A DNA stretch of 64,000 bases. It comes from Podarcis melisellensis (lineage: Eukaryota). Shown here in pieces: positions 1-64,000 of the stretch. The notes beneath the pieces are model-generated. The model was not told where the DNA came from. It was given only the letters and a program-made list of their open reading frames with translations, and did no database searches. Where the stretch lies: the NCBI GenBank assembly GCA_964234715.1, contig OZ174280.1. One strand, 5' to 3'. Position 1 is the first letter of the stretch. Each line of letters opens with the position of its first letter. The translations under genes were made by a program, and so were the position numbers.

Positions 1-2150
1 TCTCACTCTTTTCTCTCCCTAACATACTCCCTGTGCTTGGATTGGTTAATAATGCATTTCATTAGGACATGAGCCCTTTTCAGACATTCAGTTTCCCCAA
101 ATAATTTGAATTATGAGGGGGGTCTCACCAGTTCTGCCTACGCCATTATTTCCCATCCCCACTGCCCTCCATGCAAGGGGCGGTGAAAGTTTCTGCTGTG
201 CATGTGGGTCAGCTTCTGAACCACGCAGGGAGACTACATCAATACAGCAGGCTCCCACTCCAGAAGTTCAGACCCAACTTCTGAAAGGTAGCAGAGGCTA
301 TAGCCCTACTCTCCCCACCTATGCAGTGAGGAAAATATGAGTAGGAGCACCTGAATGGGGGTGGGGGTCGGGGGTTCATTGGAAAACCCTGTTTGGTTTG
401 GTTTTGCCTAGCAACTCTAAATACCGTGCAGACTGGAGCAAGAGAGCTGGACAGCCTCATTCAATCCCTGGGTCTGAGGTTTACCAACCCTAAATTAGGC
501 CAAATTATGAGAACAAAGAACTAGGGAGGTCAGGAGAAGGGATGCAGGACCACGGCTAGCTCTGCTGAGAAGACACACTCTTCCCTACACCAGCTATCTC
601 CTGGCAGCAGCCATTGCACCAGGCTGTAGTGGAAAGGAAGGGAAAAGAAGAGGTGCAAGGCCATTCCACTGGCCCACCTGAGAACCCAGCAGTTCTCTTC
701 TCCTTGAACATTTTCATCCCAGCGGGTCATCAGAGGAACTCGTAGCCAAGAACTTGTGTCTGAAGTCTGCTTATTTCCTCCTTCCCACCCCCAATCCATT
801 TTCCTTTTGTACCACATCTTAGTAGACTGTCAGCCTGAGAGCAGGGACTGCTGCCATGTTTGTGGTGAACTATATAAACCATTCTTCTGGGGGTGTAGAG
901 CAGGATAATAATTCTTTAAACAAACGAATGAATGGATGGATGGATGAGGATAAAGGACGAAGGAAGGAAGATGACGGCATTGACCATGAACAGATGCAAG
1001 AGATATCAAAATATAGCTTTACAGGCACTAGGGGATAGAAGAGCCTGATAAAAGGAGGATGAAATGGAGCTGAATTTGAAGAAATGTTGGGGAGGTGCAA
1101 CAAAAAGGGCTTTAATTTTTGAGGCTAAGGGAGAGAGAGATTTGAAAAGAAACAGGGCATTGGGGGAGTTGGGTAGAGTGAGGACATCTTCATGTAGAAC
1201 AACCTGGCAGCTTGTTTGCAGTAGTGCCACTGGCAATGCTGTTCCAGTGTACATAAAGAGTGGTGGTGTGTTCTAATAAAAATAGAAGGAGCCTGGACAG
1301 CAGCAGCAAATGTAAAGTTATTGATGTCTGTCTGCAGAGAGGAGCCAGTTCCTGGAGCAGCGTCCAAAAGTCTCATCAAAGCAATTGATTCTCACCAACC
1401 CCTCCTTCATGCATCTCTCTGGGAAGGCCCTGGCTAAGGGTGAGCGGTTGGCAGGTGCACAAGAAGTCGCTCCTTAATGAAAGGGCACCAGCTGCTGCTC
1501 CGCTCCAGCCTCTGTTGCATCGAAATCCCCAAAGCTCTGGTGAGGCCGAGGCAGTGCAATGCAGCCAGCCTCCAGCCCCATTGGGAATGCTCTGAACCCC
1601 ACTCCTGTGCCTCATAAGATGGGGCAGTTAATATTCTGTTACCCATTTGCCCACCATCTCTGTTCAGAATAACATGGGTGCCAATTCATGGCATCTCTGT
1701 TAAGAGGAGTTGTTTTGCACAAACATGCTCAGTTTGCACGCCTCTGCTGAGTGCAGTTTCTGATCTACTGTCCCAGATGCAGCCCACCAGCCATTCATCA
1801 TGGCCTCTCATGCGTCTTTGGAATTCCCTGCTGGGAGCAAAAACTAGGGTTGTGCACTGTGTTCAGCAGAGTCCTGAACCAAGTGCTCAGGTGGCCCAGG
1901 TAGGAAGGTGAGAAGAAGGAGAATTCACAAAATGGGAAGAGGAGAGGCATACTTGACCAGCTATGTTTTCCCAGGAGAAAGTGGGGCGCAGGCTGGATGC
2001 CTTTGGATGCAGGCTTGACCACCTGGCTTCTCCTTCTTCTCACCTGATGCACCACTGTCTGGAGCAGCAGCACCCTCTGGTAAGGGCTTTCCTTGCAGGG
2101 AAGGCGCTCATGAAGGAGCAGCACCACACAGGATGGAATCCTCCACTTAC

Positions 2151-2272
2151 CAGCTCCTAAGTGGAGAATTTGATTCTTCATAGTGCTGGTTGCAGCTCAA
2201 GGGGTTTTCCTGCTGGGAATGTGCTGGAGACCAAACCGTCCTGCTCTAAGTCGAGACTCAGGCAAGGGGGAG
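2151..2272 (-). other. Candidate first exon ending in CTG|GTAAGT, with a possible 31-nt coding start MKNQILHLGA
   Basis: Consensus donor GTAAGT at 2150-2145 (- strand); ATG at 2181; lies about 30 nt downstream of the TATA-like motif. Peptide not recognised. Confidence 0.25.
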
Positions 2273-2450
2273 AGATATCTCCTCCTCCTCCCCTGTATGT
2301 TTAATAAAGGGTTTTAACCCCCTAATTAGACATCAGGCTCACCACCCCCACCACCCCAAATTAATCCAGGGTTGGATCTGGGGTAGGGTGGGTGGTTTCC
2401 TGGTCAGCACAGGTCAGGCCAGCCCAATCCAGAGGGCTCGGATTAGGGAC
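2270..2450 (-). promoter_or_regulatory. Candidate photoreceptor/pineal-type proximal promoter
   Basis: Cluster of K50 homeodomain sites (TAATCC 2362-2367, GGATTA 2440-2445), CTAATTAG (2322-2329), Maf/NRL half-site TGCTGACCA (- strand, 2401-2409), AGGTCA (2411-2416) and a TATA-like TTTATTAAA (- strand, 2300-2308), upstream of a strong donor at 2150. Motif inference only. Confidence 0.3.
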
Positions 2451-2464
2451 CTGGGGCAGATGGA

Positions 2465-2488
2465 TGTGTGTGTGTGTGTGTGTGTGTG
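2465..2488. repeat. (TG)n microsatellite
   Basis: Direct reading. Confidence 0.95.
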
Positions 2489-3081
2489 TACAGCCTTAGG
2501 GAAAAACAGGTTTATTCAGACTTGGTCAGTCTTATAGAGCTGTATTCAGCTTGGTCGCAGGTTGTAATGGTCTGGGTAGGTGAGCATGAGGAAGTAAAGA
2601 AGGAAGGAAGGAATTGTTTTTAATGATCAGATTTCTGTGCAACAAGGATTACCAAACTGTCATAACTGTCCTCCCTAAGTAAATAAAATATGGCTCAATC
2701 TAATATAATTAAGATGAAGAGTTAACATGGAACATCTGGTAGTGTACATCTATCTCAGAACAAGCTGATAAAAAGAAAATTTATGACACGGAATTATGTG
2801 GTCATAAAAGATGGGTGGGTCAGGTCACAGAAGCGCCAGCCATCGTGTTTTCAAATAGCTCTTCAAATATATCAAGATTATAAATTTGGTTCTATGAATA
2901 TGATAGCTAAGCTACTCACATCTCCAAATTTTGTTCCAGATATCATAGACCACCAAAGTGGAATATTAAAAATGGAGCAAATCTGTATATGGCAGAGCTC
3001 GTCATGTGTTTCACCACAGGCCTCTTTAAAAATGTGATTCACTTATATATGAAATTCTGCCATGGGGCTCATCAAATGTAA

Positions 3082-3441
3082 AAAAAAAAAAGGTAAGGAC
3101 CCCTGACAGTTAAGTCCAGTCATGAACGACTCTGGAGTTACGGCACTCAGCTTTCTTTACTGGCCGAGGGAGCCGACGTTTGTCCACAGACAGTTTTTCC
3201 GGGTCATGTGGCCAGCATGACTAGGCAAAACCAGAGCAGCGCACAGAAATGCTGTTTACCTTCCCACCAGAGCAGTACCTATTTATCTACTTGCATTTTG
3301 ACGTGCTTTCGAACTGCTAGGTTGGCAGGAGCAGGGACCGAGCAACAGGAGCTCACCCCGTCACGGGGATTCGAACCGTCAACCTTCCGATTGGCAAGCC
3401 CTGGGCTCAGTGGTTTAGACCACAGTGCCACCCGCATCCCT
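3082..3441 (-). mobile_element. Sauria SINE, full length
   Basis: tRNA-derived head GGGATGCGGGTGGCACTGTGG on - strand, ACCTTT tail, 13-bp TSD tcatcaaatgtaa (3069-3081 / 3442-3454). Confidence 0.95.
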
Positions 3442-4719
3442 TCATCAAATGTAATTCACCTAAATGAAAGAGGTGGCTTTCCTGGTGGCTCCTTACTCAG
3501 GCTTACAGCTGATCAGTGAAAAAGAGTAGTGCCACTTGGGTATAAATGGTCACCAAATTAGCAGCTCCACCAAAATTAAAACTACAGTATGTGGAAAAGA
3601 GCAGATTCTCCTATGTTTGGTGCTTTCAACATGTCCAACATACCGATCATACACAGCGTATTCAGACTCGTAAAATTGTGCTAGAAATTGTGAGGCTGTT
3701 GCTTGAGCACCCTGAGGAAAGCTACCCAACACTTTGACAATGTATGCTTATCTGACAAGTGTATAAAAATATATGGGATAGTCATAGCTCACTGCTACAG
3801 CACACTGCTACATAGCTCATTGCCGTGCAAGCAGCCCACGACATCCCTCCATGAAAAAGACTTGCGGAACCAGCTGAGCTCAACATGCCCCTGCCTGTGC
3901 TCCTGAGAGGAGATGATACTGGACAGTGAATTGACTCTTGATAAGGCAGCGTCGTATCTGGTATTTGTACTGTTCACCTAAGGCATGTAGTGTGACAAGC
4001 ATGGGAAGAATGAGCCAGTGCTCTCCCCACCCAAATAGGTTTTGGACACGAGGCTGAAGATCCGTCCAGTGTAAGCAAATCAGGGCAACCCACAGACCCA
4101 TCCGGCGCTTGTGGGGGGCAGCTGCAGATCTGGCAGATGCAAAACCCCCTTGTTTCCCTGGCATGCCCACACAATTGGCCCGAGACAATGCCAGTCCTGG
4201 AGCTGGCATAGTTCTTTCCCTGCCATTACAGTCATATGCAATGCAATGAAAAATGCTGCCCCCACCCGCATGCAAGTGAGCCAGCAGGGCTACATGTTCT
4301 TCGTCTTCTTAAATCTGTAGCCTTGGAGTCAGTTTTGTTACTAATGTGTGGGACACATCCAAAGTTAAGCTTTTTTAAAAGTCCTATTGATTTGGATGGG
4401 AGAGATGTCAGCATGTTCTTAACTTCCCCGTGGCAGTCAATGGGTCTTAAAAGTGCTTACCTGTGGCTGGATCTTGCTCAGAATATTCCATGTTTTCTTA
4501 ATCCAGAAATCAATCATTTCCATTTAGATGCTAACTCCACACCAGCTGTTACAAGGAGATATGTGATCAGTCCCTGTCCTGTGCACATCTCCCCAGGACA
4601 AGGTCTCACTGAACACAATGGCGCTTATGCTCAAATAACCATGTTATAGGACTGCATGACATGAAAACTAAATATATATCCCAAGTTGTTTTTAACTCAT
4701 CCTGCCCAGACTTCTACAG

Positions 4720-4841
4720 CAGGTGTGGGGAGCCTATTATTGGATGCCAACTCCCATCAGCTGCAGCCAGCATGGCAAATGGTCAGGGATGAAGGAGTTG
4801 GAGGGAACAGCACCTGGAGAGCCACTGATTCCCCTGCCCTG
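4720..4841. mobile_element. Short palindromic hAT-type MITE (aactcccatc...gatgggagtt family), decayed
   Basis: caggtgtgggga...cccctgccctg termini; same family as 32238-32375. Confidence 0.6.
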
Positions 4842-4904
4842 CCATACTGCATTTCACCACACATGAAAATATTCTGCATTTAAACAAACAAGCAAACTAA
4901 GGCA

Positions 4905-5975
4905 CTGTTTGTTGGCGGTTCCCTAGACTGGGTGGCCGGGAGGTTGCCGACTCTTGGTGGGTTTACACTCCCTTTGAAGGAGTGGATATCCAGCATGGGG
5001 GATTCTTCTGGGCGCATTGCTGTTATCTGAGGCTCAGGTGGCTTCAGTGGCGCAGAGTGCCATCCATCAACTTTGGCTGGTGGCCCACCTGTGCCCCAAT
5101 CTGAACAGGGACAGTCCAACTACTATTGTGTATACAGTGGTACCTCGGGTTACAGACGCTTCAGGTTACAGACGCTTCAGGTTACAGACTCCGCTAACCC
5201 AGGAATAGTAACTTGGGTTAAGAGCTTTGCTTCAGGATGAGAACAGAAATCGTGCGGCAGCAGTGGGAGGCCCCATTAGTTAAAGTGGTACCTCAGGTTA
5301 AGAACAGTTTCAGGTTAAGAACAGATCTCCAGAACGAAATAAGTTCTTAACCAGAGGTACCACTGTACTCTGGTAAGGTCTACATTAGATACTGCAGCAC
5401 ATTATACAGAGGACTGCCTCTGAAGTTGGTTTGGAAATTTCAGCTGTGCTGAATTCAGCAGCCAAGTTGCTCACTGGGGCAAGATGGTTTGAGCACATTA
5501 CACTGACTGCACTGGCTGCCAATTAGTTTCCAGACCCAATTCAAAGTGCTGGTTCTGACCTATAAAGCCTTAGATGGCTCAGGACCACAATACCTCAAGG
5601 ACTGCCTCTGCCCATATGAACCCACCCAGACCCTGAGATCACCCTCTGAAGCCCATCTTCGTGTTTGTCCTCTGCAAAAGATCCAGAGTGTGGCAACATG
5701 AGAACAGGCCTTTTCCGTGGTGGCTTGCCAGTTGTGGAATGTTTTCTCCAGGGAGGCTCACCTTTAGTCTACAGGTGAAAACATTCCTCTTCATCCAGGC
5801 CTTAGGCTGATCAATATCCGATGCCCTTTTAAATGTGCTGTGGGAGAGAGGATTGTTGGTTTGTTGTTCTTATTTTCACTTTGTATTTTGTGGTTCTTAG
5901 ATTGTTATTTTATGCTGTGAACTGCCACGGGAACTGCAAATGAGGGGCAGTATATATACAAAATAAATATATAAA
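4905..5975 (+). mobile_element. L2 LINE 3' fragment, decayed, interrupted by a MITE
   Basis: Translates to EAQVASVAQSAIHQLWLV...LHWLPISFQTQFKVLVLTYKAL, typical of the L2 ORF2 C-terminus; AT-rich tail. Confidence 0.85.
5135..5365. mobile_element. Tc1/mariner-pogo (Tigger-like) MITE
   Basis: TIRs cagtggtacctcgggtta / taaccagaggtaccactg, TA TSD; inserted in L2. Confidence 0.9.
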
Positions 5976-7262
5976 TATGGCAAGATCAGAGGTCATCATC
6001 TGCTAGCACACCCCTACCACCCAAATGTTCCCAGGAGCACCTCTAACCTGCCTGGCAATGGGTCTTCTACTTGATTCTTGTTCCTTGCAGTTTGCTGAAG
6101 TGTCTAAAACCAGCTCTGCTGCTAAATTACATGCATGTGGTGTTTTTTTACACAAGCTGTAAAACATACCAACCCATATGGAATCTGCCAAGCCAATAGC
6201 CATAGCAGTAATGTTTGAATGAGCAAGAGCTCAATTTGCTGAGAAACTGCACCCGGCAAAGTGTCATTTCTGTGCATTGGTTTTCACCTAATGAAGACTA
6301 ATGGCAGGAGAACAAAGATTAACGTGTGCTGTGATTTCCCTCTGGATGATGAGAGTTGAGAAATTGCAAGTGAAATAAATAAGTCCAAATACTAAGCATT
6401 GTGTTTCTGAGGTTGATTTGGACATGGCTTATATTTGGGTGGGTGGCGGGGCTTGAAAGAGGGAAGGCAGACCTATGCTGATGATAAAATTAGTAAATTA
6501 AAAAAGCATGGGGAATGAGGGGTTTGCAGTTAGGCTCAGAAAACCAACCAGTAGAAAAATCAGCCTGGCTAGTCTTTTTGACCTCTGGACCAGATGCCAG
6601 AATGTTTGCTTGTAAAAGCCAAAATTATAATCTGGCTATGAGAATTTTCAAAAGGAAAGTCTGCAGCATTATTTCAACATGTATCTCAAACCCCTCAAGT
6701 GTCCTGATTGAACTGGGACATCCCAGATTGATCCCAAACGCAGATGCCCGTTTTGGCCAGAGCGCGGTACCAAATGATGGGCATTTTTTGGTTCCATACT
6801 GTGGTGCAAGTCAGCTGACACACGCCAGAGTACAGGACCAATAAACAGAAGGAGAACTTACCTTGACCCAGCATGTCACTGCTCACCTTTCTCCTTCTGC
6901 CATGACACTTCCACAAGTTGGCTGGCTGGCTTCCAGAAGTTCACCTGTGGCACCAGAGGAGGAGGCAGGTCTGGTCCGCACCACATCTCCTGACACGGCA
7001 CAGGCAGGGGCAACTTTCCAGTAGGTCTCTCTAGTCTACGCACGTCTCTCGACAAGCAGAAGTCCTCACACAGGGCTCCTTAGGTGACTCTCTGACATAT
7101 GTTCACAAACTGATATGGAAATGTGGCGAACTGGCAGATTCATCCCTCCTTGCTCACAGTGGTGATGCCAACGTACCTTGAGTGGAGAGCCATTCCTGAT
7201 CCCTCCAGCAAGAAGATCACCCTCACTTGCAGAGACTCTTTGCCTAAATCTTAATTTGCAAG

Positions 7263-7736
7263 CAGGGCTGAATTAACCATGAAGCAAACTAAGCAGGAGC
7301 TTAGGGCATCAGAGGAAGGGGGACACCACAGAAATCTCCCATTGCCAAATTTTTAACGTTAATGGTCACAGATTGCTCAGCTGAGCATTCCTTTTCTCAG
7401 CTGGAGTATATTAAAAACCCCAACAGAACAACTATGCAACAAGGCAGGCTGGATGTCTTATCTCTACTAAATATAGAAGCAGATGTGTTTCATAAGATAG
7501 TTTTGAGGATCTGATCAAAGACTTTGCAACTAGAAAAAGCAGGAGAATGTTTATCAAATATAAATAAAGTGGAAGTATGCAAAAGTAAACATTATTTTCC
7601 ATTTTATTGTAGGTTTTGTTTCATTTCAAAAAATAAACTTTTGCAGTGTATAATTGTTTATATTTTGAATTAGATATCTAGGGGGGTACCAACATTTTTT
7701 TAATGCTTATGGACTCTGAAGACCTTAATCTGCCCC
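7263..7736 (+). mobile_element. Internally deleted hAT (Tip100-like) transposon with transposase C-terminal remnant
   Basis: 7341-7563 translates FLTLMVTDCSAEHSFSQLEYIKNPNRTTMQQGRLDVLSLLNIE...(frameshift)FEDLIKDFATRKSR, a hAT dimerisation domain; termini cagggctgaattaa / ttaatctgccc. Confidence 0.85.
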
Positions 7737-8196
7737 CCCCCCCCAAGGAAGGCATTTCCACAGACCAGGCTGTCACTGCTGAGTTCCCTGCAGGCTAAGA
7801 AGCAGAGCATAGAATATCCAAGTGGAACTGCAATGTGAGTTTAGGTGGACAAAATGCAATTACCTAGGTTGGAACGCAGCCAGGTTGAAAGCTTCAAACT
7901 TTTATGAAAAGTGCCAGGGATTTTTAATGACATGTTCAGGGAAAGCTCACAGTGTGTTTTGCAACTCATCAGTGAGGCAGTAGCTTTCCTGGCATGAGGC
8001 CAGGGAGAAGCACCTGAGGTATGGTGATCAACTCATCAGTGCCGGTTGCATATGGAAAAGGTCCATGAGCACTAGAGATTCTCAACTTTTTCTGGGTCCT
8101 TCCTGGCCAGTTGAATGCCCTGCCTAATTTGCTTCGGAATTCTGGTTGCTAAGAAATTGAATAGAGGGGAGAGGGCTGTTGCAGTCAGATCCTATT

Positions 8197-8307
8197 TCAT
8201 AGAATCATAGAGTTGGAAGAGACCACAAGGGCCATCGAGTCCAACCCCCTGCCAAGCAGGAAACACCATCAGAGCACTCCTGACATATGGTTGTCAAGCC
8301 TCTGCTT
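8197..8307 (-). mobile_element. Young CR1 LINE 3' end inserted in an older CR1-type tail (about 8120-8417, +)
   Basis: (ATTCTATG)n tail; identical over its length to the 3' end of the CR1 at 60579; host continues ggcatctggttggctactgtgagaac...cttatgttct. Confidence 0.9.
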
Positions 8308-10063
8308 GACAACCATATTTGTGGGCTTTCCGAAGGCATCTGGTTGGCTACTGTGAGAACAGAGTGGTGGACTAGATGGGCCACAGGTCTGACTCAGCAA
8401 GTGTTGTCTTATGTTCTCGTGCTTGTGCTGATGATGCTTTGTGCATGACAATCAACATTAATTCATTGCCTCTGTTTTTTCTCCACTCTCCTAATGCTGC
8501 ACAATGGTCTCTCTTCCTTTCCTGCAGTTCTGCTTTTTTGCACCAACAATTCCTTAACTTTAGCAATAGCTTTCCCGACTCTGCCCCTCTCGTTCCCTTC
8601 CTCTGGGCTACCCTCTCCTCCCCTGTGTCCAGTCCTTCTTTTGTTCCCTGTTTGGATGCCTGAAAGCCCCTATTTATTACAGTAATATGAAGAGAGAGTC
8701 TCTTTTCTCTTGTGGCTGCAGATGGGTACCTTGTTCAATCCAAGTTCTGTTTGCTGCCGAAGAATAACAATGAACTGGGACATTGCAGGGACATAGCAAA
8801 AGAGCATCTCTGTGTTTCGAGAGACATCGCCATGTCTGTGGCCAAAATAACTTCACTTGTTTTATTTATAAACTGGGAGGGGGATTGGCTGTGAGCAGCA
8901 TACAGATGTTGTTGCAGCTGGCCCTGTGTTGTGCTACACAGGACTCGTCTATAATTTCTGGCCCACACCAGAAGGGGGATTGCAGGCCCTTCTGGCTGGG
9001 AAGTTCATCGTTTTCCCACTGACAGTCTGAGCAGTTGTTGTAAGTCCTGCATTTACTGGAAATGTAGAATGAAAATCCTTTCAAATGGCCTGATATGAGA
9101 ATAGATCTGGGCTCTGGGCTCTGGCAAGATGCCTGCTATGCAGGCGGTGGGGACATCAGTGGGGTGAAATGAAGGCATCCAAGCCTTGGGACTCTACAGA
9201 CACAATGCCCTTCCCTAGCTACACCCACTATCTCCAGGCACTGCCCCTGGCTTTGCATGGCTGGAATGTGTCCTTGACTTCTTGCTTGTCTGGATGGTGG
9301 GCTAAGAGAGGTGTGCAAGTGTGTGCAGAAACTACACATGTAGAATTCACATTAGTTGTTGTACCCTCCTTTGCTTTTGGCCCTATACATTACTGGCATC
9401 TGTCCCCCTACCTAGAAAAGAATGTGGCCCTCAGACTGAATCCTGCTGTGATGGGACCTCTCAAATTGTGGGGAGCACTAGTTCAGCTGTTGGTCACTCT
9501 TCCCATTGGGATATGGAAGATCACCCTGTCTCACCTGGAAGGCGTGAGTGGAGGAAAGAGTTCACACCCTTAATGTTGCTGTTGGTCCTAACTGCACTGT
9601 CCCCCTTCTTTAAATGCAGCATCTTCAGTAGAAATGACTGAGGATTTTGTTTGTTCCACATTTTTAAAAGAACCAATCTGATTTTCTTTTCCTAGGCCAC
9701 TACAAAGTTTTTACACTTCTTTGAATTTTGCAAAACTGTTCACAGCTCAATAACATATCAAAACGTACACTTAAAGTTGAGAAGCATGTGCAAATGGGTG
9801 GTTTGATAACATGCGAAACTGACACATTTATTACTGGAAATATCTTGATCCATCCAACTTTACTTTACCTTGCTGCAGCTGCATTTAATGAAGGCTGAGA
9901 CGCTTCACAGAACAATTTGGCAAACTACACCATGAAGTGTCTCCCACCTATGTCACACGAACTGCAGTGTGATGACAACCTTGCATTTTTATGTATATAG
10001 GAAGATATGTTCTGGTGAACATCAAACACAGTGGATAATACATAGCAGGTATGTGAATAAGAT

Positions 10064-10425
10064 GGGACGCGGGTGGCGCTGTGGGTTAAAGCCTCAGCGC
10101 CTAGGGCTTGCCGATCGAAAGGTCGGCGGTTCGAATCCCCGCGGCGGGGTGCGCTCCCGCTGCTCGGTCCCAGCGCCTGCCAACCTAGCAGTTCGAAAGC
10201 ACCCTCGGGTGCAAGTAGATAAATAGGGACCGCTTTCTAGCGGGAAGGTAAACGGCGTTTCCGTGTGCAGCTCTGGCTCACCAGAGCAGCGATGTCACAC
10301 TGGCCACGTGACCCGGAAGTGTCTTCGGACAGCGCTGGCCCCTGGCCTCTTGAGTGAGATGGGCGCACAACCCCAGAGTCTGGCAAGACTGGCCCGTACG
10401 GGCAGGGGTACCTTTACCTTTACCT
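10064..10425 (+). mobile_element. Sauria SINE, full length, young CpG-rich subfamily
   Basis: GGGACGCGGGTGGCGCTG head, ACCTTTACCTTTACCT tail, 13-bp TSD tatgtgaataaga (10050-10062 / 10426-10438). Confidence 0.95.
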
Positions 10426-10814
10426 TATGTGAATAAGAGGGTGGGCAAATGGATTGCTGTAGCTCTCAGTAAAGAATATTTTACTGCACAGGAATGGGAA
10501 AAAACGCGCGGCACAGTCCAACCAAAGTTAAGCACTTTCACACCCATTCCAAAGCACATGCTTAAACCTTCCCCAATGGAATGGAACTTAAAATGGATTA
10601 ACTTTGGCCAAATTATACCCAGAATATTTTATTGTAAATCCATGGCTAAAAGTAATGTTTCCCTATTTCTTTAAACCTCCCAATGCTTTTGGGGCAGTGT
10701 GATTCTTTTTCAGGGAGGGAAAGCTGTATAATAAAACATATCCTGTGCAGCTATCATTTCAAAATGGGTGGGGTACAAATAATAGAATTATTAGTATTAT
10801 TATTATCACTTAAC

Positions 10815-11368
10815 TGACACGAAGCACAGTTTGTTTGCAGATCAGAGAGAGACAAGGCGACACCAGCTAACTTGCAGTTAGTTATTTTATTAAGGAATCA
10901 GAACAGGAAACATACAGAGACTCCTGAGAGTCCACTCCTGAGACTCCACTACAGCAAGCAGCTGCACAGACTGTTTTGCACCTCCCACTTCAGTCCATTC
11001 CCTCTGTGTCAGGTCCCTCCATCTACGGTGAGCCCCAAGGGACCCTCTCTGCCTCCACCTTTCTCTCTGCTCTGTGAGGTGCATCAAACACCATGATCTG
11101 GACGTGGGAGGAGCAGGCAGGCTGTCAGTAGAAACACTGTCAGGGGGGCTCTGTGGTGAAGCTGCTTAGTCTGACTCCAGTCTTTGCTGCATGCTGGGGT
11201 ACCTGCCCCCCCTTTTCCTCATTTTCCAAGCCCCCAGTCTCTAGTACCTCCCAGCTCTTCCCTTCCTTCCAGGAGCCCGAATCCAAATCTTCTTCCTCTG
11301 TGCTTTCCCTTGGGGGCTCTTGGTCAGGCAGTTTGCACCACTTCTCCTCATCTAGCCAGTCCCTGACA
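10815..11368 (-). mobile_element. Solo LTR (Gypsy-like), 554 bp
   Basis: TG...CA termini, 5-bp TSD ttaac (10810-10814 / 11369-11373), AATAAA on - strand near 10885, begins tgtcagggactggc on - strand. Confidence 0.75.
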
Positions 11369-14215
11369 TTAACATAGCTGCTCTCTCTAGGTCTGGCAGA
11401 AGCAAAGCTCTCAGTACCAGATTATGCAGAGGTGGTGCCTATGTGTTTTACTTTCCAGTAAACATACATATCTCCAGCACTCTGCAATCCTCTGTGGTCG
11501 CCCATGCTTCCTGGTCTCAAATAATCCCATGGGACTATGACCTCTTTCCCCCTGGGCTTTCCCAGAAGCACAGGCACCTAGGTAGGTTGCAGAGTGCAGC
11601 CCACCAGAGAGACACTTTGTGGAGTGAAGGAAAGGGTACTCACAAACACGCCCTCAGCTACCGCAAAAGGAAGGAAAGCACATCAAAAGCCCTGCATCCA
11701 TGAGAATGTCAGTGAAGTCCTCTAACGTTGAACGTTGATAACGTTCAAACACAGTTTATTTTCTCATTATTTTCTCTTCCAGCCATCAGGCAGCTGGTGA
11801 TACTTGTAGGACTTGACTAGTTTGTCTACACTGGAAATTAATTGCAGTGTAACACCTGAAATGGTGTCAGCGTCATCTCTGTTTAGCATTTGAAAGGTCT
11901 GTACATATTTTGGGAGCTCTGTCCTTAACTTGTTATAGCCGTTTGTCAATGGTTTTGTTGTTTGGAATTATTTCTCATTTAAAACAAACAAAAAAACCTC
12001 CCAACAGACTAGAGCAAACTTCCCATGAATGATGAATGTCAGTTTGCGCCTGCCTTTCCCAGGAGGCCTTGTCTGCCACACTAGCTTACACTGAGTTATT
12101 AGACAATCCGTCATAGCTTTGGCTCTTGTGCAGAGTGACATAGGTGGCCAGAGAGTATGTTGCCTGTAACAGTTTAATGGCCCTTCGTGGATAAAAAAAG
12201 TTTGCTGTCAGCTGAGAAGCTGCTGAATGCCAGAATGCAGATACTGAATATCAATATCCACTGAACATCTGCCCAGCATTCACAAACCTGAGAATTTTTG
12301 AAGACTATTTTCTAGCAAAATTCACAGAGGGGACTTTTGAGAAGGACCTGGGATGGGGTCAGAATTGGCTTCAAAGCTGAAGAGAGCCAACCTTGTTGTC
12401 ACAAGGCAGCCGTGGCCCTTGCAGGATGCTAGCTTAATTTTTGTCTAAGGTGTGAAACTTCCAGAGCAGCTGTTTTCTTCTTTCGCTGTGTCCCTGGGGA
12501 GAGACAAGGAGCTCAAGGAAGAATTGACACTGAGCTCCTCAGCTTGCTCCCTCAGCTGGTTCCTCTGAAATATTTAAAAGATCACGAAAATACTAGCAAT
12601 TGGACACTGTTCCAACTGAGGCCTTAATAAGAAATACTTTAAAATTAGCATTCTTCTAACTGCTTGCTAGGATTTGAAGGTGCCTTCATTCTTCTGTAAA
12701 ACCTGCAAAGTGATCAGATGGTCAATAGCACAAGCTCAGCCAAATGTTTTAAGTGTGGACTGGAGTTTAAGTCCTCAGCCCCAGCAATGCAGTAAAATCG
12801 TGAGGAGATAGGCTTTTGGTTTCTTTCAAGGAAATCAAATTTGCATGACATGTAGACAGCAACGAAAAGAAGAACTTCAAAATTTGCATAAGAAGCATAG
12901 CATGGTCAAGGATGAGGCTAAATTGTTGCAATTCTTGGTGTTAAAGGACCATTTCCCAAAGCCAGGGATCCACACACAGATTTGCGGAGTCTGGTCTCTA
13001 GTTTTGCCTGAGAGCACGTTCAACACAAAGGAGCACAAAGCAATCGGTTTACTCTGCTGCATAGAAACTCCAAGAGAAAACTAGACCTTCAGATCTGAGT
13101 CCTCTGAGCCAGAGCCCATCATTTGATTTCTGCACATGGTGTCCAGTCCCAACCCCAAATATTCTCAGCTCTGAAACATGAGCATCAACTGATCGATACT
13201 GTGTAGAAGTAGGGAAATTGCACAGCCACAATGGATCCAGTGGCTCTCTGGCCCTACCCTGAGGGGCATACTCCATTCACAGGACTGAGCCATGGGGGGA
13301 AAGGGGTGAGGCAGAGATGGATGCTTTCCTATGAAAGCAGCAGGTGCAGACAATTAAAACGCCCACACACCAAATTGTCACTTTTGCAGCTTTGGGCCTT
13401 TCCTCCCCCTTTTTGAATGGATGCTGGCCAGACCTCGGCAGTCATGGTGAACACGGTTCACAACAGTTCCCCCAGCAGTGAACATGAAATGCTGACTTCC
13501 TTTGAACGGCATCCTTTTTATTCCTGCCATTTCTTGCAAAGCTGTGAACAACGCTTTCCTGACAGCAGAGCACAGAGGGAGACCCGCACAACCTTAAAAC
13601 TGTTCTCCTATGGGTACATTTTATCCTTTCTGATACTGGGGGAAGATAACTATTGTAAACACTTAAGCTTCTATTGTCTGGAAGCAGACAACTCTCATTG
13701 TCTGATGTGCTGGCTCTGTGCACACACTCTAAATTCCTCTCTTCCTCCGTCTCGTCCTTTGTCTCCGTTTTCTCACCTGGCCATGGGAATTGAAGAAGAG
13801 GAAACTTTGCTGCAATGTTAGGCAGAACAGCTAGAAAAGTCTCTTCGAATATCTACTCCACCACCACTGTTTGCTTCTCTTAATAACTCAGTCCTCAAAC
13901 TGAGCTGTAGATGATGGACTTGATCGAACATGCTCCTCCTATTCCTCAGGACAATCTCTACCTCCTGGGATTCGTACCTGGGCTGTGGACTGCGTGATTT
14001 CTACAATTTTCACAATTCCTTCCAGAATAGGGAGAAATGGCTAAAACTGGCCATCCTGTTTGCTTAACAAAAGGGTGAAAGACTTGTGTTAGTGATCCAT
14101 TATCTGAGCCTAGGCATCCCTGTCTGCTGTCTGCCTTCAGATCTCCTTACCATTGTGTGGATGGATCCCACTGGGGAGCTGAGTGAAGAAGGAAAAAAGG
14201 GTAAAAATGGGTAAA

Positions 14216-14443
14216 GGGATGCGGGCGGCGCTGTGGTCTAAGTAATAATAATAATTTATTATTTGTACACCGCCCATCTGGCTGGGTTTCCCCAGTCACT
14301 CTGGGTGGCTTCCAACAAAGATTAAAAATACATTAAAATGTCACACATTAAAAACTTCCCTGAACAGGGCTGCTTTCAGCCTCTGGGCTTACTGATCAGA
14401 AGGTCAATGGCTTGAATCCCCATGAAGGGGTGAGCTCCCATTG
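14216..14443 (+). mobile_element. Sauria SINE 5' portion interrupted by an antisense L2 3' tail (14243-14377)
   Basis: gggatgcgggcggcgctgtggtcta, then an L2 tail matching the reverse complement of 18400-18540, then agcctctgggcttactgatcagaagg...gagctccca. Confidence 0.85.
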
Positions 14444-14520
14444 TGTGGATGGATCCCACTGGGGAGTTGAGTATCCTGTATTTAGCAACTAAATTTGCAT
14501 GACTTAATTTTTAGGTCAAC

Positions 14521-14635
14521 TGTGTGGCAGCAGTGGGAGGCCCCATTAGTTAAAGTGGTACCTCAGGTTAAGAACAGTTTCAGGTTAAGAACGGAGCTCC
14601 AGAACGAATTAAGTTCCTAACCCGAGGTACCACTG
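14521..14635. mobile_element. Right half of the Tc1/mariner-pogo MITE family
   Basis: Matches 5255-5365; ends gaggtaccactg followed by TA. Confidence 0.85.
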
Positions 14636-15687
14636 TATAACATTGGTACGTAGGGCTGATATGTATAGCAAAAAACTCTTCTGTAGATGCTGGTGTCAAA
14701 CATTCATTCATTTCATTTGAGCACCCAAATATATGTTGAATATTTATGAAAATTCTTTATTAGCATTTGGTGTCAAATGATATTTTCTTTCAGTAATTGG
14801 TATTTGACAGCTTTTGATAGCTCATATAATATGGTATATGACAGGATTTCATACATGACATGTGGTATTTTAATATCTAACTGTATTTGAAACTTAGAAT
14901 CCTGTGGGATGTGGTATCTGATTGCTGGCTTTACATTTGACAGCATCTCAAAGAGATTTTTTAGTACCTCACTGTACTTGAAGGCTGATCATATATTACT
15001 AATTGCTTATTATTCAGACAGTATAATTATTTGGGAAATTTAATAAAGGGTAATTTTGTGCAGCAGACAACAACACAACCTCAGAACATTCAAAGCACTT
15101 CCTTGCACAATGTTGTTGCAACCCAGACTTAAAACATCCTACTAAGCTTGGGCACCATTACCCACATACTGCAATTCATAGACTGAGGCTGCAATTCTCT
15201 GCACCAGTGGTGGGCAACCTCCAGCCTGGATGCCAAATGCAGACCTCTGGGCCTATCTGGCCTTTGGTCACACACACCCCTCTCCCAGGCCACACCCCTC
15301 ACTGGCCATGCTTCACAACTCAGGTGTTTATGTCTGGATGGCATGTATTCTTGAACTCCATTAAAGCAGCGTCAGATGTAGGGTGGTGCAGGGGGTTCTC
15401 CCCCATAGGGTATACTTGCTGAGAAGATTCATTGAAAAACAACTGTAGCAAAAGGAATTATTGTGAAAATAGAAAATATTGGGGGTGGGGAATGATCAAA
15501 TTTTGTCCTCACTCAGGGTGCCATATTACCAAAATCCACCTCTGACTGATGCCATTTTCTTGCCTGGAAGAGGGATCGAGAGGACTATGTGACCATGTGT
15601 AGAAACTAGTACTGTACAAAGGTAACATTTAACATTGCTGCTCTGTACATTTTAGGCCCTGCTCCCCATTGACACATGGTCCTTGGT

Positions 15688-15920
15688 AGATTTGCCATAC
15701 GTCAGGAGAATTCCGGACACGTCCTGGTTTTCAGATGTAAAAATTGCATCAGGGGAAACCTGGATGTAGGACAGCTTGATGGCAATGTGATGTGTGGCAA
15801 AAATTAAAACCACTATTTTGGGGGGAGGTTTCCCCAAAAAAGCTCAGCAATTTTGGTGGGTTTTCAAAAAAAAAACAACCTTAACACAAGAACTTTACTT
15901 TTTGAAATATGGCAACCCTA
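15688..15920. mobile_element. hAT-Blackjack-like MITE, decayed
   Basis: Termini resembling tagggttgccata / tatggcaacccta. Confidence 0.55.
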
Positions 15921-15997
15921 GTCCTTGGAAGGCTGGAAGAAAGTCTGCTTGAATTAAGTGGGACTGACATCTGAGTTGATATGCATAGGATTGCAAT

Positions 15998-16213
15998 ATC
16001 ATAGAATCATAGAGTTGGAAGAGACCACAAGGGCCATCGAGTCCAACCCCCTGCCAGAATTGCATTGGCTTTTTTAGCTGCCGCGTCACACTGTTGGCTC
16101 ATGTCAAGTTTGTGGTCAACCAAGACTCCTAGATCCTTTTCACATGTACTGCTCTCAAGCCAGGTGTCACCCATCTTGTATTTGTGCCTCTCATTTTTTT
16201 TGCCCAAGTGCAA
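15998..16213 (-). mobile_element. Young CR1 LINE fragment with internal deletion
   Basis: [38 protein letters not shown]; near identical to two non-adjacent parts of 60579-61270. Confidence 0.92.
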
Positions 16214-16236
16214 AAATGAGAAAGAAGGGCTTATAT

Positions 16237-16316
16237 AATATGCCGCTGTCCCATACGGGGATCAAACTTGCAAACCTGGCATTATCAGCACCATGCTCTA
16301 ACCAACTGAGCCATCC
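16237..16316 (-). mobile_element. tRNA-Ile-derived SINE head (Squam2-like)
   Basis: - strand GGATGGCTCAGTTGGTTAGAGCATGGTGCTGATAATGCCAGG...GATCCCCGTATGGGACAGC; same family as 28271-28392. Confidence 0.75.
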
Positions 16317-17194
16317 AAAAAGGCAAAAATGCCTTTTGCAGAGTTCATCACAGCAGAGGTGAGATTCAAGCTAGGGACCTCTGATCTGCACTACACCAGC
16401 AGACATGATCACTGGCAATTAATGAGATTTCATATTTGATGCCTGCCAGAATCAACACAACTGAAAGAGGCAAACAAGTCTAAAGAACTAAAATTCTGAC
16501 TTTCATTTTGTGAAAGTTTGAGTTTGTAATGTGCACAGCAAAACTGGACATTGTGCAGAATTCTCCCATTTTTGCAAAATGTTGTGGCAGTTCTAGCAGC
16601 AGGTGCAATGGCTTCCGGACAAGCTGATGCCCATGCTCTCCTGTGAGAGACCATGTCACTGCCAATAATATATACACAGCACTAGCTCCTGTCACTTGCC
16701 ATTCTCATATGCAGTAACCACCTTCCTCCTGCAAAAGACCCACTAACAAGCCAGCTGTCTGTAGGTAACAAAATAAATTATAAACTGATGCAAAGAAACT
16801 CTACGGAGACCAAGCCTTGTTCTGTTTTCATCTGGACCTTCCAAGTTTTAAAAACAGGGTGACTCCGAGGGAACTGAAATCTTGCTCATATTTTATATTT
16901 CTTCAACTGCTGTGTGCACCAATAGAAATGAATGGCAGTGGCAGTTCAGGGGTTTACTGACATGCCACCACTCCCCACTTGACGACACACACAGTCCTCC
17001 CCAATGTGCTCAGTTTGAAGTCCCTTCCCTCATCTCGAGTTCCCACTAGTGAATTGGATTAGTCACATTTTTAATTAACTGTGCCAGCGCGAGCTCTATT
17101 AGGTATTAAATGTTTGTCACAATCCAATTAAAAAATCCATCTCGGCAGGGCAGGTTTTTCCAAGTCGTTGCAGATTGATGTGATGTGTTTACAA

Positions 17195-17263
<69 letters not shown>
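17195..17263. repeat. (CT)n microsatellite
   Basis: Direct reading. Confidence 0.95.
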
Positions 17264-17266
<3 letters not shown>

Positions 17267-18227
17267 CCACCCCACTCCCCCCCCCCGTTAGGAAGGAGAG
17301 GGGCAGACTGAGGGGGAGTTGAAATGGAGATTGGTGTGAGGCCAGAGAGTAGGGAATGATAGGTTTCCTTTTCCTTCACAGGTCACAGAGGGAAAACACT
17401 CATGTTTCTCCTTCACCCATTGCTGATTGTCTACAAAACAGCAGAAGTGGTACCTCTCAGGGCTGGCTGGCTAGGGCTGGCTCCCCACGAGGCAAAGGGA
17501 GGTGACAGCCTCAAGTGGTGGGATCCACAGGGGCAACAAATTTTGATGTGCAGTAGGTAGTAGGTCTTTATCCCCCTCCTTGTTCATGATGTAGAACATC
17601 TCTCACCCCTTCTTTTCCGATGGGAGGCACCATTTCGTGGTTTGCCTCAGGTGCCAATATGTCTTGGGTCAGCTTGTGACTGGTGGTATGGAGCAGGCAA
17701 GTAAGGCAGACAGATGATCTAATTGGCATGGGTGGAGTCCACTGTTGATGAGCAGGCAAAGCAATATATAAAGTATAATAGAGGCCTAAAAGAGAAATCA
17801 CCTGCTCTATGTAGTGTGAGAACTCTTCATGGAATATGTGCCACTGATCATCCGGAGAGTGCTTTGTCTGTGTCTCAGTTTGGGATAAAATGAAATTACT
17901 AAAGTATTTTTAAAGGGGTGGAATCTTCTGGACTGGGGAGATGCTAATGGCCCCACCAAGGGCAGAGATGGTGGTTCCCCTTCTTCAGGCTGATAGGTCA
18001 ACCGTTTGGGGCCACATGCCAAGAAAGACATGGCTAAAGTGTAAAGTGGGCATGGTGAGAACTGCAGTTCTCAAGGCTGCCTTCCCAAAGACTTTCCTGT
18101 TCTACATTATTTGAAATCATTTTTATATCTTCACCATGACATTCATACTACAGTATATATTTAAAAGAGCTTTGGGGGGCTTTGGGTCTGTGAGGCCAAA
18201 AGGGGTTCTGTTTTGGGGATCTTTTTT

Positions 18228-18542
18228 GCCCGGACGCTGAGGTCCAGTGCCGAGGGCCTTCTGGCGGTTCCCTCATTGCGAGAAGCAAAGCTACAGGGAA
18301 CCAGGCAGAGGGCCTTTTCGGTAGTGGCGCGCGCCCTGTGGAACGCCCTCCCATCAGATGTCAAAACGATAAACAACTACTTGACATTCAGAAAACATCT
18401 TAAGGCAGCCCTGTTCAGGGAAGTTTTTAATGTATGATATTTTAGTGTTTCCTGGTTTCTATGGAAGCCGCCCAGAGTGGTTGGGGGGGCCCAGCCAGAT
18501 GGGCGGGGTATAAATAATAAATTATTATTATTATTATTATTA
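18228..18542 (+). mobile_element. L2 LINE 3' end, young
   Basis: RTLRSSAEGLLAVPSLREAKLQGTRQRAFSVVARALWNALP...FRKHLKAALF, 3' UTR and (ATT)n tail. Confidence 0.9.
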
Positions 18543-19754
18543 CAGAATCCCAGAAGGGGACCCACTTTGACCTCACAGCAGTGCATTCGGGTACTAACAG
18601 GAGCAGTGAGTATGTTTTAGATGAAGATCTAGATCTAGGTATATAGATACATATTCTGTGTGCATGTGTAAATAAATAAAGGGGGAAATCTGGAGAGGAA
18701 CCTTCTGGTATTATGGTAGCACAGTGATGGAAACAAGGAAACAGTCAATGCTTTAAAAAGCAACTTTTTAAACTTTTAATGGTAAATGATGATGGGATGG
18801 GTCTTTGGGAAGGCAGACATGGCCAATGGGCCTCAGGCTAGCTACTCCTGTTCTAGGGGCTAGATTGGGCTGCTGTTCCCTACCCTGCTCTAGCTTGTCT
18901 ATCAGATGGATGAATTTTTCATGTTCTGTGGCTCTCATCCTCTTTCATCCCCTTAGACCTGTAATGCTTTGACTGGAAAGAGTGTCCGCTCCGTTCTGCA
19001 CCGAGAAAAAGCAAAGAAGCAGGCGCTCCAAATATCTCTCTCCCGCACCATTATCACTTTCTCACTCGTTCCTCTCCAGTCTGCAACATTTCTGGCTTGG
19101 TTGTCCCTTCATATGGGACTCGTAATGATCATTGCCCTTCTGTCATCCCAGTCTATTTCTGCTCTCACTTTAGCAGTGGAAGGAGGTGGAGAAGATGGAC
19201 CACTTTTGCACACTGTATTGCAGGAGATGGTGTTCCATTGATTTATATAATGTCATTCGACTACTTTCCCTTTCCCTTAGTGCAGCCCAAATTCGTGCTT
19301 TGGGTTGCCAATCATTTTTCAGTCCCAGAGTAGTTACAGATAATATAGAACCCCATCACTGTGGATTACTCCTGGCTTGGCATTTGTCAGCACGAAATTA
19401 CATCTGCATTACACTGCATTACACTGTTTCATACTCTTATCAGGTGTCTTATAGTCAAATCCTATTAGTGACATAGTACTGTGATGTCATCGCACTCACT
19501 CTTCCATCCAGTCTTTTCCACTTCCAAAGTGCTTTCTTATGCACATTCATTGCACTGTTGTATTTTCTTCTGCCTCCACAGCAGCCCCAACCCTTTCATC
19601 CTGAAATGATCTATCTAGTCTCCACTTCAAATGAAAATAAATAATAAATACCTCCTCCAGCCCAGACTCCCCAGTCTCCACTCCCAGCCTCCCCTCCTAT
19701 GGCTCACTCCACTCCAGTCATGCTGTTACTGATACCATGAAATAGTTAAATGAT

Positions 19755-19970
19755 AGTTACAGGTAGGTAGCCATGTTGGTCTGCCGTAGTCGAAACAAAA
19801 TAAAAAAATTCCTTCCAGTAGCACCTTAGAGACCAACTACGTTTGTTATTGGTAGGAGCTTTCGTGTGCATGCAAACTTCTTCAGATACCTTCATGTGCA
19901 TGCACATGAAAGCTCATACCAATAACAAACTTAGTTGGTCTCTAAAATGCTACTGGAAGGATTTTTTTAA
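19755..19970. mobile_element. Penelope-like element pseudo-LTR pair in inverted arrangement
   Basis: About 70-bp inverted arms 19802-19874 / 19897-19967; same sequence flanks the GIY-YIG remnant at 57805-58402. Confidence 0.85.
19852..19889 (-). ncRNA. Minimal type I hammerhead ribozyme motif, degenerate
   Basis: - strand GTAT-CTGAAGA-A-GTTTGC-AT-GCACAC-GAAA-GC-TC-CTAC; one mismatch in stem II and one in stem I. Confidence 0.65.
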
Positions 19971-20008
19971 AAAATAAATTTGATAGACTACATTGTACTG
20001 TAATGTCT

Positions 20009-20210
20009 AGGGTTGCCATACATCCGGATTTTCCCAGACATATCCAGAACACAACAGTTGGCAGCAGTGTCCTGGTGGAATTTGGTCAAATAACCGGGAA
20101 CATCAGGATGCACGGCAGCCCATGTTGGCAGTGCCATTTTTCTATAAAAATAGCACAAAATCAGCATTTTTTAATAAGTGATTTTGCTTCAAAAGCTCAA
20201 CAACTCATTT
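20009..20210. mobile_element. hAT-Blackjack-like MITE fragment
   Basis: Starts tagggttgccatac; related to 15688-15920. Confidence 0.55.
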
Positions 20211-20378
20211 GATCTCATGTGTTGTTAATTTTGAAAAATTCAATATGAGTCCATTTTTAAGGAAAAAGAAAGAAAAGAACATTGTGCCCTTTTATTGGTT
20301 TAATACTGTTTTCATACCTACTGCTCTTTGGATAGAATTTTCCAAACTTCACATTAGGCAGAGTTGCTCTTGAAAGAA

Positions 20379-20381
<3 letters not shown>

Positions 20382-20443
<62 letters not shown>
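20382..20443. repeat. (AG)n microsatellite
   Basis: Direct reading. Confidence 0.95.
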
Positions 20444-20446
<3 letters not shown>

Positions 20447-20867
20447 ATACCTGAAATGATAATTGCTCTGACCATTCTATACTTTTTAGTCTTTCTATGC
20501 TTTTGCTTCTGGTTTAATGCTGAGGCTGCAGGACAGAGAATGCTATCACATCTGCAGGAAGCCATCTCAAGCAGAGCATTATTCCATCTGCTCCACTATT
20601 CCAGGTCTCCCCCAGCGAAACTGCTGCCAGTGGTTTACAGCAGTCCTGGTGTGACATGGAAAGCTTGAGTCAGCTGCGATTTCTTATGCATGGAGCAAAA
20701 GATATTCCAGCCCACTTTCTGGACTCCAAGTGATATTAAGATTGCTGTGCTCTGATACCGTCTACATAACAGCAAACGTCTCTTTGCCACCTGCTGCAAC
20801 CGAAAATGCTAAATTCAGATTTTCTCCCATGGAAGTTTCTTCTTTTCTCAAAAACATATAATAAATG

Positions 20868-21635
20868 ATAATATTTTTTTATTTATACCCCGCCCTTCCT
20901 GGTTCAGAAAACTGGGCTTAGGGCAGCTAACAGCAAATTTAAAACACTTAATTGTAGAAGCAGCATAAAATACAGTGTAAAAACTGTAAAATTCAAAGTT
21001 CAGATATCAATTTGGGGGAAATCCATCTAATAAGCATTAGATAGTCACCAGGGCTAGCTGGCTGAATTAGTCCTACTTGGGCCAGCGAGGAGGCCAGGGG
21101 AGAATTAGCTGTGGGGTCCCAGAGCGGGTGATCTTCATAAAAGGGGAGGGGGAGGGAGAGAAGGGAAATAAAAGATCAGGCTGAATTCAAATTAAAGGCC
21201 AGGCAGAATAGCTCCATCTTACAGGCCCGGCAGAAGGAGGTTAAATCCTGCAGGGCCCAAGTCTCATGGGACAGAGCATTCCACCAGGTTGGAGTCATCA
21301 CTGAAAAGGCCCTGGCCCTGGTGGAGGATAGTCTGACTTCCTTAGGGCCCGGGACCTCTGAACTATGGTTATTTATGGACCTTAGGGTCCTCTGCGGGGC
21401 ATACCAGCAGAAGCGGTCCCGTAAATACGAGGGCCCTAAGCCACAAAGGGCTTTAAAAGTCAAAACCAGCACCTTGAACCTGACCCTATACTCCACTGGG
21501 AGCCAGTGCAACTGGTAAAGCACTGGGTGAATATGCTCCCATGGCAGAGACCCCGTGAGGAGCCTCGCTGCAGCATGCTGCACCCGCTGGAGTTAGTGGG
21601 ACAGTTTCAAGGGCAGCCCCGCGTAGAGCAATCAA
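20868..21635 (-). mobile_element. L2 LINE 3' fragment
   Basis: ORF 21176-21583 QHAAARLLTGSLPWEHIHPVLYQLHWLPVEYRVRFKVLVLTFKAL; same subfamily as 24602-25560. Confidence 0.92.
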
Positions 21636-23973
21636 ATAGTAGTGAGGGATACTTCCTTGCTTCCAGAATTCCACAACTGGGAAAGAAAGAAGAAAGAGCA
21701 TGCAAATTACACTGATTATGCAAATATTTGATAATTTGATTATGTGATCTAACATAATGTGATTAACCCTCTTATCCAGAATCTAAATTAAAGTCAAAGA
21801 GTTCAAGAGAAGCAGAGAAGGGGGGTGCTGGATACTGACCCCCCCCCATGCCTGCCACTGCATCCAGTCAGCCCATGAAACATGACCAGTTCAGTTGTAC
21901 CAAGCATGGAGCTTTGGGGACATAACAGCAGGTGCTGCAACTATGATGGAAGGGGAGAGGCGGAAGGGGCTCTGGATTTTGGTGTCATACAGGGCGCCAC
22001 TGAAATTTGAGACACCGAGTCTGCCACAGTTTGGAAGCATGTTTGGAAAATGTGTGGTGGAAGGAGTAGCTTTGTGACCGAAAGCTGTTGCTACCATCCA
22101 GGGAATGATTTTACCTGGGCTTGCCAAACATAGGACAATGCAGTAACATATAGGAAATTGCTCTAGTGGTTTCAGTGCACCTTTGCAAGTTGACTCTAGG
22201 AGTAGCACCTTTGAAAGAGCTGTGGAGATAAAAGAGGTTGTGTTTTGCTTGCGTGGCCTTCTTATTCTAATCCACAGCCATGATTTTCTACAGTCCTTTT
22301 CTAAAATTCACTCTTGCTTTTGTTTCGTTATATTTTGTATTGAGTCCCCTCAATGCCTTTCATCATTCTGGCTCAAGTTCTCTCTGTGTGTTTCCCTGAG
22401 TAGACATAAATGGATCGGTCTATTTTCAGGCCATGCCCATTTTGCACATACGCACATAAGAGTCTTGCTGGCTCAGGCCAAAGTGCAGCATTCTGTTCTC
22501 ATATCATGCGCAGGACATGAGTGGGAATGCATTTTCTCGCTTGTGATCCCTGACAGCTGTTATTCAGAGGCAAGTTGCTTCAGATACTGGAAGCAATATA
22601 ACCATCATGACTAGTTTCCTCTGACAGCCTGATCCTCCATGAATTTGTCATGAAGATGGAGGTGATGAGATTTAGCAGGAGAAGGGACTAGAGAAAAATA
22701 AAGAGATAAATCAATGATAACACCAATATTTTGAGCTTGAAGGACAAAGAAAAGACACAAGTCCATTCTGTACCATTTCTGTATTAAACTGTTGTTTTAT
22801 TTTTTAAAATGTTGGGATGTGCGTTGGGTTGAGAGCTGACTGGGGGATAATTACATTCTGACCTATAGATTAATACAGGAGGTGCAAATTAAGTCAGTTT
22901 GTTTTTTAAAAAAACCAAACAAAACTCTCCTCCATTAGTGTGCGTTCTTTTTGTGTGTCTGTGTGTTGTGTGTGCCTGTGTGCTATGCAACGACAACGTT
23001 AGTGTATGTTTCAAACTTCAGTAAAGTGTCATCCACTCTATATAGGAAGCAGGAGCTCAGCAAAGTTCATCTTGCCCTCAGTGCAGAAGCAGAGGTAGGC
23101 ATGGCAAGATTAAAAATGCCCAATTTAGGCCCTTAAAACGGTTAAAACTAGTGCTGTGTTGATATTTTTACTCTTTCTTTATTTAACCATCCCTGCAGAG
23201 AGAGCACTTTAAGGAAACTATATGTGCTAAACAAACAAACAAAGTCCGGCAGGGGAATTTTGGTATGTGGTCTATTCTTGCTCTTACTTCTTGATTCTTC
23301 TTCTTATTTTCTCAGCTTCACACCAGTCTCTGGTGCTACTCTGCCTCCCACACTTTCAGAAATAACCATGAGACTGTCAGGTTATCTTTTTTAAAAAAGA
23401 AGAGTGCCTGAGGATTTTTCTTAAAAGGCTCTGATAATCTCTTTTGATGATGATGATGATATGACTCTCTCTGCCCAATGCTCTCTCTGAAGGCAGCTTC
23501 CAGGACAGCCACACATCCTGAGGTGTCTCAAGGTCATTTCAGGGAAAGCAAGAGGCGAGTAGTTCTGGAGACCCCCCCAGAGTTGTAAAAAAAGACAAGG
23601 AGGGAGGAAGTTAAACCAAGAACATGCACACGCCACTCAGGAGCCTCGTAATGTTTCCAGAAGTTAAGAACAAGAGTAGTCAAACCTCTGTCTCTCAGAC
23701 CCACACAGATATTTCACCAAGTTTCCCATGTCCACCTTTGCTTTTGCTTTTTTCCTGCGTCTGATTACTTTTCATCCCCTCTCTCTGAACAAGTGGTCAG
23801 AACAGGATCAGGCCCTCAAGGCTCTTCCTGGGTCATGGCGCTTGAACTACCCTTTCAGTGGCGCTGCTCTGTGCCCTCCTTGTGGGCTTTGACTTGTCAG
23901 GAGAGGGTCCTTGAACTTTGATAATGTCCATTGCTTGCCTCGATTGACAACGGAGGAGTACTTGTGGGGGACG

Positions 23974-24188
23974 GGGCTCATCCACACTCACCTTTACTCC
24001 GCATTTCTAGGTGAAAAACCGCTCTTTAAGGCAACCTGCAGAAAAACTGAATTGCAGTTTGCTCTGATTCAGCAAACATCAAGTTTTCCTGCGGAAAGCA
24101 GCAGGGCAAAAAGTGCTTAGACACAAATCAGGAAAGCGTGAACCTTTGCCTAGAAAGTGTGGGGCAGATGTTAAGTGTGTGTGAGCCC
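23974..24188. mobile_element. Palindromic MITE (PIF/Harbinger-like)
   Basis: TIRs gggctcatccacact / agtgtgtgtgagccc; inner inverted match ccgcatttctagg / cctagaaagtgtgg; no clear TSD. Confidence 0.55.
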
Positions 24189-24339
24189 TGTGTGTGAGAG
24201 ATCATGCACACACATATACAGAAGTGTCCAACTTTTGTTGGGCTGGAATGTCACCTTGCTCTGCCCACCACTGCACATGCGCTTGGAAGGATCAGCAGGA
24301 AAAACCCGCAAGCCTCAGGTCAAAAGCAATTCCCCATCC

Positions 24340-24600
24340 CTGCCATAAGGGAAAAAACAATGCTGTCCAGGGTTGTAAAGACTGTGGAGAGAATAATTGG
24401 ATGCATTCTTCCCACCTTGGATTAAATCTACGCTTCCAGGTGCCATAAGAAAGCTGCAGAGATAGCGCAGGATAGTGCGCACTCTGGAAATGATCTCTTT
24501 CAGCTTCTGCCTTCTGGAAGAAGGTACAGGGTTATAAAGACTAGGACTAGCCACCTGAGAAACAGTTTCTACCCAAATGCAATTTTGGTTTTAAACGCAG
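24340..24600 (+). mobile_element. Rex1/Babar LINE 3' coding fragment
   Basis: LSRVVKTVERIIGCILPTLD*IYASRC...LFQLLPSGRRYRVIKTRTSHLRNSFYPNAI, the characteristic Rex1 C-terminus. Confidence 0.85.
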
Positions 24601-24601
24601 A

Positions 24602-25560
24602 TGCTTGGAACCTGTGGCTAGATGGTTTCATGGGAGCCGATTGAAACTAAATCCTTCGAAGACAGAGGTCCTATGGCTAGGTTGGGATGGCATGGGGATG
24701 AGAGACCAACTCCCTTCTCTTGCGGGGGCCCAATTAGTGCCATTGCCTTCCGTTAAGAGTTTGGGTGTAATCCTTGACGCTTCCCTTTCCATGGAGGCGC
24801 AAGTTACAGCAACAGCCAAGGCGACATTTTTCCACCTTCGCCGCATCAAGCAGTTGGTCCCTTACCTTTCCCGTCCCGACCTGGCCACAGTGATCCAAGC
24901 GACGGTCACCTCCAGGCTTGAATACTGTAATTCGCTCTACGCGGGGCTGCCCTTGAAACTGACCCAGAAACTCCAGCGGGTGCAGAATGCTGCAGCGAGG
25001 CTCCTCACGGGGTCTCTGCCATGGGAGCATCTTCACCCAGTGCTTTTCAAACTGCACTGGCTCCCGGTGGAGTACAGGGTCAGATTTAAGGCGCTGCTTT
25101 AAAGACGCTGCTTTAAAGCCCCACAGAGAGCCTCAAGGTCCATAAATAGCAACACCCTAGTGGTCCCAGGCCCTAAGGAAGTCAGATTGGCTTCAACCAG
25201 AGCCAGGGCCTTTTCAGCACTGGCTCCGGCCTGGTGGAACGCTCTGCCCCATGAGACCAGGGCCCTGCAGGATCTGATTTCTTTCCGCAGGGCCTGTAAG
25301 ACAGAGTTGTTCCGCCTGGCCTTTGGCTTGGAGCCAATTTGATTACCTCCCTCTCTCTCTCTTTTTTCTTACCTTCTCCTCCTGCGTTGAGGCTACATTT
25401 TATTTTAATGTTGTAATATTTTAATGTTGTATTTTAATTTTGTTTTTAAGTTGTAATCATTCAACTTGTTTTTATTTTGCTTGTAAGCCGCTCTGAGCCC
25501 GGCCTTGGCTGGGGAGGGCGGGGTATAAATAAAAATATATTATTATTATTATTATTATTA
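24602..25560 (+). mobile_element. L2 LINE 3' fragment
   Basis: ORF 24605-25102 RLKLNPSKTEVL...VKSLGVILD...TSRLEYCNSLYAGLP...LHWLPVEYR; (ATT)n tail. Confidence 0.93.
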
Positions 25561-28270
25561 GAGTATATTGTATTCAATTATGGGGTATCAGAGTTTTTAG
25601 GGGCTAAACAGGCTGGGATAGCTGGGATAGCAGGTTTGTGGGTTTTTGAATGTCTGATGTAGATTTTTTCAGTTTCGTTGTTCTGTATGGGACAATGACA
25701 ATAAAGATTATCATATCGTATCGGGTCTCAAAACTTGCACTTTTTCTTCTAAAGGGCAAGGAGTGGTTTCTATTTTGGCTGTTTACACACAATTCTTTTA
25801 AAACACATTCAAAGGACATTTCCCCTCAAAGAATTCTGGCCACTGTCATTTTCTCCACCCAGAGTTACGGTTCCCAGGAACTCTTCACAAACTACAGTTT
25901 AAGACTGAGGGGTGGGATGTCCTTTGAATATGTAGAGTGTGTACATTCATCTAATTTTACTTCTGCCCTGTTTCAGTTGTTTTATGATGTTAGTGTTGTG
26001 TGATTGGTCTGGAACCTGCATGTTATGACCCGCAGATCAAAAATCCTTAAAATGGAGGGAAAGATCCACAGAGGAAGGGGGGAAACCGGCTCCGCTTCAC
26101 ACGTGAACATTCCTGTCACTGGCTAAATAAGTATTTATTCAGCCAGTTTTGGCAGCCTCTAGAGTTTTGCTCAGCCTGTGGCATACAGGCTTCACTAATG
26201 GAATAATTGACAACCAAGCCCTTAATTTCCTGACAACATTAAATTTTCCACACCAGAGCAGCAAGCTCATTGAGGTGGAGAGGCTGCTCCAAAAAACAGA
26301 CCGATGTATGTGGGCTAACAACACCTCATACCTGTTTAACTGCAATACTCAGAGGCTTAGGCTACTGGTGGTAAAATGGTCTCCACTGCTTCAGCCCACA
26401 AGTTAAGGTGGGGTAACATTTTGTAACGTTCTGTGCAAATTGAAAACCAGCACAGCAGGCAAATGGCTGGGATGGAACATTTCTGTTTCCCATAGATTTC
26501 ATTGGGAAATAAGTGCAAATGCCAATGAAGTGTGGGTCTCTGACTCTAGGCTAGCAAAATCCACAATTAGTACTGGTCTTGGCAAACCTCCAGCTTTTTT
26601 CTATTTTGAAACTGAGAACAGCTGGAGAAAAAAATCCTGAAAAACGTTGTGAAAATACCCACTATTTTGCCATATCCTGTTTAGTGCCATTGTTATTTCT
26701 GCCTGCTGTGCTTCGTTGCCATTCTCTCTCCCCGCCCACCCCCTGGCTTTTTTTGGCTCCTGTATCATCTTGGAATATTCATATGGGTGATCCCACCAGA
26801 ATGGGATCAAGCAAATGAGATGACATCACAATGTAAGGTCAAAAATAAATATCTGATTGACCTATGTGATAACTGAAGTGACCTTATAAGATGAACAGGA
26901 ATGTCTTACTGGAAAATCCACTTTTTTAAAAAAAGGCAGGGGTTCTTTTTGACAATGCTGAAAGTGCTTCCCCAAACAGTGAGCCATTTTGGCTCAGCCT
27001 TAGTCAAAAACTCATTTAACTTCCCTTGACTTTCTTTGTTTTGTCCAAGTGGGAGGCTTCATTTTAGGACAACTCAGAGAAGTGAGAGTGTTGCATGCCA
27101 CCCCAATCTCTGAGCAGTATGAGATTCCAGGGATTCCAGGTGCTTACCCAGGGTTCATGTTTACTTTTGGAAATGAGGCAAGGTGGAGACTGTGGTATCT
27201 TTAGGATATGTGGTTTATTTACACATATAGACAACCTGAGCTTATGATGGAGGGGCTCACCAAGAGGGTATTGCTTCTCCTATAGCCACACGCTTGGATT
27301 CAAACAGAAAACAGACATTGCTCTCAAGCGTTGTTCTGTCTCTCTCTCCAGCTTGCTGCTTCCTTCCTAGGACACATCACTGCTCTCTACTCTCTGCTCT
27401 GAACTCTGGCTTTATTCCTTCTCGCTATCTGCAAGTTGAGGGAGGAGAGTTGAGGGTCCCACCCATTTGCCATCTCCCACAGAGCCCCTTAATTCCCCCT
27501 TAATGGCTCGTCATCCAGGCTATCACCTCAACAGGAAGCTAGCCTGGCTTATCCAAGAATTAGAAGCTTTGATTAAATTCTAAAGCTTGCTGGATGCAGG
27601 GATTAGAGGAGTCTGGCACACATCTTAACACCTGAAATTAATAACAACATGTTGCTATCCTTATCAAAATTAACAATGGGAAAAGTTCTGAGAGGGCAGC
27701 AGGTTGGACACCAGATTCTAGGTGTTAATACATCCCTGGGTCCTAAGCTCATACTCTGCCTTGATCCTGAAAAGATCTTGCAATTGCGCTTGCAATTGAT
27801 CCGTCCTTTGAGCATCCCGGGAGCCTGGCCCTCGGTGCCAGCATTGCACAGTTCCTTCCTAGCACTTAGCAGGCACCAAAAATCCTCTTTGTGTGTCTTG
27901 TGAATGGGCTGATTTATTGAAACGGCTGTAGCTGAGGCAACCAGTCTGAATCAATAGATCAAAAAGGTGCTGCGGAGGCTATCACCACCAAGCCACTTGT
28001 TGAAATCCCACTCACAGCCATCTAAAGATCTGTATAATTGTCTCCACCAGTGTGGGATCTGATGGACATGAAACTGCAAACCATTTCCCTGTCTAGAATC
28101 CACCCAACCCTGACAATGTTAAATCCCTGTGTAGGCTGTCTAGCTGCTCCCACATCTAGAACAAGCCCCTTCAAAGCAGACTTCAGCGCCTTCCATCTCC
28201 TTGCCTCCCCCTTGCAATATCACCATCATTACATCCCAATATCCCTGCCTGTTTTCTTTGTTCATAGATA

Positions 28271-28392
28271 ACAGAATCATAGAGTTCGAAGGGACCCCAA
28301 GGATCATCAAGTCAAACCCCCTGAAATGCAGGAATAAGCAGCTGTCCCATAGCCTTGGCATCAGCACCATACTCTAACCATCTCAGCTATCC
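28271..28392 (-). mobile_element. tRNA-Ile/CR1-tail SINE (Squam2-like), internally deleted
   Basis: tRNA-like head joined to a CR1-type ctctatgattct tail. Confidence 0.75.
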
Positions 28393-29834
28393 ATGCTTCC
28401 TGTTGTACCAGCCTCTACCCTCAAAAGGTGGTCTGCTCCCTCAAAAGTCTCTATCCTTTCCCCCTTGCTGCCCCATGGGCTTGGAACTAGGCATAGGTAG
28501 TGCTGCCAATTTTGGCCTCTCTCAGTTTCTTATTTTTTTACTCTTGAGTTCTCTGCATTTCTGCATCAGGTTCCCAATTTTTAGCACCAACACAATACTA
28601 CCTCTTCTGCTTTATTCAGATCCCTCCTTGAGCAAAACCCTCCAGTTCCCACGTCCAACTGTTACAGCCTGTAACTAAGCCTAAGTTCCTGCAAATAATA
28701 TAGCCACATGTTTGTGGTTATTGTTTACTACTGCCTCTGCTGCCTGCCTCTATTTCTCCTGTGTCAATTTTTAAATTGTAACCTCCTCTGTGCACCCATA
28801 AGCACAATGATGGCACTATATAAATACACACAGGTCCTGCCATCAGGTAGCTAGCTCACTATGCGAAAATTCACTCATCTGAATGTAGAGAATTTGGCCC
28901 AAACCTTGCTATGCACTCCACACATCCAGGTTTCTGAACAGCCAGAGTTTGCCCACTTGTTTGTGCTTTGCTGGTCAGCAGCCGCCATTTTCAGTCAAGC
29001 AGGGAGCAATCAAACGATTGGGATCAGACAAATCAGGAAGCAGGAGAGCTCAGACAAATAATTATTTCCTTTGTCCCTCTTTTGCTGTTTGGTTTGCAGC
29101 CATTTCAAGAATAAACCATGGTGAGAGGGGAGAGAGAGCGTCAACAAATCACAGAGTAGAAATGTTCCCATAGGAATCAACGGAAATTGTGGACTCGCTA
29201 TGCGAAGGCTCGCCTAACGGATGATTTCCAGGGAATGCATTGCATTTGCTAAGTGGGGCCTGCGTGTAACATAACATGTAGTGGATGGTATGTTTGGGCA
29301 CTGGCCCCCTCACCTGACCTCCGCACAGCTGAGTCACCCTTTCCCCCCCCCCATGAGGAAGGAAGACTAACATGCCTTGCTGATCTCCCTGCTCCCTCAC
29401 CTCTTTCCTTCCCAAAAAAGCAACAGTGACTTTGCTGTCATGAGGTCACTTGAGTGCTGGTGGCCCACCACACTATCCACTACTGAAGATAATGTAGCAT
29501 AAATGTTCATATAAATGTGGTTGAATAAGCAAGCATGAAAGAGTAGCATGGGATGTGGGCACAATGCTTAGAATGTGGGCCCCAAAGTGTGTAGCTCAAC
29601 ATCAAGGGGGCAAAAGGGGACTTGTTGACTTGCCACTAGAGCTAAATGAATCCTCACCACCACCTCCAAATTCTTCTGCACATTTTTTTATGGTGAACGT
29701 TTTCAAAACATGCTCTGAGTGTGCAATATTTTATATTTGACATCAGATGTCCAAAGATTTTGCAGGAGTAGTCAGTGTTTGACACCTTCTGGCAGCTGAC
29801 ATACAGTAGCTCTCAGGATCTGTCAGGCTGCATT

Positions 29835-30000
29835 TATTATTATATTTTCCCCATCCAATCCTTCCCCCAAGGAGGTCAGAGCAGCGTACAGAGTCACTGC
29901 TGCTGCTTTATCTTCACAAACATCTGAGGCTGCAGCTTAGGCTGAGAGTGACCTGGGTCAAAGTCACACTTGGAGTTTGTGGCTGAGGGTGTCCTGTCCT
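29835..30000 (-). mobile_element. Old CORE/MIR-like SINE
   Basis: tttatcttcacaaac...ttaggctgagagtgacctgggtcaaagtcacac resembles a CORE domain. Confidence 0.5.
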
Positions 30001-31262
30001 AGGGGTCATAGGATGCAGCAGATCTCCACCCTCTGCAGGCAGAGAGGGAGATCCACAGGTGCAGCAACACGTCCGCCCATTGGCACATCCTCCTTGTAGC
30101 CACTGACACCTCCACAGTCTTCCATTCTCCTCCACTGGTGCCCCAGGAGGTATTCCATGAACATTGGGAGAGTAGATCAGGGGAGGCTTTGGATTCCTGT
30201 TTCCTCAATACTTAAGGGGCGAAGCCTCACCAGCTGCTGATCAAAGCCATCAAAATGCTGTCTTTGCAGAGTTTTTAGTACTTTAGTCTCTGTTCCCACA
30301 GCCTCCCTCCCCACACCTAAAAAAAATAGCCTTGCCAGCCACTGCAGAGACAGTTAATACAAAAAAGACAGTGAAGAAGGAGAATCTAGTGGCTGCCGAG
30401 GGGTGGGGTGAATCAACCGTCGGCCACCTCATGTGTAAAGTAAGTTCATCCGACCCCTCTCCCGAATTTCTCAGATACTTGCCTACCTATCCTTCCGCCT
30501 CACGAAAGTAAACACCCCAATCTAGAACCCACCTCAGAAAGGGAGTGGTCGTCCCATTAAAAAGTGCTGGGAAGTTTGGTCCACTGCAAGCACAGTTCAA
30601 GCCAAGTCAGGATTGTACATGCATGTGAGAGGACCCAAACAGTGATTTTGCCGCATGTCCTGATCATTAGGCACAGTTCTGGGTTTTAGCTGCATTTCTC
30701 CGCACATTCTTAGAAACAAAACAGTCAGCCCAATGGCTTTAAGGGGCTTTTTCTGAGCAAGTCACAGGGAGGGGTCAGTAGTGTGACATACGAAGGACTC
30801 TGGCAACTGAGAGCCTCCTGGGGATGGTCTAATTTGCGACAGTGGTTGGAAAAGCTTAATCCCTTTAAATTTCTCTTTATTGATTGGGGATTTGCGGCTA
30901 AATCACTCGCTATAGAAATGCATTTGCTCCCTCATTCAGAGTGCATTAACAGGCCAGAGAAGGAAGGGTAGGCTAGGCTCCTCCGGGAGTGTGATTGTGC
31001 GACATTGGCCAGAGCAGGGAGGGGGCTGGCTTGAGTCCTTGAGAATGCAGAGCCTGAGGAAATTCCAAGGGACACCAGAGCAACCTGACAAGATTTAGAA
31101 GGGCTTGAGAGCAGGCCTTGAATGCGCCATTTGCCAGAATAGGATTCAATTTCTCCTGCAGCTCAGAATTGGGTGGTTCAAGGGGCTTATGGCTGTGACT
31201 TCAGCTAAGGAAGGTGCAAAAGCAGACGCTTCCCTGGTCCCAATTCCCCTCACTGTATATAG

Positions 31263-31530
31263 GTAAAGGAAGCCCTGACCGCTAGGTCCAGTCACGGACG
31301 ACTCTGGGGTTGCGGCGCTCATCTCGCTTTACTGGCCAAGGGAGCCGGTGTTTGTCCGCAGACAGTTTTTCCAGGTCATGTGGCCAGCATGACTAAGCCG
31401 CTTCTGGCGAACCAGAGCAGCGCACGGAAACACCGTTTACCTTCCCGCTGGAGCGGTACCTATTTATCTACTTGCACTTTGACGTGCTTTCGAACTGCTA
31501 GGTGGGCAGGAGCAAGGACTGAACAATGGG
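31263..31530 (-). mobile_element. Sauria SINE, 5' truncated
   Basis: 11-bp TSD actgtatatag (31252-31262 / 31531-31541). Confidence 0.93.
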
Positions 31531-32237
31531 ACTGTATATAGAAGGAGCATAACTGGGGTTCCTAAAGGAGCACCATTTTTGGGTGTCATCTTAGGAAGAG
31601 GGGCATCAAAGATCACATTACTTAAGTAACATTACTTGATAAATTGATAAATTCAGCTAAATAAGCAAAACAGTTTTGAAGAATACTTTGTATTTAGATT
31701 AGGGTGGGGATCCTGTGCTCCTTCAGCTGTTGCTGGACTGCAACTCCCATCCCTCCTGACTCCTGGTGATGCTGGCTGGGGCTGATGGGAACTGGAGTAG
31801 GCCATAGGTTTCCCACCCGTTTTAGATTGTGACTTCTACAATGCACCAATGTATCATCTTAGAACAGGCATTCCTTTGTGCTGGAGGGAGAAAGGGGAAT
31901 TCCTCTTAAGATGGTGATTGCCGTTAACAGTTTTTATAAGTTTCTTATAACGGGTTTGCTTTTTAATAGATAAAAAACCCACTACCTGATGAAGCAGGAC
32001 ACCATTTTGGATGCTTAAAAGGTTGTGTGTGTGTTTTAATTGCTTGATTTAACCAATATTGATTTAACCCTATTTAAAAGTGCATAACTTTCAAAAGATT
32101 ATTAGGAAACTGTCTTACCTCAAATCAGACCATTGGCCCATCCAGCCCAATTCTGCCAACCCTCGACAGCACCTCTCCAGGGCTTCAGGCTGGAATTTCT
32201 GCCAGCCCTGCCTTCAGTTTTCAGGGACCGACTATGG

Positions 32238-32375
32238 CAGGTGTGGGGAGCCTTAGGCCCTCCAGATGTTGCTAAACTCTGACTTCCATCAGTTTTAGCA
32301 AGCAGTTCTAATGACCAGGGGTGGTGGGAGTTGTAGCGGAGCAACATCTGGAGGGCCAAAGGCTCCTCACACCTG
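32238..32375. mobile_element. Palindromic hAT-type MITE (related copies at about 31700-31820 and 32776-32895)
   Basis: caggtgtggggagccttaggccctccagatgttgc ... gcaacatctggagggccaaaggctcctcacacctg, a long inverted repeat. Confidence 0.8.
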
Positions 32376-33214
32376 GATGATGGGATCTTATGCAGGCAAA
32401 GCATCTGATCTAACCCTGAGCCACAGCCCTTTCCCAGATGGGGAAAAGCCAGGTATCAGGTTGCTCAGAGGCACAAGGAGAGCCGACTAGGCAGAAGGCC
32501 ACCTTTGCCGTCCTGTAGACTCAATGCCTGCAGCCCAACACACCAAGGTATCTTCAAGCCATTGAGTGGAGGAAGCAAGAACAAAATAAAACAAAAAGGA
32601 GCCCTGTTGAATTAGAGCACTGAGCCCAGCATACCACTTCCCACAGCAGCCCACAAACAAATTGGAAAGCACCAGTGGACGATAGCTGATGTTTGCCACG
32701 CAGCTGGCATTCAGAGGCACATTGCCTCTGCACATGGAGATGCCACAGAACCACAATAACTATAAACCAAGCATAGCCAGTGGGCTGTCTTCCAGGTGCC
32801 GCTGGACTACAACTCCCATCTCCCCTGAACATGCTGGCTGGGGCTGATAGGTGTTGGAGTCCAACACCTGCTGGGCCCCATGTTGGCTACCCTGATACAA
32901 GCCACTGAAAATTCTCTCTTCCCAGAATTTTTCAAATTCCTGTATCGCAGCCCTGGGATCCCAGACTCTATTTTAGGAATGGGCCTGGCCGCATTCCCCT
33001 TTTTGTTTTATCAGACCAATGGGAAGGAGTAAATACATGACTTTTCTCTGAGCTTATAAGCCACTAGGAGGAGGAGGAGGAGGAGTCTGGAGGCTTACAG
33101 CCTCTCATCAGCCCTAGCTTTGCCTACCTCCACTACAGCAGATTACTGGCTGGGCTACTCATGAGCAAGCAGCAGCTTCTTCTTTAAAGCTCTCAGGGGT
33201 GGGGCCATCAACAT

Positions 33215-33780
33215 AATTTATGGCAGTGTGTTATATACCTTATTTAAATTCTCTGCAAAATACTTCCCTCTGTCCTTCCTGAATCTCCTGCCAACCAGTT
33301 TGACTGGGTTTTTCTCAAGTTCTGGTATCGTGAGAGCGGGAGAAAAAACTCTATTCAATTTCTCGACACCAAGAATAATTTTATAAACCACCATTTTTGC
33401 CCCCATTAATCTTCCCTCAACACTAAAACAGCTCCAAACATTTAGCTTTTCCTTAGAATAAAGGTGCTCTTTGGTGCCTTCCGCTGCTCATCTTGCTTGC
33501 CATTTTCCAGCTCAACAATACCCCTTTGGAAATGGGGCATCCAGACCTGTTCACATTATTTGAATGCGGCCTCGGCAGAGATTTATAGAAAGCTATTATG
33601 ATATTGACAGTTTTATTCTTGATCCCTTTCCTAGCGATCCCTAGCATGGAATTGCCTATTTCGCAGCTGCTGCACATTGAATTGACCTCTTTATTGAGCT
33701 GTCCACCATGACCACAAGATGTTTTTCCTGGTCCATCACTGCCAGTTCAGATCCCATCCATGTATATTTATAGCTAATTT
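33215..33780 (-). mobile_element. Old CR1 LINE RT C-terminal fragment
   Basis: YTWMGSELAVMDQEKHLVVMVDSS...QCAAAAK / NSMLGIARKGIKNKTVNIIIAFYKSLPRPH / VYKIILGVEK in shifted frames. Confidence 0.85.
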
Positions 33781-34658
33781 GGGACTCTCTTTGCTGCAAT
33801 CCTATGACCATATTCCTGGAAGTAAGACCCATTGAACTCCATGGAACTTTCTTCTGAGTAAAGCTTCTTAGGATTAGGCTATTAGTGTTGGACTTCTTCG
33901 CCAACCGAGTGTACGCAGTGACTGGGGTGTTTAAATAAAAGGCTGCCCACGATATCTTTGCTTATTTTTGTTTTTGAATATATAATAATCAAACAGCTAC
34001 AAATCACCACTTCACACCAGCACTATACAAAACATTTGATCAACTATCAACTTAAATACAGTTTTCAAATAATCAATTGCCCTATCACATCACGGCGTTC
34101 GGTGCAGCAGGTAAACTCCCCCTCTAATTAGTTAAATTGTCAAGGGACCACAGGTGTGCTGCCATGCAGATGAAGACTACAAACACACACTTCTGAGTAG
34201 CACCATCAACCACCTCAATATTAAGAAAACCCAACAATTAGTACCCTAGGATTTAATTCATCAGACCAATAGCAAGGTATTTCCTGACCTTATCAATTAT
34301 GCTTTTATGCTGTTTTAAATGTGCATTTTATATTTAACTTCCTTTAGTAAAGTTTTCTTTTGAAATGCTTAAGTTAATATATATTTTTAGGTTGATTTTG
34401 TGGCATTAAACATGCACTTCATAGTTGACATCCTTTGTAATGTGTTATTTTAAAATCTATAAGATAATATTTTTGTTTCCTGTTTTTTTGGTTGTTTTTT
34501 TTTTTTTTTTTTTGCTTTGAATGTTTACTTGACTTTATTCAGCAATGTTTTATTATGGGTTGTTTTCAGAAATTCCTTAAAAATCTAAAGCAGCATAGAA
34601 ATGAAATGATCGATCCTGATCCCCCAGTAGTTTTATTCCACTTCTACAAGGCTGCATA

Positions 34659-35324
34659 GGGATGCGGGTGGCGCTGTGGGTTAAACCACAGCCTAGGACT
34701 TGTTGATCAGAAGGTCGGTGGTTCGAATCCCCACGAGTGAGCTGCCGTTGCTCGGTCCCTGCTCCTGCCAACCTAGCAGTTTGAAAGCACGTCAAAGTGC
34801 ATGTAGATAAATAGGTACCGCTCTGCTTCAGTGCTGAAGCTGACTGACTATGCAGAATTGGACAGATTAACCAGAAAAATTAGATATCTTCAAGACCAAA
34901 AGTTCATCGAGGACTGGGGGAAATTTGTTGAATATCTGAAAAGAATATGTGATGTGCAAACAACACTGGTGGGATTTCAAGAAGCACTGTGAAAACAGAG
35001 ATATATTGTTAAAAAACAAATAGGAGTGGGAGGGAAGTTTAATGGCAATATAAACAGAGAAATGCGTAAACTGAGAAGAAATTATGGATGATTGTCAGAG
35101 AAGCCGAAGGAAGTCTAAAAAGTATCAAATTTGTGAAAAATTTGTGAAAAATTGGCATAATTGTATTTTTGTGTTGGAAAATAATAAAAATTATTCAAAA
35201 AAAAAATAGGTACCGCTCTGGCGGGAAGGTAAACAGCGGCTCCCTTGGCCAATAAAGCGAGATGAGCACCGCAACCCCAGAGTCAGTCACAACTGGACCT
35301 AATGGTCAGGGGTCCCTTTACCTT
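34659..35324 (+). mobile_element. Sauria SINE split by an L1 insertion
   Basis: 13-bp TSD tacaaggctgcat (34645-34657 / 35325-35337). Confidence 0.93.
34826..35203 (+). mobile_element. L1-clade LINE 3' end
   Basis: Open frame KLTDYAELDRLTRKIRYLQDQKFIEDWGKFVEYLKRIC...* to 34992, 3' UTR, AATAAA and poly(A), 17-bp TSD aaataggtaccgctctg (34809-34825 / 35204-35220). Confidence 0.85.
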
Positions 35325-36006
35325 TACAAGGCTGCATGGTTTTCCTTTTGGGAGAGGAAGAGGCATGCAAAATAAGACTTTGTCATCTCTAAGCATTTCA
35401 CCATCCTTAAAAGCCTACTGTTTCCTTGGTCTTGCTTCAAGTGTACCTGGGTGCGGGGGGGGGGGGGGAGAACTTTTTGTTTGCTACTCTTAGCTTCCCA
35501 TCTCAACTCTTTCGGAATTTCTGCTTTCCTGACATTTGGTGACCAGCCCTCCCTCCCACATACTATTATTACTATAACCAGGCTCACATTTTTCTTTCTC
35601 TTTTGACACTTTCTTGTGATGTTGCCTTTTGTAGCTCCACCTTAAGGAATGCCTATCCACCTCAGTCTCCTTACCCCATTAGTAGTACCTCTAGCCTTGG
35701 AACTCTGCCTAGCGCTTCCCTGAACACAGCCATTATTATTTTTCTGTCTTTGCAAAAACGAAAATAAAAAATAGACCTGCTCCACGCACAGCAAGCTTTC
35801 TTATTGTTCTGGATAGTGCCCTTGGACTATAAACATATATGTTATGTCACCAGCAAGTGCCAACCGGAGGCAGGGGTGTTTTGTACTCCCATTTCTCAGC
35901 TGTAAACAGCAAGCTGGCACTGATCTGATCACTAAAAAACAGTTAGAGCTGCCAGGTCGCCAGTATCCCACAGATGAATCTTGTGGTGTTACAAGCCAGA
36001 GTCCGG

Positions 36007-36038
<32 letters not shown>
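36007..36038. repeat. (GATT)n microsatellite
   Basis: Direct reading. Confidence 0.95.
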
Positions 36039-36039
<1 letters not shown>

Positions 36040-37067
36040 CATTTCCCAAACCAAGAAAGGACAGGCAGAGGCGACAACCTCCCTTCCAGCCAAGACTAAG
36101 GCTTACCCAATGCCCAACTGGACAAAGTTGTGAGGCAGGCGAAAAGCAATGGTTGATGCCAATTTGCCAAGTAGAAGAAAATCGTGCCCGGCCCCAAATA
36201 CAGCAGCCAGGAGACCAACTCCTAGGGGTGGTGGGGTCTTCAGCACGCTCAGTGTTGGCTGGCAGGGGGCTGGACCCCTCAATGTTGAGGGAGCAGAGGA
36301 GACCGAGCATGGCATGGTTCAATGGCAGACTCCTCCTGAACATGAGAAAGGAAGCAGTGCTACACTGGGTTCCCCACTCGTCCTCCTCCCAACTGTGCGA
36401 CATCATGTGTGTGTTGTGTGTCATGCATATGACGTCACACTGGTGCATCGCACATATGATGCCGCACACATGCCTGATGGATGTAGGCTTTCTTACTGGT
36501 GGCACTGGTGGCACTCCTTGCTGAAATTCTAGAATCCCCATCTCTATTGGCACTCTGCTGGCTTTAGAAGAGGCATCTGCTTAGACAGACATTCCCACGA
36601 TCTCTTGACCTGACTCTCCTGTTTTAATGGGATTTTTATTGCATATTTTAATCATAGAAGTTTACATTTTAATGGGACTGTTTTATTTAGTTTTTTAATT
36701 ATGGTGTCTTTTTAATTATGCTGAATTTTAGCAATGCCGTGGAACCAGGTTTTTATGTTTTGAAAACTGCTTAGACATAGTCTTGGCATCAAGCAGTAAA
36801 TAAACAAATAAACAATTTTAAAATCTGATAGGCTTGATAGGCTTGGAGAATTGCCCAGCAGTAAAGGGTTAGGGGAGGAGCTAGTGGTAAAGAGGAGGGG
36901 CTGGAGATGTAAAGGTTCAGTACAAGGTGAGGGTGGGGGGCATGCAGGAAAAACAAGTGTTTCAAAAACATGGGGAAGAATGTGTCCATTTTTCCAGTGG
37001 GTGGGGGATATTTTATTTTAAAAGATTTTAAAAGCAGTGTTTAAAATAAAGTTGTTCCTGGAAGTTA

Positions 37068-37326
37068 AAGGTAAAGGGACCCCTGAGTCCAGTCGCGGAT
37101 GACTCTGGGGTTGCAGCGCTCATCTTGCTTTACTGGCTGAGGGAGCCAGCATTTGTCTGCAGACAGTTTTTCCGGGTCATGTGGACAGCATGACTAAGCC
37201 GCTTCTGATGAACCAGAGCAGTGCACGGAAACGCCGTTTACCTTCCCGCCGGAGCAGTACCTATTTATCTACTTGCACTTTGACATGCTTTTGAACTGCT
37301 AGGTTGGCAGGAGCAGGGACTGAGCA
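37068..37326 (-). mobile_element. Sauria SINE, 5' truncated
   Basis: 8-bp TSD ggaagtta (37060-37067 / 37327-37334). Confidence 0.93.
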
Positions 37327-39958
37327 GGAAGTTAGATCAGATCCTGATCAAGGGTGAGAAAATGCCAAAAGACCTAAGGGAAGAGAGAAACCCCACTGGA
37401 AAAGAAAATTAGCCTGGGCAGTGGAATTTTCAATCCAATTCAAACAAGCTGCAGTGTATGTTAATATCAGCAAAGTTCTATAGTGCTTGTTGAGTGTTCA
37501 AATCTCCAAAGATATCATCTCAGCAATCTCACCACAACCTTCAATAGTGGGTTGCGGATGGGTTGCGAGGCTGAGACTAGCCTGCCTAAGACTACCTGAT
37601 GAGTATATAGCAGAGGGGTTAACTGGAAAAGTTGAAAATAAACTTTACATCTTAGTTTGTTGGCCACTGCTCTCCATTAGCTAACTTTGGAAAGCAAAAT
37701 CTTATGAAAGGTAGAGTTTACTGTGGTGTTTAAGGTGGCTATATCTGGGTACATGACAGTTCAGGGCTTGTGCATATATCTTCCTTTCCCCCAGCCTGTC
37801 TTTCCAGAAGAAGTATGGTCTGTGTACTCCTTGTTGACCCACCGGGGAATAAATTGCTTCCACCGATGGACTTTCTTCCCATTAATCTCCCACAGTTGTA
37901 GCAAACACCTGAATTCTTCTATATCAGCCACGGGCATTTTACTGCTCAACCCTCTTTAGGGAAAGAGCATGAGCTGTGAGACTTCAATCCTCACATCCCA
38001 GGTTGCACTCAAGGGCAATAAATGGTGGTGGTGTGAAGAGAAAATCTGAGCCATTATTGATCCCCCCAGAGGAAAATATCTGCCACTCCTGAGTATTTGC
38101 TTTCATGCGATCAATGAAAATGTCCTTATCAGGAAAACATGTCTGACCCGGACAAGCATTTTGTCATGTAAACAAACTGGGAGATGGGAGGGCAGAGTGT
38201 GGAAAGCAGAACTGGGAGAGATAAGGAGGGAGACAACGTAAAGCAATGTGGTGGAGGAGGACAGTACAAGGGAGAGGTGGCAGTGGGAGAGAAAAAGCCA
38301 AGGAGGGCAGAGGAGATGGAGAGAGAGCGGAAATGGAGAAAAGAATAGCTGCAAATTGTGAATTGTAATTGAGTGCATAGTGCCATCCATATTACAGCAA
38401 CCTCAGCTGTTTTGGATTTCACAACTGCTTCTCCAAGTGCAATGCTCTGCTTTTTTGAATGACAACCATTTTCTTGTGTGACAAAAGCAAAGGAGTGTCA
38501 TCAGGGGGAACTATTGGTGACCTTCCTTGGTGACCTTGGGGTCTGGGATGTGGGGAAGGGTCTGCCTCCCCCACCCCTGTTGGTTTTGCCATTGAGGATT
38601 AAGCCAGCTTCCATTTGCATAGGCCCACACCTTCACCTGCACAATTCCACCCTGGATCCCATTTCACACTTCAGGGAGACAGAGGTGGAAGGTGGGCACT
38701 GGGTTTTTAGTAGGATTCTTTGACAACAGCTCCAGGGAGGCTAAGTTCAAGGGAGTCTGGTTAAGGCTGTAAGGCTAGTCACATTTACTTGGAAGTAAGT
38801 CTTCTTGAACGCCATCAGATTTACTTCCATTAGCTTGTAAGACACATTTTCCTTAGTAAGGGGAAAAAATATGGGTAATGTCCCGGGGGGCAAAGGAGGA
38901 GGAGAAACAGGTGCAGTTTCAGCAACTTAATCACAGCAGACAGTTCTCCTATATGCTGCTCTACAGGAGCAAAAAGAGAGGGAGATACAGCGCTTAGGTG
39001 TTTAGCTAACAGGGCATTATTGATGTTTTCATTGTTTAAGTAGAGATGCAATTCGTCTCCCCTGACTCCTCTGCACCTTTCTGAGTGCGAAATGGCTGCT
39101 CGCTGACCACTAAAACATTTGAGGATTATTTACCTCCCAGGCCCCCCCACTTCTTTTCCTCCTTACTGTAAGCAGCTGGAATCTGAACCAACCTTACTAG
39201 CAGTGAAATAAGCAGCTTTTCCACCCCTCATTCCAGAGAGATGCCCACAATCTAATTTTGTGATCGCAATCAATTTCACAAGGAAATGTCATTTACGTAG
39301 AATTGTGTATATTGTACAAGGCTATCACACTTTATTCTGAATTAGCTTTCTGCAGAATTTGTAACTGTGTATGGTAAAAGCCAGCAAGACGGCATAGACT
39401 GAGAAACACGAGAGGCGGAGGCCAGGAGGAGTGATTAACAGAGAGCCATACAGGGCTTAGAAACTCTGCTCTCTGAACACTTGGCATTTTGCAGACGTTT
39501 CCCAGCTGTATCTTCAAAACTCCAAGGGACAGAACCCCACTTTCTTTTTCTAAAAAATGAAATGTGATCTAAAAAACAAATAAATTCCAGGCATTAAAAT
39601 TCTACATGTGGCACCAGGTATCCTGTAGAATTCAGTAGTACAGAATCAATATTAGAAAACAGGTATTCTGTAAAGGTAGGCCAAGAACCTCTGGTTTCCT
39701 GACTCGATGAAGACCACACCTGTCATTCAGGATCCTGAAGTTCTAGAACAATAGCTGAATGTTAGTAGCAAGCAATTAGGTATCAAGTTCCATATACTAA
39801 GCCCACAACTTATGTGGGGGTTATGTTCCGGGGTTGTGCCTAAAGCTCCCTCAAATATACTCCAGAGAGTTGTAAGAACCCTATAATAGGTTTAGAAGTC
39901 ACACGGGGAAAGAGGAGGAGGATAAAAGTGATTTTGCTGATGGGACACTTTATTTAGT

Positions 39959-40715
39959 GTTGTTGTTGTTGTTGTTTAGTCATTTAGTCGTGTCCAACTC
40001 TTTGTGACCCCATGGACCAGAGCACGCCAGGCACTCCTGTCTTTCACTGCCTCCCGCAATTTGGTCAAACTCATGTTTGTAGCTTTGACAACACTATCCA
40101 ACCATCTCATCCTCTATCGTCCCCTTCTCCTTGTGCCCTGAATCTTTCCCAGCATTAGGGTCTTTTCCAGGGAGTCTTCTCTTCTCATGAGGTGGCCAAA
40201 GTATTGGCACCTCAGCTTCAGGATCTGTCCTTCCAGTGAGCACTCAGGGCTGATTTCCTTCAGAATGGAGAGGTTTGATCTTCTTGCAGTCTCAAGAGTC
40301 TCCTCCAGCACCATAATTCAAACACATCAATACTTCAGTGATCAGCCTTCTTTATGGTCCAGCTCTGACTTCCATGCATCACTACTGGGAAAACCATAGC
40401 TTTAACCATATGGACCTTTGTTGGCAAGGTGATGTCTCTGCTTTTTAAGATGCTGTCTAGGTTTGTCATTGCTTTTGTCCCAAGAAGCAGGCGTCTTTTA
40501 ATTTCGTGACTGCTGTCAACATCTGCAGTGATCATGGAGCCCAAGAAAGTAAAATCTCTCACTGCCTCCATTTCATCCCCTTCTACTTGCCAGGAGGTGA
40601 TAGGCCCAGTGGCCATGATCTTCGTTTTTTTGATGTTGAGCTTCAGACCATATTTTGCACTCTCCTCTTTCGCCCTCATCAAGAGGTTCTTTAATTCCTC
40701 CTCCCTTTCTGCCAT
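39959..40715 (-). mobile_element. RTE-BovB LINE 3' fragment
   Basis: MAEREEELKNLLMRAKEESAKYGLKLNIKKTKIMATGPITSW...; ILKEISPECSLEGQILKLR; (CAA)n tail; probable TSD atttagt. Confidence 0.95.
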
Positions 40716-41124
40716 TTAGTTACTCTGGATAAAATATCCAGGAGTGAAATTACATGACTAAATGCTCCCCCTAAAAGAGAACTGAGCCTCTGCACATACA
40801 AAACCATCTGTCAGGGTGAACGGCTGAAGACTAGCCTCCTCCCTGAATGTTTTTATTCCCATGGGAAAACACTCAACCCTCTAAATCTACCTCCTGCAGT
40901 TTGAAGGCCAATTACGTACCACAATAGCTGTTTGGCAATGGACCAGACTCTTTTGGGAGCAGAGGCACCATCTGGGGGTGGCCTCAAAATTTTAAGGAGA
41001 GGACCAGGCCCCCTCAATATTCTGTGGCCTGTGGTGGGCCTTGGCAGGCCTCTTCGTGCCGTGTAACATCACATGTGCACACTGCCGACCCCCAAGTTGG
41101 TGGAACTCAGGGCGTGTGCTTGAG

Positions 41125-41265
41125 AGATTATGGATTCTCCTTCACTGGAAGTTCTTAAGCAGCGGCTGGATGGCCATCCATCATGGATGCTTCAGTTGAG
41201 ATTCCTGCAATGGGGGTTGCGCTAAATGACACTTGGAGTCCCTTCCAACACATTCTATGATTCTC
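41125..41265 (+). mobile_element. CR1 3' end, decayed
   Basis: ttctccttcactggaagttcttaagcagcggctggatggcc...cccttccaac...attctatgattct. Confidence 0.8.
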
Positions 41266-41394
41266 TGATGAGCAGTTTACCTAGAGAGCTCAAGAGGCAT
41301 TTCAGTAACTCTATGTCCTTTGTAAAGATAGGGACAATATTAGAAGGTTCACTGAGGCTGGAGCCGCAAATTCAGCAGACTTTGAGGAAGAGTA

Positions 41395-41753
41395 GGGATG
41401 CAGGTGGCGCTGTGGGTTAAAGCCTCAGCGCCTAGGACTTGCCGATCGAAAGGTCGGCGGTTCGAATCCCTGTGGTGGGGTGCGCTCCCGCTGCTCGGTC
41501 CCAGCGCCTGCCAACCTAGCAGTTCGAAAGCACCTCCGGGTGCAAGTAGATAAATAGGGACCGCTTACCAGCGGGAAGGTAAACGGCGTTTCCGTGTGCG
41601 GCTCTGGCTCGCCAGAGCAGCGATGTCACGCTGGCCACGTGACCCGGAAGTGTCTCCGGACAGCGCTGGCCCCTGGCCTCTTAAGTGAGATGGGCGCACA
41701 ACCCCAGAGTCTGTCAAGACTGGCCCGTACGGGCAGGGGTACCTTTACCTTTA
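41395..41753 (+). mobile_element. Sauria SINE, full length, same young subfamily as 10064
   Basis: Diagnostic aaagcctcagcgcctagg and ggcccgtacgggcaggggtacc. Confidence 0.95.
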
Positions 41754-42001
41754 GGGATCAGCAAACTTTTGCAGCAGGGGGCCGGTCCACTGTCCCTCAG
41801 ACCTTGTGGGGGGCTGGACTACATTTTGGAAGAAAAAAATGAACAAATTCCTATGGCCGCAAATAACCCAGAGATGCATTGTAAATAAAAGGACACATTC
41901 TACTCATGTAAAAACACGCTGATTCCCGGACCATCCACAGGCTGGATTTAGAAGGTGATTGGGCTGGATCCAGCCCCCAGGCCTTAGTTTGCCTACCCAT
42001 G
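41752..42001. mobile_element. hAT (Charlie-group) MITE with a SINE inserted in its left TIR
   Basis: Reverse complement of 62359-62612; 8-bp TSD aggaagag at 41385-41392 and 42002-42009 brackets SINE plus MITE. Confidence 0.88.
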
Positions 42002-42627
42002 AGGAAGAGGCAGCAAACTGACTATACCATTTCTGGTCTAGGTGTGACTGCGTGGGGGTGTTACAGATACTTTTATTGCTCTCCTTCCTGAAACAAGACA
42101 AGCAGGGAGAGGGATGTGTTATGATTATTCTTTCTGAACTGCCTGTGTTTTGCTTACACAGAGTTGTGGTGTTTTTATAATGGGGAACGGCTGCCCTTCT
42201 CAGCACTTTGATACAGTGATACCACCTCAGGACTCTTATCTTCTCCATGTACCTGGTCTGAATTCTTCACCCAGAGTGGATTTCCCATTGCAGGCAGGAG
42301 TTATTCAATGTGATGAATCCACATAGCTCTGCAAAGCAGGTTTTTTATGCTGTGGCCCTTAACACCAGTGTCATATAACCCTGTGAGGTGAGTCATTATC
42401 ATTCCCATTTTACAATGTGGGAACTGCTGATGCTGAGCAATTGATTTGCCCAAAGCTACCCATTAAACCCATGTCTGGGCTGCAACTTTCAAATTAAGAA
42501 TTGATTTATTTATTTTTCCAGGCTGAGTTGGGGTAGGGAAGAGAAACCTCTGGTTTTTCCATCAAGAGCCAAATTATACACATGGACAATGGCTTTTTAC
42601 AATGTGCATTTCATTTTGTGAGCATTA

Positions 42628-42878
42628 GAAGAAGAAGAGGAGGAGTTTGGATTTGATATCCTGCCTTTCACTCCCTTTAAGGAGTCTCAAAGCGGCTAAC
42701 ATTCTGCTTTCCCTTCCTCCTCTACAAACACTCTGTGAGATTAGTGAGGCTGAGAGACTTCAAGATGTGTGACTAGCCCAAGGTCACCCAGCAGCTGCAG
42801 GTGGAGGAGCGGAGATGTGAACCCGGTTCCCCAGATTATGAGACTGCCGCTCTTAACCACTACACCACACTGGCTCTC
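42628..42878 (-). mobile_element. Squam3-like tRNA/CORE SINE
   Basis: GAGAGCCAGTGTGGTGTAGTGGTTAAGAGC head on - strand, (CTT)n tail, TSD gcatta. Confidence 0.88.
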
Positions 42879-43164
42879 GCATTAAATGTGTGGACTTTTT
42901 TTAAAAAAAAAATTGAGCTCAGGAAGTTCATTTCACTTTGAAGGAAAATTTTATCTCAGCCTTCATTTCCCAGTAAATATTATGAGATGATATGAGATCT
43001 ACAGGAGCATGTGGATTACCCCTGGTTACTTAGATAATGATTTCCCACATTCATAGTGCTCCACGTACACTATCTTCTTATTCCCTGAGGACTTTCCTAG
43101 AACTGCTATTAGCAGCAGCAGGAGAAGCAGCAGTGGAGGGTGAAGTGAATCAGGATTGCCCCAC

Positions 43165-43470
43165 CTCCATCAACTGTCTGGGGTTCACAGCCATCTGGAT
43201 CCTCCTCTCCTCCCAAAAAGTGTTCTTCTACATGGTGAAACTCTCTGTCACATGAGGCAGTGATGGCCACCAAGTTGAATGGCTTTAAAACAGGGTTAGA
43301 AAAAAATAATGGAGGACTACTAGTCACAGAGGCTATATTCTACCTCCACCATCGAAGGCTGTATTCTTCTGCATGTCAGTTGCTGTTAGACCAGGGGAGA
43401 GAGGAGCGGAAGAGTGCTGTTGTACTCAGGTATTGCAGGACCAGGCATCAGCTTGTAGGACCAGGCATCA
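43165..43470 (+). mobile_element. Old CR1 3' fragment
   Basis: gtgatggccaccaagttgaatggctttaaaacagggttaga..., related to 46165-46430 and 54635-55070. Confidence 0.7.
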
Positions 43471-43501
43471 GGTTCTCTTTCCCCAACCCATGCAAATAAG
43501 A

Positions 43502-43745
43502 AGAAGAGTTTGGATTTGATATCCCGCTTTATCACTACTTGAAGGAGTCTCAAAGCAGCCAACAATCTCCTTTCCCTTCCTCCCCCACAACAAACACTCT
43601 GTGAGGTGAGTCGGGCTGAGAGACTTCAGAGAAGTGTGACTAGCCCAAGGTCACCCAGCAGCTGCATGTGGAGGAGTGGGGAAGCGAACCCGGTTCACCA
43701 GATTATGAGACTACTGCTCTTAACCACTACTCCACACTGGCTCTC
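43502..43745 (-). mobile_element. Squam3-like SINE inserted near the 3' end of element A
   Basis: Same family as 42628-42878; TSD taaga. Confidence 0.88.
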
Positions 43746-44048
43746 TAAGAGACCAATGAGGCTGGTTTTTGGGTCAAAACAGGCCACAACTTTATTGAAT
43801 ACAGATGAAAGAGGTTTGGCTTGAGCATGGTCAATCCAGGCGGGGGTTCCTAAGACTTACCTCAAATAGGGTGACCCTCGCAAGGACCACTGTCTGGGGG
43901 AGTGCCTTTGGCCCTGGGCACGCAGACATGGCCACTCCCTCCGGATCCCTTTAACGGGATACCCCAGAGTTTGGAGGGGCTGGGGAGACTACAACCTCCC
44001 CTCCATCCAAAACAAAGGATTTCCCCAATGCCCAACCAGTTGTGACGA

Positions 44049-44150
44049 TTGCTATGAGGTAGGCAAAACCACCGGGTGAGAGCCAATTAGCCCAGTGGAC
44101 AAATTCCTACCTGGCCCCATAAAGAACGGCGACCACCTTAGCCACAGCAA
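44049..44150 (-). ncRNA. Structured cis-RNA module with U-rich internal loop (ENE-like), copy A
   Basis: TTGCTGTG/CATAGCAA, GGTC(G)CCGT/ATGGGGCC, AGGTAGG/CCTACCT and CCACTGGG/CCCGGTGG helices; loop AATTTGT / TTTTG. Confidence 0.5.
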
Positions 44151-44940
44151 AGTCATTGACTATAAGCTTAAACTGAGGGTGGGTGGGTGAGTGGGGGAAA
44201 CCCGGCGAAGGAACCAACAGGTAGTGCCCCAGGTGTGGGCTGCTTAAATGGGCAAGGGCTGGATCCAAGGGAAGCCTACCTGCTCTGTTGGCTCAGCCCA
44301 AGTCCCCATTAGCCAAAGCTGAGTGCAGGACAGGATCCAGTTCCTGGTAGGTGGAGGGGGCTTAAGCCCCCACCGTCTATCAGGAAGGGCACCGCTGTTC
44401 CAGTTCCCTCCTCGGGGCCCCGGTGAAGCCTTAGCCGTCTTGCAATGCTGTGGCACCAAAAGGTGTGAGCGAACATATGAGCAGGATGAGCCCATGGCCT
44501 AATCCAGCAGTCCCTCCCTAAGTGCCTGTGCCACCTGGACATTTGGGTAACTTTAGGAATAATTACTGCCTGGATTTGCTTGTTTACTCCCCCTCTTTCC
44601 CACTTCTTCATTGTGTTGGTTAGATTGACAGCCTGCACTCAACAGGGCCTTAAAAAAAATCTCTGCACAGCCAAGGTTTACCAGCAGGCAAATGTTAGGC
44701 ACTTTATCAATAATAATAATAATAATAATAATGAGAAAACTCTGTAAACTAGGTCCTTGCTATTAACCCTTGACTGCAGATGAGAGATTGAGGCTGGCCG
44801 AGATGGCTTGCCATGTACTGAGTTCATAGCACAGGTGAAATTCATAGCTCAGCACCAAAGCCCCTTCCACAGCTTTCCTCCAAGTGCTCACTGAGCAGGT
44901 ACAGGGAGGAGTGCAACTTCACCCTCCTAACCTCTGCATT

Positions 44941-45275
44941 CATACCATCCAACTTTTCTCCAATGAAAATAGGGACGTCCCATTCAGTAATGGTAATTTT
45001 ACAATTTACACATCTTACCGGGTTGCCCCAGCCACATTGGGCAGCGTCCAACATATAAAAATAAAACATTAAACATTAAAAAAATAGCTTCCCCTATACA
45101 GTATTGGCACCAGACAGCTCAGGGGTCAGATAACTCCATACCCTTCCAACATTTCTCCAATGAAAATAGAGACATCCTAAGGAAAAGTGGGACATTACAG
45201 GATCAAATCAAAAACCAGGACAGCTTCTCTAAATCAGGGACGTCCCTGGAAAATAGAGCAAAATAGGGACACGTT
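44941..45275. mobile_element. Composite hAT-Blackjack-like element with duplicated terminus and internal L2-tail fragment
   Basis: cataccatccaacttttctccaatgaaaatagggacgtcc recurs near 45137; repeated gggac subterminal motifs. Confidence 0.55.
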
Positions 45276-46164
45276 CAGCAAACGGTGTGAATGGGACACC
45301 TCTATACACACAGACACCCCTTTGCCTCCTTCTGCTGCACATGGGGAGGACAGGACCGGCAGGTACAATCCCCCTTTGACACACTCCATATGCAGTGGAA
45401 GGAAGGAGTAGAATCGGTTTTGGCCACCACGCCCAGTGCTAACACCCCCTGTTTGGTCATTTTAATTTTTGGAGGAGGACAGGACTCATCCCTGACTTGT
45501 TTGACATAGAGAAACACATTTGGCTTGTTGGTATCAGATATTTTAAAACAGCATAGTTCACAACCCACCTGAAACACTTCTGTGGGAACCCCATTGAAAT
45601 GTGTGCAAAAAACAGGGCAAGTGTAGTTGTTGTGCATACAGCACCCATGTACCTATCGTTCATCTTAAAAGATCTCAGAGTAGTTTAAGCAAATTCTACT
45701 GAATTATTCTTCATCAACTGGCAACGAAACGTAACCACTTCTGTGATGAGATGGCATGCCTGATTAAGAGAGCAGAGCTACACGGTGCAGCAGATTAAGG
45801 CAGGGGAGTGAATAAAAATACTGTATCTATTTAAAATGCAAAGGGAATTTAAGCAGAGTATGTAGTTAATCCAGCTGGCTTTAAGCCAGCTCTCCAAGGT
45901 GAACATCCTTGCTGTTTGCAAATGCATGACAAGCCATGAAAGTACCAATGGGTAATGAGAATCTCATTTCCTAAAGGCTACATTCAGATATTAATTCAAC
46001 AAGGGTCCAGAGAGAGAGAAATTAGACTCCTATGTTCCGCTTCCTAACAGTGCCAGAGCATATCCCTGCCAAAAGTTAGATAATTACTTAATAGCACTAC
46101 AAACTTTTCTTTTCAAGACTATGGGTAAGATACACTCTGAGCATGCATGGTAAGGAAAGTGAGA

Positions 46165-46430
46165 GGGGACATGACATAAGTTTATAAAACTATGCATGGC
46201 ATCAGGGAAATGGATACAGATTTCTCTCTCTCCCTCTCTCTTAACGCCCAGAGATTGTGGACATCCAGTGAAGCTGAAGGTTGGAAGATTCTGGATAAAT
46301 AAAAACACAGCACATAGTTAAACTGTGTTGACCACCAATTTGGATGGCTTTAAGAGAGGATTAGATAAATTCATGGAAGAGAGGGCTATTGGTGGCTGCT
46401 AGCTATGACTGCTGTGCTCAGCCTCACTGT
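46165..46430 (+). mobile_element. Old CR1 3' fragment
   Basis: ggggacatga...tttataaaactatgcatgg...ggatggctttaagagaggattagataaattcatgga. Confidence 0.75.
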
Positions 46431-46579
46431 GAGGTCTCTGGGGGCCCTGCAGTCTTGACCTTTCTGCTTACCCAAGCACTCCAAGAGTCACTCATTTGAC
46501 TGAATTAGATCTCTCTCCCCCCCCCCCCGTTATTCCAGTTCCACCACTGGGTTTAAATCTACCTAAAGTACAGTGGTAC

Positions 46580-46725
46580 CAGTGGCGTAGCGTGGGTTGT
46601 CAGCACCCGGGGCAAGGCAAGTAATTTGCACCCCCTAACCCGTGGATTTGCGCCCCCTAACCCTAACCCCCAGATGTTGCGCCCGGTGCGGCCGCCCCCC
46701 CTGCACCCCCCATGCTATGCCACTG
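46580..46725. mobile_element. 146-bp hAT MITE
   Basis: TIRs cagtggcgtagcgtggg / cccatgctatgccactg; 8-bp TSD agtggtac (46572-46579 / 46726-46733). Confidence 0.92.
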
Positions 46726-46872
46726 AGTGGTACCTCGGGTTACAAACACTTCGGGTTACAGACTCCGCTAACCCAAAAATAGTACCTCGGGTTAAGAACT
46801 TTGCTTCAGGATGAGAACAGAAATTGTGCGGTGGCGCAGTGGCAGCGGGGGGCCCCATTAGCTAAAGTGGTA

Positions 46873-47237
46873 AAGGTAAAGGTAAAGGTACCCCTGACCG
46901 TTAGGTCCGGTCGTGGACAACTCTGGGTTTGCACACACATCTCGCTCTATAGGCCGAGGGAGCCGGCGTTTGTCCACAGACAGCTTCCGGGTCATGTGGC
47001 CAGCATGACTAAGCCGCTTCTGCAAAACCAGAGCAGCACACGGAAACACCATTTACCTTACCGCCGGAACGGTACCTATTTATCTACTTGCACTTTGATG
47101 TGATTTTGAACTGCTAGGTGGGCAGGAGTTGGGACCGAACAACGGGAGCTCACTCCGTTGCAGGGATTCGAACTGCCGACATTCCAATCGGTAAGCCCTA
47201 GGCTCTGTGGTTTAGACTACAGCACCACCTGCGTCTC
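46873..47237 (-). mobile_element. Sauria SINE, full length
   Basis: 13-bp TSD agctaaagtggta (46860-46872 / 47238-47250). Confidence 0.95.
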
Positions 47238-48014
47238 AGCTAAAGTGGTACCTCAGGTTAAGAACAGTTTCAGGTTAAGAATGGACCTCCAGAACGAATT
47301 AAGTTTGTAACCAGGGGTACCACTGTACAGTGTGAAATAAGCCAGTAGTTTTGTCACCAGCGCCTGGTGGAAAAGTTGCTTTAGAGGTCTGCATAACCTG
47401 GGCTATGGAATTATGACTCTTCCAGCTTCCAATGTAATCACAAAACTCTTTCCCAAGGATTAAGATGCTCTTTCACATAAACTTGGCTGAAAGGACAAAA
47501 GCATTGATAGCGAGTGAAATGAAGCCTAGTAATATTCATGCAGAGCAGAACATGTAGTTTTACTTACTCAGGAGCTTAGATTTACTATTAAAACTACAAG
47601 CAGAACAAAATATTGTTTACCTAGAAAACTGGTCAGGAAGATTACAATTTACTTCATTACTGCAAAATTTGTAAAATGATGCTATAAAAGGCTGAAGTCT
47701 ATGTAAAAAGAACATACTGTAATTTGTTTTGTTAAAAATATATTGGGTAGTTTCATAGTTAATAGTGATATAAATACCTCTATAGCTTATTATGGGGCAT
47801 ATAAATGTAACCACAACAAATGGATTAAAAAGTGAGGCAATATACTTAATGATTAACCTTGTTATTGTTCACTTATAAAGTGTCTAACATTGTCTAAGCG
47901 CTGCACACAAATTAACCATGCAATCCTTTACATGCCTAGTCACTGGGATTTCCTCCTGGCTAAGTGTGTGTAGGTTTGCAGCCTTAAAGACGAGACAGTC
48001 CTTTTCCACAAACT

Positions 48015-48360
48015 GGTAAAGGTAAAGGACCCCTGATAGTTAAGTCCAGTCGCATACGACTCTGAGGTTGCAGCGCTCATCTCACTTTACAGGCCGCGAG
48101 GGAGCCGGTGTTTGTCCGCAGACAGTTTTTCCAGGTCATGTGGCCCGCATGACTAAGCCGCTTCTGGTGAAACCAGAGCAGTCCACAGAACCGCAGTTCA
48201 CCATCCCTATTTATCTACTTGCACTTGATGTGCTTTTGAACTGCTAGGTGGGCAGGAGCAGGGACCGAACAATGGGAGCTCATCCCGTTATGGGGATTCG
48301 AACCGTTGACCTTTCGATTGGCAAGCCCTAGGCTCCGTGGTTTAGGCCACCTGCATCCTC
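48015..48360 (-). mobile_element. Sauria SINE, near full length
   Basis: TSD ccacaaact (48006-48014 / 48361-48369). Confidence 0.93.
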
Positions 48361-51300
48361 CCACAAACTACTACTATAATAGACATGGCACAAAAGGAAA
48401 TGGAAATAGAAGAAGAAAGAAAGAAAGCAAATCCAGGCACCAAGTCTTAAAGTTACAACATGTCAGCTGTGTGAACAGTTTGGCATGGATGAGCTTCTCT
48501 AATGTTAAAGGCACGCATACATACAACCCAGCAGCTATCAGTGAGTCCCTGCCTTGTGATAGAGGCCAGAGTGCTCTTCATTTTAACTCTGCCGTCTCAG
48601 GGCAACATTACTTCTAAAAACAAAACATTGGCTGTGGTGGTGTGGAGCTTTTAAAACTTTGCTGAGAATGCTCATGCTGCTACCCACCCACTCCCCACAC
48701 AGAGACACCCAGCTTTGATATCTGAAATGGCACCCCCAGCTGGGGATGCAACCAGGGATCGGAATTCAGCGCTCGAACCGATGTTCCACCTGAGCACCCT
48801 TCACATCCATCACTGTCAGATGTTACATCTCCGTGGCAATGTTTGCTTTGGAGCTGTCAGCTGGAAGGATCCACACACACACACTGCCAACTTGCACGAC
48901 GTTGCCTCACAAAGGGAGCCATTCTAATGGCAGGATAAATGGGTTCTTAATACAGTGGGGAAGCGTCAGTGCCATTCCTCATTGCTTACAACCTCCAGCC
49001 AGGCCTGGCTCCCGCTTGCTCATCCTTGCTTAATTACACTCTCCTGATATCTTCCTCTGCAGAATCACGAAGCCGACGTGCTTCACGAAGGAACGTGGAT
49101 TTAATTTGCATGAAGGGAAGCAGGGAAGGTTTGGAAGAAAACTTCACTTGCTTTCAAAGGCATAATATGGGCAGACCTGGCTGCAAATGCACTTAAATAA
49201 ATCCGTCAAACAGGCATTGGGTTTCAGCGGAAGACTTGTGGGGAAACCTTAGGAACAATGGGGTCCTAGAATAAGTGGGGTGGAGAAAGGGGGGGCAAGT
49301 CAGAGTGTGCAGTGAGCATCCCCACCAAATTTCGAATGGTGCTCCAATTTAGCATGATCAGACTGAACCATGCAAATTAAGACCATTTGCATATGCATTT
49401 ACATTGCTTCCCCTAGAAATGGATGGTAGACAAGGAGTTGTAATTAATATAGCACATTTCAAGTGCTCAAAGCACTTCACATTAATTATCTCAGCAATCC
49501 TGAGAAAGGCCCTGCAAGGCAGGGCGGTATAATTATCTTCCTCCCATAGCATATGGGGAGTGAAGTCTGAGAGCACGGTGCCTTGCCTAAGGGCCAAAGA
49601 GGGCAGAATGCAGGAAAGCCGCCAGGATAGGAGATCCCCTGGTGTCTTGCTTTGTTTAATTAGACAGCCATGTGCAGGGGTTTGGGTGTGGGGAGGGAGA
49701 CTTGGATCAGAGCTTCTCTCTCTGCTTGAAAGTCCTCACCTGCCATATAGGGATAATAATGTTGAGCCACCTTACAGAGTTGTTGTACTTTTATTATCCT
49801 GTAATCCTTACAACAGTGGTGCTTTTTACTGTGGACACCTTCCTTCTGTTGTGTTCCAGTGCCAAGACCTGTTCTTCCCATCCTTATTTGCCTAGACCCA
49901 AAGGCTTATTTTGTGCAGCCTGATTTTAAAGGAAAGGTGTCTTTCTGCTAGGGTCATGCCCTAAGCAGTTTTACTAGTTTATTAAAAGCCTTTTAAAATC
50001 TCCCCTTACTTTCTTTGGATCTTAGTCCAAACCAGAACCAGAACCTCAAAGTTCAACAAGTGTTTTGCCCAGGCAGGTGCTGCCAAATTCTCCTCAAACT
50101 TCACTTCAGGCCAGGCAGCACAGATATTGTGACCCACCATGACAAATACAACCTAGAAGGGTCCCCTTGTTGCAGAGATGTTTCTAAGAGTGGTCCGATG
50201 GGGTGCAGGCTGAGCCCCAAAATGTTTTGTAAGCATGCCAAATGTTTCTGGTGGGTAATGAATTCAGGAGAATCTGAATTGGATTACTGGGTGGGTTATT
50301 TGGGGAAATAATTTAAGGTGACTTCAGTTTGAGATTATTTGGGGGCAAGTGAGGGGGAACTGAAGGTACAGCCGACTTGCAATTTTATGTTCCAGGGATA
50401 GCATGTAAAGCACAAATCATGTATATTCAAAACACATTGGGTTCAATGGCAGGTGGAATTGCCAAAGCCTTTTCTCTCCTTTCCACCCCCTTAATTTTAT
50501 TTTTCAAATGTGTAAAGCTAGGCTTGCCATAGCAGGAATACTGCAGAAATCGTAAAAATGTTTGGAAAGATCCAGACATATGTCAACCCATGTTGGCACT
50601 CTCCTTAGTTGTTGTTGTTGTTGTTGTTGTTGTGTGTATGCAGCTTAAGGCTACCTTGTGAGTTCATGGCTGCTGAAACGTCAAAGAAAGTGGGTATTTT
50701 CATCCTTGCTTGCCCTAACCACACAAATGATCACCAAATAAACTTTCCCAGGGGTCTTATCTGCAAGTTCCTTCACATTCCATTGTTCTAGGCCTGTTGC
50801 TTCTCATATGGAAAAAAGCCTGTGTCAGATAAAACCTTTACATGAAGGATGGAAACCAAGCCACTTATATTGAGAACACTATTGAGAACAAACCTAACAC
50901 AGGTTAGGCATGAGATAAGCTCACCAGAAATCAATATTTTCAATTGCTCCTAGGTCTAGTCTCTCTAGAGGTCCCCAGTTTTGGGTAAAAACCTGGACTG
51001 GAGCTGCTCCTGACTGTGGTGAATTGGAACTCATGAAACACAGGCTGAATTCCCTAATGGTACACCCTGGTCTTTGCACATAAATGAATATGCAATATCA
51101 AGAATGCCTAAGGTTTGAGTTTGAGCTCTTTTGCATCCAAAATGCATCAATCAATAGCAGTTTTGAGGCGTCAACTCAACCTCATTTGGCTCTGTGTCTC
51201 CTACTATCATACAGGCATCAACCTCTGAATATCTTTGCTTTGTAAATGCAGTGTAAGGTTTATTTCACTTCCTTGCCTTTGCAAGTCTGCATAAATCATC

Positions 51301-52049
51301 CTCTATGGCTGTACAACAATGGCTGCATTTACCAGAGGGAGTGAGTCACTAAGACCAGGAAGGGCTCACCAGGGGGCTCAACAAGAACTTGTTTTTACTG
51401 TTGCCTTCCTGATATTATAAAGGTCTTATTATGATCCCAAGAGACCCATGCTCCTTCTGATATGCCTGCGTGACTCACAGCAGGGCCATCGCCTGAAATA
51501 CTGTGAGAGAAGCGGGAGGAGGGTAAGAGGGCAGTGCCTCTGAAAGGAGAGCATTTTAACTGTGGGAAATTGCTTATGTTTTATTGTCTGTGTATTCAAT
51601 ACTTTAATAACATTTTATGAAGTGACTAGTGGCCAGTTCCTTGCCAATCATCCCAGCCCCCTCTGTAGTGGTCCAGAACAGTAAAATTTGGAAATATATG
51701 TGTAAATAAACACCCTTGTCCCTCTTCTTAGCCAACTGGATACACAGGGTGACTATAAATCTAAAAGCAACCACAATAAAGCTAAAAGCACAACTCACGT
51801 GTGCCCCTTGAGAGAGAAACACATAAAATTACCCCACTTTTAGCTTTACACGTGGAGGAAGCCATGGCCCTCTTTTGGACAACTCACATCAGTGAGGTGG
51901 ACAAAAAGATATTTTTACATTTATACCATGCCATGCATGAAGGTATTCAACCTGATCAGGTAGCCTCGGTTAGGCAGACACCCCTTTTCAGATGCCAAGA
52001 GGGATTTTTGGCCCTGCTTCAGGCAAATATTGGTGTCAGTGGAGGGATT

Positions 52050-52920
52050 TTGCGTGGCCAGGTGGAGACCCCCCTGACCCCAGGTGACCCCTCAGGAGGA
52101 ATAATGACTCATGACAACGTGTTATGGGATTAAAATTGGCCACAACTTTATTAAACTTTCAGATGTAGGGAGACCTTGGCTTAGGCATTGGTCGTTCATT
52201 TCTCCCATTCCCCGTCCGGGGATCTGGGGAACATCAGGGTTATCCAAACTGTGTGGGGATTGGGCTGGCATTGGAGAATGTCTCTTCAAGCAGAGAGGCT
52301 GCCCACCCATTTTGACGCAACACAGGGGAGAGCACTGACAACCTAATGGTGTATGGCCAGTGGCTCCCTGCCACATAACCCCTTTAATGGGAGACCCTGG
52401 GATCACTGCCGCAGGGGGAGCGAGGGTCACCATTTCATGCCCCACCCCCACTTTAGGGAAGACAGACTAAAGGATTCTGCCCAAGGCCTGAAAGTTGCGA
52501 CGTTTTTGCTATGGGGAAGGCAAAACCTGCCAATGCAGGGAAATTCCTTCCCACTCCCTCAACAGCAACCATCAATGACCGTAGCAGCACCCACATACCT
52601 GTAAAGAAGGGGTTAACCTGCAAAAGGAAGGTATAAACTGAGGGAGGGCCGAGTGGGAAAAGCTCTGGAGCCGACTGAGGACTCCCAGGTAAGTCCCACC
52701 CTATATTGTGTCTGCAGGGTGGTCCTAACCCTACCTGGTCCATTTCCCTGGCAAAACCTCCCCAGCTGGGATTGGCTAACTGTCTGAGGTTAGGCGGGAA
52801 CCTCCAGGTATCCAGCTTGGGGAGGCAAAGCCAGGCTGAACTGCCAGGTGTCAGGTGGCTGTGCGTGACCCCGCAGAAAGCACACACCCCCATTTGAGGT
52901 GGGGAGCAGTCATTCCACAA
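52050..52920 (-). mobile_element. Element B: LTR-like solo repeat without TSD (possibly DIRS/Ngaro type)
   Basis: - strand starts ttgtggaatgactgct; CCAAT and TATA-like motifs; structured module; AATAAAGTTGTGGCC (AATAAA at 52147-52152); ends ccacgcaa; homologous to element A. Confidence 0.6.
52507..52586 (-). ncRNA. Structured cis-RNA module with U-rich internal loop (ENE-like), copy B
   Basis: TGCTACG/CATAGCA, GGGAAGG/CCTTCCC and CCTGC/GCAGG helices; loop AATTTC / TTTTG. Confidence 0.5.
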
Positions 52921-54634
52921 GAGAACAGGAAGGGAAGGAAGGGCTAAACTCCTCCCTCCATGCCTGCTTTAAGCCCATTATTTACCATAGCTCCAAACTT
53001 TAAAACAACAGCAACTTGCGCTTTAGAGACAAAGGTGCATTTAACACCAGGTGTAGTTTGGCCCTTAAAAGGAAGGAATGCGAACACCAAAGAAACGTGT
53101 CTGCTGCATAGCAGTTGTGGGTAAAATACACCACTGTGTATTTTTTTAATGATAGGCAACAGTGAGAAGCTGTCACTTGTAAGTGGAGGAATGTCAGGGC
53201 AGAGGGGCTGCTCAATCCTTTCAGTTAAATTCCCCATCTCCAGAGTATGTTTCTATTTGAGGGTGGGGGAGAAAAAGGAAGTGGGTGTCATTTTCTGCAA
53301 AAGAGCAGTCCAGTCCCACAATTCCTCAACTCACGACTGCAATCCCTCGTGGAAAGCTCACAAAAAGGAAAGGAAGCCATGTTGGTCTATTAGAAGAAGA
53401 AAAATCCAAACTCCCCAGTCAGGCAATCCAGTTGGGGCCAAGCAAAATGTCACAAAATAGCGAGCCACATTCTGAGTCCTTCACAGCTCTTCATCAGGCT
53501 GTATATTGAGGGGGTGGAGGAAGGAAAGGAGGAAACCTGGCTTGATGCTGTAGCTGCAGAAGTAAGCAGAAAGGCTTTGACAGAAACAAGAGATAAACCA
53601 AGGCAGTGTCTGTCCAAAAAGAAACACTTAACAGCTCCTTGAAAAACTACAGTAATGTCTGTCTCCAGCCATTATAGTTTCCCAGTACAGTTTTGCAATT
53701 CTGTGGTGCAAAAAAACCCCTCAACCAACCAAACAAAAAACCACATAGGAAGAATCAGCTGAGCACCCTTCCTTCAGATGATGCCTTGTTAAACTTTCAG
53801 CATGAAGGCTTAAGCATCCACTGACTTAGGCAAGAGATGGATAGGACAGATAGAGGACGGCCGGCATATTAATGGCTCAGATAGGACAAACAAACAGCAT
53901 TGATAGGGAAACAAGACAGAGAGGAAGTGAGCTGAGAGACACACTCATGGATAGCTGAATAAGCAGGGCAGAGACGGAGTAGAGAGGATAGATTGGCACA
54001 GTTACAGAAATCATAGTGGATGCCACACGAAGCTGACATATCTTGATCCCACACAGGCAAGGACACACTTGATAATTCAGCAGGATAAACTCCTCAAGCA
54101 CTTGATACATGTTTGTCATTTTCTGCTTTGAAGGCATCTTTCTTTCTGGCAGGAAAAGTAATCTGAGCACAATTCCTTTTGCTTGTCACTTTGGGGAAGT
54201 GGCCTGCGAGAGGCCAGCCAGAGATTTGTAGGGAAGGCCAGTTAAACCGAAGGCACCGAAGGTTCTCAAAATGGAGAGCAACTGTCCTCGGAGATACTCA
54301 AGGCACAGTCATGTGTGACAGGCATGCGCCACATGTGTGCTGTGTGCAGGCAGGATCTTCTTGTGCCAGTCCTTTTGGTTGTGGCGAAAGAAGTGCTGGT
54401 GGAGAGGTGCTGATGATGACACCCAAAGCATAGGTAACCTCATAGGCCGTAATACAGGTCATCTATTTGTCATCTGCAAGGCCAAACCTCCCATTCATGC
54501 ATGGTATTTCCTGCTGGCAGATTTTACAGTCCCAGTAATCAAAGAAGAACTGTAAAGCACCTCCTCTACAATGAAAGGTTACAACATTTAGGACTTTTTC
54601 ATTTGGGGAAAAAGACCAAATAAGAAGGGACATT

Positions 54635-55070
54635 GGAAGAGGTTATAAAATCAGGTATGTTGTGGATAAAGTAGATAGGGAGAAGGTCTTCACCCTCTCA
54701 CATAGCCCTAGAACTCAATTGAGCTAAATGATGAGAGATGCAGCATAGAAAGCAATAGCATCTTGTTAAACTATGGACATTTGCCGCTAGAAGATGCATT
54801 GATGGGCACCAACCTGTATGGCTTTAAAAGGGGATTATACACATTCATGGAAGACAAGAAGGCTATGAATGGCCATTAGCCATGATGGCTATGAACTACA
54901 TCCAACTTCGCAGGAAGGATGCATCTGAATGCCAGTTGCTGAGAAGCACAAGAGGGCAGAGGGCAGTTGGGCTCATGTTGGGCTTGTGGGCTTCCCATAA
55001 GCATCTGGGAGTACATGATGCTGGACGAGATGGGCCTCTGCTCTGGTCAACCAGAGCTCTTCAAGAATGT
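54635..55070 (+). mobile_element. Old CR1 3' fragment
   Basis: gatgggcaccaacctgtatggctttaaaaggggattatacacattcatgga...gatgctggacgagatgggcc...atgttctt. Confidence 0.75.
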
Positions 55071-57804
55071 TCTTGTAGCAGAAACAGGAGATTAAATGAT
55101 TTTACATGGTACTTGGGCTGTGATTGGTGTGATTCATCACAGTTTAATTTTGTTTAACTGATGTGCTTCTCATCCTTTAAATAGCTTCACTGAAGTGATT
55201 TACACAGATCTCTCAGAACCCCTAGCCAAGCACATAAGGTCTGTGCTTCCTAGCTTCTCTGTTAAGGTAAGGTTAGGTACACCCAGAGCAACCATTGGGC
55301 AGGCCTGACTTAAAATAATATGTTGCCATTTATCCTCTTTTCTTTCTTTCCTACTATAAACTTGGTTGTTCCTTTCTGCTGGCTGTGGACTCTCTAGCAC
55401 AGCAGCATTGTGAATGAATTACCACTGTTCTGGTTGTAAGGGCACTGCTATTAGATGAATCATCAAGATTTTGCATCCCACCCTGGTTGGAGGGCAACTG
55501 GAGACATTAGCCATTCCATTATTTCATTCTTCCTACTTTAAATTCCTCTGGCCTTTTCAATTAGCTTTGTTATCTGCTTCCACCACTTTCTATGCTAAAT
55601 TCTTGTACAATTTCTATCCAAACTGTATGACACACAGGAGTGATTGCATTTTATTTAACATTAGAATTGCCACTGAATTTCATCTAAAGCAAAGTCAATA
55701 AGAGAAGGGCCCAACACACATAAAATCCAAGGAGTTTTGATAAGACCAAAGGGAGGTTTGACACATACATGTTTAACATGGTGCAAAACAATCTCTTTAA
55801 CTCTTTTTAACTACACAAAAGATATACGTGCAACTCGGTTAATTGTTTTTCAAAAGACTTGGAGCTCCTCAAGTTTCTGGAGGTGTGGCATCTTCTGGCC
55901 AGACCCTGACATGCTGTGGCAGTAAATAAATATTAGGATGTGGCCTCCCTATTACCCAGTATAACATGCTAAATCATGGTATTTTGCTGCTGCTGCTGCT
56001 GCATTACTCAGTGCCAAGCTTCGAGTTATGCAGGTTTACACTATACCAAAAGCACCCTAAACTGTTTGTTCCCCATCCAGGCTTTGAAAACCTCCAAAGA
56101 AAATGGTTCCATAACTTCAATTCATGCTTTCCAGTAGCACAAATTTTCCCTGAGTGTGTCCCAGTGTTGGAGAGACAGCTAGGTTGTGCCTGTATTACAG
56201 TATCTGCAAGCCCTGGAGCATTTCCTGTGAATTCAGAGATGACACTGAAGAATTGGCCAAACCTGGACCACCTTTTTCCCACCATGCATGTTCTACTGCC
56301 TGTTCTGTCAAGCGCCACCTTTGACTCCCAGGATCTATTCCTTGTCTCAGGATCTGAGCTTCAGGATATCTGACATTCTTACAGAGTGGTACTGTCTTGT
56401 TTTGCTGCTTTCAGTAAGATGTCCTCTGCTTCCCGGGACTTTCCTCCAAGAATGGAGATTCAGAGCCCTGGGTCATAAGACCTGGCTGATGGGAGGAAGG
56501 TTGAAGGTGGCTGCATGGCTACCAAAGCTGGCTTTTAGTCCTGGAGTTTCTTCAGAACTGTCTGTGACTTTCCTTTCCATTCCAAGTGCTAATTTATCCT
56601 CAGGAAATTCAGAAAGTGCAAAACCTCCCAGAATTTTTTTTTCATATGCTATATCAAAACCCTTTATTCCCCTTCCTTCAAAATTCCTCAGATGTTATGC
56701 TTGAGGGGGAACCTCTAAGTTCACAGCAAAATTTCGCTTGAGGCAGAATTCAGCAGTAGATCAGGTACTGATGAATTGCTCATATAATTTCGATATTTTC
56801 TTCTAGTATTCAAAATCTACGTTCTGGCAATTTAAACCCATTGCTGCTGCTTTTTTCCTTAGGAGAAAATGAGAACACTCTTCCTCCATTTTATCCTAGC
56901 AATTGTGCATGCAATAGTCCGTTTCCTATTTCATTGCTGGAAGGCACCCAAATCCCGAGCCCCAATAGAGGACTAAAGATGCCCCCTCATCTGAATCTTA
57001 TTGGGAGCAAGTTGGGTGTGGCAAATTCACCCCCATACCATTGCATGGGAGCAACATTGTGTGAAAGTCAAATGGAACCTGAGCAGAAGTTTGTAAGCAC
57101 ATAGCTTTGGAACAAGAAAATACTTTTTCAATTAGGTGTCACAGGAGAGTCACCCATTATGTTCCCATTTATAAATCTTTTTTTTAGGGTGGGAATTGAT
57201 ATATGATTAATGGATGTTTAATGAAGGGTTGATCAATAACTATGGATTGTTCTGGAGCTCTGTGTGTTGTTTACAACTGTGACTTACAACCGTCTGTGGC
57301 ATGTCATAGGGATGTGCTAATTATGCATTCTTTTCACGCAGCCTTAATATGCATGACCAGGTTTGGATTAAGCTGATTCAACGACAGGTAGAAATCTACT
57401 GTTATGAGTATTAGGCAGTCACCTTCCTGTGCAGGAAGTTTTTTCTAACTGTACCGGTTAACAATTGATTTATACCTCATATGACAAGAGTTTTTGAAAT
57501 CCTTTAGACATATCAACAGTTTAAACATCCACAGTAGCTGTTTTTCTTATCCATATCAATGTCGGAGAATTGCAGAAAACTCTTGGCAACGAAGTGTAGG
57601 GATTTGTATGCAGATAATGACAATTTGTCAGGCGGAAAAGGCCTTCAGTAATCTTCATATTTAGGTTAACTGAGAGGAAAAAATACTGATTTGCTGTGTG
57701 GTTGTGATACAAACAGTGAAATGTGAAGTCTGGCACCAGCTGCATCCAATAATTGAGAATCTCATTGTCCTCTTAAAAAGAGCAGAAACAATGAGATTTC
57801 TAAT

Positions 57805-58402
57805 ATATATATAATAATAAAAAGTCCAGTAGCACCTTAGAGACCAACTAAGTTTGTTCATGGTGTAAGCTTTCGTGTGCATGCACACTTCTTCAGATAC
57901 ATTGAAACAGAAGTCACCAGACCCTTATATATAGTGGGAGGGTGGGTTTTTCTCAGGAGGGTAAGAGGAGATGGGTGATTGACTCAATGGGTATGGAGTG
58001 CATGCACATGAAAGCTCATACCAATAACAAACTTAGTTGGTCTCTAAGGTGCTACTGGAAGGATTTTTTTTTATTCTGTTGACAACTGTTAACGACTGCA
58101 ATTAGTCCTACAAGAAAAAGCAAGGGATAGTATGCAGATGATTAGCATATGTAATGAGACAGGAATCCAATATCTTTATTAAGACCAGGTCTCTCCATAG
58201 TTTTCAGTTTAGTGATAAGTTGTAATTCAGGAACTCCAGGACATTCAATACAGGATCTCAAAGCTGTCTTATTACAAAAGAATTTCAGAAACAGACTTGA
58301 AAGAAAAGTTGCATGCACACGAAAGCTTATACCAAGAGCAAACTTTGTTGGTCTCTAAGGTGTTACTGCATCAGACCAACCTGGCTACCTACCTGAATTT
58401 AG
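57805..58402. mobile_element. Rearranged Penelope-like element with GIY-YIG C-terminal remnant and three pseudo-LTR pieces
   Basis: PGHSIQDLKAVLLQKNFRNRLERKVA (+, 58236-58313) and ELQLITKLKTMERPGLNKDIGFLSHYIC* (-, 58228-58142); 18-bp TSD aacaatgagatttctaat (57787-57804 / 58403-58420). Confidence 0.9.
57863..57900 (-). ncRNA. Minimal type I hammerhead ribozyme motif
   Basis: - strand GTAT-CTGAAGA-A-GTGTGC-AT-GCACAC-GAAA-GC-TT-ACAC: intact core, perfect stem II, palindromic stem III AAGCTT, one stem I mismatch. Confidence 0.75.
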
Positions 58403-59454
58403 AACAATGAGATTTCTAATCTTTGTGGCTCTTGAGGAAACTATAAAAGTTCAAAGGTGAAGCTAGCTGGAGCTGAAACCCAGCAATAATCTCAGTAGGA
58501 CCCAGAGGTGGACTTAGGGGAGCCCAATGACGAACAACAGAAGGTGAGAGGCGGGTGGGTGCTGAATTTTGGCATCACACAGGCCATGCCAAAATCTGAA
58601 AGCCCAAAGTCCAATGACTGGTGAGATTTTGCAAAGGACAAGGAAAGTATTTCTTAGGCCTGTGGCCTAGCATTGCAACAGGCTGCAATAAAGGTCCAAG
58701 TCTGAGGCCCACGATGGTCAAACGTGCCAGAGGCACTGTCACAGAAAGGGTGGAGGTCAGCAGATCAGGCAGGTGAAAATAAGGCATGCTAAACTGCTAC
58801 TCTATGCACTGAGTTTCTCCAACCGAAGACCTAACATGGAAACATAGTTGAATATAGCCTGGATAGTGGGGATGAAGAAGAGGAGGATGGCAGAATTGGG
58901 TACCACAAAGAGAATAGACCAGTGGCCAGTCCCATGATGAGGGCCCCCTAATGGCAGCTCTGGCTGGCTGCTACAGTTCCCGATTTGAGATATATCCCTC
59001 CCTGGCACCTTGCCTTCATCCATCTTATCCCCTCCTTCTGACTTCTACCTCTGATTCTTGCTGCCTGCCAATATTGCCTCCTGTCCTTGCTGCCCCTATG
59101 CTAGCACACTGTTCTGAAATTAGAAAAGATGACCTAGTGTGGAATGAGGGAAGTTTCAAATAAATAAAACAAACACGCAACTATGGGTGGTCATGCTCAT
59201 TGCATTATTGTCATTTACTAATCTTGTCGATGGTGATCTTATAAAATGTTCTGTACAATCCAAGGAAGTATGTTCCATTGTGTTCAAGGAGCTTTACTCT
59301 CAGGTAAATGTATAGGATTGCAGCCTTTTTTCACTTGTAATCCTGTCCCACTGAACTGATACATCCTCTCTCTTTTGAGCTGGAGAGTAAAAACAGAAGC
59401 AATATTTTTGTTTGGTATTTAACTATCACAAACTCTTGCTCACAGAATGTTATA

Positions 59455-59696
59455 CAGTGGTACCTCGGGTTACAGATGCTTCAGGTTACAGATGCTTCAG
59501 GTTATAGACTCCACTAACCCAGAAATAGTACCTCAGGTTAAGAACTTTGCTTCAGGATGAGAACAGAAATTGCGTCGCAGCGTCGCGGCAGCAGCAGGAG
59601 GCCCCATTAGCTAAAGTGGTGCTTCAGGTTAAGAACAGTTTCAGGTTAAGAACGGACCTCCAGAATGAATTATGTTCTTAACCCGGGGTACCACTG
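59455..59696. mobile_element. Tc1/mariner-pogo MITE
   Basis: Same family as 5135-5365; TA TSD. Confidence 0.92.
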
Positions 59697-60578
59697 TATT
59701 TGTTTACTTTATGAAGGCATTTCTTCAGCAACTGTTTTGAGCATGATCTGTACCCAAATCCTGAATCCTGCCCTGAGTAAAACACAGGGCTTTTGCCTGT
59801 GTATCATTACCTAAATATGCACTAACCATTTCAGTCAATCAGAACCAGGTTTCTTAAGGGGAGGTTGACCCCAATTGAGCTAAAAGCACTTGCACTCATG
59901 CCTCATTGAAATCAATGTGAATTCAGTCTTTCAGTCACTGCGTATGTGCCCTGCATTTCTGTATACAGTACACTGAAAAGCAGACATTTATCCCCTAGTG
60001 TTTTTAGATTAAATATTCTTCTTCTGCATCCCTGTCCAGTGCCATGGTTTCTCCCTGCTCTGTTTCTTTGTTTAAGGTCCAAAATCCTGCTCCACCATTC
60101 CAGAGCATACTGCTGCACCCACATGAAAACGGGGTGTGATATTCTCTTTATTTCTCAGAGGGCCGTAATACAAAGCTGGCAGACTGGACTCTGCATTGGA
60201 GAAGGTTTTCCTTTGCTAAGCTCATGCACTGCATTGCTTTGGGAACATGCATACTTCCTGCCTCTGGTCCTTGGACTTCGTTTGTGGCTGCTGGAACTCA
60301 ATCACTTGCCTGTCTCAGGTGGCGTTACCTGCCTCTTGCACCTTGGACTAAGCTTGCCATTGTAATGCGATAGCTTGCTTCTGTTGTTGATATCCACCTC
60401 TGAAACTTGACTCTCGTTTGCTTGCCCCTGGACCACTCCTCTGACCCCATGGGCCAGCAATCAGTACCCCTACAACCTAATTGACCCTGAAATCTGACTG
60501 CTGGGGGTGTGTCTGACTCCTGCAGAGCTCTGGCACAACTCTGGTTAAAAGTGTTTAGGTGTAGATATGTTCAAAGAG

Positions 60579-61464
60579 ATAGAATCATAGAATCATAGAG
60601 TTGGAAGAGACCACAAGGGCCATCGAGTCCAACCCCCTGCCAAGCAGGAAACACCATCAGAGCACTCCTGACATATGGTTGTCAAGCCTCTGCTTAAAGA
60701 CCTCCAAAGAAGGAGACTCCACCACACTCCTATAGGTGGAATCTTCTTTCTTGTAGTTTGGATCCATTGCTCCGTGTCCGCTTCTCTGGAGCAGCAGAAA
60801 ACAACCTTTCTCCCTCCTCTATGTGACATCCTTTTATATATTTGAACATGGCTATCATATCACCCCTTAACCTCCTCTTCTCCAGGCTAAACATGCCCAG
60901 CTCCCTTAGCCATTCCTCATAAGGCATCGTTTCCAGGCCTTTGACCATTTTGGTTGCCCTCCTCTGGACACGTTCCAGTTTGTCAGTGTCCTTCTTGAAC
61001 TGTGGTGCCCAGAACTGGACACAGTACTCCAGGTGAGGTCTGACCAGAGCAGAATACAGTGGCACTATTACTTCCCTTGATCTAGATGCTATACTCCTCT
61101 TGATGCAGCCCAGAATTGCATTGGCTTTTTTAGCTGCCGCGTCACACTGTTGGCTCATGTCAAGTTTGTGGTCAACCAAGACTCCTAGATCCTTTTCACA
61201 TGTACTGCTCTCAAGCCAGGTGTCACCCATCTTGTATTTGTGCCTCTCATTTTTTTTTGCCCAAGTGCAATACTTTACATTTCTCCCTGTTAAAATTCAT
61301 CTTGTTTGTTTTGGCCCAGTTCTCTAATCTGTCAAGGTCGTTTTGAAGTGTGATCCTGTCCTCTGGGGTGTTAGCCACCCCTCCCAGTTTGGTGTCATCT
61401 GCAAATTTGATCAGGATGCCCTTGAGTCCATCATCCAAGTCATTGATAAAGATGTTGAATAAGA
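60579..61464 (-). mobile_element. Young CR1 LINE 3' fragment (RT domain C-terminus)
   Basis: IKFADDTKLGG RT motif; ORFs 61247-61438 and 60730-61230 separated by a homopolymer frameshift; (ATTCTATG)n tail. Confidence 0.97.
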
Positions 61465-62358
61465 TTCAAACTGGCCCAACAGCTCACACCAGCCATAGCA
61501 TGACCAAGAAATCACACACATGTGCACACATCTTTAAGCATCTGGAAAGAGATTAAGTGCCTTGCTAAAAGACTAAAACTCAGCAGTGGCCACCCCACAG
61601 TCTAATTCCTGTACCACAGTATGATAGATTCATTTCCAGAATGGCTGCCCTCCCCCTTTCCCTTCTTCCTTTCATTCACAATTTGTGATGCAATCTGTCC
61701 CCTTCTAGTTTTTATAACTTCCCTCATTAAGTCAGCTCAGCTACTGTGGGAAGCCCCGGTAATTAAATAATTTGGGATACAGAATATTTAATTAAATGTA
61801 ATTACACAGGCCATCATCTTGCCAGCCTCCCACCTCACCCCCAGCTGCATCACTGCTAAAAAGGTAGACGGCTGAACCCGGCGCCTCTTTGCCAACACCG
61901 CACCCATGACAAATGTGATCGGAAGTTAATCCGACAGGCGTCTGCAGTAGCATTTGGGCACAAGGACCAATCAGAACCCATTTGCCATTAAAAATAAAAA
62001 CATAAAATTCAAGAGTAGGATTGAGATACAAATAGAATACAGTGGTGCATTTCATGGGCCCAAATTCTTTCAGTGCAGAAAAACGCAGGATTTTGAGCTG
62101 TACTCTTATCTGACTGGCCACACAGCTTTGATAGCCTGCTCATTGCACATTAGATGGAGAGCTTCATCTTTGGGGTTCCTGTGGCATGTGCCTTGAGGAG
62201 TGTTTCACCAATGACACGTGGGAGCAGGAAAATTTCTGCTCCTCTCTAGGCAGGATACTGCAGCCAACATGCTTGCCAAGGCATTGCTTGGAAACAACAG
62301 TGAGAGCCATGAGATAGCTTCTAGTAGTGCACTGAAGGAAATCATTCAAGGATGAGAG

Positions 62359-62612
62359 CAGGGGTAGGCAACCTAAGGCCTGGGGGCCGGATGCGGCCCA
62401 TTCGCCTTCTCATTCCAGCCCGTGGATGGTCCGGGAATCAGCGTGTTTTTACATGAGTAGAATATGTGCTTTTATTTAAAATACATCTCTGGGTTATTTG
62501 TGGGGCATAGGAATTCATTCATTCCCCCCCCAAAAAAAATATAGTCTGGCCCACCACACGGTCTGAGGGACGGTGGACCAGCCCACGGCTAAAAAAAGGT
62601 TGCTGACTCCTG
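62359..62612. mobile_element. hAT (Charlie-group) MITE
   Basis: TIRs caggggtaggcaacct / aggttgctgactcctg; 8-bp TSD gatgagag / gattagag. Confidence 0.9.
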
Positions 62613-63334
62613 GATTAGAGGCTTCTGTTAGCCCACAGTACCACCTACAAAGGAGGGTGTCTGCTGCATCTCTGCATGATTTGTTTTTCTCTCTTGTCTG
62701 CATCCCTTTCACTCCCATCAGGGAGGCAGTAATTCTGTTGATTCTGCTAATGATTAAATCATTCAAGGACTATCAAAGGAGGTTGCTTGAATCACAACTC
62801 TGGATACAAATAAGGAGATATGCCTAAAACAGTAGCCCTGGTTCGTAGGAATATAGGAAACTGCCTTTTTACAGAGTCTGACCATTGGTCCATGTAGCTC
62901 AATGAGAGATGTTGGCAGCATCTCTCTTGGACAAGGGAATCTCCCCCAACTCTACCGCGAGATGCCAGCAGGCCTTCCACTTGCAAGACAGATACCGTAT
63001 CACTGAGCAATGGCCCTTCCCACTGATTTACAGTCCAGATGTTTGCTTGAGCATGTCTAAGCTTAAAACTGGAGGTGGGGCAGGGGTGCATGAACAAGCT
63101 CTTTCCCCAATGCCTCTGTGCATGCAAGTTCTTTGTTAGACCTCTGTGTGTTTAACCTGAAGATCTACTCAGGAGTGCCCTTGGTACAGTCCTTGTGCAG
63201 AGCTTTGCACTAAACATACCAAGGTATCACAAGGAGCCCACATGCCCAGGGGATCTGGGGGAGGTGGCAGGCCTTGCATGGGCACCGCTTCCCAGTTTCA
63301 TGGCAAGGGGTGCCTCATCAGGGCTAGGGAGTTA

Positions 63335-63549
63335 CAGTGGAACCTCTGGTTGAACACGCTACGGGTTATGAGCTCCGGTAACGCAGAAGTAGCCACTCCT
63401 GTTTGCGAACCGGGATGCGAGCGAGAATTGCACACCAGAGGCATGCACGCAGCGGGAGGAGCACTTTCGCTAATGGCGCCTCATGTTACGAGTGGTTTCC
63501 AGTTATGAACGGAACTCCAGAACAGAGTTTGTAACCAGAGGTACCGCTG
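63335..63549. mobile_element. Tc1/mariner-pogo MITE, second family
   Basis: TA + cagtggaacctctggtt ... aaccagaggtaccgctg + TA. Confidence 0.85.
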
Positions 63550-64000
63550 TACACAGAAACACTCAAGTGCGGGTGGGTGATTCCTAGTCCTGCACTCTTC
63601 AAAAGGAGACCTTTTGGAGTGTGCAAAAGTGACAAAGGTGTTCCTCAGTTATTGTAGGGTTGGAAAGCATTGACCAAGGCATTATACTATACAAAAAGCT
63701 GTAAGTGTGTTGTTCTAGCCAAAGGCAATGACTGACTTGTAGTAACAGTCTTAATAAAATAATACAGAACAGAACATACATTGATAATATGCCGACATCC
63801 ATGATGTAAAAGAGAGAAGTTACTAAAAACACCAACCACCTCAAATCCAGCTTGATTTCAGATTAAAGCTCTGAATCACAATTTATAGCAATTTTCCCTG
63901 GTTAGTCAAGAAACCTGTTGGGGTTTACTGCATCCTTCCCTGCCAAACGTGCATCAGCTCAACAAGGAGGGTTGCACACAGTTGCCTATGCTGAAGCAAG

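Follow-up and report, generated by a model that had tools for sequence, protein, structure and literature searches.

The sequence evidence supports a conserved, structured RNA element carried by retroelement-like repeats in the window (the whole 64-kb stretch of DNA that was analyzed). This module is ENE-like in its build. Its architecture and position fit an ENE; given that it failed the tests for five triples, for a dENE, and for a MALAT1-type helix, and that it had no Rfam match, we do not file it as an ENE.

Copies of the module and their predicted folds

Copies A and B belong to two non-coding repeats that are homologous yet deeply diverged, in each case on the minus strand, and both module strings were found at exactly the minus-strand coordinates claimed in the original prediction. 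An anchored pattern, AGGAATTT-N8..38-TTTTGCCT, matched twice in the window, at 44061-44108 (A) and 52518-52548 (B), against a chance mean of 0.02 and two matches in 0 of 100 shuffles, figures to be read knowing that the pattern was derived from the predicted finding itself. The modules, their cores, and an A-rich string in B are as follows.

44049-44150, minus strand: whole module of copy A, a three-way junction with P1, P2, P3 with the U-rich loop, and P4
44057-44112, minus strand: core of copy A, with P3 of 7 bp, a 7x5 loop (3 U / 4 U), and P4 of 8 bp with one bulge
52507-52586, minus strand: module of copy B, with P1 paired at 6 of 7 positions and P2 not conserved (2 of 4)
52514-52552, minus strand: core of copy B, with P3 of 7 bp, a 6x5 loop (3 U / 4 U), P4 of 5 bp, and a tetraloop
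52503-52509, minus strand: GCAAAAA right after P3, in B only, which could pair intramolecularly with the 3' strand of the loop

The central helix, P3, had been said to carry two compensatory swaps, and this was borne out: all 7 positions are paired in A and in B, with A-U changed to G-C and U-A changed to A-U. By a simple count, with the arms anchored by shared sequence, the chance of two matched Watson-Crick swaps between A and B is ca. 0.005. The apical helix also pairs despite divergence, as claimed, the stems of A and B being unrelated in length and sequence and both paired. The AAUUU/UUUUG loop is conserved, with the correction that it is asymmetric, 7x5 in A (AAUUUGU/UUUUG) and 6x5 in B (AAUUUC/UUUUG). 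Its 5' U-tract is indeed short (3 U in A and B), and the 3 U and 4 U strands are unpaired in the predicted folds of both copies. For ATTGGC, the sequence is conserved but the position is not: in A it lies within the apical loop, whereas in B part of it is in the loop and part in the stem. Together with AA, G, and CATAGCA, it makes up the invariant non-U residues of the module.

In A, P1 has 8 bp and P2 has 4 + 4 bp with a bulged G, and all helices of the module are fully paired (MFE of -41 kcal/mol). The outer helix drawn for B was less exact, with 6 of 7 positions paired and one mismatch, and the drawn fold is not the MFE structure (-20.8 versus -26.2 kcal/mol). Over the full length, the fold z score was -2.72 for A and -0.99 for B (26 of 200 shuffles as good), while the cores reached -2.78 in A (0 of 200 shuffles as good) and -2.90 in B (52510-52555; 3 of 200). 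Inside the whole repeats, with a span limit of 200, P3 pair probabilities ranged from 0.50 to 1.00 in A and from 0.45 to 0.98 in B, and 6 of the 7 P3 pairs of A had a probability of at least 0.99 within the whole element. Since P3 is also foldable on the plus strand (pair probabilities of at least 0.90), folding energy alone cannot fix the strand. For copy B, the plus-strand fold is equally good; in copy A, four G-U pairs, some of them perhaps due to CpG decay, favor the sense RNA (-41 versus -27.5 kcal/mol).

A strict scan for hairpins with a U/U loop on both strands of the window, with thresholds set after inspecting 25 loose candidates, gave 3 hits, all in A and B and on the AATAAA strand, compared with a mean of 0.32 in shuffles, 0 of 60 of which reached 3. 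Repeat B holds a second hairpin of this kind, and repeat A has a hairpin at the equivalent position.

52747-52835, minus strand: another U/U internal-loop hairpin, close to the 5' end of repeat B, with 6 bp, a 3x3 U loop, and 9 bp
44341-44386, minus strand: the corresponding 5' hairpin of A, which lacks a U loop and was seen as a self-inverted BLAST hit

The second hairpin of B is predicted at -44.2 kcal/mol (z of -4.69; 0 of 200 shuffles), with an equal fold on the plus strand (z of -4.68), and the region around the 5' hairpin of A (44335-44400) had a z of -3.04; the second U loop of B is absent from A. Neither this U-loop hairpin nor the third copy, C, had figured in the original prediction.

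36126-36220 (approximate), minus strand: copy C, a decayed module, inside a homologous stretch at 36037-36240, followed by (AATC)n

The stretch around C is homologous to A (nhmmer E value of 1.2e-11) and is without the AATAAA block. P3 of C is paired at 6 of 7 positions. Its C-G pair at P3 position 4 corresponds to U-A in A and to A-U in B, so that three different Watson-Crick pairs occupy this position in the three copies. The U-tracts of C are 4 U / 4 U, the apical stem is lost, and the module fold is no longer the MFE structure. The three-way junction (P1, P2, P3) is common to A and C, with the helices of C registered by hand. The loop-closing pair is G-C in all three copies and the next pair is G-C in two of them; the As right after P3 number five in B and two in A and C. 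The homology of C to A stops at the start of an (AATC)n array (36007-36043; 9 units).

In the alignment of A, B, and C, 20 of 21 helix cells are paired and every slid control was lower; the score was reached by 57 of 500 shuffles in the covariation control, which with n = 3 is not significant. Covariation of P3 across the three copies is suggestive, three sequences being too few for proof. No fourth copy was found in the window by profile HMM or covariance model, only A, B, and C being recovered, and the next model match (E value of 0.018) was without the loop.

Host repeats and their neighborhood

The repeats that carry A and B, with their conserved words, are laid out as follows.

43745-44400, minus strand: host repeat A, with an approximate 5' boundary and a 3' end split by a SINE
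52040-52862, minus strand: host repeat B, with ends at 52846/52040 (TG..CA, 8-bp flanking repeat) or 52861/52051 (shared 6-mer)
43782-43796, minus strand: poly(A)-signal block of repeat A (AATAAA plus 9 invariant bases)
52138-52152, minus strand: poly(A)-signal block of repeat B, the same 15 nt
44173-44282, minus strand: donor-like (CAG/GTAGG) and acceptor/initiator-like (CTCAG/TTT) words of A, 107 nt apart, upstream of the module
52638-52737, minus strand: donor-like and acceptor/initiator-like words of B, 97 nt apart

The two repeats are homologous over ca. 540 nt, in islands only (nhmmer E value of 1.9e-15), and the remainder of the 3' end of repeat A probably lies at ca. 43430-43502. The conserved islands are the donor-like word, a pyrimidine tract with the acceptor/initiator-like word, the module, a short palindromic word, and the AATAAA block, whose 15 nt are exact in A and B only. 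Two flank segments have A-versus-B identities of 40/92 and 82/192, against a random baseline of 0.42, and with flanks at this random level the module stands out as a conserved island; the segment just downstream of it has an identity of 48/75. Measured from the outer ends, the distances to AATAAA were 253 nt (A) and 355 nt (B), in agreement with the ca. 250 and ca. 355 nt originally given.

The donor- and acceptor-like words, judged by consensus resemblance alone, enclose 107 and 97 nt and possibly represent a small retained intron, or else promoter words; a second acceptor-like site is present in B near 52618. The module itself sits mid-repeat, ca. 300 nt from the repeat 5' end and 64 to 89 nt after the conserved initiator-like or acceptor-like word; a full-length element would probably carry it in its 5' leader as well.

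None of the 112 flanking ORFs matched Gag, RT, YR, or SGNH families, and Pfam searches of all 112 gave only five weak, unrelated hits. Among the other ORFs of the window (150 of 158 scanned), there was one weak RVT_1 hit, at 40338-40715. Judged by sequence, A, B, and C derive from one old group of retroelements, as terminal-repeat remnants without protein genes. The lack of such ORFs is to be expected of a solo remnant and speaks neither for nor against an Ngaro-like class. The host family is presumably Ngaro-like (split repeat), with a solo LTR as the alternative class, and there are presumably squamate repeats with this poly(A) block that follow an SGNH-hydrolase ORF. The Ngaro-type reading is plausible in view of the split-direct-repeat (SDR) layout, A1...B1-A2-B2, described in the accessible text of PMC9210276 and of the solo A2+B2 remnants known for VIPER/SIRE from that of PMC6681497. 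As for the ends of a solo LTR of the Gypsy or ERV type, for which TG..CA and a target duplication of 4-6 bp would be expected, B has TG..CA with the 8-bp repeat and boundaries that share three 8-mers, with 27 of 1,000 random windows aligning as well. In the ranges scanned around copy A, no TG..CA pair was accompanied by a duplication. The boundaries of B at 52032-52091 and 52843-52872 (minus strand) are alike, either a target duplication or a look-alike insertion site.

Other repeats share the window. One SINE-like repeat has two minus-strand copies (43503-43744 and ca. 42648-42878; 91% alike over 116 nt), one of which interrupts the 3' end of repeat A. An abundant SINE family is spread over both strands (3088-3438, 10064-10423, 31260-31531, 34691-35327, 37061-37327, 41395-41754, 46873-47235, and 48018-48365). 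Two LINE RT fragments, 21175-21629 and 24934-25343, which we take to be L2-like, lie in inverted orientation about 3.5 kb apart, and further LINE fragments (60582-61296, 40338-40715, 54800-55070, 46326-46420, and 43261-43380) are presumably CR1-like and RTE-like. A hammerhead-like minimal core (CUGAAGA, palindromic helix, GAAA) at 57856-57897 on the minus strand had no Rfam match and a fold not better than shuffles. Pieces related to the repeat that bears it are found at 19803-19968, 57998-58070, and 58309-58381, some in inverted pairs; we assume that repeats with this core are Penelope-like terminal repeats.

Candidate functions of the module

The original prediction proposed an ENE. What stands of it is a conserved structured RNA element of fitting architecture and position: the predicted folds have a two-sided U-rich internal loop, G-C pairs suited to A-minor contacts lie next to that loop, and in A and B the module is on the sense strand upstream of AATAAA. 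The 5' U-tract would allow only three U-A-U triples in A and B (four in C), against five in PAN. By analogy, the module may still work like a minimal ENE, i.e., as a poly(A) clamp, a reading that we hold tentatively, as the likeliest single one though short of probable. The poly(A) tail would fold back into the loop in the element's unspliced transcript, where four As would pair with the 3' UUUU and three 5' Us would bind those As from the major groove, giving three U-A-U triples. Neighboring As would make A-minor contacts with G-C pairs at the top of P3, and an A/G juxtaposition would close the loop. Slower deadenylation would then leave more RNA for retrotransposition. We infer these binding and stability steps by analogy; selection on the RNA module would have acted in active ancestors, not on the present copies, while most other sequence drifted.

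The poly(A) clamp is favored by the changes between A and B, in which helix pairs vary while loop letters stay fixed, by the agreement of a U loop set on G-C pairs with the published ENE description, and by the island character of the module, with strict-scan hits confined to the AATAAA strand of A and B. It is weakened by the 5' side of the loop (only 3 Us, 4 in C, against five PAN triples), by the nonsignificant covariation control, by the Rfam search (0 of 10 weak matches, at E values of up to 5, overlap the modules of A, B, or C), by the mid-repeat position, by the absence from A of the second U loop of B, and by the equally good plus-strand fold of B. Moreover, the invariant AA, G, ATTGGC, and CATAGCA are more than a poly(A) clamp needs.

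Conserved non-U letters favor the main alternative, a protein-binding RNA signal (Gag-like packaging, RT recruitment, or a host export factor, by analogy with psi/CTE-like signals), which we consider possible but on the unlikely side. The loop would then be a structured A-G / A-U / U-U motif read by a protein and not an open clamp. The three-way junction of A and C (hand-registered in C) is consistent with this, although in B just 2 of the 4 P2 positions still pair. The position of the module 64 to 89 nt after the initiator/acceptor-like word would possibly place it in a 5' leader, and the upstream donor/acceptor-like words suggest an intron that genomic RNA must retain, but no protein gene is attached (0 of the 112 ORFs match Gag, RT, YR, or SGNH) and the pattern of Us on both sides recurs in the second hairpin of B.

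We judge it decidedly unlikely that the module has no function and is an old inverted repeat whose covariation arose by chance or was homogenized during replication. The small sample (n = 3), the 57 of 500 shuffles that reach the score, and the fact that C no longer folds in this way would fit; however, two matched Watson-Crick swaps between A and B (rough chance of 0.005) and apical stems that are unrelated yet both paired argue otherwise, and the loop is more conserved than the stems, the opposite of what a simple inverted repeat would show.

Less probable again is that the module guides poly(A)-site choice as an upstream element in a split direct repeat, whereby the first AATAAA (B1) would be read through and the second (B2) used, with the U-rich structure in A2 marking it. 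In both A and B, the module has the same order and strand with respect to the invariant AATAAA block, which agrees with this, as do the SDR layout and the solo A2+B2 remnants described in the accessible texts of PMC9210276 and PMC6681497. However, the SDR identity of the present repeat is itself presumptive and the spacing varies by 100 nt (253 versus 355). A distance of 253 to 355 nt is also far for a typical upstream poly(A) element. The slimmest chance goes to the module acting as folded single-stranded cDNA (in priming, end regeneration, or as a tyrosine-recombinase substrate) and not as RNA: DIRS-1 amplifies via linear single-stranded cDNA (accessible text of PMC7192593), P3 forms on both strands, and the 5' hairpin of B is equally stable on both, but the four G-U pairs of A favor the sense RNA (-41 versus -27.5 kcal/mol) and the module is far from the repeat ends.

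If the poly(A) clamp is real, ENEs would extend to a high-copy vertebrate repeat, with a smaller working loop than in the solved examples. Thousands of natural variants would be at hand for structure-function work, and decayed copies in host 3'UTRs could alter mRNA half-lives. If the module is bound by a protein, it would be a rare defined cis-signal in a retroelement group whose priming, packaging, and 3'-end choice are poorly studied.

We take the long 3'UTRs of some tetrapod CR1 LINEs to resemble the module (P2, P3, U loop, and ATTGG). A portable module, made up of the three-way junction and a short U loop, that acts as a minimal three-triple clamp and is shared by Ngaro-like YR retrotransposons and CR1 LINEs across tetrapods seems to us rather doubtful. 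Ngaro-like elements and CR1 LINEs presumably also share an SGNH esterase domain. The CR1 link, if real, would point to a host-directed accessory role (stability), given that the module would be movable between unrelated elements and that the CR1-like ends in the window do without it. On the shared-clamp reading, the module would be the first ENE-like element of either class and would have passed, as a cis-acting RNA part, between retroelement orders that are not related. Within the window, none of the CR1-like 3' ends matched the module model; two different CR1-like 3'UTR types are present there, both without the module. Copies A, B, and C were themselves rejected as CR1 3' ends, with no ORF2 end upstream and no terminal hairpin plus octamer tail.

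As regards published material, the CR1 alignment in the accessible part of PMC4316615 is trimmed at the ORF2/3'UTR boundary, i.e., the relevant region. The motif in its context was found neither among the matches listed for supplement file 2 of PMC4316615 nor in the supplements of PMC11303007, PMC5786205, PMC4255032, and PMC7561263 (except file 13). The sole match of the genome-contig scan, L001:3403-3472, is antisense in a bacterial ORF (z of -0.69 and -0.16) and was rejected as chance; by eye, this ORF resembles an SGNH-type hydrolase, which is coincidental. A distant BLAST of A versus phages and plasmids gave no match, and spurious frames of B used as protein queries gave 0 of 83 candidates, one tandem-repeat protein that they matched being rejected.

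Comparison with known ENEs and retroelements

The novelty of the module as a vertebrate ENE is smaller than the original prediction implied. According to the accessible text of PMC7583470, MALAT1 and MEN-beta are vertebrate ENEs already in print and >200 ENEs have been predicted, those of stickleback retroviruses included, so the module, if an ENE, would have predecessors among vertebrate retroelements. LTRs can contain ENEs (PMC13541005), and the Evade ENE was proven by melting, reporters, and deletion (PMC12501189), as given in the accessible parts of these papers. No description of the present module was found among the matches listed from the full-text literature, in which the motif turned up in papers on unrelated topics; the 2016 survey of ca. 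200 TE ENEs, Repbase, or Dfam may already contain it.

Ngaro-like SDRs and the SIRE of VIPER, as described in the accessible texts, offer a parallel, in that a solo A+B remnant could account for a repeat of several hundred bases without protein genes. In contrast to Ngaro-like elements, there is no ORF and no full-length copy in the window, and the accessible parts of PMC9210276 and PMC6681497 describe no comparable RNA structure for Ngaro-like SDRs or SIRE.

Like the ENEs and dENEs of transposable elements (Evade/Copia93 and TWIFB1, in the sources as available), the module lies in the non-coding end region of a retroelement. Most plant TE ENEs, in the same sources, have two loops on one hairpin, whereas here there is one U-rich loop per hairpin and no double-domain (dENE) layout in A or B; the second loop of B is a separate hairpin about 200 nt upstream. 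A dENE was thus rejected, the U loops being on separate hairpins with no short intervening duplex in one hairpin.

With MALAT1 and MEN-beta, the module shares a vertebrate setting and a U-rich loop whose 3' strand carries a G; in B, a short A-tract right after P3 could pair with the loop. The repeat differs in having an AATAAA of its own, and in A just two As follow P3. No Rfam match was obtained for a tRNA-like element near the modules, and a MALAT1-like intramolecular triplex was rejected because the A-tract is in B only.

The KSHV PAN ENE has five U-A-U triples and three A-minor contacts (PMC7583470), and the ENE is described as a U-rich internal loop next to G-C pairs (PMC7583470; PMC12501189), in the accessible texts of both. 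The module differs from PAN in that at most three triples would form (four in C), in the conserved A, A, and G of its loop, and in the three-way junction below the loop. It resembles the PAN ENE in its hairpin form, with a U-rich loop that has two sides and rests on G-C pairs, and in its location upstream of a poly(A) signal.
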